DNA of 64,000 nucleotides, taken from contig JACVGT010000013.1 of the NCBI GenBank assembly GCA_018992685.1, positions 32,001-96,000 on the forward strand, read 5' to 3'. This DNA comes from Theionarchaea archaeon (GTDB lineage: Archaea > Methanobacteriota_B > Thermococci > Methanofastidiosales > SZ-28-30). Of the stretch, positions 1-64,000 are shown piece after piece. The position numbers and the translations under genes are program-made. The notes below the pieces were generated by a model. That model was not told the DNA's origin and did no database searches. It worked only from the letters and a program-made list of their open reading frames with translations. How positions within the stretch are numbered: the stretch's first letter is position 1; each line of letters begins with the position of its first letter.

Positions 1-208
1 TTCTTTTCTTTGGCTTTTTCAACCCAGTCTTCATTTCTCTTTCCTTTTTCTCTCTGGTAATTGATAGTGACACAGCTTGATGGAGAGCAAATAGACCTCA
101 ACTCCAACACTCTTTTGCTTTCTGCCGTGCACGAATTTCCCACGTACGCTTTCAAGGCAGAGAACCTTCCAGAGAAAAGTATTATAACTCATCAGCAGAA
201 CGTCACAC

Positions 209-1000
209 ATGGATACATCTTCTCTCCAGAACCTTGCCACTGCAATCAAGAAATCATCACGAATTGTCTCTCTTACGGGAGCTGGCATCTCTGTCGCTTC
301 TGGCATTCCGGATTTCAGGTCGGAAGGAGGATTGTGGACCCGGTACGATCCTTCTCTGTATGCATCCTATTCAAAGTTCGTTGAAGACCCTTCCTACTTC
401 TGGGAGATGCACATAGAGACCATGCGCCTCATTGACAGAGCCCGGCCCAATCCAGCCCACAGGGCGCTGGCCGATCTGGAAGAATTAGGTCTCCTCAAGG
501 GAGTCATCACTCAGAATATTGACGGACTGCACCAGGATGCAGGAACCAGCACCGTTTACGAGCTCCACGGCACCAATAAGACCAGTTCCTGTATCATTTG
601 CAGAAGACAATATCCCACAAAAGAGATTGCTGACCACATCTTCTCCTTCCAGAAGGAAGATCTCATCAGAAAAATGCGGAGGGGAAATGAAATTCCGGCC
701 TGCGATTGTGGCGGATGGATAAAGCCAGACGTTATCCTGTTCGGCGAGAAAATGTCACATGAGGTTGCTGTCGCTGCGCAAGAGCTTGCGTCTTCCTGTG
801 ACCTTCTCTTGGTAGTGGGAACGAGTCTGCAGGTTCAGCCCGCTGCGTCCCTTCCCTTCGCCACCAAGCACAACGGAGGCGCAATAGCCTTCATCAACAG
901 AGAGCCCACCTTCTTGAACAGAATCGCCGACCACGTATTTCTGGGAAAGGCAGAAGAAATCCTGCCTGAACTAGTCAACATGCTGAATGCCGCTACCTGA
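209..1000 (+). CDS. cobB: Sir2-family NAD-dependent protein deacylase
   Basis: GAGISVASGIPDFR, TQNIDGLH, ELHG, Zn cysteines (CIIC...CDC), GTSL motifs. Confidence 0.93.
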   Translation: MDTSSLQNLATAIKKSSRIVSLTGAGISVASGIPDFRSEGGLWTRYDPSLYASYSKFVEDPSYFWEMHIETMRLIDRARPNPAHRALADLEELGLLKGVITQNIDGLHQDAGTSTVYELHGTNKTSSCIICRRQYPTKEIADHIFSFQKEDLIRKMRRGNEIPACDCGGWIKPDVILFGEKMSHEVAVAAQELASSCDLLLVVGTSLQVQPAASLPFATKHNGGAIAFINREPTFLNRIADHVFLGKAEEILPELVNMLNAAT

Positions 1001-1811
1001 GTGCAGATCTCACCTTTTCCGGGGTCAGAATTCCATACTCTGTGATAAATCCTCTAAAATACTTGAGAGGAGTTCCATCAAAGTAGTAGTTTTTCACTCG
1101 AATGTTCTCATGTTTTTCAACAAGGACTTCATCTGGGTCTCTTTCTTCAATGGTAACATTCCGCCTGGTAAACTTGCTGGTAGAACATGCTACATATGTG
1201 GGGTAACACTTCGCTAGCAATTTTGTGCCAATCTTGTTGATAACATAATCAGGGGTGACTGAGTCCGCACCCACCAAGACAAAATCTGGGTTGAACAGGG
1301 AGGCAGCAGCGTCCACGATGAAAATCACCTCTATGCCTTTGGCAGCTAGCGACTCCGCCAGTAATTTCCCCTCGTAGTTTGGTCTACTCTCTGTGACAAT
1401 CAGGTAAAATGGATTCTCCTTATATGCATGGACTAAGATCTTTTCCACTGTAGAGCTTCTGCTGTGGGCTAACACTGTGGCCCCTTTCCTGATAAGGGAG
1501 CTCCCATGCTGTACGATGATTTCTTCTGCTTTTTTCAGCAATTGAACCCTTTCTCTGGTGGTGGCTCTGACACGTTCCAGTGCTTCCTGCAGAGTTTTCC
1601 CTTCCACAGCTGCATCCAGGACATGAAAAAGCTCGTTTTGAAGAGAAACCATACTCCGGTGAGCATCCGAAATCTTGGAGCACTGTTCTTCAATGAGGCG
1701 GAGGAACTGCTCTCGTGATGTGAACTCTCTTTCAGTGAATCTAAATAAATGGACAAGGGCTTTTTCAGTCAGTACCGCAGCTCCAGATACGTTGTCCTCT
1801 TCAATGCTCAT
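993..1811 (-). CDS. eIF-2B alpha/beta/delta-like (aIF-2B / sugar-phosphate isomerase fold) protein
   Basis: LAHSRSSTV, VTESRP, VGADSV, INKIGT motifs; Ser at the position of the R15P-isomerase catalytic Cys. Confidence 0.82.
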   Translation of the reverse strand: MSIEEDNVSGAAVLTEKALVHLFRFTEREFTSREQFLRLIEEQCSKISDAHRSMVSLQNELFHVLDAAVEGKTLQEALERVRATTRERVQLLKKAEEIIVQHGSSLIRKGATVLAHSRSSTVEKILVHAYKENPFYLIVTESRPNYEGKLLAESLAAKGIEVIFIVDAAASLFNPDFVLVGADSVTPDYVINKIGTKLLAKCYPTYVACSTSKFTRRNVTIEERDPDEVLVEKHENIRVKNYYFDGTPLKYFRGFITEYGILTPEKVRSALR

Positions 1812-1991
1812 GCATAAAGGTTCTTTTCATTGTATAAGAGGGTTTGGTTTCCGTTCATGGAATCGAACTCAGACTCAGTGCGATCCTCTTTCAACGTACA
1901 CGGATACATGGAAAGAGCCCCATGCATCCTGAGAACTGGACCAAATTGCTGATAACAAAACACATATAAACCTGAGCTGACATCGTAGTCC

Positions 1992-2441
1992 ATGGCAGAC
2001 ATTATCGTCAACAGGAAGAGCTTCAAGCAACTTCCCAGAATGACCAGGGACTTCATGAAGCGGGCTTCTTCAGAAATCGATATCATAACCCGCTCTTTTA
2101 CCTGGGCAGATGATGAGACTCTGGAAACCATGTACGCTCTGATAAACAAAGGTGTTAGGATTAACATTGTGGGAAAATATGGAGATGAATCGAAAGAAAT
2201 CATTAAGCAGCTGATAAAGCTTGGTGCCACAGTAAAGCTTCACGAATTCGCTGGTGAAGCCCGTTTCATGATCATTGATGAGAAAGAAGTCGTTTTCGCC
2301 ATCAGAGAACCTCTCACTCCAACAGAACGGCACTATGTTGGTATCTTGATGAAGGATGAATCCACCGCACGAACAGTAAAACAGTACGTTTTTGATGCAA
2401 TATTCAAGGAGGCTGAGGAAGCATCCTATGTTGTCTCTTGA
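1992..2441 (+). CDS. Stand-alone TrmB-type effector / PLD-fold domain protein without HTH
   Basis: GVRINIV...ARFMIIDEKEVVF pattern; TATA-like element upstream; overlaps bshC start. Confidence 0.6.
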   Translation: MADIIVNRKSFKQLPRMTRDFMKRASSEIDIITRSFTWADDETLETMYALINKGVRINIVGKYGDESKEIIKQLIKLGATVKLHEFAGEARFMIIDEKEVVFAIREPLTPTERHYVGILMKDESTARTVKQYVFDAIFKEAEEASYVVS

Positions 2442-3948
2442 TCCTCGCCTTTACCTTTCAGGACTTCCCCTGGATTACTTCACCAACTTTTGCAAAGTTG
2501 CCTCCTATTTCTCTGCAGACTACCATACGATAATGTCAAAGAAAAGTGCTATATCTGATGAGGTTATTTCCTCCATTGAATCTTATAATAGAGAGATAGG
2601 AGCAAGTTCCCTCGTCTTTGAGAATATCGCCCGGTTGCAGGAGAACTCTCCCGTGGTGACCGGACAGCAGCCCTGCTTACTGACAGGACCATTGTTCGTC
2701 GTTTACAAGGCACTGACGGCAGTACTCCTGGCAGAAAAGCATGGGACGGTGCCCATATTCTGGAACGCCTCAGAGGATGATGATGCAGTCGAGGTAAACC
2801 ACATCTGGGTTCACAATACAAAGCTTGAAGAAATCTCCATTTCCCTTGAGTCAGGACCTTTCTTCACTTCAGATATCAGTCCTCAAGAGAAGACCCATGT
2901 AATCACCATGCTCAGAGAGTTGACACCCCCAACCGAGTTCCGCGAACCTGTTCTGGACATGATCAGTGCAAGTTCGGAAAGGTTTTCTCAGATGTTCTCT
3001 CAGCTCCTATCGACTTTGTGCAGCGAGTACGGACTTATCATGGTGGAACCACATCTTTTCTATGAACATGCTATTCCTCTCTATGAACAACTGATCACTC
3101 ATCCCTTGAGAGCCACAGCACTGGTGAATGAAGCGGGCAACCACCTTGAAGACATGGGATATAAAAGACAGGTGCACAAGCCAGCAGAGATGTGCAGTTT
3201 CTTCATTCTTGAACGTGGACACCGACATTCAGTAACCTTTGATGGAGTATTCCATGTGGAAGATGAATCGTTCACGACTCCAGAAATGCTGGCCTACCTA
3301 TATGATCATCCAGGACAGGTTATTTCGTCAGTGATCTCCAGGCCGCTCGTCCAGGACTTCCTCTTATCAACGGCGGCGTACTGTGCTGGACCAGGCGAGG
3401 TATCATATTTCGCCCAGATGAAACGCGTGTACGAGTTCTTCAAGGTCAAAGAACCTGCCATCGTGCCCAGGCTTGGAGCAACTCTCATGGAGCCCAAGGT
3501 GCGCAAAGTGCTGGAAAAGTACGCATTAGAGGTTTCTGAACTTAGAGAGCCGGAAAAGGTATTGAAATCAATAGTAAAGGAGAATATCGAAGAATTCTTT
3601 GATGTACAGAAGAAAGAGGTTTTTCAGATCATGGGAGGTATCCAGGAGTACATCACACAGGTAGACGAGAGTCTGAAAAGAACTGGGGCAGCCATGACAA
3701 ATCACATTCTGCAGGACCTCAAGAGGTTGGAAGACAAGACAGCCTCTGCTCTCAAGAAAAAAAACGAAATTGTACTGCAGCAGATAATGAAAGCCTCTTC
3801 CAACACATTTCCCAATAATGCTCTCCAGGAAAGGATGCTCAACATATTCCAGTATATAATCCGGTATGACACTGTCGTAGAAGCAATATACGAATCATTC
3901 CGTCACGCGGTTCCAGGAGAACACCTCATACTCCCCCTTGGTGATTGA
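2428..3948 (+). CDS. bshC: Bacillithiol cysteine-adding enzyme BshC
   Basis: VVTGQQ..L.TGPL..VYKA, PIFW.ASEDDD, SRPLVQD, GPGEVSYFAQ, LQER motifs; coiled-coil region; start re-assigned to ATG 2428. Confidence 0.9.
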   Translation: MLSLDPRLYLSGLPLDYFTNFCKVASYFSADYHTIMSKKSAISDEVISSIESYNREIGASSLVFENIARLQENSPVVTGQQPCLLTGPLFVVYKALTAVLLAEKHGTVPIFWNASEDDDAVEVNHIWVHNTKLEEISISLESGPFFTSDISPQEKTHVITMLRELTPPTEFREPVLDMISASSERFSQMFSQLLSTLCSEYGLIMVEPHLFYEHAIPLYEQLITHPLRATALVNEAGNHLEDMGYKRQVHKPAEMCSFFILERGHRHSVTFDGVFHVEDESFTTPEMLAYLYDHPGQVISSVISRPLVQDFLLSTAAYCAGPGEVSYFAQMKRVYEFFKVKEPAIVPRLGATLMEPKVRKVLEKYALEVSELREPEKVLKSIVKENIEEFFDVQKKEVFQIMGGIQEYITQVDESLKRTGAAMTNHILQDLKRLEDKTASALKKKNEIVLQQIMKASSNTFPNNALQERMLNIFQYIIRYDTVVEAIYESFRHAVPGEHLILPLGD

Positions 3949-4611
3949 ATGGATGTCCTTGCATTTTCACCTCATCCCGATGATGCCGAATTGGGAACTG
4001 GCGGCTTCCTCTTAGAGATGCGAAAAAAAGGGTATACCACAGGAATTGTGGATCTAACAGCTGGAGAACTGAGCAGCGCTGCCACTGCTGAAATCAGGGC
4101 GGCAGAATCAGAGGAAGCTTCTCGCCTTCTGGATCTAGAAGTCAGGGAAACCATGAACTTCAGAGACGGCAGCCTTACAGATTCATTTGACTCCCGGTTA
4201 CAGGTGGCAGAAATCATCAGAAGGTATAAGCCCCGGGTTGTGTTGGCGCCATACCACGAAGACCGTCATCCTGACCATGTGGCCTGTTCTCTCACGGTAA
4301 AGTCTGCTGTCCTCTATGCACGCCTCAAGAAACTCGGAGAACCACATTACCTCACCCACCTCTACTATTACATGCTGAATACTCCTTTTGCACCAACCTT
4401 CATCATGGATATATCTCATTCCTTCGAAAAGAAGATGGAAGTCCTTTCATGTTATAGATCTCAATTCGGGGCAGAGATTCCCCTTCTCAAAGACTACATA
4501 CCGCACGCACGGACAAAGGCCTCCTACTATGGATCATTGGTCTCTGTGGCATATGGTGAACCCTTTGGGATAGAAGGATTTTTAAAAGTAAGTGACCCTG
4601 TTAATCCATGA
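3949..4611 (+). CDS. bshB1: GlcNAc-malate deacetylase BshB1 (PIG-L family)
   Basis: SPHPDDAELG, DLTAGE, DRHPDH, YRSQF motifs; between bshC and bshA. Confidence 0.88.
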   Translation: MDVLAFSPHPDDAELGTGGFLLEMRKKGYTTGIVDLTAGELSSAATAEIRAAESEEASRLLDLEVRETMNFRDGSLTDSFDSRLQVAEIIRRYKPRVVLAPYHEDRHPDHVACSLTVKSAVLYARLKKLGEPHYLTHLYYYMLNTPFAPTFIMDISHSFEKKMEVLSCYRSQFGAEIPLLKDYIPHARTKASYYGSLVSVAYGEPFGIEGFLKVSDPVNP

Positions 4612-5687
4612 GAATTGGGATCACCTGTTACCCCACCTTTGGAGGGAGTGGCGTGCTGGCCTCAGAACTTGGCCGTCAGCTCTCCAAGACCCATGACGTG
4701 CATTTCATCTGCTATGCACGGCCCTTCCGTCTAGAAGGGACAGATATCCCTTTTCACAAAGTCGATGTTCTGGCATATCCCCTCTTTAAATTTCCCCCAT
4801 ATACGCTGGCGCTGGCCTCTAAAATGCTGGAAGTGGTCCAGGAAGAAACCCTGGATATCCTCCACGTTCATTATGCAGTTCCCCATTCCACATCTGCATA
4901 CTTGGCCAAGAAGCTACTCAAAGACTCCATCAAGGTCGTGACCACGCTGCATGGGACCGATGTCCAGCTCGTGGGACTAGATCCTTCGTACTACAGTATA
5001 ACGAAGTTCTCTATTGAACAGGCAGATGGTGTTTCTGCAGTCTCAGAATCTCTGAAGAATTCCACCAAGGAGAGATTCAACATTGAAAAGGATATTCAGG
5101 TCATTTACAACTTTGTGGATCCTGCTCGATACTGGACGGAGGACCATGAGAAAAAGGTAGTCACTCACATGTCCAATTTCAGGCATATTAAGAGAATTCC
5201 CGATGTTATTGATGCATTCTGTAAAATCTCGTCTTTGGTACCTGCAAACCTGTACCTGGTGGGTGATGGGCCAGACCTGCCGTTAGCTGAAGAAATGGTT
5301 AAGAAATGCAAGATACAAGACAAGACAACGTTTTTTGGAAATGTCTGCTCCATAGAGGAAATACTGGCCAGGACTGACATATTCCTTCTGCCCAGTGGAC
5401 AGGAGAGTTTCGGACTCGCAGCTCTTGAAGCTATGGCTTCCTCTGTGCCTGTGATAGCCACTAATGTAGGAGGACTACCTGAGTTTATCGATCATGGAGA
5501 AAATGGGTTCTTGTGCCCCTTGGGAGATACACAAGCCATGGCAGAATATGCAGTTGAGCTGCTCCGGGATGAAAACTATCGAAAGGAAGTTGGCAAGAAA
5601 GCCAGAAGAAAAGTCGAAAAATGGTTTACTCCTGAGATTATTGTACCCCAATATGAAGCTTTCTATGAATCAGTGTTAACAGCGTAA
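4608..5687 (+). CDS. bshA: GlcNAc-malate synthase BshA (GT4 glycosyltransferase)
   Basis: IGITCYPTFGGSG, HVHYAVPH, TTLHGTD, SNFR.IKR, ESFGLAALEAM motifs; ATGA-type overlap with bshB1. Confidence 0.93.
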   Translation: MRIGITCYPTFGGSGVLASELGRQLSKTHDVHFICYARPFRLEGTDIPFHKVDVLAYPLFKFPPYTLALASKMLEVVQEETLDILHVHYAVPHSTSAYLAKKLLKDSIKVVTTLHGTDVQLVGLDPSYYSITKFSIEQADGVSAVSESLKNSTKERFNIEKDIQVIYNFVDPARYWTEDHEKKVVTHMSNFRHIKRIPDVIDAFCKISSLVPANLYLVGDGPDLPLAEEMVKKCKIQDKTTFFGNVCSIEEILARTDIFLLPSGQESFGLAALEAMASSVPVIATNVGGLPEFIDHGENGFLCPLGDTQAMAEYAVELLRDENYRKEVGKKARRKVEKWFTPEIIVPQYEAFYESVLTA

Positions 5688-5770
5688 CAGTGATAGGAGA
5701 GATTTATATCCTCCTTCGAAGATAATATGCCAGCCATACCACAAAAATAGGGTAAAAAAAGGGAAAAGGA

Positions 5771-6682
5771 TTAGATTTCTACCTGCAGCCCCAGTTCATC
5801 CTGGAGCTCTTTGTATCTATTGCGGATGGTGACCTCAGTGACATTAGCCACATCTGAGACTTCCCGCTGTGTTTTTCTCTCGTCCTCCAAGATAGAAGCT
5901 ATGTAGAGCGAAGCGGCCGCGATGCCCTTAGGACTCCTACCAGAGAGTAGTTCTCTGTCGATTGCCTCTTTCAGTATTTCTGAAGCCTTCCTCTGGACTG
6001 CAGGGGATACTCCCAGTTGAGAGGCGAATCGAGGTAGGTAATCCATAGGATTAGTGGGAGGTAAATTGAAGCCCAGTTCCCGCATAATATAGCGGTAATC
6101 CTTGGCAATCTCCTTTTTTTCCACTCTGGCGTGTTCACTTATTTCATCCAGTGTCCGCGGCACTCTGCACTGGCGGCATGCAGCATAGAGGCAGGCAGAT
6201 GCCATCCCCTCTATGGATCTCCCTCTAATCAAATCTTCTTCCAGACACCGCCTGTACAGCACTGCTGCTGCTTCCCGAATATTCTTGGGTAATTTCAGAT
6301 GAGAGGACAGGCGCACAATCTCAGTCAGGGCAAAAGCCAAATTGCGAGCAGCTGAAGAGGAAACCTTCATCCTGCTCTGCCATTTGCGCATCCTGTAGAC
6401 CTGTGCCCTGCGCCTTGGAGAAAGGTCTCTGCCATGAACATCCTTGTTTCTCCAATCAATCTCTGTGGAAAGGCCCTTATCATGGATCATATATGTCATG
6501 GGGGCACCCGTGCGCTCCCTTTCATCTCTTTGCTCAGAGTCAAAAGCTCTCCATTCAGGACCCATATCGAGAATCCCTTCCTCGATCACCAACCCACAAT
6601 TGCTACACACTATCTCTGCCCTATCATAGTCCTGAACAAGGCCTTTGCTCTTGCATTCAGGACATATTTTGTCACGTAACAT
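5771..6682 (-). CDS. tfb: Transcription initiation factor IIB (TFB)
   Basis: CPEC...CSNCG Zn ribbon, GPEWRAF B-reader, two cyclin repeats, [12 protein letters not shown]. Confidence 0.97.
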
Positions 6683-6903
6683 AACGTCACCTAATAATAT
6701 GGGTTAATCTGTGTCAATGTACACTACCTATTAGAATTCAATGTGTCCCGGGAACCCATTCCACTTCTCATGTTCTGACATATATTATAGTGAAAACTAT
6801 ATAAAGCTTTCGGTTGCCGGTGCTATCGCTGTACCGAAAGTGGAAGGTATTCCATCTTTTATCTCTCTTTTTTCCTCCTCGACACTTCTCGAGGAAAGTC
6901 AGA

Positions 6904-8217
6904 TCAGACACTATCTTCCAAAAGCTTCTTCATCAGCTCCAGCTTCTTCTCTTTGGCAAATCGGAGTTTATTCATCTTCTTTAACTCTACCTGTCGGGTG
7001 AACAGCATGGTGTCAGGTTCCAGGTTCTCGTCCACCATGACATGAGACCCCACGATAGAATTGGGACCGATCCTCATCCCAGGCAAGATGGAAGCATTGA
7101 TGCCAGTCTTGCAGTTCTCCCCCATGACGCACCCGAACTTGTCCATCCCCGTTTCCACAGACTGCGCATTGATTTTCACCTTCACCTGCTTTTCATCAAA
7201 GCGGAAGTTGGCAGTGACTGTCCCCGACCCAAAAGAGCATCCATCGAGGATGATGGAGTCACCCACATAATTGGTGTGAAACCAGCAGTCGGCTCCGATG
7301 TAACAATTCTTTACCTCTGTAGAGAACCCAACCACTGTCCGTGCTCCGATATGAGAATAATCTCTCACCAGAGAGTTGTTCCCAATGATGCACCCTGGAC
7401 CCAGATACGCAGGCCCATGGACAGTGGCATACTCAAAGACTCTCACATCTTCTTCAATTATGACCTTGCCTTTTATGGTAGCTTTTTCAGAAATCTCCGC
7501 AGACTCTGCAACCCGGGGCAGTGCTGTGTCCATGAAATAACGTGTGGCTGCAAAGATGTGCCAGGGATACTTGACAGCAGTCCAGAACCCGTCATACATC
7601 ACGGGTGAAAACACAAATCCTTCCTTTATCATGGAAGTGAGGGCTTTCTCATACACGTCATCACGAGAACTTTCTGTCTTTTCCAGGAATTTCAACAGGG
7701 TATCGGCATCCCTGTGGTAGTGCACCACAAGGTTTACCAGATCGGAGGGTTCATTCCCCGCTCCGGGTTTTTCCATGATACCCTTGACTTTTCCTTGGTC
7801 AACTATGAGATACCCGCCCGGGAAGTATTTCTGCACCTTGTATCCAAGAATGCACGCATCACTCTCGCCTTCACGTGCAGCGAACATATTGTGGTACGCA
7901 GAAGATTCAAACAGGTCATTGGGGTTTACCACCAAGATTTCATCGCCTGAGATGACCTCTCTTGCAGCAAGGAGCGCATCTGCCATCCCTAGAGGATGTT
8001 TCTGCACCACGTAAGCATGAGCATTGCCAGCCACTTCTTTGATATCTGAAATATTCTCGGGGTTGGAGACGATGACAAAATCATTCACGCCTGCTCTCTG
8101 AGCCAGCTCGATTTGATGTAAGATGAGTTCTTTGCCCAGAAACTTTAGCAGACATTTCTCCTTTACAATAGGGAACATTCGTTTCCCCACGCCGCCTGCA
8201 AGGAAGACAATCTTCAT
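6904..8217 (-). CDS. glmU: Bifunctional sugar-1-phosphate nucleotidyltransferase/acetyltransferase (archaeal GlmU-like)
   Basis: LAGGVGKRM, EKP, hexapeptide LbH repeats, YVGDS...GTVTAN. Confidence 0.8.
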   Translation of the reverse strand: MKIVFLAGGVGKRMFPIVKEKCLLKFLGKELILHQIELAQRAGVNDFVIVSNPENISDIKEVAGNAHAYVVQKHPLGMADALLAAREVISGDEILVVNPNDLFESSAYHNMFAAREGESDACILGYKVQKYFPGGYLIVDQGKVKGIMEKPGAGNEPSDLVNLVVHYHRDADTLLKFLEKTESSRDDVYEKALTSMIKEGFVFSPVMYDGFWTAVKYPWHIFAATRYFMDTALPRVAESAEISEKATIKGKVIIEEDVRVFEYATVHGPAYLGPGCIIGNNSLVRDYSHIGARTVVGFSTEVKNCYIGADCWFHTNYVGDSIILDGCSFGSGTVTANFRFDEKQVKVKINAQSVETGMDKFGCVMGENCKTGINASILPGMRIGPNSIVGSHVMVDENLEPDTMLFTRQVELKKMNKLRFAKEKKLELMKKLLEDSV

Positions 8218-9569
8218 GGATCCACCTTCTCGAGAGCTTTTTCTACTATTTGGTTTCCTTCATTCAAAAAGGTTTCCATAGCAGATAGAGATTCAGACTC
8301 ACAGAGTACCCGTATCACAGGTTCAGTCCCACTTGGTCTGATCAATAGCCAGGAATCAGTAAATTCAAGGCGAATACCGTCCAGCAAGCTGACGTTCTCA
8401 GGAGACAACTGGGACAGGGAAGATTGAACCTCACTCATGAGCTGTTCTTTCCTGTTGTTGGGGCAGCGGATGCTCGATTTCGCAAAGTACATGGTGGGCA
8501 ACGAGGCAATAAACTGGTGGATTTGATGAGGATGGTCGATGTGCTCAAGCAGGAGAAGTGCAGCATACAGAGAATCAGGATGCATGCCTATTTCGGGCAA
8601 GACGTATACACCAACTTGTTCTACTCCAATGCAGGCATGTTTTTCTTTCAGAAGCTGTGCAACGTGAACATCCCCTACTTTCCCACGTTCCACTGTCCCC
8701 CCTGCCTTTCCTACAGCGCAGTCCAGAAGCCGCCCTGTTTCCACTGTGGTGGCCACCACCTTTCTGGAGGACTCCTTCACCACCAAATATGAAATGAAGG
8801 CAATCATCTCGTTGTATCCCAGGAATCCCCGGTCATCGCAAAATACTACCCTGTCAGCGTCCCCGTCGAAGCAAACAGCAAGATCAGCTTTTTTGTCCTT
8901 GAGGTATTGCACGGTCTGCTTCAGGGTGTCTTCCTTGGGCTCCGAAGGTCGAGAGGGAAACCTACCATCAGGGACATCATTTATTGGCAATACAGAGATG
9001 CCCATCTCCTCAAATAACTGGGAGGCGATTCCGGAAGCAGCTCCATTTCCGGGATCAACTACTACCTTTAGCTGAGTATCAACTGAGATCTTATCCTTCA
9101 CTGCTTCAAAATAGTGAGTGTGGGCATTCTCCTGTTTTGTCATGTGCCCCAGACTGCTCCAGGGCGCTGTTCTAAATGCTTTATCGAAATAAATCCTTTC
9201 GATGTACTGTTCCTGTTCGACAGAATAGCCAATCGTTGAGGGATTCCATAATTTGACCCCGTTGAACTCAGGGGGATTATGGGAAGCAGTGATCATCATG
9301 CCGGAAGCCATTTCCAATTCCCTGGTCAGAAAAGCCAGACATGGGGTGGGAAGTATCCCGAAATCCACCACATTCACGCCTGCAGAGAGAACTCCCGCGG
9401 TCAGACTGCTCTTGATCATATCCCGTGACAGCCGCGGATCAGTCGCCACACAAACCTGGGAATCTGGAGGTAGCGAGGAGCCCACAGCCTTTCCAAGGTT
9501 CAACGTACTCTCGGTGGTGATCTCTTCATTGACTACTCCCCGAACTCCACTGGTTCCGAATAACCTCAT
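8214..9569 (-). CDS. glmM: Phosphoglucosamine mutase / phosphohexomutase
   Basis: LFGTSGVRG, TASHNP, DGDADR, RPSGTEP motifs; overlaps glmU. Confidence 0.82.
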   Translation of the reverse strand: MRLFGTSGVRGVVNEEITTESTLNLGKAVGSSLPPDSQVCVATDPRLSRDMIKSSLTAGVLSAGVNVVDFGILPTPCLAFLTRELEMASGMMITASHNPPEFNGVKLWNPSTIGYSVEQEQYIERIYFDKAFRTAPWSSLGHMTKQENAHTHYFEAVKDKISVDTQLKVVVDPGNGAASGIASQLFEEMGISVLPINDVPDGRFPSRPSEPKEDTLKQTVQYLKDKKADLAVCFDGDADRVVFCDDRGFLGYNEMIAFISYLVVKESSRKVVATTVETGRLLDCAVGKAGGTVERGKVGDVHVAQLLKEKHACIGVEQVGVYVLPEIGMHPDSLYAALLLLEHIDHPHQIHQFIASLPTMYFAKSSIRCPNNRKEQLMSEVQSSLSQLSPENVSLLDGIRLEFTDSWLLIRPSGTEPVIRVLCESESLSAMETFLNEGNQIVEKALEKVDP

Positions 9570-9577
9570 TATACCAC

Positions 9578-11986
9578 CTAGTCTTCTTCGCTCTTCACCA
9601 CCGTGACAGCGCTGACCAGATCACTGTTCTCCAGTGTCATGGCGATGACGCCCTGGGTGGCCCTCCCCATCACTCTCATCCCTTTTGCAGGGATTCGGAT
9701 GAGTTTTCCCTGTTGCGATATGATCATTACCCCATCTTCACTGGTAACCGCCCTCATACCTGCGACGTTCCCGGTTCTGGAGGTGACTTTCATACATACC
9801 ACACCTTTCCCGCCTCTGTTCTGAATTGAATACTCAGAGAACTCTGTTCTCTTGGCATATCCTTTCTCCGTGACTGTCAGCACGCTTCCTTCTTCTGGTA
9901 TGGTAACCATTCCAATCACACCATCTCCGCGCCTCAATGTGATCCCTCTTACACCATGTGCGTTCCTTCCCATGGGGCGCACATCCTGCTCGTGGAACCT
10001 GATTGCCTTTCCTTTCTGTGTGGTGATGAACACTTCCTGGGTTCCATCAGTATGAATGACAGTGATCAGTTTGTCATCCCTGAGCTGGATGGCGATGATC
10101 CCACTGGGACGAGGATTGCCGAACTCGCTCAGTGCAATCTTCTTTATCATGCCCTCCCTGGTTGCCATGAGTAGGTATTCATCCTCAGGAAAATCATTCA
10201 CTGAAATGGCAGCAGTCACAGTCTCATCTGCAATCTTCAATAAGTTAATTAGTGGCTTTCCTCTCGCAGTTCGTGAAGACGTGGGAATCTGGTATGCTTT
10301 GGACCAGTACACCTTTCCTTTATCTGTGAAGAAGAGAATGTAGTCATGAGTAGAAACAATGAACAGGTGATCCACAAAATCCTCTTCCTTGGTTTCAATA
10401 CCGATAACGCCCTTTCCACCCCGACGTTGCCTGCGGTACTCGTCGATGGCTGTCCTCTTGATGTATCCGTCCCGGGTAATGGTGATTACCACATCTTCGT
10501 CAGAAATCAGGTCCTCCATGGTGAGGACAGCGCCTTCCTCAACAAGCTCCGATCTCCTCTCGTCTCCATAGTTCTCTTTGAGCTCAAGTAATTCACCCTT
10601 GATAACTTCCAGAATCGTCGCACGGCTAGCCAGAATTCCTTCCAGTCTACGTATCTCGCCTAGCGTTTCTTCCAGATCCCTGCGCAGGTTCTCGCGTTCC
10701 AGACCTACCAGTCGCTGCAATCGCATGTCCAGGATGGCTTTTGCCTGCTTTTCACTCAGGTCAAATCGAGACTGGAGCGCTTCTCTTGCTTCTTCCACCT
10801 TCTCAGATTGCCGTATTATGGTAATGACTTCATCAATATTATCCAGGGCTATGAGCAGTCCTTTCAGGATATGAGCCTTTTCCCTGGCTTTCTTCAGGTC
10901 AAACTCAGTTCTCTTTGTGATAACCTGTACTCGATATTCAATATACTGGTTCAGAATCTCTTTTAGTGAGAGAACTCTGGGTTCCCCTTCCACAAGGGCC
11001 AGCATGATTATGCCAAAGGTGGTTTGCAGCTGGGTGTGTTTAAACAATTGGTTCAGGACAATTTCAGGTGCGAAATCTCTGTGCACTTCAATGAGGATGC
11101 GCATTCCTTCCCGGTCAGACTCATCCCTCAGATCGGATATTCCCTCAATTCTCTTTCCTCTCACCAGAGTTGCTATGTCCTCTATGAGTTTTGACTTATT
11201 AACCTGGTAGGGGATTTCAGTGATCACGATTCGATTAACTCCATTTTTCTCAGATATGTCTGTTCTGGCCCGTAGGGTCAGTTTGCCTTTTCCACTGCGG
11301 TACGCCTTCTCAATACCATATTTTCCATAGATCAATCCTCCTGTAGGAAAATCTGGTGCCCTTATTACCTTCATCAGCCGAGTCATAGACACCTCTGGGT
11401 TGTCCGCCACCATAATCAAGGCATCCACAACTTCGCTCAAGTTATGAGGAGGAATATTCGTTGCCATCCCCACTGCAATTCCTGAGCTTCCATTAACCAG
11501 CAAATTCGGAAGTTTTCCAGGAAGCACAAGAGGCTCTGTTAAACTATCATCAAAATTTGGAACAAACTCCACAGTCTCCTTGTCAATATCTGCCAGAAGT
11601 TCCTGGGCAATGGGTGCCATCTTAACCTCGGTGTAGCGCATGGCAGCAGCAGAATCACCATCTACACTGCCAAAGTTACCCTGCCCGAAAACAAGAGGAT
11701 ACCGCAGGCTGAATTCCTGGACCATCCTGACCAGTGAATCATAGACAGCGGTCTCTCCATGAGGGTGATACTTACCCAAGACCTCTCCTACCACGCGTGC
11801 AGACTTCCGGGTGGGCTTATCTGCAGTGAGGCCCATCCGATCCATTGCATACAAGATTCGTCGGTGAACTGGCTTCAATCCATCCCTGACATCAGGAAGT
11901 GCACGACCCACAATAATTGACATCGCATAATCAATATATGACTCTTTCATCTCTCGTTCTAGGGTCGTTTCAATAACATTGGGCAT
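9578..11986 (-). CDS. gyrA: DNA gyrase subunit A
   Basis: RALPDVRDGLKPVHRR, AAAMRYTE catalytic Tyr, GyrA box QRRGGKG, beta-pinwheel repeats; start at 11986 inferred from TATA spacing. Confidence 0.97.
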   Translation of the reverse strand: MPNVIETTLEREMKESYIDYAMSIIVGRALPDVRDGLKPVHRRILYAMDRMGLTADKPTRKSARVVGEVLGKYHPHGETAVYDSLVRMVQEFSLRYPLVFGQGNFGSVDGDSAAAMRYTEVKMAPIAQELLADIDKETVEFVPNFDDSLTEPLVLPGKLPNLLVNGSSGIAVGMATNIPPHNLSEVVDALIMVADNPEVSMTRLMKVIRAPDFPTGGLIYGKYGIEKAYRSGKGKLTLRARTDISEKNGVNRIVITEIPYQVNKSKLIEDIATLVRGKRIEGISDLRDESDREGMRILIEVHRDFAPEIVLNQLFKHTQLQTTFGIIMLALVEGEPRVLSLKEILNQYIEYRVQVITKRTEFDLKKAREKAHILKGLLIALDNIDEVITIIRQSEKVEEAREALQSRFDLSEKQAKAILDMRLQRLVGLERENLRRDLEETLGEIRRLEGILASRATILEVIKGELLELKENYGDERRSELVEEGAVLTMEDLISDEDVVITITRDGYIKRTAIDEYRRQRRGGKGVIGIETKEEDFVDHLFIVSTHDYILFFTDKGKVYWSKAYQIPTSSRTARGKPLINLLKIADETVTAAISVNDFPEDEYLLMATREGMIKKIALSEFGNPRPSGIIAIQLRDDKLITVIHTDGTQEVFITTQKGKAIRFHEQDVRPMGRNAHGVRGITLRRGDGVIGMVTIPEEGSVLTVTEKGYAKRTEFSEYSIQNRGGKGVVCMKVTSRTGNVAGMRAVTSEDGVMIISQQGKLIRIPAKGMRVMGRATQGVIAMTLENSDLVSAVTVVKSEED

Positions 11987-12157
11987 GAAATCCCATGCTT
12001 TTGTTACCATTTAAAGCTTTTCAGAATGTTGGCACCCTCTCATCTGGCGCCCTGAGTTATGAGATATACAAATCTGAATAACAACGATGGCTGGAGACCT
12101 TCATAGACGTAGGAGATTTCACTCCGTGACATGGTGCATTGCATTGGTACCACACGT

Positions 12158-12180
12158 AAAAAAGAAGGGGGTTACCCCCT
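12158..12180 (-). terminator. Hairpin plus U-tract terminator of the 81-aa ORF
   Basis: AGGGGG-TAA-CCCCCT followed by TCTTTTTT immediately after the stop codon. Confidence 0.65.
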
Positions 12181-12182
12181 CT

Positions 12183-12428
12183 TCATGGAAAGCCTGCTCC
12201 TATCATTCGATCATCTCTGTCCTTGAGTCTCTGGTACTCTTTCCACTGTGATTCCGTGATGATGTACAGTTCTCTCTTGTCGTAGGTAGGCTTGATTATC
12301 TTTACCAGCCCTTTGTTGATGTACTCTGCCACAACGTACTCCTTTATTTGTTCCAGATACTTCACTTCGCCTCTCAAAATGCAGGCAAAGTTGAATAGTT
12401 CTGAAAGATACTCCTTTTGGTCTTCCAT
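12183..12428 (-). CDS. Small hypothetical protein (81 aa)
   Basis: GGGTGA SD, upstream TTTATAAA, own terminator. Confidence 0.7.
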   Translation of the reverse strand: MEDQKEYLSELFNFACILRGEVKYLEQIKEYVVAEYINKGLVKIIKPTYDKRELYIITESQWKEYQRLKDRDDRMIGAGFP

Positions 12429-12602
12429 CTTGTTTCACCCCGTTGTTCCAATGAAAAGGAATTGGGACTATCGTCAGTATTTGTCCGTGTTTATAAATGT
12501 TCCGTTTTATCTCTCAAAATATGCATCGTATGTATAGAAAAGGACATCAGTTGCATCATAGTGGAAAGAAAACGAGATTGTAGGTAAACTACCATTCAAA
12601 TC

Positions 12603-13274
12603 CTACAGCCCACACGGCGAAGTAAGCAAGGTCTCAATGTATTGATGAGCTTCCTCAAGTGAGGACACATGCGGGTTGTACTGACCGTATTCTCCCTCTA
12701 CCAACAGGGTAGGAAGTCCCAGAGCTCTTGCTCCTTCCAGGTCCACTTGAGGTTTGTCACCCACCATGAGAACAGTCGCAGGTGGGAAATTGAGTTTTTT
12801 CAGTACAAAAGAGTAGGGTTCGGGAGAGGGTTTGCACTGTTCCGTATCCTCACCTGCAACTACTATCAGATCAAAATAGTGGAGCAAGGGGAGAGAATTG
12901 ATTCTCCTCTTCTTGGAATGGCTCTCACCATCATAATCAGTGAGCAGAACCAGCTTAACCTGGGACTTCAAAGAAGCAAGGAGAGATTCTGCATACGGTT
13001 TTATGAAGGTAGTGGAGGTGACGGAGTCCCAGTAGAGGTCAGTCAGGTGCTGTTTTTGTGACGATGTAAGATCAATATCAAATTCTTCCCACCACTGGTT
13101 GCGATCATAAACACCCTCAACATTGAACCTGTAGTGAATCTCCTCCATTCTGCGAACGGTTTCCTCATGTCCGGCACCGCAGGCAACCAGCTGATCACAC
13201 ACTCTCCTCTTGGCCATTCCCAGGTCGCAGTCTGTGAGAGTCCCATCCAGGTCAAAAATCACTGCCTTAAGCAT
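12603..13274 (-). CDS. HAD-superfamily hydrolase
   Basis: IFDLDGTL, KPSP, MVGD...D motifs. Confidence 0.9.
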   Translation of the reverse strand: MLKAVIFDLDGTLTDCDLGMAKRRVCDQLVACGAGHEETVRRMEEIHYRFNVEGVYDRNQWWEEFDIDLTSSQKQHLTDLYWDSVTSTTFIKPYAESLLASLKSQVKLVLLTDYDGESHSKKRRINSLPLLHYFDLIVVAGEDTEQCKPSPEPYSFVLKKLNFPPATVLMVGDKPQVDLEGARALGLPTLLVEGEYGQYNPHVSSLEEAHQYIETLLTSPCGL

Positions 13275-13288
13275 AATCTCACGAAAGA

Positions 13289-13516
13289 CTACATTCTGTG
13301 CATTCTCTTTTCAAGTTTATCTTTTTCCGACTCTTCCTCTTTCATTTGCCAGCATATTACGCCATTTTTTTCAATGCTTTCGATCTTCCCTTCTTCTGCC
13401 AGCCTCAGCAAATTTTTCCTGACTTCAAACACCTTGGTTCCAGTTTTCTCTGCGACCTCCGCTGTAGAAAGAGCGGAATCTGCTTGTTCCAAGATCTGCT
13501 CAATTTTTTGATACAT
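13289..13516 (-). CDS. Small winged-helix protein
   Basis: LSTAEVAEKTG...VRKNLLRLAEEGKI wHTH pattern; abuts the upstream gene. Confidence 0.75.
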   Translation of the reverse strand: MYQKIEQILEQADSALSTAEVAEKTGTKVFEVRKNLLRLAEEGKIESIEKNGVICWQMKEEESEKDKLEKRMHRM

Positions 13517-13780
13517 CTAAATCAACTCCTTGATAAAGTGAAGGCACTTCAGAATGTGTTCAATCTCATTTAAGTCTTTGGTTTCACTCAACCGTGTCAG
13601 GAGTTCTGCTCTTTTCAGATGGAGGGCGGCATCAGTTGCCAGCTGAGAGGATTCCTCTTCTTCCTCAGTACAATTGGCACAGATTATCTTCCCATCCTTT
13701 TCAAATAGTGGGTAGCCGCACTTCTCGCAGTGCCTCGACGTCATCCTTGCTCCGCTTAAAAGTAATCGCGAAATATCCAT
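13517..13780 (-). CDS. UPF0148 / autoantigen-p27-like Zn-ribbon protein
   Basis: LLLSGARMTSRHCEKCGYPLF...ICANC; start re-assigned to ATG 13780. Confidence 0.85.
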   Translation of the reverse strand: MDISRLLLSGARMTSRHCEKCGYPLFEKDGKIICANCTEEEEESSQLATDAALHLKRAELLTRLSETKDLNEIEHILKCLHFIKELI

Positions 13781-13973
13781 ATACTGGATAGAGGATAGCT
13801 CGTTTAAAAGACTATCTAGAACAGGATCATTTTGAGTTTGATGAATCAAAGAAGTGAAGAAAGAAAAACAAAAGCGTGAGTAAGAGAATCTTACCCAGGC
13901 TCGAAATCGCCAGTGATGAGCTCCGGGATGGCCGGACGGAACTAATCACTATGGCTGTAGCATCAGGTGCTGT

Positions 13974-14159
13974 TCACACCTTTAATGCGCGCGTTTTCTG
14001 CAGCATGGTGGATCCAGAGCCTGTGGTAGTCTGACAGGTATCATCCTTCTGCTTGCAGTTCTTAATGCTCTGGGCGAGTCTCCAGTTCTCTGCCTCTTTC
14101 TGGAGTTCCTGCATTTTTTGCTTTCCAATTTCATACGAGATCATCAGGAATTCATTCAT
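13974..14159 (-). CDS. Small helical hypothetical protein (61 aa)
   Basis: GGAGGTG SD; BRE/TATA GAAAAGTTTATAAG at 14239-14252; structured 3' region. Confidence 0.65.
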   Translation of the reverse strand: MNEFLMISYEIGKQKMQELQKEAENWRLAQSIKNCKQKDDTCQTTTGSGSTMLQKTRALKV

Positions 14160-14185
14160 ATTCTCACACCTCCTGAGATTTTTAT

Positions 14186-14213
14186 CATGATGAGTTTATA
14201 TTAACACATCATG
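14186..14213. promoter_or_regulatory. Palindromic operator candidate (11-bp arms)
   Basis: CATGATGAGTT-N6-AACACATCATG; related half-site repeated at 14352-14376. Confidence 0.6.
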
Positions 14214-14460
14214 CTAATAATAACTGGCTGTGTTCATGCTTATAAACTTTTCTGTTGTCATATGTAAAAGGCACTTTTGTTTCATTCTACAGTCGTTCTC
14301 AAGTAAAAAGAAGATGATTATGTTCAAAAAAAAAGGTATCATGTCATCATAATATAAACACATCATGTTATTATTATCTCTGTAGGCTCATAACAGATTC
14401 ATATGTTTATAACATCTTTCAATGCAAACATTTATATACTGTTCAATCGAAAGTAGTATT

Positions 14461-15054
14461 ATGAAAAAACAGGAAATGGTCAAGGTTGTCAAAGACCCAA
14501 AGATCACTGATCTACTCAGTAATCCCAACATGCACCGCATTCTCAATATAATGAGACAAGGGGAGCTCAACGTGAAAGAAATCCACACATTGTTCAACAA
14601 GGACTACGAAGATAAGAAAACCCTGACATCAATATACCGATACATGGACACGCTTCTGGAAAACGATCTGGTGTTTGTGAGCAGAGAAGAACTGAAAAGG
14701 GGCCACTTGATGGAGCGAAATTATTCCAGAACAGCAATGTTCTTCCTTTTCGAGGAGACTTCTGACGAAGATCTTATTGATGCAACGTCCAGACTCTTCC
14801 AAAAGATCTACCACATTGATGACAAGAACGCAGAAGAGTTGAAGGCATTGATACAGGAAAGCGAAAAGAGCATGACCGAGCAATCGCATGGATTCTATGA
14901 GGTCCATGGGAAAGAGGTGTTGGACCTAGAAAAGGCGCACGGATTCAAGGCAGCGCGGGCAGCGACCAAAATACTGGTAGAATTCATCTTCTTCATCGAA
15001 AACCCCGAAATGATCAAAAAGATCCGTGAAATAGTGAAGAAAAGTTCTGACTAG
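14461..15054 (+). CDS. ArsR-like winged-helix transcriptional regulator
   Basis: RILNIMRQGELNVKEI...SIYRYMDTLLENDLV...ERNYSRTA. Confidence 0.8.
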   Translation: MKKQEMVKVVKDPKITDLLSNPNMHRILNIMRQGELNVKEIHTLFNKDYEDKKTLTSIYRYMDTLLENDLVFVSREELKRGHLMERNYSRTAMFFLFEETSDEDLIDATSRLFQKIYHIDDKNAEELKALIQESEKSMTEQSHGFYEVHGKEVLDLEKAHGFKAARAATKILVEFIFFIENPEMIKKIREIVKKSSD

Positions 15055-15093
15055 CGTTGTTGGTTCAGAGAAACTCTAGCCGGGAAGGATAGG

Positions 15094-15618
15094 TCATTTA
15101 TGGGATACTATCCTGGGTTCTTTCCACTCTTCCCGCAGAATGCTGTACATGACGCCGTCGTGCCATCTTCCTTTGTTAAATACAGACTTTCTAATTACTC
15201 CTTCTTTAGTAAATCCCGCTTTCTCCAGCACTTTCTGAGAAGCTGCATTTTCAGGGCTTGCTTCTGCCTGGACTCTCACTATGTCTTTTGAGAGGAACAG
15301 GAAATCCACTAGTATCTTGACAGCCTCAGTGCAGTAGCCTTTCCCCCGTTCTTGGGGAGAAACGCAATATCCGACAGAAAAATGAGGGCCCTGCGGGGTG
15401 CACATGATCTGACCAATCTTGGTTCCATCCTTTTTTTCAATGATGAACCATCTTTCATCGGAGCTTAATCCCTCGTACCACTTCTCCATGTCACGAAGGG
15501 AATTCTGTTCTAGAGGCTCAAACTCGCCGCCGAATTGTGGATCATTACTCCATGTGGCAGCCAGCGGCAAATCCTCTTTTTCCAGGATTCGTAGGTTGAC
15601 AGTGACACCTTTTAACAT
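15094..15618 (-). CDS. RimJ/RimL-type GNAT acetyltransferase
   Basis: RGKGYCTEA, ENAASQKVLEKAGF.KEG, YSILREEW. Confidence 0.9.
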   Translation of the reverse strand: MLKGVTVNLRILEKEDLPLAATWSNDPQFGGEFEPLEQNSLRDMEKWYEGLSSDERWFIIEKKDGTKIGQIMCTPQGPHFSVGYCVSPQERGKGYCTEAVKILVDFLFLSKDIVRVQAEASPENAASQKVLEKAGFTKEGVIRKSVFNKGRWHDGVMYSILREEWKEPRIVSHK

Positions 15619-15846
15619 TCTATCACCGTATCGTATGCATGATACCTTGCTCAGCTTATAAAATCTTTGATGTGTTCGGGGGAATAGGGTCTACCTTCTT
15701 GATCTAAGCTGTTGCAGGCTGAGGCTCACATTCCACAGCCAACCCACACTGACACGCAACGTGACCCAGGATACTCTTTCAACAGTTCCGAGTGGTCAGT
15801 GAGAAATTCATGAATAGAGTTATAATGGGTGATCATATTACAACAT

Positions 15847-16941
15847 ATGAGAATCACGCCATCCCTGGACTGTCGCAGACAGGGGGTCGCATTCCTTCTG
15901 GTCGGTTGTTTGTCCATGTTATATGCTGAATTGTTTTCAGGGGCGTCCAGCTTGTGGTTTCTTGATGCATGGTCGATCCTGGTTACCTTTCCCTTGTACA
16001 TGGTTCATGTCATCTTCTTTCTTAATATGGCTCTGCGGACTGCCAGGACATCGCCTGTCCACCTGTATCTGTGGGGCATGCTGTTCGCAATGTATGAATC
16101 CTGGATCACCCAGGTTTTGTGGGTGGGCTACACTGTCAACCAGCCACTTTTCGGAACACTTGGCGGAATTGCTATAGGCGAATTTCTTGGCTTGGTTTTG
16201 TTTTGGCACCCTGTCATGTCCTTTGTTGTACCTTTGATAATCTTTGAAGTGCTGGTCCTCTCTATAAGTATAGATAACCCAGAAAACAGAATATTGCCCA
16301 GTCACGTGCCCTTGTTGATTGCAACTCCCAGAAACAGGAAGATACTTGGCTTTCTATACATCCTAGGCTCAATATTCATGACAATAAGTTATCAAGGGAA
16401 TATTCTCCTGGGATTGGCAGTACTGGGAGGCACGTACGGAATAATATATGGGTTGTACAGAAAGGCCATCGCGTACCAGGTCACGATACACTCATTGCGT
16501 GTGGGAAAGAGAGGGTTCGCGTTTGCTCTAGGTTACCTGCTGTTATTATATACAGCTATGTTTTTCGGGTATGGATACCAGCATGGAAGAATCTCTGGTC
16601 CTCTTCCCATTGCAACCACTGTTTTTTTGTACATTGTTTTCATGTGGCTGATACTCTCTTCTCGCCCCGCTGAGGAATCTGTTGAAATACCTTCTTCCCT
16701 TATCGGACGAAGAATATCATCACGTATGTTAAGAACTGCTATTATCCTTCAACTGATCCTCATCTGTGGATTGGGCATCGTATACTCTGCAGTTCCGTTT
16801 GTTGCCCAAGGAGCCTTCCTCATCTTGTATGTTCTTATCTGTGGAGTAGGAATATACCTTTTCATGAAAGCCATTCGCCTGAGAAACAGCCAGACAGAGA
16901 ATTTTCTGAAACACACATTAACTCAGTTGTCTGAATCCTGA
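15847..16941 (+). CDS. Multi-pass membrane hypothetical protein
   Basis: About 10 hydrophobic segments; start uncertain. Confidence 0.7.
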   Translation: MRITPSLDCRRQGVAFLLVGCLSMLYAELFSGASSLWFLDAWSILVTFPLYMVHVIFFLNMALRTARTSPVHLYLWGMLFAMYESWITQVLWVGYTVNQPLFGTLGGIAIGEFLGLVLFWHPVMSFVVPLIIFEVLVLSISIDNPENRILPSHVPLLIATPRNRKILGFLYILGSIFMTISYQGNILLGLAVLGGTYGIIYGLYRKAIAYQVTIHSLRVGKRGFAFALGYLLLLYTAMFFGYGYQHGRISGPLPIATTVFLYIVFMWLILSSRPAEESVEIPSSLIGRRISSRMLRTAIILQLILICGLGIVYSAVPFVAQGAFLILYVLICGVGIYLFMKAIRLRNSQTENFLKHTLTQLSES

Positions 16942-17137
16942 GTTCTGAATTAGGAAGATGGTAATCTAGAAAGCTTTCGTCAATCTTTGTTACTTTCTTT
17001 GATCATTCAGGAAAAGAAGCAGCTCTTGACTCCACTAACCCATGAGTGTCAATGTTCTCACACTGAGTGTCCTCTGACTACTTGTACTGCGCACCATAGA
17101 AGGATTTAAAAGGATGATTTGTCATAACCCAAACTCC

Positions 17138-18046
17138 ATGAAAGAGACTGTGATAGAAACTGTAAAGGGCTACACTGATCTTACCAGGATACACTTCTGG
17201 TTTGTATGGCCTCTATTATTCTGCTCTGGGCTGATGCTGGCATTCAAAGTCTATGGTAGCTTCACCTGGGGATTGACCGCAAAAGTCGCACTCATTGGTC
17301 TTCTGGGATTTGAAGCAGGATTTGTGCTGAATGATTATGTGGACAGAGATACAGACAAAAAGGACATCGAAAATAGTCTAACCAGGTACTGGAGACCTTT
17401 TAAGGAAAGACCGATACCCTCGGGGATAGTCTCCCCCAAGAGAGCTATTCAAACATTTTTCGTATTTGTAGCTGGGGCAAGTTTGCTGGCAATTACGCTT
17501 CCTTATCCTCATAATGTGTATGTTCTTGCTGCTGGAGGGTACTGCTACGCCATGGAATACTTCTACCAGATAAAAAAGAAGAATCAGACATTCCCCGTAG
17601 CCCAACTATTGGGAAGGACGGATTTTGTACTATTTCCTGTTGCAGGTTACCTGTGCTATGGTCATCCTGACAAATATGCTCTCCTGTTCTTTGCTTTCTT
17701 CTACCCTCTGGCTCTTGCCCACTTGGGCGTGAATGATATTGCAGACACGATAAATGATCAGGCCAAAGGTCTGAAGACGATCCCCGTCCTTTATGGCGCA
17801 AAAGGGACTGCATACTGGGTTCTGGGGTTCACAATATTACATGTGTCGATTGCGCCCTTCTTCCTGAGAGAAGTGGGAAACATTGCCCTGGCCAGCCTGG
17901 GAATAACCTCGGTGCTTCTGGGGATTGTCAATTACAGCGTATTGAAAGAAAAGAGTCCTCAAGCAGGGTTACGGGTTCTGCCCCTGATTCATATGACCAT
18001 GCTCATATATGGTATTTCTATTATCGCCAGCTATGCTTTTTCTTGA
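17138..18046 (+). CDS. UbiA-family prenyltransferase
   Basis: NDYVDRDTD, RPIPSG, NDIAD.IND...G.KTIPV motifs; multiple TM segments. Confidence 0.88.
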   Translation: MKETVIETVKGYTDLTRIHFWFVWPLLFCSGLMLAFKVYGSFTWGLTAKVALIGLLGFEAGFVLNDYVDRDTDKKDIENSLTRYWRPFKERPIPSGIVSPKRAIQTFFVFVAGASLLAITLPYPHNVYVLAAGGYCYAMEYFYQIKKKNQTFPVAQLLGRTDFVLFPVAGYLCYGHPDKYALLFFAFFYPLALAHLGVNDIADTINDQAKGLKTIPVLYGAKGTAYWVLGFTILHVSIAPFFLREVGNIALASLGITSVLLGIVNYSVLKEKSPQAGLRVLPLIHMTMLIYGISIIASYAFS

Positions 18047-18148
18047 TCATGATTTCGTGGGCAAAATGTAAAGACTCGAGAGAGCACAGGAAAAATAACC
18101 TTATTCTGGGGATTCATTCTTAAGTCTTGTCTCTGAAGAACTGCCAAG

Positions 18149-18961
18149 GTGAACATCTTGATTTATGAACTGCGCGACAGCATGAGAATCCTTCCTCTGG
18201 CTGAAGCTCCACAGTTAGCGCTAGTCATGTCTTCAATTGGAGAAGGGAACACTCCAAATAGAATCTGGGTTGATGACCCTGACACCCCGAAAAGTGCCTT
18301 CGTTTGGGATACCACACACTGCTTGTACTTTCTGGGAAATCCAGGCGAACCCTTCCGAGAAGAACTTGAGAAAAAATTGGCCAGTGAAATTATTCCAGCT
18401 GCTGCAAGAAAGAAAATCTATGTCTTCAAGATCCACTTTACCCCTCATTGGGAAAAAAACCTCCCTGGAATTTTTGCATCCTTCGAAAAAAGGAAGCGGC
18501 AGCTCTATGCTTATATTGCGCCTTCTGTCGAGGTAAAATCACCGCCCAGAGGGTTTACAATCCAGAAAATCAACAAGGAATTTCTGGAATCCCCTCTCAA
18601 AAACAAGCTGGACCTTGTTGAAGAGATCGAATCATGCTGGAAATCTGTTGCAGATTTTCTGGATAATGGATGGGGATTCTGCATCACACATGAGGAAAGA
18701 ATTGTGTGCCGGTGCACAGCAGAATATGTCAGCCAAGGGGCATGCGGCATTGGCATAGAAACAGGAGAAGAATACAAACGAATGGGATGTGCTACAGCTG
18801 CTGCATCTGCTTTGGTGGATTGCTGCCTGTCACGAGGGATTACTCCTCACTGGGATAGCTGGGAGGATAACATCCCCTCTATTAGGACAGCCCAGAAAGT
18901 CGGGTTTGTAAAAATGTCTGATTTTTCTGTGTACTTTGGCAATCTCAATCTCGTAGAATAA
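18149..18961 (+). CDS. GNAT-family acetyltransferase
   Basis: IGIET.EEYKRMGCA, PHWD...NIPS.RTA.KVGF. Confidence 0.82.
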   Translation: MNILIYELRDSMRILPLAEAPQLALVMSSIGEGNTPNRIWVDDPDTPKSAFVWDTTHCLYFLGNPGEPFREELEKKLASEIIPAAARKKIYVFKIHFTPHWEKNLPGIFASFEKRKRQLYAYIAPSVEVKSPPRGFTIQKINKEFLESPLKNKLDLVEEIESCWKSVADFLDNGWGFCITHEERIVCRCTAEYVSQGACGIGIETGEEYKRMGCATAAASALVDCCLSRGITPHWDSWEDNIPSIRTAQKVGFVKMSDFSVYFGNLNLVE

Positions 18962-19035
18962 CGTAAGTAGCTAGCACTTTATGCAGAAGGGGAAAAAGAG
19001 AAGAGAATGGGAAAGAAAATGGGAAAGAAAAGAAG

Positions 19036-20997
19036 CTAAATTTGAAGAGCGGCGTTGGCCCCTTCATGAACTGCTCTCAGAATGGATTTTGGTTCCACAC
19101 AATCCCCTATTGCCCTTAGCTTGTAAAAATCTGTTTCAATCAGTTCCTCCAATATCTTTCTCTCTGGGTAGAATCCCACTGCCAGGATGACCGCATCTGC
19201 TTTCAGCAATCGCTCTCCCGAGGACTCTGCAATAATTACGCCTTCTTTCACAATTCTGACTGCTCTCGAATTGGGCAGCATGACAACTCCCAGATCTTTC
19301 AATGCCTCGCACGTTACATACCGTGCAGAAACTCCCATATCGGGACATATGACGGGCAGTTGTTCAATAAGAGTTACTTTCCCTCCTTTTTCCGCAATGA
19401 ATTCTGCCGTTTCTGCGCCCACTCGACCTCCACCGATGACGACCACAGCTCCCACGGGAACTGTGGCACCCTTGAGAACATCTTGAAATCCTTGTACACA
19501 TTCAGAATCAACTCCCGGTATTGAAAGTGTGGCTGGGACTGCTCCTGTGGCAACGATGACAACATCGGGAGACTGACTCACAACGAAGTCAGTGGTGACT
19601 TCCTTTCCCAAGACTATCGTGACTCCCAGGGCTTCAAGCTGATGAATCAGCCAGCTGAGAAACTCCTGCATTTCTTCTTTGTGGGGCGGCTTAACGCCTA
19701 GTACCATCTGTCCTCCCAGTTCCTTCCCTCGTTCATACAGAGTCACTGTGTGTCCTCGCATGTGTGCATACAGTGCGGCTGTCATACCGGCAGGGCCTCC
19801 ACCAATGACCATGACCTTTTTTGGGGTTTCCACTTTCCTAATTCGGAATATCCTTTCCCTCCCAAGTTCTGGGTTGATGGCACAGGTACATGCTGCAAAC
19901 CGGCTGGTATCCAGATCCAAACATTGGTTGCAGGCGATGCACTTTCTGATGTCTTCAGTTCTGCCTTCTTGCACTTTCTTTGGCAATTCTGGATCTGCCA
20001 GCAATGCTCGGGCCATTCCAACGAGATCCAGGTTTCCTTCAGACAGTGCCCTCTCTGCCAGCCAAGGATCATTTATCCTCCCAACTCCAATGACAGGGAC
20101 ATCGACAACCTCTTTTACTCCAGCAGACAGCCCCAGGTGCACGCCACGGGGTATTCGCATGGGAGGTATATTCCAGTTGGTGGCTTCAAGTATTGAACTT
20201 CCTGCAGAAACATTGAGCATGTCAGCGCCTGCCTCGACGAAATAGGGAGCCTGTTTCTTTGCTTCTTCAAGCTGGATGCCTGTCGGACCAAAGTAATCGT
20301 CACCATTCATGCGAAACGATATAGGAAAGGATTCCCCAGTTTCAGCCCGTACGCGCTCTATTATCTCTAGTGCAAAACGCATTCTTCCTTCAAAATTCCC
20401 ACCATATGCATCAGTTCTTTTGTTAGTATGGGGAGATAAGAATTGGTTGATCAAATACGAATGGGCCCCATGAATCTCTACCATGTCAAATCCTGCTCTC
20501 TTGATTCTCTGGGCTGCTTGCCCGTAGGCTTCCACAAGATCTTTGATGTCACGTGTGGACAGTCTGCGTGGGGTAATCATGGCCTTACCATGAGCTCCCA
20601 TAAAAGCTCCTGCATGGGCTACAGGGGAAGGCGCTACTGGTTCTGATCCATAGACAGACTCGGAAAGACGTCTGCCGCTGTGTATCATCTGTACTCCTGC
20701 TTTTGCCCTATAGTTGTGGAGGGCTCTTGCCAGTTCCTTCAATCCGGGCATGAGATCGTCACTATATACTCCTAACTGGTTCGGGCGGTACTTGGCTTCA
20801 GGGACTATATACGCACCCGCAGTCAGAATGAGTCCTGCCCCGCCTTCTGCCCTCCTTTCCAAATAGTCTATCATTCGAGGAGTAACGCTGCCATCGTAGT
20901 CTGCATACCTGACAATCATTGGTTCCATGACAATTCTGTTTTTCAGTTCCATGCCTCTTACAGACAGAGGACTGAACAGGTTTGGAAAGCTGTCCAT
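19036..20997 (-). CDS. NADH:flavin oxidoreductase (OYE barrel + 4Fe-4S + FAD domain; FadH/BaiCD-like)
   Basis: LKNRIV, EIHGAHSYLI.QFLSP..NKRTD.YGG, CIACNQC, GGGPAG. Confidence 0.92.
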   Translation of the reverse strand: MDSFPNLFSPLSVRGMELKNRIVMEPMIVRYADYDGSVTPRMIDYLERRAEGGAGLILTAGAYIVPEAKYRPNQLGVYSDDLMPGLKELARALHNYRAKAGVQMIHSGRRLSESVYGSEPVAPSPVAHAGAFMGAHGKAMITPRRLSTRDIKDLVEAYGQAAQRIKRAGFDMVEIHGAHSYLINQFLSPHTNKRTDAYGGNFEGRMRFALEIIERVRAETGESFPISFRMNGDDYFGPTGIQLEEAKKQAPYFVEAGADMLNVSAGSSILEATNWNIPPMRIPRGVHLGLSAGVKEVVDVPVIGVGRINDPWLAERALSEGNLDLVGMARALLADPELPKKVQEGRTEDIRKCIACNQCLDLDTSRFAACTCAINPELGRERIFRIRKVETPKKVMVIGGGPAGMTAALYAHMRGHTVTLYERGKELGGQMVLGVKPPHKEEMQEFLSWLIHQLEALGVTIVLGKEVTTDFVVSQSPDVVIVATGAVPATLSIPGVDSECVQGFQDVLKGATVPVGAVVVIGGGRVGAETAEFIAEKGGKVTLIEQLPVICPDMGVSARYVTCEALKDLGVVMLPNSRAVRIVKEGVIIAESSGERLLKADAVILAVGFYPERKILEELIETDFYKLRAIGDCVEPKSILRAVHEGANAALQI

Positions 20998-21421
20998 TTG
21001 AGTTCACCTATGATAGAAGACATATCTCGCTATAAAAGCCTTTGTATTGATAGTATTTGTATAATTAGAATTTAGTTTTTGTCCAGGATGATGAAATGCT
21101 AAGCTACAGGGAGATACCTGATAAATAGAAGAGGAATCCTCAGATGGGTGGGCTTTCTCTTTCAGGTTCTCATATTTCCAGTCCAGATTTCACTATTGGA
21201 GGCAGTGCTATCCAGAATAAAGCTATTTATGTACTGTGGACACTTCTCTCGTGATTTTCCACTCTCTAGTCAGGCCGCCAGTCCCGAAACGAGGAATGTG
21301 CCTGTGTACATATGAAGCAGCATATGGGGGGATTCACAAAATCATGACTCCATGAACACGAAATGGCAAGTATCTTGTCCTGAAAATGTATTTAAAGGAT
21401 ATCGATTCAATCAAGTAGTGA

Positions 21422-22108
21422 ATGCGCATGAGAAAATCTGTCAAGTATACGCTCATCGGAGTGGTAATTGTCACAGTGATGATATCATCATTCATGTACT
21501 GCGGACATACCCTCTATGAGAGAACGTATTCCAGCCAGTACTACTACGAGATTCAAATTGATCCCGACTCCTCATTGAACGGGGTTGTCCTGTATGTCCC
21601 ACTACCTGTCTGTGACAGTGTGTCACAGGTGGGAGACATCATTAAAGCTGGAAATGCCAAGAACCCAGAGAACATCCACTGCAGTGTAGTCTATACAGAA
21701 TATGGGGCGATGCTCAGAATCTTAGCCGACTACATAGATGAACCTGCAGTAATTGCAGTCTTGAAGCCTGCTGATACTACCATTGACACCAAGAACCCTC
21801 TCCAGACCGAAATGGTGCTCTCTCCAAAATATGATCTGATCCAAGTAGCATGCGACTTTCCTCATCCTGAAAAGTGGGATAACCAGCTAGCCTGTTTCGA
21901 ATACCAGACTATGCTCTATGCTGAGTTCACTCCTCTTGGGTCTCTCACGGTGTCTGTGACTTTAGAGGGAAGAAACACCTGGTGGATCCTGGGCTGGTCT
22001 GGCAACTCTTATCGAGACCAGATCCTGGCTACCGTGAATGGAGAGAGCGGATGGCATCGAGCGAGAGGAGAGCTCGTGCAAGGTGAAGGTCTCTATTCCT
22101 GGATTTGA
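21422..22108 (+). CDS. N-terminally anchored exported hypothetical protein
   Basis: Basic N-terminus plus hydrophobic helix; beta-rich body. Confidence 0.7.
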   Translation: MRMRKSVKYTLIGVVIVTVMISSFMYCGHTLYERTYSSQYYYEIQIDPDSSLNGVVLYVPLPVCDSVSQVGDIIKAGNAKNPENIHCSVVYTEYGAMLRILADYIDEPAVIAVLKPADTTIDTKNPLQTEMVLSPKYDLIQVACDFPHPEKWDNQLACFEYQTMLYAEFTPLGSLTVSVTLEGRNTWWILGWSGNSYRDQILATVNGESGWHRARGELVQGEGLYSWI

Positions 22109-22227
22109 ATGAAAGTGGCCTACATCTATCCCCTTTCTCACTGATTGAGAGCTCTTGAATGTGAGACATTGCTTCTAGGAGACTGAGAGACAGAAAAGAA
22201 TTTATATAATGTACGACAAATGTGATC

Positions 22228-23391
22228 ATGAAAAACAGTGTGGTCGTTGTGGTATTTCTAGCCTTTGCAGCATCCATTGTCCTACTCTCCAGTCAGGCAT
22301 TCGCTGTCTCTGATGAACCCTTCACCATAACCATAGAAGTAGACAAAGGGTGCGGAGGCGACTATTTCGTTGGTGACATGCTCACTGTCACGTGGGTAGT
22401 CTCACACCCTTGCGAAATCGATTTCTGGGAAGAAGAACCTGACGGAATCAAGAGAAAACTCTCTTCAAGCATTATTTCGGGTGCAGGAAGTGGCTCTCGC
22501 GGGTGGACTCTGAAAGACTATGGATACGGAAGGAGAGTCATTCATGCAGAAGCAATCTCACCCTTTGGAATGGGAAATGCGTCATGTGAATATTACGTCC
22601 TGAAGAAGGCAGCAGATATTAGAGTTGAAGTCACTGACCAGGACGGGATGCCTATTTCTGCTGTAGAGGTGTTGCTGGACGACGCACACGTTGCAGCAAC
22701 TGATACCTCAGGAAGTGTCGTCATCCCAGAAGCAGAATTCGGAGAACACACCATTACAGCACGATATGGCGGAGAAGAGCAATCCACGAGAATTAGAATA
22801 GCTTCTACTCAAACTCAATTTGTGGATTTCGTGTTCACAATTGAGAAACAGGGATCCATCAAGATCCAGGTGGTAACCCAGAATGGAGATCCGGCCGCTG
22901 ATGCAGATGTATACGTTGACGGATTCAAAGAAGGTCGGACAGATTCAGAGGGCGTTTTCACCGTGACAGTTCCTGCTGGTGATCACACAGTAGAGGCCAG
23001 ATGGCAGAATCAATCAGACGAACAGCATGTTACCGTTTTAAGTAATCAGATGAGCTTTGCTGACCTCACGATCACCGTGCCTGTCGAGGCTGTACTGACC
23101 ATACGCGTTGAAGATGACGCAGGAACTCCTCTCAGCGACGCCAACGTGTATGTGGACAATGTCTTTGCAGGAAGAACTGACGCACAAGGGTTGGCCCAGT
23201 ACAGGACTGTTCCAGGCCCCCACACGCTGCGAGCAGAAAAGCAGGGATACATCACATCTTCAATGAATGTCAATGCAGGCGAAGGACAGACTGATGCAGC
23301 CTTGGTTCTGGCCCAGGAGGGAAAAGCGGCACTGTCGACAATTCTCGTACTCATAGGGCTGGGCTACATGCTCATGAGGAAGCGTGCATGA
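22228..23391 (+). CDS. Surface protein with three PEGA / carboxypeptidase-regulatory-like repeats
   Basis: Signal peptide; repeated D..G.P...A.V.VD....G.TD..G motif; C-terminal TM plus RKRA tail. Confidence 0.8.
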   Translation: MKNSVVVVVFLAFAASIVLLSSQAFAVSDEPFTITIEVDKGCGGDYFVGDMLTVTWVVSHPCEIDFWEEEPDGIKRKLSSSIISGAGSGSRGWTLKDYGYGRRVIHAEAISPFGMGNASCEYYVLKKAADIRVEVTDQDGMPISAVEVLLDDAHVAATDTSGSVVIPEAEFGEHTITARYGGEEQSTRIRIASTQTQFVDFVFTIEKQGSIKIQVVTQNGDPAADADVYVDGFKEGRTDSEGVFTVTVPAGDHTVEARWQNQSDEQHVTVLSNQMSFADLTITVPVEAVLTIRVEDDAGTPLSDANVYVDNVFAGRTDAQGLAQYRTVPGPHTLRAEKQGYITSSMNVNAGEGQTDAALVLAQEGKAALSTILVLIGLGYMLMRKRA

Positions 23392-23483
23392 TTGAGAAGG
23401 GATAGTTCCGAGATTTCATTCATGCAGAACCGCATGTGGCAGACCCCAACATATTTATATGGTGAGCACCTCCTAGTGGCACT

Positions 23484-25262
23484 ATGAGATGTAAGGCATG
23501 TATGAGAACAATTGCTCCCAGCCAGAGTCAGAGATTCTCTGGATTTGACTTCTGCACTGCATGTTACGAAGCTCTGGAATTGGGACAACTGACAGATGGA
23601 GAAAAAAGCTCAGATAACTACATTATATCTTTCTCAAATGAGAATAACCATCAAGTCTTTGAAGCACTCCTTAGAATAGCTTCCAAATTTAACAAAGGGG
23701 CAGCCGATACCCTTCTCTTGAGATGCAATGAAATGATTGGTCGTGATGTAGCAGGGCCCCAGGAAGTGCTGGCCTGTTTGTTGGCTGCCCATGCACTGCA
23801 GAAAAGTACAGGTGAGCAGCCGTTAACTACAGTTGGTGAACTAGCAGTTTATAATATTGGCAAAAGACTGGCTGCAGAAATATTCAAGTCAAATAATACG
23901 CCGATGCCCGATGAACCGCTTGATGACGAGGCCATGAGGAATCTATTTACCCAGCTGTCGTGGCAGCGATACACAACCTGCATTGACGTGTTCGACCATA
24001 TTGCTCAATCTGAGATTACTGAGCCGATACGAGAATTCCTTGTCAACCTGACTGAGATGTGCCAATCCATGGCAGAAGTGAAGGAAGTAGACTGTTCTCG
24101 TGTTGATGAGGGTGTGTACCTTGACTTTCCTCCTGAACTCACCCCCTCTCTACTTGAGACACTGGGGAATGAACATACATTTTCTTCCTGGAATGGATTC
24201 AAGGAAATCTTCCAGAAATTCCAGGATATGTTCCTAAGTAAGAAGATTAACCTGCTCTTTCCAGAAGGAGTCCAGGATGACAAAGAAATACACGTTCTGA
24301 TTGAAGAAGGAGAGCTGTATGTCACCTCACAGTGGAGAAAGATTAGGGAAAACCTTGATGCTGAAGGTGCAGACTTTGTGGCGACATTGATGAAAGAGGT
24401 CCCCCGTTTTGTGGTGGAAAGGGCTGCAGGAGGGATCGATACCCTCCGATCCATCGTCGAAGAGGGAGTGGCTGACACTGAGAACGCTGACCTGATCCTG
24501 TTGCAGAGTTCGTTCCTGAAAGAACAGGAGACCGTGGAACAGGCGGTCACCATGCTGGAAGAGAAGGTTGCTGCCATTGGTGATAAACCTTCCTTGCTGG
24601 TTGAGCTGGCTCTTCAGTACATTGAAACAGGTGAGGTGGACAAGGCCATTGACACACTGAAGAGAGTGGCTGAAATGGAGCCAGCTAACTGGCTTCATCC
24701 TATGTTCATTGCTGAAGTGTACGAGAACAGCGGTCGGTTCAAAGAGGCTGCAGAATACTACAGAAAGGCCAGCGCCTTGACCTCGCCTGACCCCTATTTG
24801 TTGAGCTCCCTGAAGAGGGCAGAAACGGGAGAAATACTGGCTGAGATTGAAGATCTGATCTCCAAAGAAGAATATCAACGTGCATTAAATCTGGTGGAGA
24901 AGCATTTTGATCCTTTTGAAATAGACATCTTTCACTATTATAAAGGGGTTGTCCTTGCGAGAATGAGAGAATCCAGAGATGCCCTGAGGGTGATGACTGA
25001 TTACCTGGACATATACAGTGATGACGAAGAAGGATGGCTCGAAAAAGCGGGGATCTACCTAGATCTGGGCAATTTCGCGGCTGCTGCCCGCTCGTTCAGA
25101 CAGTGTTTTATACTTACACCAAAAGATGTTCGCCCTCTGGTGTGGGAAGCCCTCTGTCATAAGAAACTGGGGAGATCCAGATACTACAAACGATGCATTA
25201 ATCAGGCTCGAAAAACTGATCCTGAGAAGACTAAAGCACTCCTCAAGGAACTTCCTTTTTAG
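23484..25262 (+). CDS. TPR-repeat protein with N-terminal Zn finger
   Basis: CKAC...CTAC N-terminus; C-terminal TPR patterns (A..Y...G....A...Y.KA). Confidence 0.75.
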   Translation: MRCKACMRTIAPSQSQRFSGFDFCTACYEALELGQLTDGEKSSDNYIISFSNENNHQVFEALLRIASKFNKGAADTLLLRCNEMIGRDVAGPQEVLACLLAAHALQKSTGEQPLTTVGELAVYNIGKRLAAEIFKSNNTPMPDEPLDDEAMRNLFTQLSWQRYTTCIDVFDHIAQSEITEPIREFLVNLTEMCQSMAEVKEVDCSRVDEGVYLDFPPELTPSLLETLGNEHTFSSWNGFKEIFQKFQDMFLSKKINLLFPEGVQDDKEIHVLIEEGELYVTSQWRKIRENLDAEGADFVATLMKEVPRFVVERAAGGIDTLRSIVEEGVADTENADLILLQSSFLKEQETVEQAVTMLEEKVAAIGDKPSLLVELALQYIETGEVDKAIDTLKRVAEMEPANWLHPMFIAEVYENSGRFKEAAEYYRKASALTSPDPYLLSSLKRAETGEILAEIEDLISKEEYQRALNLVEKHFDPFEIDIFHYYKGVVLARMRESRDALRVMTDYLDIYSDDEEGWLEKAGIYLDLGNFAAAARSFRQCFILTPKDVRPLVWEALCHKKLGRSRYYKRCINQARKTDPEKTKALLKELPF

Positions 25263-25321
25263 ACTGTTATGACACCCGAAGTAGCCTAAAAGTATTTAAG
25301 CTCGTTCCAGCAGTCCACACT

Positions 25322-25705
25322 ATGAGCAAAATAGATCAGCTTCTGGATGCTGCATCAGACAAGTTCACAGCCGCTGAGGTCTTGATCAACCAGGAATTCC
25401 ACGAAGATGCTGTTTCAAGATTGTTTTACGGTCTCTTATTCTGTGCCAGAGCCCTTCTGCTGACCAAGGAAGTTTCGACAGAGAATCCTGATGAAATCAT
25501 TGCAGGATTTGAAAGTCAATTCATCAAAAAGGGTGTCATTGACAAGGAACTGGGTTCTCTCATAAAGGATACAAAGAAACTGGCAGAAAAGGCAGATTTT
25601 TCTCCTACCTTCAGCATGCCTGAGGATAAGATGAAAACTATGATGGAGGATGCCCAGTTGTTCATGGAACAGGTGGAAGACGTTATTAGTGAGATAGAGG
25701 AGTAG
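25322..25705 (+). CDS. HEPN-domain protein (UPF0332-like), degenerate
   Basis: DAVSRLFYGLLFCARALLLTK...FIKKG...ADF pattern; conserved His and Arg absent. Confidence 0.72.
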   Translation: MSKIDQLLDAASDKFTAAEVLINQEFHEDAVSRLFYGLLFCARALLLTKEVSTENPDEIIAGFESQFIKKGVIDKELGSLIKDTKKLAEKADFSPTFSMPEDKMKTMMEDAQLFMEQVEDVISEIEE

Positions 25706-25825
25706 TATCCCTTTTTTATTTTTATTCCATTGGCTTAAGCTGACTCTTTTCTGGGATTAGCAGTACATCCCTCAAAAAGACAACCCCATCCAAAGTCTTA
25801 TATAGAACAGGAAATTCCTCATAGT

Positions 25826-26485
25826 ATGCCCGCAATTACCTGTACATCACTTACAAAAATCTTTGACAAGAATCCGGTGGTGGATGACATCACGTTTGAG
25901 GTTGAGGAGGGTGCCATCGCAGGTATCGTTGGTGACGATGGTGCTGGAAAGACAACACTGCTGAAACTTCTCACTGGACTGCTGAGACCCACATCAGGAA
26001 CATGCACACTCTTTGACACTGATGTTACTCGCAACCCCGCCAGAGGATTGAAAGGAGTGGGGTGTCTCGTTGGGGAGCCTGCATTCTACGAAGAATTCAC
26101 TGCCCAGAAAAACCTGGAACTGTTTGCTGCCTTGGCACAGGTGGACTCAGACGGAGTTACTGATCTCCTTGGCATCACCTTCAAGTCCACCAGAGTTCGA
26201 TATCTCACCCCCGCCATGAAGAAGCTCTTGGGAATCGCTGTTGCGTTTCTGGCAGAGCCCAAGCTGCTCATCCTGGACGAACCGCTTAACCTCAACGCAT
26301 CTGCCCAGGGTCTTGTGAAAAAGCTGCTGAAGGAACAGAAAGAAAAGGGGAACACGATCCTGTTCACCACAGGCATTCCTGCCGACGTGAAGGAGCTGGC
26401 CACCTATGGGGTTGTCCTGAAAGAAGGAAAGGCTGTCTCTCAGGGGGCACCCAAAACCCTTGACTTCAAGGGGGTGAATCCATGA
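25826..26485 (+). CDS. ABC transporter ATP-binding protein with degenerate motifs
   Basis: Walker A GDDGAGKTT, Walker B LILDEP; signature LTPAM; no H-loop His. Confidence 0.85.
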   Translation: MPAITCTSLTKIFDKNPVVDDITFEVEEGAIAGIVGDDGAGKTTLLKLLTGLLRPTSGTCTLFDTDVTRNPARGLKGVGCLVGEPAFYEEFTAQKNLELFAALAQVDSDGVTDLLGITFKSTRVRYLTPAMKKLLGIAVAFLAEPKLLILDEPLNLNASAQGLVKKLLKEQKEKGNTILFTTGIPADVKELATYGVVLKEGKAVSQGAPKTLDFKGVNP

Positions 26486-27231
26486 ATGTGTACCGCGTGA
26501 CGAGATTTGAAGTCAGCAAGCTATTCAGGCAGAGAATAGCCCATGCAGGCTTCATCGTTGTCTTTCTTGTGTGCTGCGTATACTGTGTGATAAACTGGAT
26601 GACCCGCCCTGTTGGATCTTACAGTGGAGTCATGATTATTACCGACAACATCAGTTTCCAGAACAGTCTGCTGATTCTGCCGTTTCTGGCCATTCTGGTG
26701 GCAGCCAACTCTGTCAGCGGAGAACTATCTTCAGGAACCCTGCGAACCCTGCTTACCAGACCGGTGAAGCGAGATAATGTGATAGTAGGGAAGTTTCTGG
26801 CCGAATTCTTGTACATGTGCCTGGTTGTGTATGGAATTGCACTGCTCTCCTTTCTGTTTGCAATCAGATGGGGATTTCCCGAGGACTTCATATCCTTCAT
26901 TCCCAGATTGCTTCTGATCTGCCTGGTGTATGTCCTGATTAACATGATATTGGCGGCCTTCACCTTTGTGGTAGCATCTCAGAGCACCAGCATCGCTCTC
27001 ACTGCCTTTGCGTCCTTGGGATTCTACATGATATCAATGCTTGTGGAATTCTTCAACAAGATCCAGACGTATATGTTCCTCAATAACGCCCAGACTCTGT
27101 TCCAAATGCTGATGGGAGGACCATTTGAATTGAGGTCTACCTACTTTTCTGTGGGAGTAATTCTCATCTACACACTGGGTCTCCTGTTAATTGCCTCGGT
27201 GTTATGGGAAAAAAGAGATATCAGGTCCTGA
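26482..27231 (+). CDS. ABC-2 type permease
   Basis: SGE.SSGTLRTLLTRPVKR..V..GK; 6 TM; EKRDI terminus. Confidence 0.88.
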   Translation: MNVYRVTRFEVSKLFRQRIAHAGFIVVFLVCCVYCVINWMTRPVGSYSGVMIITDNISFQNSLLILPFLAILVAANSVSGELSSGTLRTLLTRPVKRDNVIVGKFLAEFLYMCLVVYGIALLSFLFAIRWGFPEDFISFIPRLLLICLVYVLINMILAAFTFVVASQSTSIALTAFASLGFYMISMLVEFFNKIQTYMFLNNAQTLFQMLMGGPFELRSTYFSVGVILIYTLGLLLIASVLWEKRDIRS

Positions 27232-27502
27232 ACAATGGTCATTCGTTGCCCATTCTGTATGGAGAGAATGGGCTTTTTTCATCCTCTATTGCTCCAGGAG
27301 CTCCAAGACCATGATCACAGCGAGTAATCACTTTCTGAACGAACACAACTTACCAGCAGAGATAGAAATTCTTCAAATACCCTGAAAATTTTCCCATTAC
27401 CGTCTGTCATCACCCATAAAAAAAGTCAAGAATCTCGCAAGCAGATTTGAACAGTTGTACCATCATGCAAACATTTATATATCGATTTTGAGCTTTATGA
27501 AG

Positions 27503-27655
27503 TGGAGGAAAAGACGAGAGACGAGATACTGTGTGTTTCCACGGGGTTCATCGGGCCCCCTTGAGGCAAGAAAGCGGTCCAATATGCCCCGGTTATGGTG
27601 GCGTTCTGGTCGTTGAGCCTTTTCTCACAGTATTTCTCTCCAGAGGTGAGAGAGA
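27503..27655 (+). promoter_or_regulatory. Structured riboswitch-like 5' leader of the GH3-like gene
   Basis: TATA 27474-27481; nested stems with G-U pairs on the + strand; alternative hairpin covers the RBS and start codon. Confidence 0.5.
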
Positions 27656-28854
27656 TGAGTTCCATCCTGAATGTACTGCAATGCGTTGACGAGCCCGCCT
27701 GGATGAAGAGTCCGGTAGAAACGCAAGAAAAGATACTTGAGGACATTGTCCACAGAAATAGGAATACTCGATTCGGAAGAGAGTATCTATTTAGAGAGAT
27801 TAGAAGTACAGAAGATTACAGAAAATGCGTTCCTCTTTCTATGTACTGTGATATTGAACCATATGTACAGAGGATGGTGTATGGGGAAAAGGATGCTTTG
27901 GTCATGGAGCAGGCCACAGCATGGATCGAGTCTGTGAGACTCGACAGAAAATCACGGTTGATTCCATACACTCAGGACATGGCTGGTGGATTCAGGGATG
28001 CATATCTGAGGTTGTTTGCCTCCAGAACAGAAGATTGGGCGTACGTTTCGGGAAAGGTGATTGCTGGATTGGAACATCCCATCCACATGGTAGGGGGAAA
28101 TCCAGCAGGAGACATACTTGCTCTGGGAAGCAGCACGCTGAGATCAACGCCAGTCTTGGGAAAGGTAATCACTCCTCGGCTGACAGAATCTGATGCTGAT
28201 TGGGAAAAACGGTGGAAGAAGGCTGCTCAACAGGTTTCAAGACAGAATGTAATTTCTGCTATTGTTGATCCAGTTCTCTTTCTGAAATTCCTGCGGATGA
28301 TTCAATCCAACAGCGGAGTGGCTGACATTCGTCAATTGTGGCCTGATTTCTCCTTGGTAATGACGACAGTAAACACAAGGCCTTTTGAGAACGTGCTTCA
28401 ATCTCTTCTGGGTCATGTGGAGTTCAGGAGGCTATTCTGTACTGATGAGGTTGTCGTAGCCGTCCAGCTGGATGAAAAAGGTGTGGTGCCCTTGCTTGAC
28501 CACTGCTATCTTGAGTTCATTCCTTTGAAGCAGTGGAGAGATATGGAACTTGAAGGAGGAACCTACAGGGAATACGGATTTGACATTGAGACTATCGACA
28601 CTGCTGTTTCAGGAGAAGAATATGTTTTAGTCGTTACTACATCTGGGCTGTACCGGTATATCTCTGGAGACATTGTCACTATGGTTGATAGTCTGCACAT
28701 GGAACCAACTGGGTTCATTGACGAATGGGCAGTTCTTCCTGAACTCGCGCAGCAAATCGTACTACTGAGGGAAGTGGCACGAGACACATCTCGGACAGAA
28801 CATCAGCTGGTGGCTGTGGAATCTGAACCCATGAGATTTCTGTTCAAAATCTGA
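27655..28854 (+). CDS. GH3 acyl-amido synthetase-like protein, degenerate and C-terminally short
   Basis: N.NTRFGREY.F..I.S.EDY...VPL..Y, YLEFIP, GEEY.LVVTT.GLYRY..GD; GAGGTGA SD supports start 27655. Confidence 0.8.
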   Translation: MSSILNVLQCVDEPAWMKSPVETQEKILEDIVHRNRNTRFGREYLFREIRSTEDYRKCVPLSMYCDIEPYVQRMVYGEKDALVMEQATAWIESVRLDRKSRLIPYTQDMAGGFRDAYLRLFASRTEDWAYVSGKVIAGLEHPIHMVGGNPAGDILALGSSTLRSTPVLGKVITPRLTESDADWEKRWKKAAQQVSRQNVISAIVDPVLFLKFLRMIQSNSGVADIRQLWPDFSLVMTTVNTRPFENVLQSLLGHVEFRRLFCTDEVVVAVQLDEKGVVPLLDHCYLEFIPLKQWRDMELEGGTYREYGFDIETIDTAVSGEEYVLVVTTSGLYRYISGDIVTMVDSLHMEPTGFIDEWAVLPELAQQIVLLREVARDTSRTEHQLVAVESEPMRFLFKI

Positions 28855-29137
28855 ACCTGGTAGGAGTACGAACCTCGGAGTGTGACATGCAAGGGGAAGG
28901 GGACTGGTTCCATGAGAGACTGTACGGTTCCCGTGAATATGGACACTTTGTGACTGATAGAATCCTCGAAAGAATCCTGTGGTCAATCCCACGATACATG
29001 GACGGTTCAACTTCTGGCTCATGCATTCTCTTTTTCCACAAGATCTGAAGAGAGTTTCATGAATATCGGCTAGTCCGTACCCCTACCTCCACTAGTTCTT
29101 GTGTTCTATGTACAATCTCAGTGAAAGCAATCTGTTC

Positions 29138-29238
29138 AAAAAAGGAATGAAAGAGTGGGATTGAGAACAAGACGAAGGAGGTGAAATCCATGGAAGTGGT
29201 AACTTGTTTTCTTCCCACTCTTTGGAGTTGTTACTCCG
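29138..29238 (-). ncRNA. Candidate anti-SD sRNA, copy 1
   Basis: BRE/TATA 29259-29272, long stem, loop CCAUGGAUUUCACCUCCUUC, U6 tail. Confidence 0.65.
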
Positions 29239-29392
29239 CATATTCTTTGTCATGTCCCTTTTTAAACTTTTGCAGTATTCGATACCCGTCACATCGTACT
29301 GATTTGTGTAGTTTTTACTCTAATCAGGAGGGAGCACAAAATTACCATCCAGAAAAGTGCAACTAGTATTCTTTTATCTGGAAAACATTCGT

Positions 29393-29495
29393 GAGAAGAA
29401 GGATTGAGAAGAGTGGGATTAAATAAACAAGACGAAGGAGGTGAAATCCATGGAAGTGGTAACTTGTTTACCCACTCTCCTCAGTGTTTAACTAC
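29393..29495 (-). ncRNA. Candidate anti-SD sRNA, copy 2
   Basis: BRE/TATA 29518-29531; 44-nt core identical to copy 1; varied but paired stems; pyrimidine tail. Confidence 0.65.
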
Positions 29496-29720
29496 AATGG
29501 CACATTAGTGCCACTCCTTTTTAAGTCTTTGTAATGCTAATGTAATCAAATTTTCGGAATTAAAAAATATGACCTATTTTATGGTTCCAAGTGCACATTA
29601 TTTCTCAATTAGACTTTTTATTTAGATAACTCTATCTCAAAGCGATTTCCCTATTCCTGATTCGCATATTGATCTGTGCAGGCTAATTCATTCCTGACCA
29701 GTACGTGAGATTTACGCATT

Positions 29721-30251
29721 CTATTCCTGGACAAAGTGCCATTCACACCATACATCTCCTGAATGCTCGTCAGGGGGACAGCGCACGCAGACACACGTGA
29801 TATGAGGGTTGATTTCTCTTACAAAATTGGAGAGGTAGTTGTATCTCACCTGTTTGCAGGGGAACTCTGGAAATCCTTTCTTTAACCGAGTTAACTGTGT
29901 CTTGCAATTGAGGATCCTCAGAATGCCTGTACCATTTTCCACGGTGATGATTTTCTCCTGTTGATCAAGTGCCCAGCTCGTGGTCTGCAGAGCTCTCATG
30001 AGAGTCTCAACAGAAGGGTCTTGCAGGTTCAAGATACGCTTGAGGGCTTTTGCTTCAAGAGTTCCCATGGCATTCCACACTTCGGCATCAATTTCTGCAG
30101 CAGCCTCTGTCCCAAACCGGTTCTCAATACCCAGAAAGTACAACCCATCTACTCTCCAGATGTTCCTGTTATTGAACATCATAATCTCAATGAGCTTATC
30201 CCTAGGCAATGCTTCCAACATGTCTCTGTCTTCGTCACTGATGTACGACAT
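29721..30251 (-). CDS. DUF6125-like (V4R-related) protein
   Basis: W.VDGLYFLGIE.RFGTEAA, C.TQ..R..KG..EFPCK, C..CPPD......CEW.F. Confidence 0.75.
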   Translation of the reverse strand: MSYISDEDRDMLEALPRDKLIEIMMFNNRNIWRVDGLYFLGIENRFGTEAAAEIDAEVWNAMGTLEAKALKRILNLQDPSVETLMRALQTTSWALDQQEKIITVENGTGILRILNCKTQLTRLKKGFPEFPCKQVRYNYLSNFVREINPHITCVCVRCPPDEHSGDVWCEWHFVQE

Positions 30252-30333
30252 TGAGTCACCGAATCTGGCTTCACTCTTCACCATATAAGTGTTACCCTCC
30301 AAACCAGAGTATGAAGGTCGCTCAAAGAGCCAC

Positions 30334-31641
30334 TCACACCCCCCCACAGGCTGTGGCAAGGGTTCTCCATTGTGGAAACCTCTTTGGGTTTTTTGGATAT
30401 CGACTGTAAACAGCCCTTAGGATACCCATCTTGCCGAGAGCACAGGCCAATTTGAAGAGGAGGGAAGGGGTTTTTGCTGCATTAGCGGCTGTGGTAAGGA
30501 TGTCAGTCAACGTAAAGGAGGGTTCTTTTTCCTCCAGCTGAGACAAGACTTCATCAGTGATGACATTCTGCAACAAGGATTGGAGTTCTTTGCTGGTAAG
30601 AGACACCATGAAGTCTCTTAAAGGCAGTGATGATCCAAGAAGCGCACCGTATCTCTGCATGAAATCATAGTTGTACTTCCACAATACCTCCAGAGAGGTG
30701 TCTTTGCTGTGGATGGCCTCTGCTGCCGTTGTAGCTGCCATGTGGCCTGCAGTGAAGGCAGGTGCTATTCCTTCTCCTGTCAAGGGATTCGTGTGCCTGG
30801 CAGCATCACCACAGGCCAAGAGACCTGGAGCCACCATGGAAGGAAGAGAACCTCCAAGGGGGAGAGCACCATAGCCTGCTTGGGTTTTCTCCTTGATTTT
30901 GAATCGTGTGTGTTCGTGGAGCGCCTGAGCCACTGCCTTTCTGAAATGGGTACTGCGCTGTTCCATCCCTCCAGCACCCACGTTCAATTCATAGGTTCCC
31001 TTGGGAAAGAACCAGAAATACCCTGAAGGCACGAAGGAATTGTCAAAAACGATGGTTGCGTATTCCTGAGATATTGCCTCTTCCAGGATGATGTTCTCCT
31101 TATATCCCAATCCGATACGTGATGGGCTGCCGCGCCCACGTCTGAGCTCCCTACTGAGGACAGAGAAAACCCCACTACAATCCATGGTCAATGTCCCAAG
31201 GTAGGACGCATCATGAGTCTTAACACCATGTACTTCATTTTTCCCAACAGACCCCCGTACGACTCCTTGGTGAAGTTCTGCTCCTCTTCTGAGAAGCTCC
31301 TTTACCATGGTCTGCCCAAACTGCCATCTGTCTATAGTGCATAGAGGGTCGGTCACCCGAACGATGCCATGGTCACCGTCCATAAGTCCAGAAAAGGTGC
31401 AGACTTGCAGGCCTTTCAAAGGATAATGATCAACAGAAATCTGAAATTCATTCTTGAGCCATTTCACGATCCTCATGGGCATGAGTTCTCCACAAATCTT
31501 TCTGCCGACAAATTCTCTCCCTTTACGTTCTATGATACAGATGGTGAGATCCTCTCTCAGTGCTGTTAGGCCTGCAGCTGCTCCTGCAATTCCGCAGCCA
31601 ACAATAACGAGATCATAGGGAGCAATCGTCATATCACTCAT
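30334..31641 (-). CDS. Geranylgeranyl reductase family flavoprotein
   Basis: VGCGIAG, KICG, GYFWFFP, GDAA..NPLTGEGI. Confidence 0.85.
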   Translation of the reverse strand: MSDMTIAPYDLVIVGCGIAGAAAGLTALREDLTICIIERKGREFVGRKICGELMPMRIVKWLKNEFQISVDHYPLKGLQVCTFSGLMDGDHGIVRVTDPLCTIDRWQFGQTMVKELLRRGAELHQGVVRGSVGKNEVHGVKTHDASYLGTLTMDCSGVFSVLSRELRRGRGSPSRIGLGYKENIILEEAISQEYATIVFDNSFVPSGYFWFFPKGTYELNVGAGGMEQRSTHFRKAVAQALHEHTRFKIKEKTQAGYGALPLGGSLPSMVAPGLLACGDAARHTNPLTGEGIAPAFTAGHMAATTAAEAIHSKDTSLEVLWKYNYDFMQRYGALLGSSLPLRDFMVSLTSKELQSLLQNVITDEVLSQLEEKEPSFTLTDILTTAANAAKTPSLLFKLACALGKMGILRAVYSRYPKNPKRFPQWRTLATACGGV

Positions 31642-31999
31642 GATTAAGGAATTGTTGTTTAAGAATCTTATCATTTAGTAATCATGGCTTGTAGAATCTT
31701 TAACTTAATTGACGGTTCTCTCTAAATTCTTCATTCGATGCAAAAAGCGCTACACGAAAGTTCTAAGATCGTTGTAAACTTTTCACGACATTTTGATTGA
31801 GGAATGTTTTCAGCCTGCAAAAGCTCTCACCCCGCTAGATCATTCTCCCATCCGGATTGTCAGTCCGTGGGCTGCAGAAACCGGCGGAGGATGTTGAGAG
31901 GCCGAACCTCGAGACTCGCTTTCTGAGCATCATCCAATGCTCAGTGCGCAGTGCAAAAGATTTATTACAGGATGCGTAATAGACTGTGGAGGTTACAGT

Positions 32000-33094
32000 A
32001 TGAGATCAGAAATTCAGGCCCTGGCCGGAACCTATGATGCTGATAACATTCACATCGGTGTGCTGGGTTCCCATTCTGCCCTTGAGGTTGGATATGGAGC
32101 CCGAGAAGAAGGATTTAAAACTGTAGTGATCTGTCAGAAAGGGAGAGAAAAGACCTACACCCAGCGGTTCAGATCTCTGTTTGACGAAGTGATTCTCCTG
32201 GAGAAATTCTCCCACATTTCGTCTCCTAATATTGTGGAGAAGCTCAGAACGTTGAATACCATCTTTGTTCCCAACAGGTCATTCTCAGTGTACTGCGGAT
32301 ATGACAATATTGAGACTAGGTTTGAGGTTCCTCTGTTTGGAGCACGAACAATGCTTCGAGCTGAGGAAAGAGATGTGCCCAAGAACCAGTACTATCTCAT
32401 GGAAAAGGCAGGAGTCCCATTTCCGAAAATAATAAGAAGTGCTGAACACATTGACAGATTAGTCATGGTAAAGCTGCCCCATGCTGTAAGAAAGGTGGAG
32501 CGGGGATTTTTCACGTGTTCATCATTCAAAGAATACACACACAGATCTGAGGACCTCATCAAAAAAGGGTTGATCACGAGAAGTGATCTAGAAAATGCAG
32601 TCATTGAGGAGTTCGTGGTGGGAGCTCTTTTCAACCTGGATTATTTCTATTCTCCGCTGCAGGATGATGTGGAGTTCATGGGGGCTGACCAGAGAATTGA
32701 AACAGACATTGAAGGGATACTCCACATGACAGCTGAAGAACAGAGAGCTTTTTCCCAGACGCCCACCGTCATCCCCATTGGACATCGAGGATTAACAGTG
32801 CGGGAGTCGCAGCTGGATACCGTATTTGAACTGGGTGAAAAATTCGCTGAGACCTGCAAACAGGAATATCCCCCTGGAATATTCGGATGTTTCGCATTGC
32901 AGGGAGTTTTCAACAGAGATTTGAAGTTTTATACCTTTGATGTGTCATTGCGAGTGCCTGGGGCGCCGATCTTGTTGACCAGCTCTCCCTATACGGTATA
33001 TAAGTACGGGATACAGATGAGTGTGGGACGGCGTATTGCCATGGAAATCCGGGAGGCGGTGAATGCGGGGCGGTTGTCAGACTGTGTCACATGA
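32000..33094 (+). CDS. purP: PurP-family FAICAR synthetase (ATP-grasp)
   Basis: LGSHSAL...GA.EEGF.T, FVPNRSF.VY, ERGFF, GRRIAMEI; GGAGG SD. Confidence 0.88.
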   Translation: MRSEIQALAGTYDADNIHIGVLGSHSALEVGYGAREEGFKTVVICQKGREKTYTQRFRSLFDEVILLEKFSHISSPNIVEKLRTLNTIFVPNRSFSVYCGYDNIETRFEVPLFGARTMLRAEERDVPKNQYYLMEKAGVPFPKIIRSAEHIDRLVMVKLPHAVRKVERGFFTCSSFKEYTHRSEDLIKKGLITRSDLENAVIEEFVVGALFNLDYFYSPLQDDVEFMGADQRIETDIEGILHMTAEEQRAFSQTPTVIPIGHRGLTVRESQLDTVFELGEKFAETCKQEYPPGIFGCFALQGVFNRDLKFYTFDVSLRVPGAPILLTSSPYTVYKYGIQMSVGRRIAMEIREAVNAGRLSDCVT

Positions 33095-34170
33095 AGTATG
33101 TGCTTGTGGGGTTGTCTACCCGTGCTGTGGCAGAATCTGCAGTGAGAGCAGGGAAAGACTGTGTAGCAGTAGATTTCTTTGGTGACATAGACCTGGAATC
33201 TGTATGCAAAACAGTGTCTCTGAAGCGTGAATATAACGTATCATTGAGCTCATTCAATCCATACTCTTTCTTGAAGGCTGCCGAGTTAGTTGATGCAGAT
33301 TGTATGATATATGTAGGTCCGCTGGAGAACTACCCCTGTATTATCCAGAAATTCGCCTCATACTATGAGATTATAGGTAATGATGCAAAGACGAATGAAA
33401 AGGTGAGAGACTGGAAAGTCGTGTATCAAGTATGCAATCAACATAACATCAAGACACCAAAAACCTACAATGGACATCACTATATAGCCAAGCCAAAAAA
33501 GAGTGGGGGTGGCACGGGAATTCACAGACTCTCATCATATGTAATACAGGAATTGGTGCGAGGAGACCCGTATTCAGTATCGTTTGTAGGAGATGGTGAA
33601 AAAGCACAGATATTGTCAATAAATGAACAGCTCATTGGAAGAGAAGAGTTCGGTGCACGAGAATTCTGGTACTGTGGTAACATTACTCCTGTTTTCCCGG
33701 GAGAACATGCAAGTGTCGTCGCAGATGCCGCGTGCACCGCACTAACCCGCCATTTTGGGCTGAAGGGAAGCTGTGGTATTGATTTCGTGGTTCACTCGTC
33801 CAGTAGCCCATATGTTCTGGAAGTGAACCCACGTCCACAGGCCACCCTTGAGCTGCTGGAAAGAGTGTACGGGACGAATATGGTGGTCGTGCACGAGAAT
33901 GCGGTCAGAGGGGTTCTGGAAGCGCCTTCTGCCCGATCAGGTACCCCAGAGACATGGGGGAAGGCCATTATTTACGCTGAAAAGGACATTATTATGCCCG
34001 ATACCAGAGAATGGCTGGATCACTCATGGATAAAGGATATTCCTCATCCCTCTGAATTAATTCTGAAATCCGAGCCCATCTGTACTGTTATTGCTGATGG
34101 CAAGGATAGAGATGATTGCTTTGAACATCTCGTGCAATGCTCCCTTACCATCAGAGATTTCTTTCGATAA
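33091..34170 (+). CDS. ATP-grasp protein (COG2232 / orf22-like)
   Basis: S.RAVAESA..AG....DFFGD.D, KP..SGGG.GI, F.YCGNITP, LEVNPR, PICTV. Confidence 0.8.
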   Translation: MKYVLVGLSTRAVAESAVRAGKDCVAVDFFGDIDLESVCKTVSLKREYNVSLSSFNPYSFLKAAELVDADCMIYVGPLENYPCIIQKFASYYEIIGNDAKTNEKVRDWKVVYQVCNQHNIKTPKTYNGHHYIAKPKKSGGGTGIHRLSSYVIQELVRGDPYSVSFVGDGEKAQILSINEQLIGREEFGAREFWYCGNITPVFPGEHASVVADAACTALTRHFGLKGSCGIDFVVHSSSSPYVLEVNPRPQATLELLERVYGTNMVVVHENAVRGVLEAPSARSGTPETWGKAIIYAEKDIIMPDTREWLDHSWIKDIPHPSELILKSEPICTVIADGKDRDDCFEHLVQCSLTIRDFFR

Positions 34171-34550
34171 GTTGCTTCTCCTTGTGATTTGTGCAATTCA
34201 CGTGGTGTACTCTGCGTGAGTCACATCGGAGCAGCGCATCTGCCAGCAACCTGAGCTTTCCAGGTGATGCAACAGAGGGATTCCATTGAAGACGCGCGTT
34301 CTTACAGAAATCGAGTGCAGGGAATGTGAAGGATCTTCTGCATTCTCACTATTCCATCAAGATGATGATGAAGGAGGAGAGGTGTCATAGCCCAGGTGCA
34401 CAAACGCCTTCTGAACAAAAGTTTATAGGTATTGCCGCCCTATCAGTACCATAGAGGCAAACCACAACGATGATCATCGAGAGAATACTGAAGGCTTTTT
34501 CAACACAAGAAACGTATGGTTTGTCCACGTCTGGTGCAGGAGGCACTCTC

Positions 34551-37019
34551 ATGGAATTTGAAAAACTAGGTGCGTTCTATCTCGGAAAAGAATATGACCT
34601 TGCCAGCGGCCAGTTATTGGACCGCTTGGTCATGTATGATGCCCGGGACTTAACGACCCATGCGCTCTGCGTGGGTATGACAGGGAGTGGAAAGACAGGA
34701 CTTTGCATTGACCTGCTGGAAGAGGCCGCCATCGACCATGTACCGGCTCTCATTATTGATCCCAAAGGAGATATCACCAATCTCTTGCTGACATTTCCAG
34801 AATTGAATCCTGAAGATTTCAAACCCTGGGTTAATGTGGATGATGCCCGCCGAAAAGGGTTGACTGTTGAACAGTTCGCTTCTCAGCAGGCAGAATTGTG
34901 GCGCAATGGACTGAAGGACTGGGGTCAGGATGGCAGCCGCATCGCACTGCTGCGAAAATCGGCAGATTTTGCTCTTTATACGCCGGGAAGTGATGCAGGT
35001 ATTCCCGTATCCATACTACAATCTTTTGCGGCACCTTTGCTGGACTGGGATGACAATGCAGAGCTTCTTCGAGAGCGAATTCAGGGGACCGTCAGCGCAC
35101 TGCTGGGATTAATCGGCATGGATGTCGATCCTGTGCGATCCCGGGAACACATTCTTCTCGCCAACCTCTTTGAACATTTCTGGCGACAAAAAGAAGACTT
35201 GGACTTGCGAAAATTGATTCTTTCCATACAGAATCCTCCCATGAGTCAGCTGGGCGTGTTTGATGTGGACACATTTTTCCCTCAGAAAGAACGACTTGCG
35301 CTTGCCATGAATCTCAACAATATTATTGCGGCACCCGGATTTCAAACCTGGCTCAAAGGGCAGCCATTGGACATACCTGGATTTCTCAGCACACCGGAAG
35401 GAACCCCGCGGCATTCCATATTCTATATTGCACACCTCAGTGACGCAGAACGCATGTTTTTTGTAACCATGCTACTGAACCAAGTGGTCACCTGGATGCG
35501 CACTCAGCCTGGGACAACAAGCCTTCGAGCCCTCTTGTACATGGATGAAATTTTCGGATTCTTTCCCCCAGTCGCGAATCCTCCATCAAAACAGCCCATG
35601 CTAACCTTGCTGAAGCAGGGCAGGGCTTTCGGATTGGGTGTAGTGCTAACCACTCAGAATCCTGTGGATCTGGACTATAAGGGGCTGACCAATACCGGAA
35701 CCTGGCTCATTGGGAGACTCCAGACCGAACGAGACAAGATGCGGGTGTTGGATGGACTGGAAAGTGCTTCGGTCGAGGCGGGACAGTCCCTGGATAGATC
35801 CGAGCTAAGTCAGATAATCTCCAGCCTGGGATCGAGAGTCTTTCTCTTACATAATGTCCATGAGAAAGCACCCATTACCTTTCAGACCAGATGGGCCATG
35901 AGCTACCTTAGAGGACCCTTGACCCGCAGCCAGGTAAAGCTGTTGGTAGGTGAAAGAAAACCTGATTCCTCAGAGGGTGTGAAACCCGCAGTCCACACCC
36001 GCACTGCGGAATCCCTTGCTTCTTTCCCGCCCTCAGTTTCACCAGACATTGACCAGGTTTACCTGCCTCTGAGGAGAGGTGCTCAGGCAGCGCTCCTCGA
36101 AATTCTGAGCGGGCCTCTGCCCACAATAGAGAAAAGTCAGCTCGTGTACGTGCCTGCTGTTTTGGGCATTGGATCTGTCCGGGTAACAGATCGCAAACTT
36201 CGGCTGAATGAAGAAAAGAACGTTGCGTTGCTCTTGCTGGATACTCTCAGCATACGCCACTGGGAACAGAGCCAGCCCCTGAAGCTTGATCCCCAGGACT
36301 TGCTGGCCACACCGGAGCCAGGTGCATCATTCGAAACGTTACCTGATTCCTTTGATGAGAAGAGAGAGATTGTGGCTCTGAAAAAGGATCTTGCTGATCA
36401 TCTGTATCTCACAGGAGGTATCACCCTTCTTTACAGCCCTTCATTGAAAGCATATTCTGAACTTGGAGAATCAGAACGCGACTTCAAGATGCGCTTGACT
36501 CAAGTAGCTCGTGAAAAGAGGGACGAAGAGGTTGATACTCTCAGCCAGAAGTTTGACAAGCGCTTCCAGAGACTTGAGGACCGGGTGCGCAAAGCGGAGG
36601 CAGCACTGACCAAGAAGCAGGCCAAGGCAGGAGCCTACAAGCGAGAAATTGCTGTTTCTGTGGGAGAGTCAATGCTAGGAATGTTCATGGGCCGTCGGTC
36701 CACCCGTGCTGCATCAACAGCTTTGAGTAAATACCGTCAAAGTAAGATGTCCAGCATGGAAGCAAAACAGGCTGAAGAGAACGTGGAGGCTCTCAAAGAA
36801 GATATAAAGCAGCTTGAACAGGAACTGAAAGAACAGACTGCAGTGATTACCCAAGAATGGGAGCGAGCTCAGGAAGACGTGGAGAGCGTTTCCGTCACTC
36901 CACGTAAGAGTGATATCGCAGTTCACCTGGTCAACCTGGCCTGGGTTCCTCATTGGCGTATAACGTATAAGGACGAGACAGGTAGAATTCAAACAGCCAC
37001 CGTCCCCGCTTTTCGCTAG
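34551..37019 (+). CDS. HerA/FtsK-superfamily ATPase (DUF87-like) with C-terminal coiled coil
   Basis: GMTGSGKT, IIDPKGD, LYMDE, KQGRAFG, TQNP; GGAGG SD before ATG 34551. Confidence 0.88.
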   Translation: MEFEKLGAFYLGKEYDLASGQLLDRLVMYDARDLTTHALCVGMTGSGKTGLCIDLLEEAAIDHVPALIIDPKGDITNLLLTFPELNPEDFKPWVNVDDARRKGLTVEQFASQQAELWRNGLKDWGQDGSRIALLRKSADFALYTPGSDAGIPVSILQSFAAPLLDWDDNAELLRERIQGTVSALLGLIGMDVDPVRSREHILLANLFEHFWRQKEDLDLRKLILSIQNPPMSQLGVFDVDTFFPQKERLALAMNLNNIIAAPGFQTWLKGQPLDIPGFLSTPEGTPRHSIFYIAHLSDAERMFFVTMLLNQVVTWMRTQPGTTSLRALLYMDEIFGFFPPVANPPSKQPMLTLLKQGRAFGLGVVLTTQNPVDLDYKGLTNTGTWLIGRLQTERDKMRVLDGLESASVEAGQSLDRSELSQIISSLGSRVFLLHNVHEKAPITFQTRWAMSYLRGPLTRSQVKLLVGERKPDSSEGVKPAVHTRTAESLASFPPSVSPDIDQVYLPLRRGAQAALLEILSGPLPTIEKSQLVYVPAVLGIGSVRVTDRKLRLNEEKNVALLLLDTLSIRHWEQSQPLKLDPQDLLATPEPGASFETLPDSFDEKREIVALKKDLADHLYLTGGITLLYSPSLKAYSELGESERDFKMRLTQVAREKRDEEVDTLSQKFDKRFQRLEDRVRKAEAALTKKQAKAGAYKREIAVSVGESMLGMFMGRRSTRAASTALSKYRQSKMSSMEAKQAEENVEALKEDIKQLEQELKEQTAVITQEWERAQEDVESVSVTPRKSDIAVHLVNLAWVPHWRITYKDETGRIQTATVPAFR

Positions 37020-37480
37020 CAGGAGTCTTTCGCAGGAAAAGACACGTGGCTCTCAGCAGCTTGAAGAATGAGAGCGGCATCAGGTTCAGGTAGCGCGCGC
37101 ATTGCCTTGCCCTGGAGATGTCCGCTCCATCTCTTCTTGTTCTTGACAAAAGTGAGATCAGGAATCAATGGTTTGAAGGGGATTTCTCCAAAGGAGACCA
37201 CATTGTGAAGCCTCACTCTGAGAGGATATACTTCACCTGTTTTTGAAGTGAAGATTCTTCTAGTATCCTTGAAAACATCCGAAGCAACCTCAGCACGACC
37301 ACACACCGCAGATTCCAACCGCCTGGTTTCTCGCTGTTCGCTCACTACATAGAAAAGAAGCCCTTGACCAATCTCAACTCTGGAGATTGTGTTTCTGTGG
37401 CGAACAGAAACCCCCCAGACCTTGTGAGTGAGTACAGATTTCCAGTTGTCCCGATTCAGAATGCATAGCCAGTATGTCAT
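37016..37480 (-). CDS. EVE-domain (UPF0310) protein
   Basis: YWLC...DNW......VWGV, YPLRV.L, FKPLIP.L.F.KNKK.WSG. Confidence 0.88.
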   Translation of the reverse strand: MTYWLCILNRDNWKSVLTHKVWGVSVRHRNTISRVEIGQGLLFYVVSEQRETRRLESAVCGRAEVASDVFKDTRRIFTSKTGEVYPLRVRLHNVVSFGEIPFKPLIPDLTFVKNKKRWSGHLQGKAMRALPEPDAALILQAAESHVSFPAKDSC

Positions 37481-37686
37481 GATATATCTTGATCCTACAA
37501 TTTATAAGTTCACTGCTCTGGTATCGGCAGATATACCGGATGGAATCAGTAACACCTGTATCGAAAAACCACGATGATCTTGGTCACTCTCTGCCACTCG
37601 GTTCATCGGAAAATCCACAAAGGTTATATACGAACATATGATGGTGATCAGAGGACGCGGCATAAAGCGAAATCGAAGGTATCTGC

Positions 37687-38187
37687 ATGCGAGCCAGAAG
37701 ATCTATCCACAAGATGGAAAAAAAGAAAGACATTGATGGTCTTATCGAAGCCCTGAAAAGAGATGACTGGACTCTCAGGAGGAAGGCAGCTGCTGCCTTG
37801 GAAAGGATTGGTGCTCCGGCCGTTGGAGCACTGACAATTGCCCTGGAGGATGAGAACAGGTTCGTCAGGCGAATGGCTGCTCTCATACTGGGGACACTGA
37901 GAGACAGGCGCGCAGTTGAACCTTTGATCAGTGCACTAAGAGACGATGATACAGCCGTTCGCCGCCACGCCGCAGAATCACTGGGAAAATTGAAAGACAA
38001 ACGTGCTATAGAACCCCTTATTTTGGCCTTGAAAGAAGAAAAAGACTCTGTTCGATGGATTATCGCCCTTGCCCTCCAGAAACTTGGAAGTGAAAAAGAA
38101 ATCGATGCTGTTATGGAAACACTGAAAAGCAGCCACGACGCATGTGAAGATGGCGCAAAAGAGAACAGTGCAATTGATATCTCATGA
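37687..38187 (+). CDS. HEAT (PBS-lyase) repeat protein
   Basis: Repeated VRR.AA..LG.L.D.RAVEPLI.AL. Confidence 0.85.
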   Translation: MRARRSIHKMEKKKDIDGLIEALKRDDWTLRRKAAAALERIGAPAVGALTIALEDENRFVRRMAALILGTLRDRRAVEPLISALRDDDTAVRRHAAESLGKLKDKRAIEPLILALKEEKDSVRWIIALALQKLGSEKEIDAVMETLKSSHDACEDGAKENSAIDIS

Positions 38188-38282
38188 AGAGCCTCTCTGA
38201 TAACTCCGTCTTTCTGGACGGAGAATGGGAAGAAAAACGAGGGACAAAACCTTATATACACACCCTCCATGGATGAAACAGG

Positions 38283-39056
38283 GTGAGTGAAATGACTACC
38301 GAGCCGAGAGTACCCTCAGATAAGGAGACATCTCTGGAAACGTCTCTTGATGAGGTGGAATTCTCTTCTCCGTCCCATGAGAGGGATGGAATTTGTCTTG
38401 ATGAGCATCGTGCAGAAAACATTTGCTATGAAACAGGTGGCGGGAAGTACACCAGCAATTATGAAATGAGAACCTGGCTGGAGACTATACAAAACATAGT
38501 CGGAGCTAATGGATTGAAATCTATCTTGAACCATGCCCATTTGCAGCACTATCAATCCAATCTCCCTCCCAAAGATTATCAGTTCAGAATTCCACTGGAG
38601 GATGTAGCGAACCTCTTTGGTTCATTGAACACCCTGTTTGGAGAACGGGGAACTCGCAGTTTGCAGCTGCGGATCGGTCGAGAATTCACGCGTGTTACTA
38701 TTGACAACTACAATCCCGTGATGGCCAAGAGCCTCCAAATTGCCAGCCGATTGGTACCTGAAACCACCAAGATGCGCCTTGCTTTGCGAAAATTCAAGGA
38801 AGAGATGGAAAAGGGCCTGTCCTTGACAATAGAACTCACAGAAGAATCCGATTGGTTTCTGCTTAGCATCAAGGGAATCTTTGTCAGTGAGGGAATTACA
38901 TCAAAGACTCCTGTCTGCCACGCGTATGTAGGTATACTCGATTATCTCATTGAATGGATCACCGGCCATCCCCATGAGGTCAGAGAAATCCAATGCAGAG
39001 CCCAGGGGTTCTCTGCAGATGTATTCAGGATATCAAAAAACACTGAGGAAGAGTGA
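38283..39056 (+). CDS. V4R (4-vinyl-reductase) domain protein
   Basis: VGANGL.SIL, PVCH...G.L.....W.TG....V.E..C.A.G. Confidence 0.8.
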   Translation: MSEMTTEPRVPSDKETSLETSLDEVEFSSPSHERDGICLDEHRAENICYETGGGKYTSNYEMRTWLETIQNIVGANGLKSILNHAHLQHYQSNLPPKDYQFRIPLEDVANLFGSLNTLFGERGTRSLQLRIGREFTRVTIDNYNPVMAKSLQIASRLVPETTKMRLALRKFKEEMEKGLSLTIELTEESDWFLLSIKGIFVSEGITSKTPVCHAYVGILDYLIEWITGHPHEVREIQCRAQGFSADVFRISKNTEEE

Positions 39057-39114
39057 GGACACCAGCAGACAGAAGGTCTGCACGTGAAGCATGTATCGGG
39101 AGGGAGAGACACGT

Positions 39115-40434
39115 ATGTTGCGAAAATTGGGTGCAAACGAGCGGGTGGTTTGGCAGACTATCCAGGCAGGTTCGATAAACTTCATCGTTGTAGCCCATGT
39201 CTTGGGACACGTGGAGGAGGCAAACCTGCGAATAGTCCTGGATCTTCTTTCAAAGCGTCATCCCCTGCTGAGGACTCGTATTGACATTCGGGAAGGAGAA
39301 CCTTTCTTTACGTCGTTTGATGTTCCAGATATTCCTCTGAGAGTAGTAAGGAGAACCAGAAAGGCTCAATGGCAAGAAGAAGCAGAAACAGAAGTGAATA
39401 CGACACTCCCTTGGGCAACAGGGCCCTTGCTGCGAGTAGTGCTCCTTCAGGATGATGAATGTAGTGACATAATGATACGGTTTCATCATGTGGTGGGTGA
39501 CGGGAAGTCAGGTGTCTTCCTTGTGCACGACCTGATGAGGCTCTTGGGACGTGTTTCAAGCGGGGAGATCCCGCAGGTAGAGCTGATGCCAGAAAGACCT
39601 CCAGTGGAAGAACTCCTCCCTCGTGTCAATACCCTGGAAGAACTCGTGAAGAGTGCTGCCCTTGCCAGTAAACAACTATTCAACCTGGTCGTGAGGCACC
39701 CTCGGAAACTGCCTGTAGATAAGAACGCTTTCTTAGAACCACTTTCGACCCGTATCGTGCACTGCATCCTCTCGGAAGAAGACACAGGTGCTCTGGTGGA
39801 ACGATGCAGAACGGAATCAACATCGGTTCATGGGGCGATCTGTGCAGCTATGCTCACAGCAGTCCAAGAGCAGATCTGTGATTCTGAGCACGTAGATTCC
39901 ATCACCGTGAACTGCATGTCCCCGGTGGACCTCCGCCCATTTCTCAACCCCCCACTCGGAGAAGAATTGGGATTTTTCGCATCCATGGTAATTACAGCCC
40001 ACAAGTTCCACGACAACAGTACATTCTGGGATCTCGCTCGTAATGTTCGACATCAAGTGCAGAACTCTATCCAGAGTGGGGGTCCCTTTGTATTCATCTC
40101 TCTCCTGGACAAATTGACTCCTCGTGATGCTCAGCCCTCTGAATTTGCCAAAAGAGCCTCTGAAATTTACCCCGCACCTATCATGGTTACGAATCTACGG
40201 CACATTGCCATGCCACGAGAATATGGATCCCTGAACTTGGGAAAACTACACTTTGCAGTCTCAAACAAAGCAGTTCCTGATCTATTCAATGCAGCAGTGG
40301 CAACGTTCGCTGAAAGACTGGCCATCAATTTCTCCTATGTGGAACCTGTGGTATCCCCGGAGCGCGCACACGCCCTTGTTGAGGACACCATGGGAATACT
40401 CAATGCCCAGCTCCACTCAAAAAGCGTTGCCTGA
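39115..40434 (+). CDS. Stand-alone condensation-domain / PapA5-like acyltransferase
   Basis: RHPLLR, HHxxxDG (FHHVVGDG), PVDLR, FWDLAR. Confidence 0.85.
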   Translation: MLRKLGANERVVWQTIQAGSINFIVVAHVLGHVEEANLRIVLDLLSKRHPLLRTRIDIREGEPFFTSFDVPDIPLRVVRRTRKAQWQEEAETEVNTTLPWATGPLLRVVLLQDDECSDIMIRFHHVVGDGKSGVFLVHDLMRLLGRVSSGEIPQVELMPERPPVEELLPRVNTLEELVKSAALASKQLFNLVVRHPRKLPVDKNAFLEPLSTRIVHCILSEEDTGALVERCRTESTSVHGAICAAMLTAVQEQICDSEHVDSITVNCMSPVDLRPFLNPPLGEELGFFASMVITAHKFHDNSTFWDLARNVRHQVQNSIQSGGPFVFISLLDKLTPRDAQPSEFAKRASEIYPAPIMVTNLRHIAMPREYGSLNLGKLHFAVSNKAVPDLFNAAVATFAERLAINFSYVEPVVSPERAHALVEDTMGILNAQLHSKSVA

Positions 40435-40483
40435 AACAGTTGCCTCTCTCAAAACGGCCATCTCAAAAAGGAAGAAAAGGAGA

Positions 40484-40603
40484 TTATTCTTCATCCTTCT
40501 CCTGTTCAGAGCTTTGAGCCATCAGTTCTTCATAGACAACATATAAGACTCCAAGACAGGCGACAATTCCTAGGCAGAGCCAGAGTGTTACCCACCAGTA
40601 CAT
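40484..40603 (-). CDS. Unannotated 39-aa single-TM protein
   Basis: MYWWVTLWLCLGIVACLGVLYVVYEELMAQSSEQEKDEE; GGAGGTG SD; ATG directly follows the OPT stop codon. Confidence 0.7.
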   Translation of the reverse strand: MYWWVTLWLCLGIVACLGVLYVVYEELMAQSSEQEKDEE

Positions 40604-42454
40604 TTAGCCACCTCCCAATGCTGAAACCACAACATTGATGAGCACCATGACCAGCGGAGCCAGTGCAATCCCACCCAGAACCAATCCTGCCGCAAAGGGT
40701 TTCCCTTTTTCGTCCATCCACGCTGTTCCTTTCACTCGTTCCACGATTGCCCGGACTAAGCCTCCTATGAAGAACGTGCTGGTATACAGGGGGCCCACCA
40801 GTGCTCCAATACCCACAGCAGTCAACACGAAGGGCAGATTTCGCTTCTGCAAAAAGAACACTACAATCCCGATGAGAAGCCCAGCCAGTACAAAGAAGCC
40901 GTCAAAGACGAGACCCATCTGCCCTGTCGAGAAGGCAACAATACTCGTAGCCACACTCTGCATGTTGGCCATGGGGAGTGCAACTCCACCTACTCCATAG
41001 AAATGCCATATCAGGAACACGAAAGGAGTGGATATCAACCATCCAAAGCACCATCCAAGAAGCGCCCCGAGATACTGATGCTTGGGGTTCACGTCAAAGG
41101 CTTCACCCACTTTTAGTGCTTCCATTTGTCCTGCTGCAAACCGAGAACCCTGCAGACTTTCTGTGATGGCGAACCCGCTGAATCCGAGAACTCCCAAGGA
41201 GCTCAGTGCGAATTGCCTTATTGAATCTGTTATTCCAGCGAATTGAGACAGCCACACGATTCCTGCCTCTCCTGCTATCCTGGTGTCAATCAGAATTGCC
41301 AGCAAGAATAACCCCAGAAGAATGCACCCTACCAGCATCGCCTTTGACACACTCAGGGGAAATTCACTGACAAATCGATCAAAGGACAACACAGAGGCCA
41401 GCATCAGCACCGCTGCGGAGAAGACAATGAAGACAATCACTGTACTCTTAGACGGTTTCCACGTAACCCTGGACCCTGAAAGTAGTGGGGAAATTAGTTT
41501 CAATATGAGAGGAGCCAACCCCGCCGTTATCAGCAACCCTGCTGCAATTGATAGCCCATAGGGGTACCTGAAATCAGTCCACTGATTTGAAAAGAACGCG
41601 TAGCCCTTTATTGTACCCCTGCTCACCAGGAGTGCACTGAGAAACACATAGAAAGCCACAGCACTTCCGAACATATTGAATGTTGACCGGGCGGACATGA
41701 GCATTCCTAAGCCGATGAACCCCAGACTGATGATAACACAGAACAATGCCCCATGAAGGACTGATCCTACATAGGGTGTCAGGTCCAGCAGCCGGAAATG
41801 AGCGGAGATGTTCTTCAACCAGTCTGGAGCAATTCCCAGAGAGGAAGGATAATACACAAAGACAAAGTCCACCACAAACCCGATAATCATCCCATAGAAG
41901 AGGGAATCCAGCCTGTATTTCTCAAGGTGGAGCCCCTTGATGAACTGAACACCTGCCTGAGCCTCAGGGAAGGCAAGGTCTTCTTCCGTGATCAGACTGT
42001 TTCTCAGCCAGATAACCACCATCAGTGCGGCAATCCCTGATATAATGGCGACCGGCACCATCCAGGAAAGAGGTGTAATCCAGCTTTTGGAGAGTATGAC
42101 GCCTTCCTGCAGCACATTTCCATATAACGTCTTGTTGGGCAGAACCCAGTCAGGAATTCGCATTCCTGCAGACTCAGGAACCCCGTACGAAGAAATAAGA
42201 ACCCAGGCAAGAGGGAAGATGGAAAAGGCAAAAGCTGCAGCCTGGTGAACAGTGTAACTGATAACCGCCTCTTTGGATGAGGGGGGTGGTGCCTGGAACA
42301 AGGAAGCATAGGCGAATAATGCAGCTACAGAAATCATGGCCCCAGTAATCATGAGGCCAACAGTGAGCACCAGAAATGCATTTACCACCGCTACGAGGCT
42401 GCCGAAGACTAATCCGATAAGCAACGATCGAGCGGTAAAAGTTTTCTCTGTCAT
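40604..42454 (-). CDS. OPT/YSL-family oligopeptide transporter
   Basis: FTARSLLIGLVFG, L.FPEA.A, LKVG, FA.GLV.G; many TM segments; start inferred. Confidence 0.8.
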   Translation of the reverse strand: MTEKTFTARSLLIGLVFGSLVAVVNAFLVLTVGLMITGAMISVAALFAYASLFQAPPPSSKEAVISYTVHQAAAFAFSIFPLAWVLISSYGVPESAGMRIPDWVLPNKTLYGNVLQEGVILSKSWITPLSWMVPVAIISGIAALMVVIWLRNSLITEEDLAFPEAQAGVQFIKGLHLEKYRLDSLFYGMIIGFVVDFVFVYYPSSLGIAPDWLKNISAHFRLLDLTPYVGSVLHGALFCVIISLGFIGLGMLMSARSTFNMFGSAVAFYVFLSALLVSRGTIKGYAFFSNQWTDFRYPYGLSIAAGLLITAGLAPLILKLISPLLSGSRVTWKPSKSTVIVFIVFSAAVLMLASVLSFDRFVSEFPLSVSKAMLVGCILLGLFLLAILIDTRIAGEAGIVWLSQFAGITDSIRQFALSSLGVLGFSGFAITESLQGSRFAAGQMEALKVGEAFDVNPKHQYLGALLGWCFGWLISTPFVFLIWHFYGVGGVALPMANMQSVATSIVAFSTGQMGLVFDGFFVLAGLLIGIVVFFLQKRNLPFVLTAVGIGALVGPLYTSTFFIGGLVRAIVERVKGTAWMDEKGKPFAAGLVLGGIALAPLVMVLINVVVSALGGG

Positions 42455-42665
42455 CATCAAGAAAGACTTTGATAGTAATATAAATATTTCGGTGATCCGA
42501 TCCAGGGACTGTGTCATTCGTTTTGTGAAGCGCATATCCCAAGAGCAAGAGTAAATGAGCATAGAGAAATCATCTCTTTCCTATTTTGACCTTCATGCCA
42601 CTACTTCAGCACCTTCATCTTGGCGTGAGATTCTGCTTCGATCTTGGCTTCAATGATCTCCGGAA

Positions 42666-42803
42666 TTACCGATGGGTTCTTCTGAGGTTGTCAATGGGCT
42701 CCTCTTTCGTTTCGCCTCAAGAAGCATCTCTGACCAGAATGTATTCAGGGAAAACGACAGGGCACGCCTCTTGTTCAACTCCTGCAATGGCTTTGAATTT
42801 CAC
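42666..42803 (-). pseudogene. Probable decayed HicB-family antitoxin
   Basis: VKFKAI...VVFPEY...AS*GETKEEPIDNLR resembles HicB S(Q)GET.EEA..NL; in-frame TGA. Confidence 0.4.
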
Positions 42804-43038
42804 TGTGTGAGAGTAGTGATATGTCCGGTCCACCTTCTGGACTGCGGAAAGAACCTCTTGGTCAATCTTCATTATGCTATACCTGTTCCTTTTTGTGGGC
42901 AAAAAGGAAACTATCTATATATTGAATAAGGCAACAGAAAGAAAAGTGTAAGTGTTCCTTTTTCCAGTAATGCAATCTTTTCATATTTATAGAGGGGAAA
43001 GCAAAACCATATAAAGGATATGACACACAGAAAATGCA

Positions 43039-44433
43039 ATGCACCTGTACCTCATTCCTCCAGCTGTAGCCCTTGTGGGTAATGCAGCCATGGGATTCCA
43101 CCTGATGAGAAGAACCCCCAGTTCACGGGTGACCCGTGCATTTTCATTTCTCATATTGCTGCTCATGGGCTGGGCGTTCTCTGAAATCATGATGAGAAGC
43201 AGCCCCGATGAAGAGACTGCCCTTTTCTGGGGAAGAATCCTGTATCTGAATAGTTTCTTCCTGCCTTCGGCATTTGTTGTCCTGGCCTACGTGTATACCG
43301 GTGGCAGGAAACGTGTGTTCACTTTTCTGCCGTATTCCACCGGGTTCTTTTTCATTTGGTTCTTGTTCACCGATAACTTCCTGGTGGGAATGGAGGAAAT
43401 CCCTCCCTGGGGGTATGATGCGGTTGTTGGTCCTTTATTCACTCATTTCATTGGAGGATACTTGGGAGTCATAGCTGTAGGGACTCTGGTTCTGCTGCGC
43501 TACTACAAGAAGAGTTCTTTCACAGAAAAGCGGAGATTGCAGGCCATGCTGACCGGCTTCCTGCTTTCTCTTGTCCTGATCGCAATCACCAACTTGCTCT
43601 CCCGGATAAAAGATCTCCCACTTCCCCGTATGGGCTCCATGTTCACTCTCATAGCTACTCTGAGCTTTGCCTATGGAATTCTGAGATACCAGTTGCTCAT
43701 TGTGCCCACCCGGGAGAGAGCCAAGGAGACGCTGGATGCACGATGCGGAGCGCTCTGCACCTCGTGTGGCAGATACCTTGAAGGTGAGTGTCCCAGTTGC
43801 GAGCAGGGAGAAAGGGGGTTGAGGGAAAGCTGCCCTATCTATCAATGCTCCGTGCAAAAGGGTGTGCTGTGTGAAAGCTGTTCCCTCCTTCTTGGATGCG
43901 AGACCTACAAAACACACTCTGAACAATGTCCATTCAGGACAGATCAGTTTGGACTCAAAGCCAGAAACAGCTACCTGTGGGAAGATGCGGACCCTGATGT
44001 AGCTTTCCAAATATTTAAGGATTATACCATCAGAGGATCTTTCGGACTCCTCATTACCAGAGAGTATCCTGAAAAAGTGAGAGAGAAGTATGACCTTCCC
44101 CATGTGAGTGTACTGTGGCTGAGCCAACTCGAAGAACATGAAAAAGGGGTGGATCCCACCAATCTCCCACGGCTGACGCATACTGTAACCCAGTTTGTCA
44201 GACAGACTCCTCAGTCCTTTGTGCTGCTCACAGGGCTGGAGTATTTGGTGGTTCACAATGGATTTGAGAGAGTCCTCAAGCACGTGCACATGATCAATGA
44301 TCAGGTGATGACTCACAGCTCTCGGCTGCTCGTTGTTGTGGATCCCAAGACACTCGATCCAAAAGAACTAAGCCTTCTGCAGAGAGAATTGCGTTCTTTG
44401 AAGAAGGAAAACCTTTTTAAATATCCTGCATAA
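43039..44433 (+). CDS. 7TM sensor + Cys-rich DUF3795-like + DUF835 (inactive KaiC-like) protein
   Basis: 7 TM; CGALCTSC..CPSC..CPIYQC..CESC...C; LITREYP, WLS, DPTNL, GLEYL...NGF. Confidence 0.8.
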   Translation: MHLYLIPPAVALVGNAAMGFHLMRRTPSSRVTRAFSFLILLLMGWAFSEIMMRSSPDEETALFWGRILYLNSFFLPSAFVVLAYVYTGGRKRVFTFLPYSTGFFFIWFLFTDNFLVGMEEIPPWGYDAVVGPLFTHFIGGYLGVIAVGTLVLLRYYKKSSFTEKRRLQAMLTGFLLSLVLIAITNLLSRIKDLPLPRMGSMFTLIATLSFAYGILRYQLLIVPTRERAKETLDARCGALCTSCGRYLEGECPSCEQGERGLRESCPIYQCSVQKGVLCESCSLLLGCETYKTHSEQCPFRTDQFGLKARNSYLWEDADPDVAFQIFKDYTIRGSFGLLITREYPEKVREKYDLPHVSVLWLSQLEEHEKGVDPTNLPRLTHTVTQFVRQTPQSFVLLTGLEYLVVHNGFERVLKHVHMINDQVMTHSSRLLVVVDPKTLDPKELSLLQRELRSLKKENLFKYPA

Positions 44434-44436
44434 GAA

Positions 44437-45024
44437 ATGGTAATGGATCTCGTTGGAATAATTCCCACAGGGAAGGTCTGGGGTCTAATTCTAAGGGATT
44501 TGATACTTGATTCGAAGACATTGTTCGAAAAAGCTGGAAAAAAGCTAATGATAGACATATTGACAGAACGTCCGTGCCCTCTTCCCAGGCTAGCCTATGA
44601 CAAGGATTTGAGGAAGTATCGAGTAGAAGGGTTTTACCTGCAAGCCTTCGATCTGAAAAGTGAAGTCGAACGTCTTCATCAGCTATCCATTAACAAGGTT
44701 CTGGTGTTGACTGATGTAGACATCTGTGACCCACCGTATATGAACGGCTTTGGCTTTGCTGACACCGTCAATCGGATGTTTGCCATTGTTTCTATTTTCA
44801 AATTGGAAAAGGGTGCCAGTGAGAATATACTGAGAGATCGTCTGGTAAAAGAAGCAGCACACGAGCTGGGTCACACGTATGGGCTGGACCACTGTGCCAG
44901 GAGCAGGTGCCCTATGAGTGATTCACCATCAATCCTTGAGATAGACCAGAAAGACAAAGAATTTTGTCCACGGTGTACGGAGATGCTCTCAGACAGCGGG
45001 TATGGGAAGTACTGGGGTGCTTGA
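44437..45024 (+). CDS. amzA: Archaemetzincin Zn metalloprotease
   Basis: HELGHTYGLDHC....CPM...FCPRC. Confidence 0.88.
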   Translation: MVMDLVGIIPTGKVWGLILRDLILDSKTLFEKAGKKLMIDILTERPCPLPRLAYDKDLRKYRVEGFYLQAFDLKSEVERLHQLSINKVLVLTDVDICDPPYMNGFGFADTVNRMFAIVSIFKLEKGASENILRDRLVKEAAHELGHTYGLDHCARSRCPMSDSPSILEIDQKDKEFCPRCTEMLSDSGYGKYWGA

Positions 45025-45811
45025 GGTGATCTACTATTACCCAGGTGAAGCCTTCCCTGCAATTTCTGTCACCGGCAGGCACTGTGAGTTGATGTGTCCT
45101 CACTGCCGGGGACGATACTTGGAATCCATGGTTGAAGCCAGGACGGAGCAAGATCTTATCACTGTATGCAGGGATGTGGAAAATCAAGGTGGTTTGGGTT
45201 GCTTGATCTCGGGAGGATGTGACAGCAGGGGGAGAGTCCCTCTACCTCTACATGCCATCAAAAGGGTGAGAGAGGAAACTCGCCTCATACTGAATGTGCA
45301 CACAGGTCTTGTCCATCACCCCGTTGCAGCAGCGCTGCGGGAAATAAACCCCTACATTTCCTTTGAAATCCCGACAGAGGCTGTTCTGCATGAACTATAT
45401 CAGATCGAGGCTGAACAGGAAGACTACTTTCAATCTCTCTTGCTGCTCAGGGGGTTACGAGTGATCCCTCACATCATGGTGGGATTCAGGACAGAACAGG
45501 AGTCTGATACCATGTCCCGGGTGAAGGATATGGGATTTACCACCTTGGTTCTCATTGTGTTTACCCCCACTCGGGGAACACCGTTTGAGAATCACGTAGT
45601 TGAACCGCGTAGAATCAGAGAGAGTATTGAGAAGGCACGCTCGCTGTTTCCTCGCCTTCTTCTTGGATGCATGCGACCCCGGATAAAAGAGCTGGAGAAA
45701 TGTGCTCCTCTGTTTGATGGAGTTGTCGTGCCCACGCCTTGGGCAAAAGCAGCTGTGAAACAGGCTGGACTGCCTGTGAGGGTCATGAAAACCTGCTGCG
45801 TGGTAGAATGA
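45002..45811 (+). CDS. lipS1: Radical SAM lipoyl synthase subunit LipS1
   Basis: ISVTG..CELMCPHC, LISGG, GCMRP, C-terminal CC; start may be GTG 45017 or 45026. Confidence 0.82.
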   Translation: MGSTGVLEVIYYYPGEAFPAISVTGRHCELMCPHCRGRYLESMVEARTEQDLITVCRDVENQGGLGCLISGGCDSRGRVPLPLHAIKRVREETRLILNVHTGLVHHPVAAALREINPYISFEIPTEAVLHELYQIEAEQEDYFQSLLLLRGLRVIPHIMVGFRTEQESDTMSRVKDMGFTTLVLIVFTPTRGTPFENHVVEPRRIRESIEKARSLFPRLLLGCMRPRIKELEKCAPLFDGVVVPTPWAKAAVKQAGLPVRVMKTCCVVE

Positions 45812-46746
45812 AAACGATACGCGTTTCCCTGGGCTCTGCAGCCGCGTTGGGACTGAAAAAGGTCAGAGTAGATTGTCTGCCTACCACCATATACCTCATG
45901 ACCCCTGGGACGTGCAGGGCACGATGCCTGTTTTGCTCCCAGTGGACACAAAACGGCTATTTGTCCAGAGTCTACTGGCCCGAATTCGGCGTGAAGGATG
46001 TGCTATCCCATTTGGGAAAGAAAGATCAAAGGGTCTGCATCCAGTGCCTCAACTATGATGGTGTATTTGATGACATCCTGGAATTTGCAGTGCAATTGCA
46101 GAACAGAGTGAGTGCTATTTCTGTTTCTGCCCATCCTTTTTCTGAGGAAGAAATTCGCATCCTGCATCCCCTTGTGGATCGGGTTTCAATCAATATGGAC
46201 TGCGCAACACAAAATCTTTTCAGAAAGATCAAGCCATACTACTCGTGGGAGAACCATCTGTCATCCTTGCTACATGCGAGGCAGATCTTCGGTGCATTCA
46301 AGGCCGGTTCCCACTTGATTGTAGGGCTTGGTGAGACTGAAGAGGAAATAGGTCGAATGATGACCTGGCTGTACCGCCATGAGCTTTCGTGCTCTCTGTT
46401 TGCTTTTACTCCCCTGCCAGGTACTCCCCTTGAAAAAATGAAGAAACCAGATATCACCTACTACAGACGGGTACAAGCTGCCCACTATTTCATATATGAC
46501 AGACATGAAACGCTTCAATTTGAGAATGGACTCATCTCGAATCTTCTGGGTGACATTCTCCCGGATGCATTCGTCACCAGGGGGTGTCCTGGATGCAACA
46601 GACCATACTACACCGAAACTCCCCGCAGTGTGTATAATTTTCCGTGCGTCCCTGTCGGAAAGAAATGGGACCTGGTCGTGGCCCAGTTGAAAGGAGGAGA
46701 AAAAGGAAGCAGTGACAGCAGATCAACCCTGGAAAAGAGTGAATAA
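45808..46746 (+). CDS. lipS2: Radical SAM lipoyl synthase subunit LipS2
   Basis: CRARCLFC, LSRV.WP, HLIVGLGETE, TRGCPGCNRP. Confidence 0.82.
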   Translation: MKTIRVSLGSAAALGLKKVRVDCLPTTIYLMTPGTCRARCLFCSQWTQNGYLSRVYWPEFGVKDVLSHLGKKDQRVCIQCLNYDGVFDDILEFAVQLQNRVSAISVSAHPFSEEEIRILHPLVDRVSINMDCATQNLFRKIKPYYSWENHLSSLLHARQIFGAFKAGSHLIVGLGETEEEIGRMMTWLYRHELSCSLFAFTPLPGTPLEKMKKPDITYYRRVQAAHYFIYDRHETLQFENGLISNLLGDILPDAFVTRGCPGCNRPYYTETPRSVYNFPCVPVGKKWDLVVAQLKGGEKGSSDSRSTLEKSE

Positions 46747-46767
46747 TCTCCGTCTCGCCTGCTATGT

Positions 46768-47790
46768 TCATGTTGCTGCATCAAATATCTGGTTTAGATC
46801 AACATGCCTTCGTACAAGTTCCTTGACCAGGGGTGCTCTGTGAGGTCGCAGCTCGGCCACCGTCTGCTCACACCTGTAGGCTGTGGTCATGGTGTCATAA
46901 GGAACCATCACAACAGGGACATGCAGCTCATCTGCCTTTGTCAGAACATCTATAGAAGGATAGCTGCTCCCCGTAAGTACCAGGAGGCTGCTTCCGAAAT
47001 CGAGGGCAAGAAGTTGCATGTCCGCCCTGTCACCTCCTGTCACCATGATAGTCTTCTGAGGAAATCCCATCTGCTGCAACGTTCTTTGAGCTGTGTCATA
47101 CGTCATGGCCCCCACCACTGTGACACCCACCATGTTATTTAGGCCTTCTTCTCCTGCAAGAAGCTCTCCGTCCAAAGCATCCAGAACGTCTTCGGATGTG
47201 GGAGTCTTGAGTTCTTCATCCTCCGGAATTATTCCCAAAAGATCGATTCCCCGTTCTTCCAGTCGTGACTGAAGGTCATCTTCTAGTGATGAAGCTTTGT
47301 TGATCACCACTCCCAGCATTACAGCCTCTTTCACAGCAAAACACCGCCCTGCCATAACGCTCTTGTCGATTATCTTTTCAGAGGTACCTTCTGTTATGAG
47401 CAATGCTGGTACCCCCAGTTGTGAGCCAATCTGGGGAGCGCTCAATCCAGTATAGGAACCGTATGAGAGTGTGTGAGCAGTCTCAATGATGGTGAAATCC
47501 TTTCCTTCCGAGAGCTCTTGATATCGTTGCGTCAACAAGGGAGTGAGATCTGTCTGTGCCTCAAGATCGTGCATAATCCTGTGATAGTCCTTCGACAAGT
47601 TGAAAGACTCAACATCCTCCGCCAAGCCGAATACTTCTGTGAATAAGAGAACATCTCTATCCTGCCCGTGGTCAAGGTTTGTCCCCAGTGGCTTGAAAAA
47701 CCCCACGTTCCCTGGATAATTGAGACCAATTCCCAGACCCACCATGGTCTTGCCGGCATTTTTGCTGGTCGAAGTAATCAGCAAGCTCAT
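46768..47790 (-). CDS. DRTGG-domain protein (BioD-like phosphotransacetylase N-terminal family)
   Basis: AGKT, FFKP.G, VGAM, TGGDRADMQ, VPYDT. Confidence 0.88.
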   Translation of the reverse strand: MSLLITSTSKNAGKTMVGLGIGLNYPGNVGFFKPLGTNLDHGQDRDVLLFTEVFGLAEDVESFNLSKDYHRIMHDLEAQTDLTPLLTQRYQELSEGKDFTIIETAHTLSYGSYTGLSAPQIGSQLGVPALLITEGTSEKIIDKSVMAGRCFAVKEAVMLGVVINKASSLEDDLQSRLEERGIDLLGIIPEDEELKTPTSEDVLDALDGELLAGEEGLNNMVGVTVVGAMTYDTAQRTLQQMGFPQKTIMVTGGDRADMQLLALDFGSSLLVLTGSSYPSIDVLTKADELHVPVVMVPYDTMTTAYRCEQTVAELRPHRAPLVKELVRRHVDLNQIFDAAT

Positions 47791-47895
47791 GAACTTTCTT
47801 CCTTTCCACGCTATAAATAGGTTTGGTTCTCATTAACTTGCATAGAAATAGTAGTTTAATCGGAATCAAAATACAAAAAAGAGAGAAAAGATAGA

Positions 47896-49833
47896 TTATT
47901 TGACACTATCTTTGATTTTTTCCACAATGGACGAATCTCGAAGTGTTGTGGTGTCGCCGAGTTCCTTTCCTTCCGCAATGTCCTTGAGCAATCGGCGCAT
48001 GATCTTTCCCGATCTGGTCTTGGGCAAATCCTCGGTGAACACAATCCAGTCTGGCCTGGCAATGGGGCCGATAACAGTGCCCACATGTTTCTTGAGATCT
48101 GCTTCCAGTTGATCGGAGTGTGAGTGCTCACCTTTGAGAATGACAAAGGCCATGATTCCCTGTCCTTTCACTTCGTGAGGTCTGGCTACAACAGCTGCCT
48201 CTGCCACGGCAGGATGGTCAACAAGCGCAGATTCGACTTCCATGGTACTGATTCTGTGGCCTGAAACATTCATCACATCGTCCACACGCCCCAATATCCA
48301 GATGTATTCATCCATGTCTTTCTTTGCTCCATCTCCAGGGAAGTAGATTTCTTTGCCGTAGCGATCCCAATAGGTCTTCACATACCGATCAGGGTCTTTG
48401 TACAACGTTCGAAGCATGGCGGGCCACGGAGTTTTCATCACCAGGTATCCACCACCTCCCGGAGGCACCGAATTTCCCTTGTCATCCAGCACATCTGCTT
48501 TCAAGCTGGGGAAGGGCCTGGTTGCACTTCCCGGCTTCAACGTGGTCACTCCAGGGAGAGGTGTGATCAAGATCATGCCTGTTTCAGTCTGCCACCAGGT
48601 ATCTACGATGGGGCAGTTGCTCTTGCCAATGGTCTCGTAGTACCACATCCAGGCAGCAGGGTTGATGGGTTCTCCCACACTTCCCAGAAGACGAAGAGTT
48701 GAGAGGTTGTGCATCTCGGGGTACTGCTTTCCCCACTGCATGAAGGCTCTGATAGCAGTAGGAGCAGTGTAGAACACAGTTACTCCATATTTCTCCACAA
48801 GATCCCAGAATCTGTCCTTGTCCGGGTAATCGGGCGCACCCTCAAACATCACACTGGTGGTGCCCAGAGCCAGGGGACCGTACACAATGTAGCTGTGCCC
48901 CGTGACCCAGCCGATGTCGGCTGTGCACCAGAAGGTATCCTCCTCCTTGAGATCAAATACCCATTTGGTGGTAGCATATACCCCGGTCAAGTAGCCTCCA
49001 GTAGTATGAACAACACCTTTTGGCTTTGCAGTTGTACCCGATGTATACAAGATGTAAAGAATATCTTCAGCATCCATGGGTTCTGCTTCACACTCAGGCG
49101 AAGCATCTTTCATGAGTTCATGCCACCACAGGTCTCGTCCTTCTGTGAAGGGTATGTTGTTTTCTGTTCGCTTCACCACAATGACATGCTCAATAGAGGG
49201 TGTTTCCTGCAATGCCTCATCTGCATTTTCCTTTAGCGAAACGACTTTTCCTCGCCTCCACCCCCCATCTGTGGTTATGAGGATCTTCGCTTCTGCATCA
49301 TTGATTCTGTCCTTCAGAGAAGTAGGAGAGAACCCTCCAAATACTATGCTGTGAGGAGCACCAATGCGGGTGCAGGCCAGCATTGCAATAGGGAGTTCAG
49401 GGACCATGGGCATGTAAATGGCTACCCGGTCTCCTTTCTTCACGCCCAATCCTTTGAGAACGTTTGCGAATTTACAGACTTCTCTATAGAGATCCCAGTA
49501 TGTGTATATTCTGGAATCGCCGGGTTCACCTTCCCAGATCAAGGCGGCCTTGTTCTTTCGAAAAGTCTGAATATGCCTGTCCAGACAGTTATAACTGACA
49601 TTGATTTTTCCATTGATGAACCATTTGGCCCACGGAGGATCCCAATCCAGGACTCTGTCCCATTTCTTGAACCAATGTAGTTCTTCTGCAAACGCGGCCC
49701 AGAATCCTTCGAAATCCTTTTCAGCTTTCTCATATATTGTGTCGTCCTTTACCCAGGCCTGTTTTTTGAAATCTTCAGGCGGGGGAAAAACATTTCCCTC
49801 TTCCAATAGTACTTCAATTGTCTCTTCTGACAT
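47896..49833 (-). CDS. acs: AMP-forming acetyl-CoA synthetase
   Basis: [38 protein letters not shown]. Confidence 0.96.
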
Positions 49834-49960
49834 TTTCTCACCTCAGATTAGCGCAAGGCTATACATAGTTGATCTATGAATTACTTTTAAATGTTGTGGT
49901 ATGTAAACTCTGTCTTCAACGAGCTACTGCATCACTGGATGACCCTCGTCACCTGGTAAA

Positions 49961-50908
49961 TCAGGGCGAGGGAATGGCGAGATCCGCGGGGCCTTGCTTC
50001 GATAGGATCAGATCCGGGTGAATCTTTTCCACAAAATCTCGCATTATTTCTGCAAACTTGACCTTCTCCCTGGCGAACTTGGCAAGAAACTCTTCTGCAG
50101 TCCAGGGTTTGTAGATACCTCCTCCTGCTGCTAGGGCAGTGCCAGGTTCTATTTTGAAGTAACAGGGTGCCGTCACCCTGGCGAGCTCTGGTGTCTCCCA
50201 CATTCTGTTGTACCCGCCAAAAGACTCTGACAGCATCACGTGGATGTCCACTGGAATCTTCACTGCCTTTCTGATGGCAGCAAACATGGGGAGACTCAAA
50301 TCGCCAAGTGGATTGAACGTATTTGCACCTAGTGACTCCAGGACCTTCCCTCCAGCACCACTTGCATGACCTGCGTAGATGGAAACCTTGAATATTGTGT
50401 CCTTTGGCACGATGCCGTCTTCCCGCAACTTGGAAAGCAGCCAGAGTGCTCCCTCATCCATAACCAGGAAGCCTCTGAACCCCAGTTCAACGCAGCGCAC
50501 AATATCTGCTACCAAGTATGACAAGTTGTCGCTCCCCCGGATTCTTGCTCCGGACAGACCTCCTTCTGGTGTAACCAGCTGTCGGCCTGTGTCCCAGCTG
50601 CTACGCGGTCCCGGTGTAAGAACCACTTCCATTTTCTTTTCCTTGGCCAGCCGGGCAAATTGAATCAGCTCCTCATCATCCAGGAGCGTCGAACCCATAA
50701 CCACGCTGATCAGCCGGTGTATGGGCACGTCACGTTTCTCCATTTCATCAACAAGAGCTTCCAACGTGGAAAGGTGTTCAACTCCAGAAATCTCCATGCG
50801 GTAGTGAGCACCATCAGGGAATTTCAAGGGAGAAGATGGTAGTTCGTACAAATCTCTCCCTGGAATTCCATGTTTTTCCATAGCACTCCTAATTTTCTGA
50901 ATGTCCAT
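49961..50908 (-). CDS. Uncharacterised TIM-barrel protein (peptidase U32-like)
   Basis: GFRGFLV.DEG, FKVS, GANTFNP..DLSL, P.YFK; GGAGGA SD before ATG 50908. Confidence 0.6.
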   Translation of the reverse strand: MDIQKIRSAMEKHGIPGRDLYELPSSPLKFPDGAHYRMEISGVEHLSTLEALVDEMEKRDVPIHRLISVVMGSTLLDDEELIQFARLAKEKKMEVVLTPGPRSSWDTGRQLVTPEGGLSGARIRGSDNLSYLVADIVRCVELGFRGFLVMDEGALWLLSKLREDGIVPKDTIFKVSIYAGHASGAGGKVLESLGANTFNPLGDLSLPMFAAIRKAVKIPVDIHVMLSESFGGYNRMWETPELARVTAPCYFKIEPGTALAAGGGIYKPWTAEEFLAKFAREKVKFAEIMRDFVEKIHPDLILSKQGPADLAIPSP

Positions 50909-51755
50909 CTGAATTCCTCCTCTACGACCTTTATTTCTCAATATGAATGTGTGAAAGTTTTTTACCTTAAATAATTATCGGATCACGTGGGTTCTGAGTT
51001 TTCCCCGCTCTGCATTCCGTACAGCGCAAATAGGGTATAATATTCACCTTTTCTCTGCGTCAAAAAGCTGCTGGGAAATTCATTCCAAGAGTCTAAAAGT
51101 ATCCATCCAGGACTTCCCACATATGAAAAGCAAAAGAAATAATAGGAATGCTCCCTGGAGAGGAGCATTCCCTCAGTTCTTCCTCATCCTTCACCTCCCT
51201 GGGCAGAGACCAAATCATAATGGTGATTGTGATTTGAAAAGGGACAGGCCTTCTCGTCTTACCTTTGGAGGGAATTTCTTCCTTTCAAAGAAGAAATACT
51301 CCTAAGCATCTTTCCTTCTTACTAAATATAGGCCTGTCGTTGCTTTATAAAGTTTTCCACTCTAGAATTCTAGGGAAAACTTACTTGGGAAATCCGCGAG
51401 AAATTTATAGGCTTTTGTAAAAACTCCTTATAAGTCTTCCAGTCAATCTTTAATTTTTACAAGCAAACTAGAAATATTCCCGAGCATAATGTGGCAATTC
51501 CGTGGAGAGCTTTGGGATAATCAGTGCTCTAGAACCCTACGTTCTCTCCGGTTGCCTTTTCGGACTGTATTTTCGATTTAACGGAAAGATCACAGAAGAT
51601 TAAATTTTTGATTAGATAAAACGCCAAATTTTTTGTTTTAATTTCTCCAGGTGCCAGCAACCAAAGAAGTGACTCCACTTCAACGTCGACTTTGATCTCG
51701 GCGAAAATCTTTTAAGGAACTGGGATAGAGTGAGGAAAGAGTACGAGGTGGTATC

Positions 51756-52184
51756 ATGAACATTCAAGGATATGAACTCCCTGATGATCTCTACTACGAA
51801 GAACATCACTACTGGGCACGGGTGGAAGGAGCCCTTATAGTTGTTGGAGCTACTGATTATACACAGAAAGCGGCAGGAGACTTTGTATTTGTGGAACTGC
51901 CCTATGAAGGGGACAAAGTGGAGCAGGGAAAGCCCTTTGCTACAATAGAATCTGGGAAATGGACAGGGAGAATATACGCTCCTGTCTCAGGAGAAGTCGC
52001 TGAAGTCAACGAAGATTTGGAGGATGATTACACAAAAATAAACCAGGATCCCTATGGGGAAGGCTGGATTATTAAGATCAAGCCTTCAAATCTGGATGCA
52101 GACCTAAAAACCCTGCTTCATGAGAAAAAAGAAGTAGAAGAGTGGATGAAGAAGGAGATCGAAATCCACAAGACCGAAGTCTAA
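51756..52184 (+). CDS. gcvH: Glycine cleavage H / lipoyl-carrier protein
   Basis: LYY...H.W, G.TDY.Q...GD..FVELP, IESGKW lipoyl Lys, IN.DPYGEGW. Confidence 0.88.
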   Translation: MNIQGYELPDDLYYEEHHYWARVEGALIVVGATDYTQKAAGDFVFVELPYEGDKVEQGKPFATIESGKWTGRIYAPVSGEVAEVNEDLEDDYTKINQDPYGEGWIIKIKPSNLDADLKTLLHEKKEVEEWMKKEIEIHKTEV

Positions 52185-52366
52185 CTCTTTTTTCACTTTT
52201 TATTTTTGATCATGCTGATTCTTTCCTCTGAAGAAAGCTCCAGGGTCCTGACTTCTTACCTGGACCATACCTTCCCCATTATCCATCCCAGCGGAGAAAT
52301 GAGGATGTCTCAAACCGTAGAAAACTATAAAAAGGAAAACCAAGATTATAAGTGGAGGTTGTTCAT

Positions 52367-52876
52367 ATGGCCGAATTGCTGGTAAGGGACGCAATGACTG
52401 AAAGCTACGTGAAACTTAGTCCTAGAACCATTTCCAGTGAAGCTGCACGGATTATGGCAGATTCAGATGCAGATTGTATCCTCGTTATTAGAGAGGGATC
52501 TCCAGCGGGGATCGTAACTGCCTCAGATTTCTTGCGCCGTGTGGTAGCTGAAGGGAAAAATGCCAGCGAAATTCTTTTGAAGGACATAATGTCTTCACCG
52601 GTTGTTACTATTGATCCCAACAAGACCTTGGCTGAAGCATCAAACAGACTGTCTGCAAATGGCGTGAAGAGACTCATTGTAATGGACGGAACCATGGTGG
52701 CTGGAGTGCTAACGTCGGTTGATATCCTGTTCTATGCTGAAGATCTGGGAGAAGCTGAGGAAGAACGTGAGGTAGGACCCAGCATGTGTGAGATATGCGG
52801 TGGCTACTTTGAAGTACTGACCGAATTTGATGGGAAATTTGTCTGTGAAGACTGCATGGAGCTGCTCGAAGGGTGA
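52367..52876 (+). CDS. CBS-pair protein with C-terminal Zn ribbon
   Basis: Two CBS motifs; CEICG...CEDC. Confidence 0.87.
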   Translation: MAELLVRDAMTESYVKLSPRTISSEAARIMADSDADCILVIREGSPAGIVTASDFLRRVVAEGKNASEILLKDIMSSPVVTIDPNKTLAEASNRLSANGVKRLIVMDGTMVAGVLTSVDILFYAEDLGEAEEEREVGPSMCEICGGYFEVLTEFDGKFVCEDCMELLEG

Positions 52877-52880
52877 AATT

Positions 52881-53645
52881 ATGCAGGTACACGAAATCAT
52901 GAAGGAGCCAGCAGTAGTAGGACCTGAAGATTTTGCTACGAGAGTCAGAGCGTTGTTACGGGATAAGACTAGAATTGCTCTGGTAAAAGAAGATGCTAAG
53001 TTTCTGGGAATTATCACTCGGAAAGATATCATGCTGGTAACCTCAACAAAATCCAACCTCAAGGCCAGAGAAATCATGTCGACGCCTATGCTGACGTTCA
53101 GGCCTGATGAGGAAGTTCACGAAGCAGGCAGGAAAATGATTGAGATGGACGTGTATTCCTCCCCAGTCATGGAGGATGCTTCTGTTTTGGGAATTGTGCA
53201 CATGGAAGAGATTCTGCAGAGTGTATACCGCCCCACATCAAAAAAAGTTATAGACATCATGACGACTGAGGTGGTATCCTGTGATACATCTGAAAATGTC
53301 ATAAAAGTATGGAATCTCATGAAGTACCACGATTTTACTGGGCTCCCTGTGACCAGAGAAGTGTCCACCTCTCGTCGTCGATACAAAAAACTTGAAGGAT
53401 TCGTCACAAGAAAGGATATTCTTCGCAGTGGAACCATCAGGCCAGGAGAAGAAGTCCATTCCCGCCCCCCTGCCATCGAGAAGGCCATGACCCGTACTCC
53501 AAAGTACGTGCGTCCTCATGATTCAGTTGATGCCTGTGTAAACCTGTTCAAGAAGCACGATATTGGTAGACTACCCGTAATACGTGATGGGTATGAACTG
53601 ATTGGAATTGTAGATAGAGAAGACGTCTTGACCCTGTACGTGTAG
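52881..53645 (+). CDS. Four-CBS domain protein
   Basis: Repeated LPV/GI(I/V)...D motifs. Confidence 0.87.
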   Translation: MQVHEIMKEPAVVGPEDFATRVRALLRDKTRIALVKEDAKFLGIITRKDIMLVTSTKSNLKAREIMSTPMLTFRPDEEVHEAGRKMIEMDVYSSPVMEDASVLGIVHMEEILQSVYRPTSKKVIDIMTTEVVSCDTSENVIKVWNLMKYHDFTGLPVTREVSTSRRRYKKLEGFVTRKDILRSGTIRPGEEVHSRPPAIEKAMTRTPKYVRPHDSVDACVNLFKKHDIGRLPVIRDGYELIGIVDREDVLTLYV

Positions 53646-53656
53646 GAGGAATTAAA

Positions 53657-54538
53657 ATGAAAAGAACGATCCAAGGAAAGCTTGACCGGGGGCCACGCGA
53701 GTTCGAGACCCGGGTACATGAGCATGAGGGAGAAGTAATGGGTATTGCGCGAAGAAACGTGATCACTGTTCCCCCCACCATTTCAATCAAAGGAGCTGCA
53801 GAAACCATGGCTTCTTACAAGACCAGGAGACTGCCAATTACCCATCCTGGTACAGGTAAGATCGAAGGTATTATAATCAGCAGAGATATCATCAATTTCC
53901 TGGGTGGTGGAGAGAAAAACAGAATTATTTCAGAAAAGTACTATGGGAATTTATTTGCTGCGATTAATGATTCTATCCGCGACATCATGAGCCGTGATGT
54001 TATCACAGTGAAGAATTCTGCCTCCATTGATGAAGTCGTCAGGGAAATGAAAGAAAAGAATGTCGGGGGATTTCCAGTTGTAAATGCTGAATATCAGGTG
54101 GTGGGTATCATCGAGGAGAAGGACCTGGTGCGGCAGATTGCAGGAACAATCACCGGTGAACTGGTGGGGGATAGAATGACCACCAATCCCATAGCCATTA
54201 CCCCAGGAACCACCATCAGAGATACCAATAGGTTCATGATCGCCAATGACATCAGGAGACTCCCTGTTGTGAGTGAGGGCGAATTGGTGGGATTAATAAC
54301 CACCACAGACATTTTGCGCTATTTTGCCTCCAATGAGATGTTTAGACAAATGAAGGGAGATCCGCTGTCACTTCGCATACGAGAGGTCATGGTATCTGAT
54401 ATGAAGACCATATCTCCCAGGGAAGACGTGGGAAAGGCTGTCCAGGTCATGAAGGATAGTGATGTGGGGTGCCTGCTGGTCATGGATGGAGGCCTGGTGG
54501 GAATGCTCACTGAACGAGATATCCTGGGATTGTTTTAG
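53657..54538 (+). CDS. Four-CBS domain protein (MJ1225-like)
   Basis: RRLPI, DIINFLGGGEK, AAIND, repeated CBS motifs. Confidence 0.88.
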   Translation: MKRTIQGKLDRGPREFETRVHEHEGEVMGIARRNVITVPPTISIKGAAETMASYKTRRLPITHPGTGKIEGIIISRDIINFLGGGEKNRIISEKYYGNLFAAINDSIRDIMSRDVITVKNSASIDEVVREMKEKNVGGFPVVNAEYQVVGIIEEKDLVRQIAGTITGELVGDRMTTNPIAITPGTTIRDTNRFMIANDIRRLPVVSEGELVGLITTTDILRYFASNEMFRQMKGDPLSLRIREVMVSDMKTISPREDVGKAVQVMKDSDVGCLLVMDGGLVGMLTERDILGLF

Positions 54539-54547
54539 GGTGGTACC

Positions 54548-55315
54548 ATGCACATTAGAGAAATCATGAAAGAACCTATTCATGTTGACAAGGATCAAAG
54601 GCTTTCTCACGCAATAGACCTTTTCAATAAGCACAATATCGCCCGTCTGCCCGTTCTTGAAGGTGGTGATCTGGTGGGGATCGTGACGCAGAGAGATGTC
54701 ATGGATAAGATCGGATACTTCAAAGAGGATCTGAAAGTATCCACCTATCATATATCCACCTGCATGACAAAAGATCCCTACACTCTCAGCCCTTCAGACC
54801 CTGTTGAAAATGCAATTACGATCTTCCGCAGGCGCAAGATCTCAGGAATACCCATTGTGGATGAGCAGCTCGTAGGGATGGTCACCAAACTGGATGTAAT
54901 CCAACAATGCAGGTACGCTGGGAATGTAGCAGATTGTTATACACCCCAATTCGTGTCTGTATCTGCCAGTGAAAGGGTTGTACATGCCCGGATGCTTATG
55001 CTCAGGCATAATGAACGCTGTTTCCCTGTTGTTGATAATACCCTTGAAGGAGTCATTACAACGGGAGATGTGGTCTACGAGCTGTACAAATTCATGGACT
55101 CGGTTGACAGGCATCAGAGCTCTCTGGTGAGAAATCTCAGTGTGGAGGAGGCCATGAATCAGAACCCTGTGACTACTGCTCCCTGGGTGGAACTGGAAAC
55201 AGTGAAGAAAATAATGGTCAGTGATAATCTTTCCACACTGCCAGTTGTAACTGAAGAGTCCGAGGTGTTGGGGCTGATATCAAAAGACGAAATGATGCAG
55301 ACGCTTGAAGTATAG
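54548..55315 (+). CDS. Four-CBS domain protein
   Basis: Repeated CBS motifs; VHARMLM. Confidence 0.87.
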   Translation: MHIREIMKEPIHVDKDQRLSHAIDLFNKHNIARLPVLEGGDLVGIVTQRDVMDKIGYFKEDLKVSTYHISTCMTKDPYTLSPSDPVENAITIFRRRKISGIPIVDEQLVGMVTKLDVIQQCRYAGNVADCYTPQFVSVSASERVVHARMLMLRHNERCFPVVDNTLEGVITTGDVVYELYKFMDSVDRHQSSLVRNLSVEEAMNQNPVTTAPWVELETVKKIMVSDNLSTLPVVTEESEVLGLISKDEMMQTLEV

Positions 55316-55420
55316 CTTTTTGCCCCTCATTAAGGAAAGTCTTTTAAGCCTCTCTTTCTGAGAGCTGTTCAGGAGATGAGGTTGATATGCCTGTCTTTGT
55401 AAAGAGCGGAGGCGAGGCTG

Positions 55421-56386
55421 TTGCCTACCAGCCTTGAAGCTAAAATGAGGCACTACAGGATGATCTATGAAATTCTGTGGTTCCAGACACCACGAATCCC
55501 TGTTAAAGATATTTCTTCCGTGCTTCACGTTGACCCCAGAACTGCTAACAGAAGGATGAAAGAAGCAGTCACCCAAGGATATCTTGCAGGACCTCAAATC
55601 AGAAAACGCTCTTATGCGAATATGAAAGAGTATATGTACTTCATTTCCTGTGAAAATCCTTTCCCCAGGTACCTGAGCTACAGCAAGGATGAACAGGTAG
55701 TTTACCATGCTAGAATGGCTGGGTTTGCCAGTTTGTGGGTAATCTCCAAGGCCCCTCTGGACATCAAAGACGCCATAGTACTGGAAGGATACCGATCTGA
55801 CTACCACCTTTCATGCCCTCCTGACCAATCATGGGAACACGCAGTGGAGATCATGACGTCTTCCATAGAAACCTGTGACCTCCACAGATGGCAGCCCAAG
55901 GGAATTCTCAGCAATCGTTGGGACACGCATGTCCAGTGGGACGAGGAAGATGAGTCTTTATACAAGTATTTTAAGTACAACTTGAGGAAACCCTTTTCTC
56001 CCGTAATGAGGAAACATCTCATCAGCTCCGGGAAAATATATTCATTTCTTGAAAAGCTGCCTTCCTGCTGCACTCTGGTTACCAGTTATTTCCCGGAAGG
56101 AGTAGCTGCATACGACCCTTACCTTTTCATGTTTGAAACGGAGTATGAAGATTTCGTCATTGACGTGTTCTCCCAGCTTCCTACATCTTGCTTTTTCTTC
56201 AAGGTCTCGGGCAGGCTATTCTTGTTGGCGTATGTGAAGCGTCATCTCCTCAGGTATGATGGTCTCACCATTTCTGACATAGGCCAGTTGCAGATTCCCA
56301 TTCTGGTAAAGGCTCTCATGGACGAAGGAATCATCACGAGTGAAGATCACGCCATAGTGGAATATCACTGGGCAAAAGATTTGTAA
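55421..56386 (+). CDS. Hypothetical protein with duplicated HTH-like modules
   Basis: KDISSVLHVDPRTANRRMKEA HTH; second helix pair near KPFSPVMRKHLISSGK; start uncertain. Confidence 0.6.
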   Translation: MPTSLEAKMRHYRMIYEILWFQTPRIPVKDISSVLHVDPRTANRRMKEAVTQGYLAGPQIRKRSYANMKEYMYFISCENPFPRYLSYSKDEQVVYHARMAGFASLWVISKAPLDIKDAIVLEGYRSDYHLSCPPDQSWEHAVEIMTSSIETCDLHRWQPKGILSNRWDTHVQWDEEDESLYKYFKYNLRKPFSPVMRKHLISSGKIYSFLEKLPSCCTLVTSYFPEGVAAYDPYLFMFETEYEDFVIDVFSQLPTSCFFFKVSGRLFLLAYVKRHLLRYDGLTISDIGQLQIPILVKALMDEGIITSEDHAIVEYHWAKDL

Positions 56387-56419
56387 ATCCTAAATCCAGA
56401 ATGCCCATGATGCCTACTG

Positions 56420-57880
56420 TTACATGAACTTTCTCTTTACGATGAGCCTCAGCAGCATGAGTACAGGGATGATCTCCAGTCTTCCGATCCACATGTTGAA
56501 CATAAGGGTGACTTTATTGAGTGTCCCCATCCAGGGGCCAGTGATTCCTGTGGACAGTCCAACATTTCCCTGAGCTGATGCCACCTCAAAGATTGCATCT
56601 CCCAGAGTGTATTGAGGAGGAATGGTCTGCAAAAGCACCAGAACTCCCATGAGCAGAAAGAAAAGCCACAAGAATGAAATAAGGCCAGCTTCTGCCACTT
56701 CTTCATTTGCCTCATCCAATGATAGTGATTTTGAACCCAGCTTGTAGGAGATGACTGCAGCGGGAGAGAGAGAAACCTTCCTGAACTTCCATACCACTCC
56801 TTTGTATAGAAGGATTACCCTAATCAGTTTTATTCCTCCCACTGTAGAACCTGCTGCACCTCCTATGATCATGGCCAGAGAGAGGAGGAGTTTGGAGGAC
56901 TCACTCCATGCGTGAACGTTGGTCGTCTGAAATCCAGTACATGTCAACGCAGAAATGAACTGAAAACTGGAAAATCTGAAAGATGTGGGGGCAGCAGCAT
57001 ATGTCTGCATATTCACATACGTTATGAAGGCAATGGCTGTTCCAGCAATCAGGAAAAAGGCTCTGTTCTGAGGATCGGTAAAGAATACTCTGTAATTAAC
57101 CCTGATCATCCGATAATGAATCACGAAAGATACTGCACCTGCTATCATGATTGGGATGAGCGCATAGTCAATGAGGGGAGAATCATAGGTGCCGATGCTG
57201 TTGTCCACAACAGAGAACCCTCCTGTGGCAATGCCAGTCATGGCATGATTTATGGCATCCCACAGAGGCATCCGACATAACCACAGCACGAATACGCCCA
57301 AAACAGTATATATGAGGAATATCTTCCAGATGGTTTTCACTGTTGACACAATTGAAGGATGAATTTTCTCTACCCGACCCTCTGATTTGTACAGTGAGTA
57401 GGCTCCTGTCCCAGGCCTGGCCAGAATGGATATCATGAGCACGATGACGCCTACTCCTCCGATCCACTGCATGAGAGACCTCCAGAACTGGATGCTGTGA
57501 GACAAGAGGTCTTCCCTGATTACCATGGTCAACCCAGTCCCGCTCCATCCAGACATACATTCAAACATGCAGTCAACAAACGGCATCTTCTCTATGAAAA
57601 AAATCGGTATTGTGCTGTACAGGGGGACAATAACCCATGCCAGAGCTGCCACGATCATGGCATGCCTGATCTTTGGCTCTTCTTCCACTCGTACTGAAAG
57701 CAGGGCATGTGAAGACAGAAATGCCACTCCACTGGTTATCAGAAAGTACAAAATTGCGTGGAATTCCCCAAATATCACAGGCACAATTGCAGCGAAGAAA
57801 GCCACAAAGGAGAATATGCGCAGGACTCTGCCAAGCTCTTCAAGGATAATTCTAGCATCAGAGGCAAGAATCCCCTTCAT
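56420..57880 (-). CDS. trkH: TrkH potassium uptake membrane protein
   Basis: Four pore loops (SGTGL, ATGGF, TCTGF, GNVGL); GSTVGGIK; GRLEI. Confidence 0.92.
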   Translation of the reverse strand: MKGILASDARIILEELGRVLRIFSFVAFFAAIVPVIFGEFHAILYFLITSGVAFLSSHALLSVRVEEEPKIRHAMIVAALAWVIVPLYSTIPIFFIEKMPFVDCMFECMSGWSGTGLTMVIREDLLSHSIQFWRSLMQWIGGVGVIVLMISILARPGTGAYSLYKSEGRVEKIHPSIVSTVKTIWKIFLIYTVLGVFVLWLCRMPLWDAINHAMTGIATGGFSVVDNSIGTYDSPLIDYALIPIMIAGAVSFVIHYRMIRVNYRVFFTDPQNRAFFLIAGTAIAFITYVNMQTYAAAPTSFRFSSFQFISALTCTGFQTTNVHAWSESSKLLLSLAMIIGGAAGSTVGGIKLIRVILLYKGVVWKFRKVSLSPAAVISYKLGSKSLSLDEANEEVAEAGLISFLWLFFLLMGVLVLLQTIPPQYTLGDAIFEVASAQGNVGLSTGITGPWMGTLNKVTLMFNMWIGRLEIIPVLMLLRLIVKRKFM

Positions 57881-57884
57881 GGGA

Positions 57885-58541
57885 TCATCCCGTAAATAGC
57901 TTCGTTGTCTCTTCAATCTTCTTGGCCAGAACGAACACTGTAACTCTGTCCCCTTCCATTATGATGGTATCACCTCGTGGAATGATAATTTCATCATCGC
58001 GGGTAATGGCTACTATCAAGGCATCTTTCTGGGCCAATCTCAGGCTGTCCAGCGTTTTATCCACCACGGAAGCTTTATCTGTAACCACAATTTCGAAAAT
58101 CTCCGCCTCTCCACCTCCAATGCTCATAAAATCTCTGATGGATGGCCTCTGAAGTATACGGTATAAATACTCAGCTACTGCTGACGCAGGATTCTCCATG
58201 ACATTTGCTCCAATCCTTCTGAACATCAGTGCGTGCTCGGGTTGGGAAACTAGGGACACGAGTGACTGGATCTTCAATTCCTTGCCCACCAGAACGGTAA
58301 GAAGATTTACTGCATCATCTTTTGTAGTGGCAGCCAGGGCATCGGCTCTGCGGGCTCCTGCATCCTCCAGGATGGATCTGATAGTAGAATCCCCACATAT
58401 CGCCATTATGTCGTATTTCTCTGTAATCTCACTGCACCTGTCCTCGTCCTTATCCACAATCACAGTATTGTGTCCTCTTTCTGCGGCAATCTTCACAAGG
58501 CTCTCGCCTATTCTTCCAGCTCCGACCACAATTATATACAT
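57885..58541 (-). CDS. trkA: TrkA RCK regulatory subunit
   Basis: VVGAGRIG, D..N, RCK_C IIIPRGDT. Confidence 0.9.
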   Translation of the reverse strand: MYIIVVGAGRIGESLVKIAAERGHNTVIVDKDEDRCSEITEKYDIMAICGDSTIRSILEDAGARRADALAATTKDDAVNLLTVLVGKELKIQSLVSLVSQPEHALMFRRIGANVMENPASAVAEYLYRILQRPSIRDFMSIGGGEAEIFEIVVTDKASVVDKTLDSLRLAQKDALIVAITRDDEIIIPRGDTIIMEGDRVTVFVLAKKIEETTKLFTG

Positions 58542-58711
58542 CACAGTGGCATGAATCAGGAAACTTATAAAGGTAAGGTTTCTAGAGAGAAAGAGGTCAA
58601 TGTGTTGACCAAGGACACCGTGCTGAACAGGAACCCTCATAAACAACGGGTCAGCAACGTGAGTATGACTTCCCGCGAACCTACAAGGATATTCACATGG
58701 AGATGGCTTGC

Positions 58712-60043
58712 ATGAACTTCAGACTCATCGGAAACCTGAAGCCCATTCAGTTCTTGGTTGCAGGATATGTCGTGATCATCTGCATTGGTTCTCTCCTGTT
58801 GGATTTGCCCGCTGCTTCCTCTTCAGGTACATCCCAGGACTATGTGGATGCACTGTTCACTGCCACCTCGGCAGTTTCTACTACAGGACTGGTGGTGGTG
58901 GACACAGGCACATTCTACTCAGGATTCGGACAATCTATTATTCTGCTCCTGTTCCAGATTGGAGGGCTTGGATATATGGTGTTTGTGGTGGTTATGGTAT
59001 ATGCAGTGGGTAGAAAACCATCTCTCACCAGTGCCGTTACACTGCAGCAGTCACTCTCTGGAGTCACGCTGGGGAATATGAAACAGTATCTCAAAGCAGT
59101 CCTTGCATTTACACTACTCTTTGAAGGGCTGGGAGCACTGGTTCTCAGTGTGTACTGGATGGATCAGTTTACCCTGTCAGAGTCAGTCTTCTTGGGAGTC
59201 TTCCATTCAGTATCGGCATTCTGTACATCAGGGTTTTCAACATTCTCTGACAGCTTCAGCTCGTACCAGACCAGTGTTTTCATGAATGTGGTGCTCAGCA
59301 TTCTATGTATTGGAGGCGGAATTGGGTTTATTGTACTCTCTGATCTGCAGAATCTGGTGAGAAAGAAGATCTCGGGCGTGAAACCCTGCAGGCTATCGCT
59401 CCACAGCAAGCTCTCACTGTTGATTTCTGCGGTCTTGATGGTGGCAGGAGCCTTGGTGCTGATCAGTTCAGAGTCTGATATTCCTCTGCCGGGGAGAGTG
59501 CTGTCCTCTGCATTCCAGTCAATTTCAGCCTCCAGCACCACAGGATTCAATACGGTAGATATCGGGGCAATGAGTGCAAGCAGTCTGTTCATGTTGGTTA
59601 TCCTGATGGTAATTGGGGCTTCCCCCGGGGGAAGTGGAGGGGGAATCAAGGTTACGGCCCTCGGCTCCATGATGCTTTCGGTGTGGGCTCTCTTGAGAGG
59701 AAGAAGAGAGGTCAATGCCTTTGGGTGGCAGATCCCTGAGGAAACAGTGCGAAGATCTTTTGCTGTGGCTTCACTGGTTGCGGTGTGGGTGGTTCTGGTG
59801 ACCCTGATTCTTTCAGCTACAGAAGAGGGTACCTTCTTGCAGATACTCTTTGAAGTGGTATCCGCTGTAGGGACAGTGGGGCTTACCACAGGGCTAACCC
59901 CTCTGCTCACGTCTCTGGGGAAAGTTCTGATCATGGCCACCATGTTGATAGGACGGGTGGGCCCTCTCACCATCGCGTTTATGGTATTGGGGGAGGAAAA
60001 GGTGTCTTTTGAGCATGCAGAAGGAGACATATTCATTGGATAA
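58712..60043 (+). CDS. ktrB: KtrB-type potassium uptake membrane protein
   Basis: DALFTATSAVSTTGL, QIGGLG, GASPGGSGGGIK, GTVGL, GRVGPLT. Confidence 0.9.
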   Translation: MNFRLIGNLKPIQFLVAGYVVIICIGSLLLDLPAASSSGTSQDYVDALFTATSAVSTTGLVVVDTGTFYSGFGQSIILLLFQIGGLGYMVFVVVMVYAVGRKPSLTSAVTLQQSLSGVTLGNMKQYLKAVLAFTLLFEGLGALVLSVYWMDQFTLSESVFLGVFHSVSAFCTSGFSTFSDSFSSYQTSVFMNVVLSILCIGGGIGFIVLSDLQNLVRKKISGVKPCRLSLHSKLSLLISAVLMVAGALVLISSESDIPLPGRVLSSAFQSISASSTTGFNTVDIGAMSASSLFMLVILMVIGASPGGSGGGIKVTALGSMMLSVWALLRGRREVNAFGWQIPEETVRRSFAVASLVAVWVVLVTLILSATEEGTFLQILFEVVSAVGTVGLTTGLTPLLTSLGKVLIMATMLIGRVGPLTIAFMVLGEEKVSFEHAEGDIFIG

Positions 60044-60054
60044 GAGGTGATGAG

Positions 60055-60705
60055 ATGAAGCAATTCGTTGTGATTGGACTGGGAAGTTTTGGAGTGAATC
60101 TGGCCATCGCCCTGACTGAAGAGGGACATGAAGTCCTAGTCATTGACGCAGACAGGAAGAAAGTCGAGGCCATCAAAGACAAAGTAACTCACGCAGTGAT
60201 TGGAGATGCTACTGATAAGCAGATCATGTCCGAGATTATTACGCCAGATACTGACACAGTCATTGTGGGGGTCAACGAAGGGATGGAAGCCAGTACCCTG
60301 GCAACGTTGTACCTCAAGGACGTGGGGGTCAAAGAAGTCATCGTGAAGGCAATCAGTGATGAGCATGTCAAGATATTGAAAGCTGTGGGGGCCACCGAGA
60401 TAATTTACCCAGAGAAAGATGTAGCATTGAGGCTGGCTGAAAGGTTGAGCACTCCAAACCTGATTGAACACCTCCCGCTGACTCCTGAGTACAGTATTGT
60501 GGAACTTACACCTCCTGAAGCCTTTCTGGGCAAGACCCTGCGTGGTCTCGATCTACGGAAAGAGTATGGAATTGTGGTAATTGCAGTAAAAGATATGCTC
60601 ACCAATACCTTCCACTTGATTCCCGGAGGGGATTTTGAAATCCGACCAGATACTGCCCTCATAATCATAGGAAAGAAGTCCGACATTGAAAGACTGGATG
60701 TGTAA
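60055..60705 (+). CDS. ktrA: KtrA-type RCK subunit
   Basis: MKQFVVIGLGSFG, YPEKD, LDLRKEYG. Confidence 0.9.
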   Translation: MKQFVVIGLGSFGVNLAIALTEEGHEVLVIDADRKKVEAIKDKVTHAVIGDATDKQIMSEIITPDTDTVIVGVNEGMEASTLATLYLKDVGVKEVIVKAISDEHVKILKAVGATEIIYPEKDVALRLAERLSTPNLIEHLPLTPEYSIVELTPPEAFLGKTLRGLDLRKEYGIVVIAVKDMLTNTFHLIPGGDFEIRPDTALIIIGKKSDIERLDV

Positions 60706-60711
60706 AGGTGG

Positions 60712-61257
60712 GTGAACCCGTTGGAAGTCGAAGTAAAAGCCAGGGTTTCTGCCCTGGAGAACGTGGAGGAGATGCTCTCAGCCATGGGAGCTTCATATGT
60801 CCACGAAGTCATTCAGCAAGATACCTATTTCAACCATCCCTGCAGGAACCTTGAAGCAACTGATGAGGCTGTCCGCATACGGGTCTCCAATAACTGCTCC
60901 TATCTAACGTACAAGGGAAGAAAGGTAGATCCTCAGAGCAAGACCCGAGACGAAATTGAGCTCCTTATTGACGACTCAAAGAAAGGAAGGAACATTCTCG
61001 AAAAGCTGGGCTTCACAGAGGTGGCCAGTGTGACCAAGACTCGAAGAGTATTTTCCCTCGATGAATTTTCAGTGTGCCTGGACATGGTAGACGGAGTGGG
61101 AACCTTTGTGGAAGTGGAAGCGCACATGAAGGAATGCCCTGAACCCATCCACTATGAAGCACTGCGTGACAAAGCGTTGGACCTCTTGGAAAAGATGCAC
61201 TTCACTGACCACGAACGAAGATCATATCTAGAATTACTTCTTGAACAGGGACAATAA
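60712..61257 (+). CDS. cyaB: CYTH-family (class IV adenylate cyclase-like) protein
   Basis: EVEVK, QQDTYF.HP, RIR, LTYKG, GTFVEVE, SYLELL. Confidence 0.88.
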   Translation: MNPLEVEVKARVSALENVEEMLSAMGASYVHEVIQQDTYFNHPCRNLEATDEAVRIRVSNNCSYLTYKGRKVDPQSKTRDEIELLIDDSKKGRNILEKLGFTEVASVTKTRRVFSLDEFSVCLDMVDGVGTFVEVEAHMKECPEPIHYEALRDKALDLLEKMHFTDHERRSYLELLLEQGQ

Positions 61258-61303
61258 ATGGTATCGGGTAAAGTCTTTTTAACGCTGAGTGTAAGAATCA
61301 AGT

Positions 61304-62254
61304 ATGTCCATCGAAGACGAGATCGAAATTCTGAGGCAGCAGCTTCCCAGTGTTCATTCGAATCCCCCTCACATTCTGAAAGCTGAGGAGAGTGACATTA
61401 TCTCTATTGTGGCAGCAGATAGACCAGATAAAGCAGTTGTCATTGGGCCTGGGGGATATATTGCAGGACACCTTGCCAAGAACCATGAGAAACCTCTCTC
61501 CATTACAGCCTATACTGATGAGATGATTAGAGACTTCAGAAAGACAGAATCTCAGCGGCTGCTCACCATTATGAAAACCAGGGTATCTGAAGAACAACAA
61601 AGAGTTCTTACTGTCTTGGACGGCCTTCTCACGGGGAATCAACCTGTTGACCACTCGCTCACTGTGGGTGTTGCTCTTTCCGGAGGAAGAGACAGCCTGG
61701 CCAGTGCAGTGCTTCTTCACAGAGTGGTCAATATCCTGGGATTGACCGTCTTCCCCTCTGACATAATACTTCCCCGCCATGAAAGAGAGTCACTTGACAG
61801 AGCTGTTGACACCTTGGGCATTGAGCACAGGTATGTGAAGGCAGATTTTTCAGACATCATTGACAGGACACTTGAAGGGCAGATTCATCCTTGTGGGCAC
61901 TGCCACCGGAAGACGTTCCACCTGCTGGTTGAGTGGTGCATTGAGCTTTCAATCTCCTCTTTGGTTCTGGGAGAACTGCTTCCCACGGGTTCTCAATCCC
62001 TCAGGTTAGTTCAGGGGATTCTCATCATCAACCTACCTGCCTTTCTGGCTTTGAACAAGAGAGATACAACAGACATCGCCTCGCAGATAAGAGAATATCC
62101 TGGATTTGCCCTGGGATGCCCACTGCTGAAGCATTCCCATCGCAGATTCCCTGCCATGAAAGTCGCTACTACCAAGAGAGTGTTCAGAGAAGTGCGGGCA
62201 GGAGTACTGGAACCAGGAGAAGCTCTCCAGTACGTGAAATCTATGTTGAAGTGA
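61304..62254 (+). CDS. KH-domain + PP-loop ATPase (COG1365-like)
   Basis: DRPDKAVVIGPGG, ALSGGRDS, HPCGHC, GCPLL, E.RAG.LEPGEAL. Confidence 0.8.
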   Translation: MSIEDEIEILRQQLPSVHSNPPHILKAEESDIISIVAADRPDKAVVIGPGGYIAGHLAKNHEKPLSITAYTDEMIRDFRKTESQRLLTIMKTRVSEEQQRVLTVLDGLLTGNQPVDHSLTVGVALSGGRDSLASAVLLHRVVNILGLTVFPSDIILPRHERESLDRAVDTLGIEHRYVKADFSDIIDRTLEGQIHPCGHCHRKTFHLLVEWCIELSISSLVLGELLPTGSQSLRLVQGILIINLPAFLALNKRDTTDIASQIREYPGFALGCPLLKHSHRRFPAMKVATTKRVFREVRAGVLEPGEALQYVKSMLK

Positions 62255-62267
62255 CGTTGTACTGAGC

Positions 62268-63044
62268 TCATGCCTTCAACAAGGTGAGCTTGCAGTCAAT
62301 CTTGCTGCAAATTCTCGAGAACACATAGTTGTAGAATGGAGAAGCAAGTCGGTTATCTTCTGAATGTCCTCTGTAGAATTGGAGAGGAAACTCATACAAA
62401 GGTGAAATCAGCAGAAATATTTGATAAAAACTGCTTCCGGCTTCTATTCCATCATATGGTTCCAGCTCAGCCTTTCCTCGAATGGAGAACTCTCCTTCTG
62501 TACGCTTTTCTATTTCCTCGCAAACGGCTTCAAATCCTGGTTCATCGAAAAGCTTGGAGACTGGAGCCAGATAGAAGGAAATCCCCAGGGTGCAGTACTC
62601 AAAGAGGTCTGTCTGAGAAATCAGATATCGCATGCAATCCAAAAGTCTGGTTCTGTTTTCTGTATAATCGGCGATTGTTCCATACCCTTCTGTCCATTCG
62701 GAAAGATCGCCTTCAAACCCAAATCGATGATTCGTTTCCTGTACTATGGCCTCGACTCGGGGTCTCAATCTCTCCGCTAGAGCAGAAATGTCATTTTCGG
62801 GCTCTTCCAGCTCTTCATCCCAGAGTTCCTCATCTGGCTGGGACACATCAAGGAGCAATTCCAGGCTGAAGCCTTGAGAGCTGTCCACATATGGAGAATT
62901 CAGAATTTTCCGGGCCAGAGTAGGAACTCTCCGGGAATCTGTTGGTATTCCATAGCACAGTTCGCTGGGATCAAACTCAGTGGTGGACCACCACTCGTCT
63001 TCCATATGCTCACTTATTGTGAGCTGATTAAAAACCTTTGGCAT
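62268..63044 (-). CDS. Acidic hypothetical protein
   Basis: Long ORF; start placed at ATG 63044 so it does not overlap the methyltransferase. Confidence 0.65.
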   Translation of the reverse strand: MPKVFNQLTISEHMEDEWWSTTEFDPSELCYGIPTDSRRVPTLARKILNSPYVDSSQGFSLELLLDVSQPDEELWDEELEEPENDISALAERLRPRVEAIVQETNHRFGFEGDLSEWTEGYGTIADYTENRTRLLDCMRYLISQTDLFEYCTLGISFYLAPVSKLFDEPGFEAVCEEIEKRTEGEFSIRGKAELEPYDGIEAGSSFYQIFLLISPLYEFPLQFYRGHSEDNRLASPFYNYVFSRICSKIDCKLTLLKA

Positions 63045-63134
63045 CTCTAGTTTTCGAAAGCCGCAGGTTGGAAGTCTGCAGGAGAACCGTGGGTGCCCAT
63101 GAAAAGAATTTAAGTTCCAGAAAATAGAAACAGC

Positions 63135-63635
63135 ATGGTCCTCAGAACTGTGAAAAAGCGCAGAGTGCAAGCAGACTATGACCGGACAGCAGCGTTCTAT
63201 GACAAAAGATATCTGGCCATCCAGTGGGAAAAATACTCTATTATGATGGACAGTCCACTGGAAGGATGTATCCTTGATTTGGGATGTGGAACAGGACTCT
63301 TGTCTGAGTACCTTCACAGACGATTGGTAGGAATAGACATCTCTTTCAACATGCTGGACAAAGCCAGAACTAGAGAGCATGTAATTCAAGCAGATATGGA
63401 TTTTCTGCCCTTTAGAGACGTTGTTTTCGACGCTGTGGTATCCTTCACCTCTCTACAGAATCTCTCAGACGTTGGCCCTGCATTAAAAGAAGTGAGACGG
63501 GTTCTCAAAAGGGGATCTCCTTTTATAGTAACCCTTCTAAACAAAGGTTCTTCAATCAAGAATGAAATTGAAACCTATTTCACCATTGTATCAGCAAGAC
63601 AATGTGGAGAAGACATTGGATTCATATGCACGTAA
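63135..63635 (+). CDS. Class I SAM-dependent methyltransferase
   Basis: ILDLGCGTG, GIDIS..ML, LPF.D..FD, EVRRVLK. Confidence 0.9.
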   Translation: MVLRTVKKRRVQADYDRTAAFYDKRYLAIQWEKYSIMMDSPLEGCILDLGCGTGLLSEYLHRRLVGIDISFNMLDKARTREHVIQADMDFLPFRDVVFDAVVSFTSLQNLSDVGPALKEVRRVLKRGSPFIVTLLNKGSSIKNEIETYFTIVSARQCGEDIGFICT

Positions 63636-63642
63636 AGCAAAG

Positions 63643-63752
63643 TGGGCCTGCTTGGAGCTTTCTCTCTTTCGAGAGTCTTTCCCTCTTTCCTTTTCAGGAT
63701 CGAGTTCCGCCGCATTGACACGAGGTCTTTGCCAGCTCTCCTTACAGACCCA
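63643..63752 (-). ncRNA. Candidate ~110-nt structured ncRNA
   Basis: BRE/TATA 63774-63788; 5'/3' ends pair; two GAAA tetraloop hairpins. Confidence 0.55.
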
Positions 63753-64000
63753 TCCTTTATTACAGGAACTTAATATATAAATCTTTCGGTTCAGTCGTGT
63801 TACATTAAACTATAGATAAAAAGAAATTTCCACTGGAATTGTATCTTGGATTGTTCCCTTCAAAATGAATGAACTTCTAAAATTCCTCCAAAATTTCGTA
63901 ATCTGCAAAACCATCATAAAATAACACCTTTTTTGCAAAAATAAATCCTTCCTTTCTGCATTTTTCGACGGTGGGTCGAATATCCCGATACGTTCTTGAC

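Follow-up and report, generated by a model that had tools for sequence, protein, structure and literature searches.

Organization of the locus

The DNA analyzed here, referred to as the window, is a stretch of 64,000 nt (positions 32,001-96,000 of the forward strand of contig JACVGT010000013.1, assembly GCA_018992685.1) from a Theionarchaea archaeon. GTDB places the host in the lineage Archaea; Methanobacteriota_B; Thermococci; Methanofastidiosales; SZ-28-30. It is an uncultured sediment archaeon, and its genome is 91% complete, with a contamination estimate of 0.71%.

The window contains intact bshC, bshB1, and bshA genes, all on the plus strand and arranged in this order behind a further small gene, termed orfX. 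The first gene of the operon, orfX (1992..2441), encodes 149 aa with weak PLD-like and TrmB-C Pfam matches. It is followed by bshC (2428..3948, 506 aa), assigned to the cysteine-adding enzyme, bshB1 (3949..4611, 220 aa), assigned to a GlcNAc-malate deacetylase of the PIG-L/LmbE fold, and bshA (4608..5687, 359 aa), assigned to a GT4 UDP-GlcNAc:L-malate glycosyltransferase. The genes are tightly packed: orfX and bshC overlap by 14 nt, bshC abuts bshB1, and bshB1 and bshA overlap by 4 nt. The original prediction had bshC begin at 1992. However, the segment 1992-2441 is a separate gene in another frame, and bshC starts with the ATG at 2428, which gives a protein whose length agrees with that of its closest homologues (505-506 aa).

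Upstream of orfX lies a promoter-like element (1956..1973, plus strand), in which an A-rich stretch is followed by ATATAAA, centered about 25 nt 5' of the orfX start codon. All three aligned Theionarchaea intergenic regions share this 18-nt block without change, whereas conservation of the remaining spacer is absent in the most distant of the three. The sequence can be read as an archaeal BRE/TATA element, which would point to an operon transcript that begins at orfX with a short leader or none.

Downstream, the operon faces the convergent tfb gene (5771..6682, minus strand), a neighbor outside the pathway that encodes transcription factor B (NF001658, 478 bits vs. a cut-off of 384; TFIIB repeat and Zn-ribbon Pfam domains present). 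Two further genes on the minus strand encode an archaeal GlmU-like bifunctional sugar-1-phosphate nucleotidylyltransferase/acetyltransferase (6904..8217; TIGR03992, 282.5 bits, just below the cut-off of 292.1) and an archaeal GlmM (8214..9569; TIGR03990, 449.5 bits vs. 439). Both are also kept beside tfb in a related locus (L002), and they probably supply UDP-GlcNAc, the donor used by BshA. The GC content is even across the locus (0.46-0.48).

Identity of the bacillithiol enzymes

Each enzyme was identified by the NCBIfam equivalog cut-off of its family, together with Pfam domains and matches to PDB proteins. The three bsh genes originally proposed are all intact and score above these cut-offs. 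BshC reaches 342.7 bits with TIGR03998 (cut-off 265.8) and contains both the Rossmann-like N-terminal domain (PF10079, 220 bits) and the coiled-coil C-terminal domain (PF24850, 86.8 bits). It matches B. subtilis BshC (PDB 4wbd) with an E-value of 2.3e-39, retains every one of the 25 positions that show no variation across 43 aligned BshC sequences, and is the only BshC match in the host genome. BshB1 reaches 213.3 bits with TIGR04001 (cut-off 182.5) and 92.3 bits with PF02585, while the BshB2 and MshB models remain far under their cut-offs. Its PDB matches are 1uan (Thermus TT1542, E 1.2e-45), 2ixd (E 1.8e-39), and 6p2t, which is named BshB1 (E 2.6e-33). In the alignment with 1uan and 2ixd, it shares the metal-site motifs H-P-D-D and H-P-D-H, presumably zinc-binding. 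BshA reaches 485.1 bits with TIGR03999 (cut-off 273.7) and matches B. anthracis BshA (2jjm/3mbo, E about 3e-113) and B. subtilis BshA (5d00, E 5e-98) over its full length (residues 1-357). Two features align to B. anthracis BshA: E-S-F-G, the motif that contacts GlcNAc, and a Lys directly behind the flexible S-N segment, the roles being those given in PMC10361700.

The window BshC was also said to carry EDDD in place of the usual EDHD, and alignment to 4wbd bears this out: residues 116-119 (E-D-D-D) align to the EDHD of B. subtilis BshC. EDDD occurs in 32/32 Theionarchaea-type BshC proteins and EDHD in 9/9 Bathyarchaeia-type proteins. However, the motif His is also absent in 20 of the 78 nearest other relatives, and a Bathyarchaeota BshC (L004) carries EDDD too. 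The His is no established hallmark of the enzyme. Because it is not universal in BshC, EDDD constitutes weak evidence for a variant product.

The orfX gene

OrfX matches PF11495 (TrmB-C) at 25.0 bits (cut-off 22.2) and PF13091 (PLD-like) at 22.9 bits, the latter below its cut-off of 27; no NCBIfam model matches it. The HKD lysine is absent. Its 29 homologues are 82-95% identical, and all those with an organism label belong to Theionarchaea or "Methanofastidiosia". The AF2 model has a mean pLDDT of 67.9, and Foldseek relates it to Zucchini, NucT, PLD3, and TrmBL2 (5bpd), with a best E-value of 1.8e-5 and a TM-score of about 0.5. Distant homologues recovered as profile matches are TrmB-type regulators of 244-270 aa; a TrmB wHTH match was found in five of the seven examined, in three of them above the Pfam cut-off. 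A protein-atlas look-up gave weak leads only, to small archaeal TrmB-domain proteins (score 0.91). By the weak Pfam matches, the Foldseek match to 5bpd, and the profile matches, OrfX resembles the C-terminal PLD-like, inactive-HKD domain of the TrmB/TrmBL2 regulators. Unlike these, it is a stand-alone protein of 149 aa without a DNA-binding domain, and it was found in the Theionarchaea lineage only, always overlapping bshC.

The gene lies directly 5' of bshC in the host genome (G000), in two related genomes (G032 and G033), and in 8/8 metagenome loci, and it was not found in G031, G134, or G135. A 200-aa ORF 5' of bshC in G031 (L009) was considered as an analogue and discarded (hhalign probability 0.1%, no Pfam match). 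As a best guess, orfX acts as a regulator, either of the operon or of BshC, that senses a small molecule or binds a protein. A more specific and rather doubtful proposal is that this near-invariant, catalytically dead protein is dedicated to the step that adds cysteine, as a partner or a regulator, and is translationally coupled to a fast-evolving, His-less BshC lineage. When orfX and BshC were modeled together from their alignments, the predicted complex scored 0.06 (mark, 0.32), which is evidence neither way.

Conservation of the locus and its host

The arrangement orfX-bshC-bshB1-bshA, with tfb behind it, recurs in the two related genomes and in the fetched metagenome loci. Among the eight metagenome loci fetched with orfX, bshB1 follows in seven, bshA in six, and tfb in five, and each missing gene falls at the end of the fetched locus. 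Shared flanks comprise Sir2, an eIF2B-like gene, and orfX upstream, and tfb, the glmU-like gene, and glmM downstream. The tfb gene is 97-99.7% identical across related loci. All three bsh frames are intact in G000, G032, and G033, as they are in each metagenome locus long enough to show them. Throughout the clade, the genes stay in strictly the same, translationally coupled order, although flanking genes have diverged to 53-54% identity.

These data bear on the possibility that a bacterial bsh fragment was joined to archaeal DNA by misassembly or contamination. In its favor, the enzymes are of bacterial type, and BshA resembles that of Bacillus very closely. However, the same junctions, including that between bshA and tfb, are found in two related genomes and, wherever they are reached, in eight metagenome contigs; the GC content is even and the contamination estimate low. 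An artifact is rejected because the junctions recur in independent assemblies, and its probability is negligible. The archaeal host named in the original prediction is upheld by the tfb and archaeal-type glmM genes that adjoin the bsh genes.

Distribution and probable origin

Within the phylum, BshC occurs above cut-off in 4 of 133 genomes, namely in all four members of the host's family and in none of the other 129. DinB_2, a superfamily of thiol S-transferases, shows the same pattern (4/4 vs. 0/129, with one sub-threshold match). The restriction of both to one family fits gene transfer, but the co-occurrence amounts to about one evolutionary event, because the four genomes are kin.

In an unrooted tree of the 120 best BshC matches, many of them unlabeled, the Theionarchaea clade (10 rows, SH-aLRT 100) groups with a sister clade of the Bathyarchaeia type (12 rows, 96), and the joint clade has a support of 96. 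The Theionarchaea branch is long (0.45). Of the enzymes encoded by the operon, BshC has diverged most, with 52-58% identity within the clade compared with 73-79% for BshA, and the window protein scores lower with TIGR03998 than Bathyarchaeia-type proteins do (342.7 vs. 436-448 bits). Most likely, the Theionarchaea lineage acquired the operon from bacteria, a direction of transfer that we infer.

Possible cofactor use, recycling, and precursors

The host genome encodes two DinB_2 proteins (45.3 and 44.5 bits vs. a cut-off of 24.8), scores that indicate superfamily membership only. A DinB_2 gene lies beside bshC, in divergent orientation, in the Bathyarchaeia loci L004 and L006. The known recycling proteins are the bacillithiol disulfide reductase Bdr/YpdA and the bacilliredoxins BrxA/B and BrxC/YtxJ; the bacilliredoxins accompany the system in Firmicutes as accessory proteins outside the biosynthetic definition. 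The search for Brx and Bdr genes elsewhere in the genome, proposed originally as a check, did not find them in the 91%-complete assembly: the best match to the Bdr/YpdA model (TIGR04018) reaches 80.4 bits vs. 339.9 and is a TrxR-like protein (TIGR01292, 244.8 bits), and the BrxA/B (TIGR04191) and BrxC/YtxJ (TIGR04019) models give 0 matches each at E <= 0.001. With regard to malate, an LDH/MDH-type malate dehydrogenase was not found (PF00056, 0/1 genome; PF02615, 0/4), while 4/4 genomes of the family encode both a malic enzyme (PF00390) and a class I fumarase (PF05681).

Proposed pathway and alternative readings

Alongside the gene identities, operon architecture, conservation, and distribution observed here, the reading considered probable is that orfX-bshC-bshB1-bshA is a functional four-gene bacillithiol operon that the Theionarchaea lineage acquired from bacteria. 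Transcription would most likely be driven by the conserved TATA-like element that closely precedes orfX. In the first step, BshA would transfer GlcNAc from UDP-GlcNAc onto L-malate; BshB1 would then deacetylate the GlcNAc-malate, and BshC would add cysteine to give bacillithiol (Cys-GlcN-malate). The adjoining glmM and glmU-like genes could provide the UDP-GlcNAc, and malate could come from the malic enzyme and class I fumarase, whose genes lie elsewhere in the genome. The thiol may serve, at the least, as a cofactor for the DinB_2-type S-transferases, which within the phylum are confined to the BshC-bearing family. Reduction of the bacillithiol disulfide would have to fall to a factor outside the known Bdr and Brx proteins. 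Substrates, product, and physiological role are predictions. Function is assigned by homology, since the reaction of BshC has yet to be reconstituted with any enzyme, bacterial ones included, possibly for want of a missing protein or cofactor (PMC5790435). The original enzyme assignments are supported, and so, as a probability, is the original claim that this archaeon makes bacillithiol or a variant, any variant being a close one.

A rival reading is that the product differs from bacillithiol, for example in its acceptor acid, its amino acid, or an additional modification, because the BshC of this clade has diverged and works together with the clade-specific orfX. One such variant, N-methyl-bacillithiol, is formed by the N-methylase NmbA. 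The uniform contrast between EDDD and EDHD in the two archaeal BshC types, the long clade branch, the confinement of orfX to genomes with the Theionarchaea BshC type, and the missing classical malate dehydrogenase all agree with a variant. However, BshA, the enzyme that sets the acceptor, is the best conserved of the operon, as its score and full-length Bacillus matches attest; the motif His is also missing from some of the nearest other relatives and from the BshC of L004; and other malate sources are encoded. A variant product is thus regarded as unlikely. Still less credible is that the genes are decaying or repurposed, so that synthesis stops at GlcNAc-malate or GlcN-malate or yields another glycoside, and BshC is not a cysteine ligase. 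BshC is indeed the fastest-evolving enzyme of the operon, Bdr and Brx were not found in the host genome, and decay does occur in archaea, since bshA is cut to about 135 aa in a Bathyarchaeota genome (G133, L004). Against this stand the three intact frames in every genome and sufficiently long metagenome locus of the clade, the complete set of invariant BshC columns, and a coupled gene order that outlasted the divergence of the flanking genes.

Significance

Bacillithiol is a protective thiol regarded as bacterial and measured to date in bacteria alone, and the known archaeal thiols are CoA, gamma-Glu-Cys, and CoM/CoB. If Theionarchaea make bacillithiol, it would be one more thiol beside these in Archaea. 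The novelty implied in the original prediction has to be reduced, as both a review and database names came earlier. The review of Rawat and Maupin-Furlow (2020) states that bacillithiol has never been detected in an archaeon, counts 39 archaeal InterPro matches each for BshA and BshC, mostly in Asgard archaea, and suggests that archaea may make the thiol (PMC7278568). NCBI already names proteins of Theionarchaea, "Methanofastidiosia", and Bathyarchaeota as BshC. In a 2025 RefSeq survey, the full bacillithiol pathway was found in no archaeon (PMC12719100). PMC9426492 and PMC8261052 mention bacillithiol alongside Theionarchaea or Bathyarchaeia, in unrelated contexts.

What is new here is a fully canonical set of bacillithiol pathway genes in Theionarchaea, a euryarchaeal lineage, together with the clade-specific and highly conserved orfX, an inactive-PLD/TrmB-C-like protein. 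Because the three-enzyme set is canonical, unlike that of the divergent archaeal-type clusters, Theionarchaea are a good place to seek genuine bacillithiol in Archaea. The locus also raises the questions of which reductant would act on the disulfide in place of Bdr and Brx, and which role is played by an almost invariant orfX before BshC, the biochemically unsolved enzyme of the pathway. If orfX were a partner of BshC, the operon could supply the first BshC accessory factor encoded alongside its enzyme, and with it a way to reconstitute the reaction.

Comparison with known thiol systems

The bacterial BshA-BshB1(/B2)-BshC systems of B. subtilis, B. anthracis, S. aureus, Thermus, and Deinococcus comprise the same three enzyme families. 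The window shares with them full-length matches to solved BshA, BshB, and BshC structures and the presence of DinB-superfamily candidates. It differs in the His-to-Asp replacement in the BshC motif and in the Bdr/YpdA, BrxA/B, and YtxJ proteins, which were not found. In B. subtilis, bshA-bshB1 and bshC lie in separate operons (PMC5790435), whereas the Theionarchaea genes form one tight C-B1-A operon behind an extra gene, in an archaeal host.

The divergent archaeal-type clusters of Bathyarchaeia also group a BshA-like GT4 enzyme, a PIG-L deacetylase, and a BshC-like protein. In one of them (L037), BshA still passes TIGR03999 with 388.5 bits. However, the BshC-like protein is about 580 aa long, scores 72.9 vs. 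265.8 bits, and carries a four-Cys element, and the deacetylase reaches 90.4 bits vs. a cut-off of 182.5. The window proteins are canonical and do not contain the Cys element.

The mycothiol pathway of Actinobacteria, MshA-MshB-MshC(-MshD), follows a shared logic, in which a GT4 glycosyltransferase is followed by a PIG-L deacetylase and the addition of cysteine onto a GlcN glycoside. In the window, however, the MshA model reaches 59.7 vs. 462.5 bits and the MshB model 25 vs. 224.35 bits, and the cysteine-adding enzyme is of the BshC type rather than a CysRS-like MshC.

Operon Structure and Enzyme Identities

The plus strand between positions 1992 and 5687 holds four open reading frames, not three. 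The first, orfX (1992-2441, 149 aa), has its own frame, which differs from that of bshC. It is followed by bshC (2428-3948; 506 aa from the ATG at 2428, the ORF listing beginning upstream, at a TTG at 2392), bshB1 (3949-4611, 220 aa), and bshA (4608-5687, 359 aa), all on the same strand. Counted from the bshC ATG, orfX and bshC overlap by 14 nt; bshC and bshB1 abut, and bshB1 and bshA overlap by 4 nt.

NCBIfam equivalog calls were judged by their curated cut-offs. BshC scores 342.7 bits against TIGR03998 (cut-off 265.8), BshB1 213.3 bits against TIGR04001 (cut-off 182.5; BshB2 48.3, MshB 25), and BshA 485.1 bits against TIGR03999 (cut-off 273.7; MshA 59.7). The Pfam assignments are concordant: PF10079 and PF24850 for BshC, PIG-L for BshB1, and GT4/GT1 for BshA. 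Against solved structures, BshC aligns with its B. subtilis counterpart (4wbd, E 2.3e-39), and BshA matches over its full length the B. anthracis (2jjm/3mbo, E ~3e-113) and B. subtilis (5d00, 5e-98) enzymes. The matches of BshB1 are Thermus TT1542 (1uan, 1.2e-45), a B. cereus protein (2ixd, 1.8e-39), and 6p2t, whose chain is named BshB1 (2.6e-33). In the 4wbd alignment, the EDDD motif noticed earlier in BshC is seen opposite the EDHD of B. subtilis. The original prediction of a bshC-bshB1-bshA operon at 1992-5687 therefore stands, with all three enzymes recovered by NCBIfam, Pfam, and PDB comparison, except for its 5' boundary, since 1992-2441 is a separate gene.

Genomic Context and Contig Integrity

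Downstream of bshA lies the convergent gene tfb (5771-6682, minus strand), and its score against the TFB model (478 bits, cut-off 384) confirms the archaeal neighbour recognized at the outset. Past tfb come archaeal GlmU-like and GlmM genes (6904-9569, minus strand), some 1.2 kb away from bshA. The former scores 282.5 bits against TIGR03992, slightly below the cut-off of 292.1, and the latter 449.5 bits against TIGR03990 (cut-off 439). The upstream neighbours of orfX encode a Sir2/CobB deacylase and an eIF-2B-family protein. A gene for DNA gyrase subunit A, a bacterial-type enzyme, is found at 9578-12010 (minus strand; PF00521, 554.6 bits) and is also kept in L002, the locus of the closest relative.

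The assembly comprises 3.03 Mb in 45 contigs (completeness 91.2%, contamination 0.71%), with the window on contig 12, and GC content is even across the locus (0.46-0.48). Among species-representative genomes, the closest BshC loci belong to a 'Theionarchaea archaeon' (78% identity) and an 'uncultured Thermococci archaeon' (58%). The order Sir2, eIF2B-like, orfX, bshC, bshB1, bshA, tfb, glmU-like, glmM is retained in L002, including the positions of the last two genes, and L003 keeps orfX-bshC-bshB1-bshA-tfb. The tblastn identities of L002 and L003 equal those of the loci in G032 and G033, two members of the same family. In a sample of eight metagenome contigs obtained with orfX as bait, bshC lies directly 3' of orfX with the same overlap in every case; bshB1 is present in 7/8, bshA in 6/8, and tfb in 5/8, with all misses falling at the ends of the fetched loci. 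A chimera at the bshA/tfb junction, which had been raised as a possible artefact, is therefore ruled out, as the junction recurs in these independent loci.

Distribution, Origin, and Novelty

Within the phylum, BshC above cut-off occurs in 4 of 133 genomes, namely the host genome and 3/3 other members of its family, and in 0/129 genomes of the five other families. In the class of the Bathyarchaeia relative G134, 2/301 sampled genomes have canonical BshC. Of 7,999 candidates scored in a protein search, 789 match BshC at E <= 1e-10. The best 120 of these 789 fall into three identity bands: Theionarchaea at 50-82%, a second band at 34-38%, and bacterial proteins at no more than 35%. Among these best 120, NCBI names in the first band include 'BshC [Theionarchaea archaeon]' and '[Candidatus Methanofastidiosia archaeon]', the second includes 'BshC [Candidatus Bathyarchaeota archaeon]', and the labelled bacterial matches come from Abyssobacteria, Salinibacter, Kryptonium, and Bacteroidetes.

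A rapid maximum-likelihood tree (LG+G4, SH-aLRT only, unrooted) was computed from 65 of these sequences and locus translations; the bacterial rows were thinned by about half, and few of the near-identical Theionarchaea rows were kept. In this unrooted tree, the Theionarchaea clade (10 rows, SH-aLRT 100) is sister to a Bathyarchaeia-type clade (12 rows, 96), with joint support of 96; the latter clade includes several rows that carry no label and one given as 'bacterium, partial'. Because the archaeal distribution is patchy compared with the 3,842 bacterial species for which the available part of one study reports the full pathway (PMC12719100), transfer of bsh from bacteria to archaea, followed by spread between archaea, is favoured; as the BshC tree has no root, we infer the direction of transfer.

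Another genus of the family (genome G031) carries a bshC-bshB1-bshA operon without orfX (contig C3, 1181-5674), and the ORF that precedes bshC there (200 aa) gives no Pfam match. Its BshC shows 35% identity to that of the window (436 bits) and an EDHD motif, so it is a Bathyarchaeia-type gene, and BshC in this family is of two distinct lineages, one per genus. This could reflect independent acquisitions of bshC or very rapid divergence of the g1 lineage.

The earlier interpretation holds in that Bsh enzymes reside in an archaeal host; its implied novelty does not, since archaeal BshA and BshC had been predicted before. The accessible text of Rawat & Maupin-Furlow 2020 (PMC7278568, section 13) gives 39 archaeal matches each for BshA and BshC, mostly Asgard, and the NCBI pipeline already labels Theionarchaea proteins BshC. 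The kind of system is thus known and its archaeal occurrence was predicted earlier. According to the available part of a 2025 paper on NmbA, the bacillithiol N-methylase, no RefSeq archaeon has the complete pathway (PMC12719100), and the accessible portions of the literature pairing bacillithiol with Theionarchaea or Bathyarchae hold no account of bsh operons in Theionarchaea or Bathyarchaeia. What is new is the Theionarchaea host lineage, a set of three fully canonical enzymes, the co-gained DinB_2 genes, and orfX.

The BshC Motif and the Likely Product

Residues 116-119 of BshC read E-D-D-D in 32/32 Theionarchaea-type proteins and E-D-H-D in 9/9 Bathyarchaeia-type proteins; the BshC of the Bathyarchaeota locus L004 is likewise EDDD. 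Of the 78 remaining BshC proteins of at least 440 aa, 58 have the histidine (52 EDHD, 6 DDHD) and 20 lack it. An alignment of 43 BshC sequences has 25 invariant columns, D117 among them, and the window BshC retains every one. Since EDDD is clade-wide, the histidine is missing elsewhere too, and the invariant columns are kept, the substitution is best read as a clade signature and not as a mark of inactivation.

A working, horizontally acquired operon that would produce bacillithiol is the most likely reading, and a reasonably probable one, given what the sequences indicate about all three enzymes. A variant thiol could be made instead; EDDD alone is weak evidence for a different product, and this alternative is considered rather unlikely. 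A repurposed or decaying pathway is improbable, with every invariant column of BshC intact and the gene order conserved among relatives.

Substrates, Users, and Recycling of the Predicted Thiol

For the predicted bacillithiol pathway, the UDP-GlcNAc genes (GlmU-like, GlmM) adjoin the locus. Malate dehydrogenase of the LDH/MDH type was not found (PF00056 in 0/1 genome, PF02615 in 0/4); each of the four family genomes (4/4) encodes both a malic enzyme and a class I fumarase, so L-malate can be made.

S-transferases that use bacillithiol or mycothiol belong to the DinB_2 superfamily. The host genome has two DinB_2 genes (C7:5271-5651 and C12:15145-15483). Within the phylum, DinB_2 exceeds its cut-off in 4/4 family genomes, the same ones as BshC, and in 0/129 others, with one sub-threshold match. 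In a control panel, it was found in B. subtilis, Thermus, Deinococcus, Synechococcus, and Bacteroides, and in 0/4 archaeal controls. Because the four genomes are kin, this co-occurrence is one co-gain, not four. In L004 and L006, two Bathyarchaeia loci, bshC has a divergently oriented DinB_2 neighbour, which scores 24.8 bits in L004, exactly at cut-off, and 53.7 bits in L006, with an additional weak match to a mycothiol-S-transferase family.

The known recycling proteins, which the note had proposed to look for elsewhere in the genome, were not recovered: the best Bdr/YpdA match reaches 80.4 bits (cut-off 339.9), and neither BrxA/B nor YtxJ was found. As the genome is 91% complete, their absence is not proven. 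Two thioredoxin-reductase-like flavoproteins are encoded at C9:22344-23306 (L012, 1237-2199) and C8:37072-37968 (L013, 1252-2148). One passes TIGR01292 at 382.8 bits; the other, at 244.8, is below cut-off. The latter is also the best, far sub-threshold, YpdA/Bdr match in the genome and is a candidate alternative disulfide reductase.

The First Gene of the Operon, orfX

The orfX product has no NCBIfam match, and its Pfam matches are weak (TrmB C-terminal domain, 25.0 bits against 22.2; PLDc_2, 22.9, below cut-off). Of 39 candidates from a word-index search, 29 are homologues at E <= 0.001 with 82-95% identity, and those labelled are all Theionarchaea or 'Methanofastidiosia'. A profile search of 1.84 billion representatives yielded 17 proteins at E <= 0.001. 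One is 148 aa long (56% identity), and several are proteins of 244-270 aa in which the matching region is C-terminal. Seven were examined: five have a TrmB wHTH match (three above the Pfam cut-off) and two match 'inactive HKD'. The AF2 model is mediocre (mean pLDDT 67.9, shallow alignment), and Foldseek places it closest, at TM ~0.5, to TrmBL2 (5bpd) and to PLD-fold proteins of a single domain (Zucchini 1.8e-5, NucT, PLD3). The HKD lysine is missing, E-F follows H84, and H84 and the stretch R-E-P-L-T-P-T-E-x-H-Y are invariant or nearly so.

The protein is strikingly conserved: identities between the window and the locus L053 are 91% for orfX, 97% for TFB, 73% for BshA, 65% for BshB1, 52% for BshC, 54% for Sir2, and 53% for the eIF2B-like protein. 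An 18-nt block with a TATA-like ATATAAA, some 25 nt before the start codon of orfX, is invariant in 3/3 aligned genomes, which suggests that the operon transcript begins at orfX. Among the genomes tested, orfX was found in the host, G032, and G033, which have EDDD-type BshC, and not in G031, G134, or G135. We read it as a strongly constrained binding protein, co-transcribed with the operon and probably without catalytic activity. Possible roles are that of a BshC partner, or of a sensor or regulator that descends from a TrmB-type protein and has lost its DNA-binding domain.

The sole paralogue-like match in the host genome (C22:10499-10900, 33% identity, E 2.7e-4) sits in a 279-aa protein with a weak TrmBL1 match (L021, 1489-2328, minus strand), consistent with descent of orfX from a regulator of the TrmB type. 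A UniProt count published in 2022 reports that Theionarchaea lack TrmB proteins carrying a sensing domain at the C-terminus (PMC9426492).

Other Archaeal bsh-Like Clusters

In the Bathyarchaeota MAG 'chromosome' (L004, genome G133), bshC and bshB1 are intact but the bshA that follows them is cut to about 135 aa (8195-8602), and G133 has no second BshA above the cut-off (best 160 bits). The pathway may be decaying in this genome, or the assembly may be wrong.

A second, divergent kind of bsh-like cluster is frequent in the class of the Bathyarchaeia relative, where BshC-like proteins scoring 20-94 bits occur in 61/301 sampled genomes. These are far below cut-off, whereas the BshC of the window is above it. 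Most are about 580-600 aa long, and the two proteins examined have four cysteines (Cx4C...CxxC). Ten such divergent clusters were fetched (L034-L043, from G361, G316, G376, G298, G352, G289, G337, G271, G397, and G292). A BshA-like GT4 gene adjoins the BshC-like gene in 10/10, with 36-44% identity to the window BshA, and that of L037 passes TIGR03999 at 388.5 bits. A BshB-like PIG-L deacetylase is found in the fetched flank of 7/10; the one tested, in L041, is below cut-off. In L034, this flank also contains a thioredoxin-fold gene.

What the first reader, a model, noticed from the sequence alone, without database searches (positions are those of the whole stretch)
29138..29531. Tandem pair of promoter-bearing hairpin sRNAs displaying an identical anti-Shine-Dalgarno / anti-AUG loop
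Seen: a 44-nt block is identical at 29166-29209 and 29426-29469. On the minus strand each copy has a BRE/TATA (GCAAAAGTTTAAAAA; CAAAGACTTAAAAA) 56-57 nt from the core, a small 5' hairpin, a long stem and a pyrimidine/U tail. The stem sequences differ but pairing is kept (AAAGAGUGGGA/UCCCACUCUUU versus GAGGAGAGUGGG/CCCACUCUUCUC, with a G-U that works only on minus). The invariant loop, CACUUCCAUGGAUUUCACCUCCUUC, is the exact complement of AAGGAGGUGA-AAUCC-AUG, an ideal SD plus start codon. Known: UCACCUCCU matches the 16S rRNA 3' tail, and sibling CCUCC-loop sRNAs exist in Alphaproteobacteria (CcsR/cuckoo). Inference: a sibling-sRNA translation-control system in an archaeon. It may block one target beginning M-E-V-V-T, or act broadly as a 16S-tail mimic on leadered mRNAs.
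Basis: partly seen in the sequence, partly recalled or inferred. Interest (0 to 1): 0.85.

Follow-up and report, generated by a model that had tools for sequence, protein, structure and literature searches.

The report
Archaeal sRNA pair, anti-ribosome-site loop
Two neighbouring genes for roughly 100-base non-coding RNAs in an uncultured archaeon belong to an undescribed RNA family whose unchanging loop is the mirror image of an ideal ribosome start site, so it probably acts on translation.

Summary
The 44-nt block is identical at 29166-29209 and 29426-29469. Each copy sits in a long hairpin with its own stem.

It is a family. There are 4 copies in this genome, 2 and 3 in the two other genomes of the genus, and about 40 more in metagenome contigs. 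It was found in 0 of 130 other genomes of the class. Rfam has no match.

The stem covaries strongly while 21 nt of the loop never change in the copies found.

The RNA strand is minus:
- G.U pairs exceed A.C pairs 34 to 7.
- A promoter matching this organism's tRNA and rRNA promoters lies upstream in 22 of 22 copies on minus, and in 0 of 22 on plus.
- A T-run follows the stem in 21 of 22 copies.

Plus-strand peptides are not conserved.

Function is inferred only. The loop is complementary to a Shine-Dalgarno site plus AUG, but no full-length target exists in this 91%-complete genome. A 16S-tail mimic role stays open. The verdict is a new archaeal sRNA family, similar in kind to bacterial CcsR/cuckoo RNAs, with its mechanism untested.

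The parts
29516..29531 (-). Promoter of the upstream copy (copy 2). It reads BRE-like CAAAGA plus TATA CTTAAAAA (29525-29518) followed by GG.
   Evidence: Read. The motif AAR-N1-3-YTTAWAW lies 44-53 nt upstream of the stem core in 22 of 22 type-A copies on minus, and in 0 of 22 on plus. It matches this genome's tRNA promoters and the rRNA promoters of same-genus genome G032.
29382..29495 (-). Predicted copy-2 sRNA, about 100-115 nt. The start is near 29495-29493. The termination signal is weak: a pyrimidine run, then T4 at 29385-29382.
   Evidence: The start is inferred from the TATA-to-tRNA-5'-end distance of about 30 nt in this genome. Fold. RNA-run contigs cover 29299-29507, unstranded. Both ends are inferred, not mapped.
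29408..29480 (-). Copy-2 hairpin. The outer stem is 29482-29471 with 29417-29406. An A/U-rich inner stem and a roughly 31-nt apical loop follow.
   Evidence: Covariance-model match of 53.6 bits with R1 and 70.8 bits with R2. Fold.
29435..29455 (-). The 21 nt of the copy-2 loop that never change in the family: minus-strand UUCCAUGGAUUUCACCUCCUU. It holds the anti-SD word CACCUCC and CAU, the complement of AUG.
   Evidence: Unchanged in 38 of 39 aligned copies; the type-B copy from contig C11 (locus L004) reads U for the C of CACCUCC. Most were collected with a pattern that fixes these letters.
29258..29273 (-). Promoter of the downstream copy (copy 1). It reads BRE-like GCAAAA, G, TATA TTTAAAAA (29266-29259), then G.
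29138..29236 (-). Predicted copy-1 sRNA, about 99 nt. It has a 5' hairpin (29237-24), the long hairpin, and a T6 tail at 29143-29138.
   Evidence: Fold gives -29 kcal/mol with z = -3.9. The T-run is read. RNA-run contigs cover 29180 to about 29317, unstranded. Both ends are inferred.
29150..29223 (-). Copy-1 hairpin. The outer stem is 29223-29213 with 29160-29150. The inner stem is CAAG/CUUG plus neighbours.
   Evidence: Covariance-model match of 53.0 bits with R1 and 72.1 bits with R2. Fold.
29175..29195 (-). The 21 invariant loop nucleotides of copy 1.
29532..29720 (-). Spacer between the stop of the DUF6125 gene and the distal promoter. It holds blocks conserved among orthologous loci: a T5 run, then ...CGAAAATnTGATCAAATAAATA next to the BRE. 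Possibly the DUF6125 terminator and a regulator site.
   Evidence: Alignment of type-A loci. Function not examined.

Best explanation
Each copy is a gene, on the minus strand, for a structured non-coding RNA of about 100 nt.

An archaeal BRE/TATA promoter starts transcription about 10-15 nt before a long hairpin. An oligo-U stretch ends it. The upstream copy has a weak stop, so some of its transcripts probably run into the downstream copy.

The hairpin's outer stem is free to change as long as it pairs. Its job is to hold open a loop of about 31 nt, of which 21 nt never change: UUCCAUGGAUUUCACCUCCUU.

That loop is the complement of a maximal Shine-Dalgarno sequence, a 5-nt spacer, AUG and the next codons. 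The most likely mode of action is base-pairing with ribosome-binding regions of Shine-Dalgarno-led mRNAs. This would keep 30S subunits off them, in trans for the free-standing copies.

In other family members the same hairpin is built into longer RNAs just upstream of small winged-helix regulator genes. There it may act in cis.

Supported by sequence comparison: the repeat, the family, the covarying stem, the strand and the promoter/terminator signals. Inferred: the transcript ends, the pairing partner, and any effect on translation.
For: Family and conservation:
- 4 copies in this genome, 2 and 3 in the two other genomes of the genus, and 40 metagenome stretches. This gives 47 distinct copies.
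- 11 of 15 type-A loci queried have the same neighbour (DUF6125, 69-85% identical). 9 of 15 have the GH3-like gene on the other side at only 37-80% identity. The loop is still letter-perfect.

Structure, on alignment A4 (39 rows, 37 distinct):
- 94.4% of 498 cells pair.
- 13 of 14 pairs show changes on both sides.
- 0 of 500 shuffles reach the covariation score.
- Slid controls pair at 40-60%.

Strand:
- On that alignment there are 34 G.U cells against 7 A.C cells. In the nine outer pairs the count is 26 against 1.
- A strand-symmetric count on 28 distinct core helices gives 12 internal and 2 edge G.U against 1 A.C.
- A second long-range helix in the longer C1 relatives also carries G.U on minus.

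Transcription signals:
- A promoter motif is present in 22 of 22 copies upstream on minus and in 0 of 22 on plus.
- It resembles this genome's tRNA promoters, of the type CAAAG-N-TTTATAA about 30 nt before the tRNA. It also resembles the two rRNA promoters GAAACGTTTAAAAG in G032.
- A T-run of 4 or more lies within 30 nt 3' of the stem on minus in 21 of 22 copies, and of 5 or more in 12 of 22.

Other support:
- Plus-strand ORFs from the conserved ATG are 5-58 aa (43 complete of 47). They use different frames through the stem.
- The organism does use Shine-Dalgarno sites. GGTGA followed by ATG and an ORF of at least 100 codons occurs 479 times, and GGTGA is found 293 times against 52 for its reverse upstream of long ORFs.
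- Two metatranscriptome runs hold contigs over 29180 to about 29317 and 29299-29507.
- Anti-RBS loops are an established sRNA mechanism in Methanosarcina mazei (sRNA154, sRNA41; passages of PMC5867862). The same holds for CcsR/cuckoo RNAs (passages of PMC8034643).
Against: - No target was found. The only sites complementary to the whole loop are the sRNA genes themselves.
- The best other gene starts are generic strong Shine-Dalgarno sites.
- For the syntenic ABC-2 permease gene, the match beyond the Shine-Dalgarno word is not kept in orthologues.
- Binding 6-9 nt Shine-Dalgarno words does not explain why 21-30 nt are invariant. The genome shows no consensus spacer or second codon that the loop could mirror.
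- Transcript strand and ends are not measured. The RNA-run data are unstranded contigs at depth 2-4, may include DNA, and extend across the copy-1 promoter.
- Two looser strand counts showed no minus preference. MFE folds gave 54 G.U on plus against 55 on minus, and the minus fold was the more stable in 25 of 44 copies against 18. A permissive helix aligner gave 58 G.U against 68 A.C overall, and 12 against 29 in type A. I set these aside after seeing them, because they extend into A/U-rich inner and flanking parts where pairing is doubtful.
- On plus, the TATA word reads as T5 preceded by a small hairpin. That looks like a terminator: 2 found against 0.6 expected.
- Both strands fold better than shuffles.
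Confidence: 0.5

Rival explanations
1. The loop imitates the 3' end of (pre-)16S rRNA rather than targeting mRNAs. It could titrate a factor that recognises that end during small-subunit maturation, such as the KH protein Dim2/Pno1 or the endonuclease Nob1. Or it could pair with pre-rRNA through its 8-nt palindrome UCCAUGGA.
For: - In the one genome of the genus with a complete 16S 3' end (G032), the rRNA reads ...GAUCACCUCC|AAUUCCAUGGAC. So both loop words, UCACCUCC and UUCCAUGGA, lie within 20 nt of each other there.
- The second word is absent after the 16S rRNA in 8 of 8 operons from other families of the order. Only G032 gave an exact match among 133 class genomes.
- Invariance of a long loop fits a partner as conserved as the ribosome.
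- The Dim2/Pno1-like gene start is 6th of 479 in predicted pairing with the loop.
- A 23S segment near nt 290 resembles the loop's complement. 4 of 300 shuffled queries score as high.
Against: - It rests on one rRNA operon.
- The two words are in the opposite order in the loop.
- RNAduplex energy against the rRNA operon (-34.2) is within the range of 30 shuffled loops, -27.0 to -34.9.
- The Dim2 gene start matches mainly through its Shine-Dalgarno word and AUGGAAG. Predicted pairing falls to -22.1 in the third genome of the genus.
- Which factors bind the 16S rRNA 3' end is recalled knowledge, not tested here.
Confidence: 0.15
2. The hairpin is a protein- or RNP-binding module of unknown partner. 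The invariant loop is the recognition site and its likeness to an anti-SD sequence is incidental. It is reused in free sRNAs and in leaders of regulator genes.
For: - A letter-perfect loop of 21-30 nt with freely varying stems is typical of a site read by one conserved partner.
- The module occurs in at least three contexts.
- No RNA partner was found.
Against: - No candidate protein is linked to it. The neighbours differ between classes: DUF6125 and GH3-like for type A, wHTH genes for the others.
- A 10-nt run complementary to a maximal Shine-Dalgarno site followed at ideal spacing by CAU is unlikely to be incidental. This is my judgement, not a computed probability.
Confidence: 0.15
3. The plus strand is the functional one. 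The block would be a very strong ribosome start site for a short ORF (MEVV...), either a leader peptide or a small hydrophobic toxin. The minus-strand RNA would be its cis-antisense regulator, as in type I toxin-antitoxin pairs.
For: - It has a perfect Shine-Dalgarno site, 5-nt spacer and ATG.
- The conserved block spans about -19 to +11 around the ATG, roughly a 30S footprint. The footprint size is recalled.
- Many type-A peptides are short and hydrophobic.
- A terminator-like hairpin plus T5 lies downstream on plus.
- Tandem copies are common in type I systems (recalled).
Against: - 0 of 22 copies have a promoter-like word within 90 nt upstream on plus.
- The peptides are 5-58 aa and pass through the stem in all three frames.
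- The G.U asymmetry shows selection for pairing on minus.
Confidence: 0.07
4. It is a DNA-level element, such as a recombination or replication site or a miniature mobile element. It would have spread recently, which would explain the identical cores.
For: - Many copies exist, and some lie in variable gene islands.
- In one DNA run the summed depth of contigs over the core is about 250 times that of the flank, 4070 against 16.5. The tool warns that this is not a copy number.
Against: - The type-A locus is syntenic across relatives whose flanking proteins have diverged to 37-49% identity, so it is old and vertically kept.
- Stems vary while the centre is fixed, the reverse of terminal-repeat elements.
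- G.U asymmetry is an RNA signature.
- 0 matches in viral contigs.
Confidence: 0.03

Closest known systems
CcsR / 'cuckoo' sRNAs of Alphaproteobacteria
   Same: Both are tandem sibling sRNAs lying next to a small gene of unknown function. Both have hairpins whose loops carry a pyrimidine-rich anti-Shine-Dalgarno word, and copy number and locus layout vary (passages of PMC8034643).
   Different: There is no sequence or Rfam relationship. Here each RNA has one long hairpin, not two. The loop word is CACCUCCUU within a 21-nt invariant block that also covers the start codon, not CCUCCUCCC. The host is an archaeon, the promoter is BRE/TATA, and the neighbour is DUF6125, not DUF1127.
Methanosarcina mazei sRNA154 and sRNA41
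   Same: These are archaeal intergenic sRNAs reported to mask ribosome-binding sites with a loop (passages of the review PMC5867862).
   Different: They are unrelated in sequence, as far as the absence of any Rfam match shows. Those RNAs have defined targets and were tested at the bench. Here there is no defined target, the loop complements an idealised start site, and the family is multi-copy and modular.
3' end of 16S rRNA and its precursor
   Same: UCACCUCC is shared. In the same-genus genome G032 the word UUCCAUGGA also follows the 16S rRNA 3' end.
   Different: The two words are in reverse order. There is no other similarity to helix 45. It is not part of an rRNA operon.
Type I toxin-antitoxin antisense RNAs (e.g. 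Sib/Ibs; recalled)
   Same: Both involve tandem intergenic copies. In both, an RNA is fully complementary to a short ORF's start site on the other strand.
   Different: The plus-strand ORF is not conserved in length or frame and has no promoter.

Membership tests
Any Rfam family (release 15) | Match to a covariance model at or near its gathering score | tested here: not met
   There were 0 matches at gathering score in the 64-kb window. In 27000-32000 at E up to 10 there were 3 chance-level hits, none in 29138-29531.
CcsR/cuckoo sRNA | Two hairpins, each with CCUCCUCCC in the loop | tested here: not met
   The predicted RNAs have one long hairpin and the loop reads ...UUUCACCUCCUUCG. The defining motif is taken from PMC8034643.
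CcsR/cuckoo sRNA | Adjacency to a DUF1127 gene (CIN1 subgroup) | tested here: not met
   The neighbour is DUF6125, E = 9.2e-36.
Trans-acting anti-RBS sRNA (functional class) | Own promoter and terminator on the strand that folds | tested here: met
   The promoter motif is present in 22 of 22 copies on minus. A T-run of 4 or more follows in 21 of 22. G.U exceeds A.C by 34 to 7. These are signals only; no transcript ends were mapped.
Trans-acting anti-RBS sRNA (functional class) | Unpaired region complementary to Shine-Dalgarno/start regions | tested here: met
   The loop is unpaired in the MFE and centroid folds. It complements AAGGAGGTGAAATCCATGG. The genome uses GGTGA-type Shine-Dalgarno sites.
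Trans-acting anti-RBS sRNA (functional class) | Identified target mRNA(s) whose translation falls when the sRNA is present | not testable with these tools
   Predicted partners only. None is conserved beyond the Shine-Dalgarno word.
Archaeal C/D-box or H/ACA guide sRNA | C (RUGAUGA) and D (CUGA) boxes, or an ACA box after the lower stem. The motifs are recalled. | tested here: not met
   Neither UGAUGA nor CUGA occurs in the two predicted RNAs, read. The stem is followed by CAUUCC or CAAUCC, not ACA. No Rfam snoRNA-type hit.
Type I toxin-antitoxin | Conserved small toxin ORF with its own promoter opposite the antisense RNA | tested here: not met
   The ORFs are 5-58 aa and their frames differ. 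0 of 22 copies have a plus-strand promoter motif.
   The genome-wide seed search finds only the 4 sRNA loci. The start regions of 19 loci of the roughly 300-aa HTH paralogue family near type-B/C copies do not resemble the block; local alignment scores are 11-19.

The most novel reading that the evidence does not exclude
The hairpin is a portable mimic of the small-subunit rRNA 3' end. It shows the anti-SD word, the initiator anticodon triplet CAU, and a word that in this genus also follows the 16S rRNA 3' end. The cell would use it, as free sibling sRNAs and as a built-in leader module of regulator genes, to couple ribosome maturation or free 30S supply to the translation of Shine-Dalgarno-led mRNAs. 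That would be a global riboregulator of a type not described in Archaea.
Probability: 0.15. Interest if true: 0.85.

Novelty: new variant of a known kind. Interest (0 to 1): 0.62.

Why it matters
Few archaeal regulatory RNAs have a known mode of action, and none that I could find comes from this uncultured lineage. That rests on the literature searches, in which I read listings and the starts of abstracts only. Related records are labelled Theionarchaea or Thermococci.

This is a well-supported RNA family: a covarying stem, its own promoter, and conservation that exceeds that of the neighbouring proteins. Its loop gives a directly testable hypothesis about translation initiation in Shine-Dalgarno-using archaea.

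Binding Shine-Dalgarno words does not explain why the whole 21-30 nt loop is invariant. That points to a still unknown, very conserved partner. The covariance model also gives annotators a way to mark these loci in metagenome bins.

Tried and rejected
Rejected readings and leads that went nowhere:
- Rfam: nothing found.
- Plus-strand coding: rejected.
- Minus-strand ORF from the loop's own AUG (MDFTSF...): 8-138 aa, in frame with the downstream wHTH gene in one locus and out of frame in a close relative. Rejected.
- 'M-E-V-V' target: the only candidate in the window, near 50631 on minus, is internal to a 326-aa ORF.
- Contig 24 site with 20 of 21 letters of the block: it lies antisense inside a long ORF, so it is a chance match.
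- ABC-2 permease gene start (window 26482, -29.0 kcal/mol): the spacer match is not kept in 6 orthologous loci.
- Start regions of the roughly 300-aa HTH paralogue family: not related to the block.
- Loop as 'anti-consensus start site': there is no consensus spacer. ATCC occurs in 4 of 253 spacing-4 sites.
- Cis-pairing of non-A hairpins with the 268 nt downstream: the mean is -22.0 against -18.4 for 299 random windows, and 4 of 21 fall beyond the 5% tail. The loci are related and strong Shine-Dalgarno sites explain most of it, so this stays a lead only.
- Dim2/Pno1 gene start as a target: the three sRNA-bearing genomes score -29.3, -27.1 and -22.1, against -9.4 to -23.8 in the 27 other loci. 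They are close kin, so this also stays a lead only.
- 23S and whole-operon pairing: not beyond shuffles by energy.
- Viral contigs: 0 matches.

Methods that failed or misled:
- MAFFT alignment A1 put the two stem classes out of register. It was not used for pair counts.
- The MFE-based and permissive strand counts showed no minus preference. They are reported in the Against line.
- Read laying: parts of the stretch without RNA cover are not used as evidence. The RNA contigs resemble the G032-like variant, whose flanks differ from the window.
- Complex prediction, structure prediction and protein homology searches were not used, because no protein is claimed.
- Supplementary files of papers were not asked for.
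Full report
OBSERVATION

The 44-nt block is identical at 29166-29209 and 29426-29469. Its inner 29 nt occurs exactly twice in the window, against none in 100 shuffles.

Each copy is enclosed by complementary arms that differ between the copies. They lie at 29150-29160 with 29213-29223 for copy 1, and at 29406-29417 with 29471-29482 for copy 2. The TATA-like word and part of the arm are repeated at the same 258-260-nt spacing.

Both strands fold better than shuffled sequence. The z-scores are -5.0 and -3.9 on minus, and -3.5 and -3.1 on plus. Folding alone therefore does not choose a strand.

A FAMILY, NOT A LOCAL DUPLICATION

The window's genome has 45 contigs and is 91% complete. It holds four copies:
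- the two in the window;
- one on contig 11;
- one cut by the end of contig 1.

The two other genomes of the same genus hold 2 and 3 copies.

A covariance model built later found matches in 3 of 133 genomes of the class. All three belong to this genus (3 of 3, counting the window's genome), and 0 of 130 other genomes matched. The tool used stricter filters for so many genomes.

An exact-pattern scan of one-genome-per-species contigs gave 13 stretches:
- 4 come from archaeal records titled Theionarchaea or uncultured Thermococci;
- 9 come from bacteria, where the 20-mer is an ordinary Shine-Dalgarno-plus-ATG gene start.

The metagenome scan gave 40 stretches. Together with the genome loci this makes 47 distinct copies. 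One further variant copy turned up only with the model (L056:1586-1657).

Rfam has nothing. Viral contigs have nothing.

STRUCTURE

The copies fall into classes by their outer stem:
- Type A has GAAGAGUGGGA/UCCCACUCUUC. The window copies are of this type.
- Type C has GCAGAGGGUCUGCA/UGCAGACCCUCUGC, plus GC-rich variants.
- Type B has GGGAGAUCUGG/CCAGAUC-CCC. The copies on contigs 1 and 11 are of this type.

I built a model from 14 type-C hairpins and used it to align 39 copies of all classes (37 distinct rows). On that alignment:
- 94.4% of 498 cells form standard pairs;
- 13 of 14 pairs show changes on both sides;
- none of 500 shuffles reaches the covariation score;
- sliding the partner by 1-3 columns drops pairing to 40-60%.

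The alignment was fitted to the structure, which flatters it. The different stems are nevertheless plain in the raw sequences.

Between the stem arms, UUCCAUGGAUUUCACCUCCUU is unchanged in 38 of the 39 aligned copies. The exception is the type-B copy on contig 11, which reads UUUUACC for UUUCACC. Variation occurs only at the loop's edges, mostly C to U. One caveat applies: most copies were collected with a pattern that fixes these letters. The invariance therefore holds for the copies found, not for all that may exist.

WHICH STRAND

Two first attempts were inconclusive or pointed the other way:
- MFE folds with the core kept open gave 54 G.U pairs on plus and 55 on minus. The minus fold was the more stable in 25 of 44 copies and the plus fold in 18.
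- A permissive helix aligner that tolerates both G.U and A.C gave 58 G.U against 68 A.C overall. In type A it gave 12 against 29.

Both methods run into the A/U-rich inner part and beyond the helix ends. I then restricted the count to what certainly pairs.

- On the best ungapped helix of each of 28 distinct stems, I counted non-Watson-Crick positions flanked by two Watson-Crick pairs on each side. They are G.U on minus 12 times (plus 2 at edges) and A.C once.
- On the model alignment the count is 34 against 7. In the nine outer pairs it is 26 against 1.
- The longer C1 relatives have a second helix of 13 pairs some 100 columns downstream, which also uses G.U on minus.

The choice of the stricter counts was made after seeing the looser ones. 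The copies are also related, so these are not independent trials.

TRANSCRIPTION SIGNALS

In 22 of 22 type-A copies with enough flank, a word of the form AAR-N1-3-YTTAWAW lies 44-53 nt upstream of the stem core on minus. In 0 of 22 does such a word lie within 90 nt upstream on plus.

The consensus CAAAnnTTTAAAA(A/G)GG closely resembles two sets of promoters. One is this genome's own tRNA promoters, for example CAAAGTTTATAAAG and GAAAGACTTATAAAC, whose TATA starts about 30 nt before the mature tRNA. The other is the two tandem promoters GAAACGTTTAAAAG upstream of the rRNA operon of same-genus genome G032.

From that distance I place the starts near 29236 for copy 1 and near 29495 for copy 2. 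A conserved (U/G)AAACAC word sits there in many copies.

A T-run of at least 4 follows the stem within 30 nt on minus in 21 of 22 copies, and of at least 5 in 12 of 22. In tandem pairs the upstream copy tends to have the weaker run. Window copy 2 has only T4 at 29385-29382. This fits read-through into the downstream copy.

There is a caveat. Read on plus, the same TATA word is a T5 run, and small hairpins precede it in both window copies. The bacterial-style scan flags them, 2 found against 0.6 expected. The conserved BRE-like CAAA would have no role in a terminator, so I read the word as a promoter.

CONTEXT

Type A is one orthologous locus. The order is an ABC ATPase gene, an ABC-2 permease gene, a GH3-like gene on plus, then the sRNA(s) on minus, then a DUF6125 gene and a geranylgeranyl-reductase-like gene on minus.

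Of the 15 type-A loci queried:
- 11 carry the DUF6125 homologue (69-85% identical);
- 9 carry the GH3-like homologue (37-80% identical);
- 4 (L010, L034, L041, L066; the last three are near-duplicates) lie elsewhere.

The RNA is thus far better conserved than its neighbours.

The other classes lie in variable regions. These hold HxlR/PadR-like winged-helix genes, a roughly 300-aa HTH paralogue family with about 20 loci in this genome, and small glycine-rich secreted peptides.

In these classes the hairpin sits on the same strand directly upstream of a winged-helix gene. In one subgroup it is within about 20 nt of that gene's start site. In another (C1) it is the 5' domain of a roughly 200-nt structured RNA with a second anti-SD-like word.

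CODING POTENTIAL

ORFs from the conserved plus-strand ATG are 5-58 aa, with a median of 21 (43 complete of 47). They share only MEV(V/I) and cross the stem in all three frames. ORFs from the loop's minus-strand AUG are 8-138 aa. Neither strand looks like a gene.

RNA DATA

Of 22 runs listed, 2 are metatranscriptomes holding a small share of the words. Laid on 28900-29700, their contigs cover 29180-29295 with 22 further letters, 29396-29495, and 29391-29507 with 92 further letters. Depth is 2-3.8.

These contigs resemble the G032-like variant. They are unstranded, and several of their ends coincide with the ends of DNA-run contigs, which suggests graph branch points.

This is weak support for transcription of the pair, perhaps as one precursor. 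It gives no support for either strand.

WHAT THE LOOP MIGHT BIND

The organism uses Shine-Dalgarno sites of the GGTGA type, most often 4 nt before ATG: 253 of 479 sites, with 102 at spacing 5.

A genome-wide seed search finds the full complement only at the four sRNA loci.

Among 479 Shine-Dalgarno-led starts, predicted pairing with the loop has a mean of -17.9 kcal/mol, a 1% tail at -29.4 and a best value of -33.3. The top of the list includes:
- an ABC ATPase-like gene;
- three secreted peptidase genes (S8, C25, M14);
- a Dim2/Pno1-like KH protein gene;
- the syntenic ABC-2 permease gene in the window.

None keeps complementarity beyond the Shine-Dalgarno word and AUG in orthologues. There is no consensus spacer or second codon that the loop could mirror.

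Shine-Dalgarno/AUG masking is therefore plausible. It does not explain the invariance of the whole loop.

AN UNEXPECTED LINK TO rRNA

The window's genome lacks a 16S rRNA gene. In same-genus genome G032 the 16S rRNA ends ...GAUCACCUCC and is followed by AAUUCCAUGGACUC. So the loop's second word, UUCCAUGGA, containing the 8-nt palindrome UCCAUGGA, lies 2 nt past the 16S rRNA 3' end.

Eight operons from other families of the order have different trailers. Only G032 matched exactly among 133 class genomes.

A 23S segment about 290 nt from its 5' end resembles the loop's complement. It scores 27, and 4 of 300 shuffled queries score as high. Duplex energies against the operon are no better than for shuffled loops.

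With one operon this remains an unexplained coincidence. It keeps a 16S-end-mimic reading alive.

COMPARISON WITH WHAT IS KNOWN

The nearest analogues in kind are two groups.
- The CcsR/cuckoo sibling sRNAs have a CCUCCUCCC anti-SD loop in each of two hairpins, in tandem next to a DUF1127 gene. I read passages of PMC8034643.
- The Methanosarcina mazei sRNAs 154 and 41 mask ribosome-binding sites. I read passages of the review PMC5867862.

This family shares the idea but fails the defining features of CcsR and has no Rfam relative.

Two full-text searches found nothing on such RNAs in this lineage, judging by listings and the starts of abstracts. 'Theionarchaea' with 'small RNA' gave 3 papers. 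'Anti-Shine-Dalgarno' with sRNA, archaea and loop gave 30 papers, of which 15 were listed.

VERDICT

The sequence feature and its reading as minus-strand sibling sRNA genes are well supported. The mechanism is inferred. It is most likely pairing with ribosome-binding regions, less likely mimicry of the 16S rRNA end or binding of an unknown factor. I rate it a new variant of a known kind, with interest 0.62.

Noticed in passing
L075 (G032 contig 127, 58100-58420, minus strand): The 16S rRNA of the same-genus genome ends GATCACCTCC and is followed by AATTCCATGGACTC. This shares the 9-mer TTCCATGGA with the sRNA loop. Other families of the order have unrelated trailers.
   Followed up: partly
L077 (G032 rRNA operon), 23S about 290 nt from its 5' end: AGACGAAGGTGAAGTCTCCTGGAATGGTA resembles the plus-strand block. 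4 of 300 shuffled queries score as high. Duplex energy is not better than for shuffled loops.
   Followed up: partly
L076 (G032), about 240-290 nt upstream of the 16S rRNA: There are two tandem promoter words GAAACGTTTAAAAG. They are useful as this lineage's strong-promoter consensus.
   Followed up: partly
window 29532-29720: The spacer between the DUF6125 stop and the distal sRNA promoter holds blocks conserved across orthologous loci. They include a T5 run and a TGATCA-centred word next to the BRE. It may be a regulator site.
   Followed up: no
window 55427-56386 (+) and about 19 other loci in the genome: There is a large paralogous family of roughly 280-325-aa proteins with an N-terminal HTH and no Pfam family for the rest. 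Members flank the non-A sRNA copies. Some copies look broken, for example on contig 11 next to L004.
   Followed up: partly
L030, L038, L045, L048, L050, L060, L065 (about 250-730 nt from the hairpin, opposite strand): Small genes encode 66-120-aa peptides with a signal-like hydrophobic N-terminus and a glycine-rich C-terminus ending ...PSPCGGG..GG.PG. Pfam gives no convincing match.
   Followed up: no
Genome contig 1, 255674-256225 (-) (L099/L101): The start site of the Dim2/Pno1-like KH protein gene, AAGGGAGGTGAAGGAATGGAAG, ranks 6th of 479 for predicted pairing with the loop. Scores are -29.3, -27.1 and -22.1 in the three sRNA-bearing genomes, against -9.4 to -23.8 in 27 other loci.
   Followed up: partly
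L031, L032, L044, L047, L053, L054, L056, L059, L061 (C1 relatives): Downstream of the hairpin, a 13-bp long-range helix (GAGGGUGGGGGA with UCCCCCACCCUC) encloses small hairpins. It is preceded by a second UCACCUCC word and followed by the promoter and start of a PadR/HxlR-like gene. This may be a larger riboregulator.
   Followed up: partly
window 29170-29196 in DNA runs X6 and X7: The summed depth of contigs matching the core is about 4070 and 2683, against 16.5 and 4.2 for the flank. This suggests many copies or lineages in those samples. The tool warns that it is not a copy number.
   Followed up: no
window 29083-29098: CCCCTACCTCCAC on plus (GTGGAGGTAGGGG on minus) lies about 50 nt beyond the copy-1 T-run. 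It resembles the GGAGGUGGGGG word that follows the hairpin in C1 relatives. It is not present at the orthologous place in G032.
   Followed up: no
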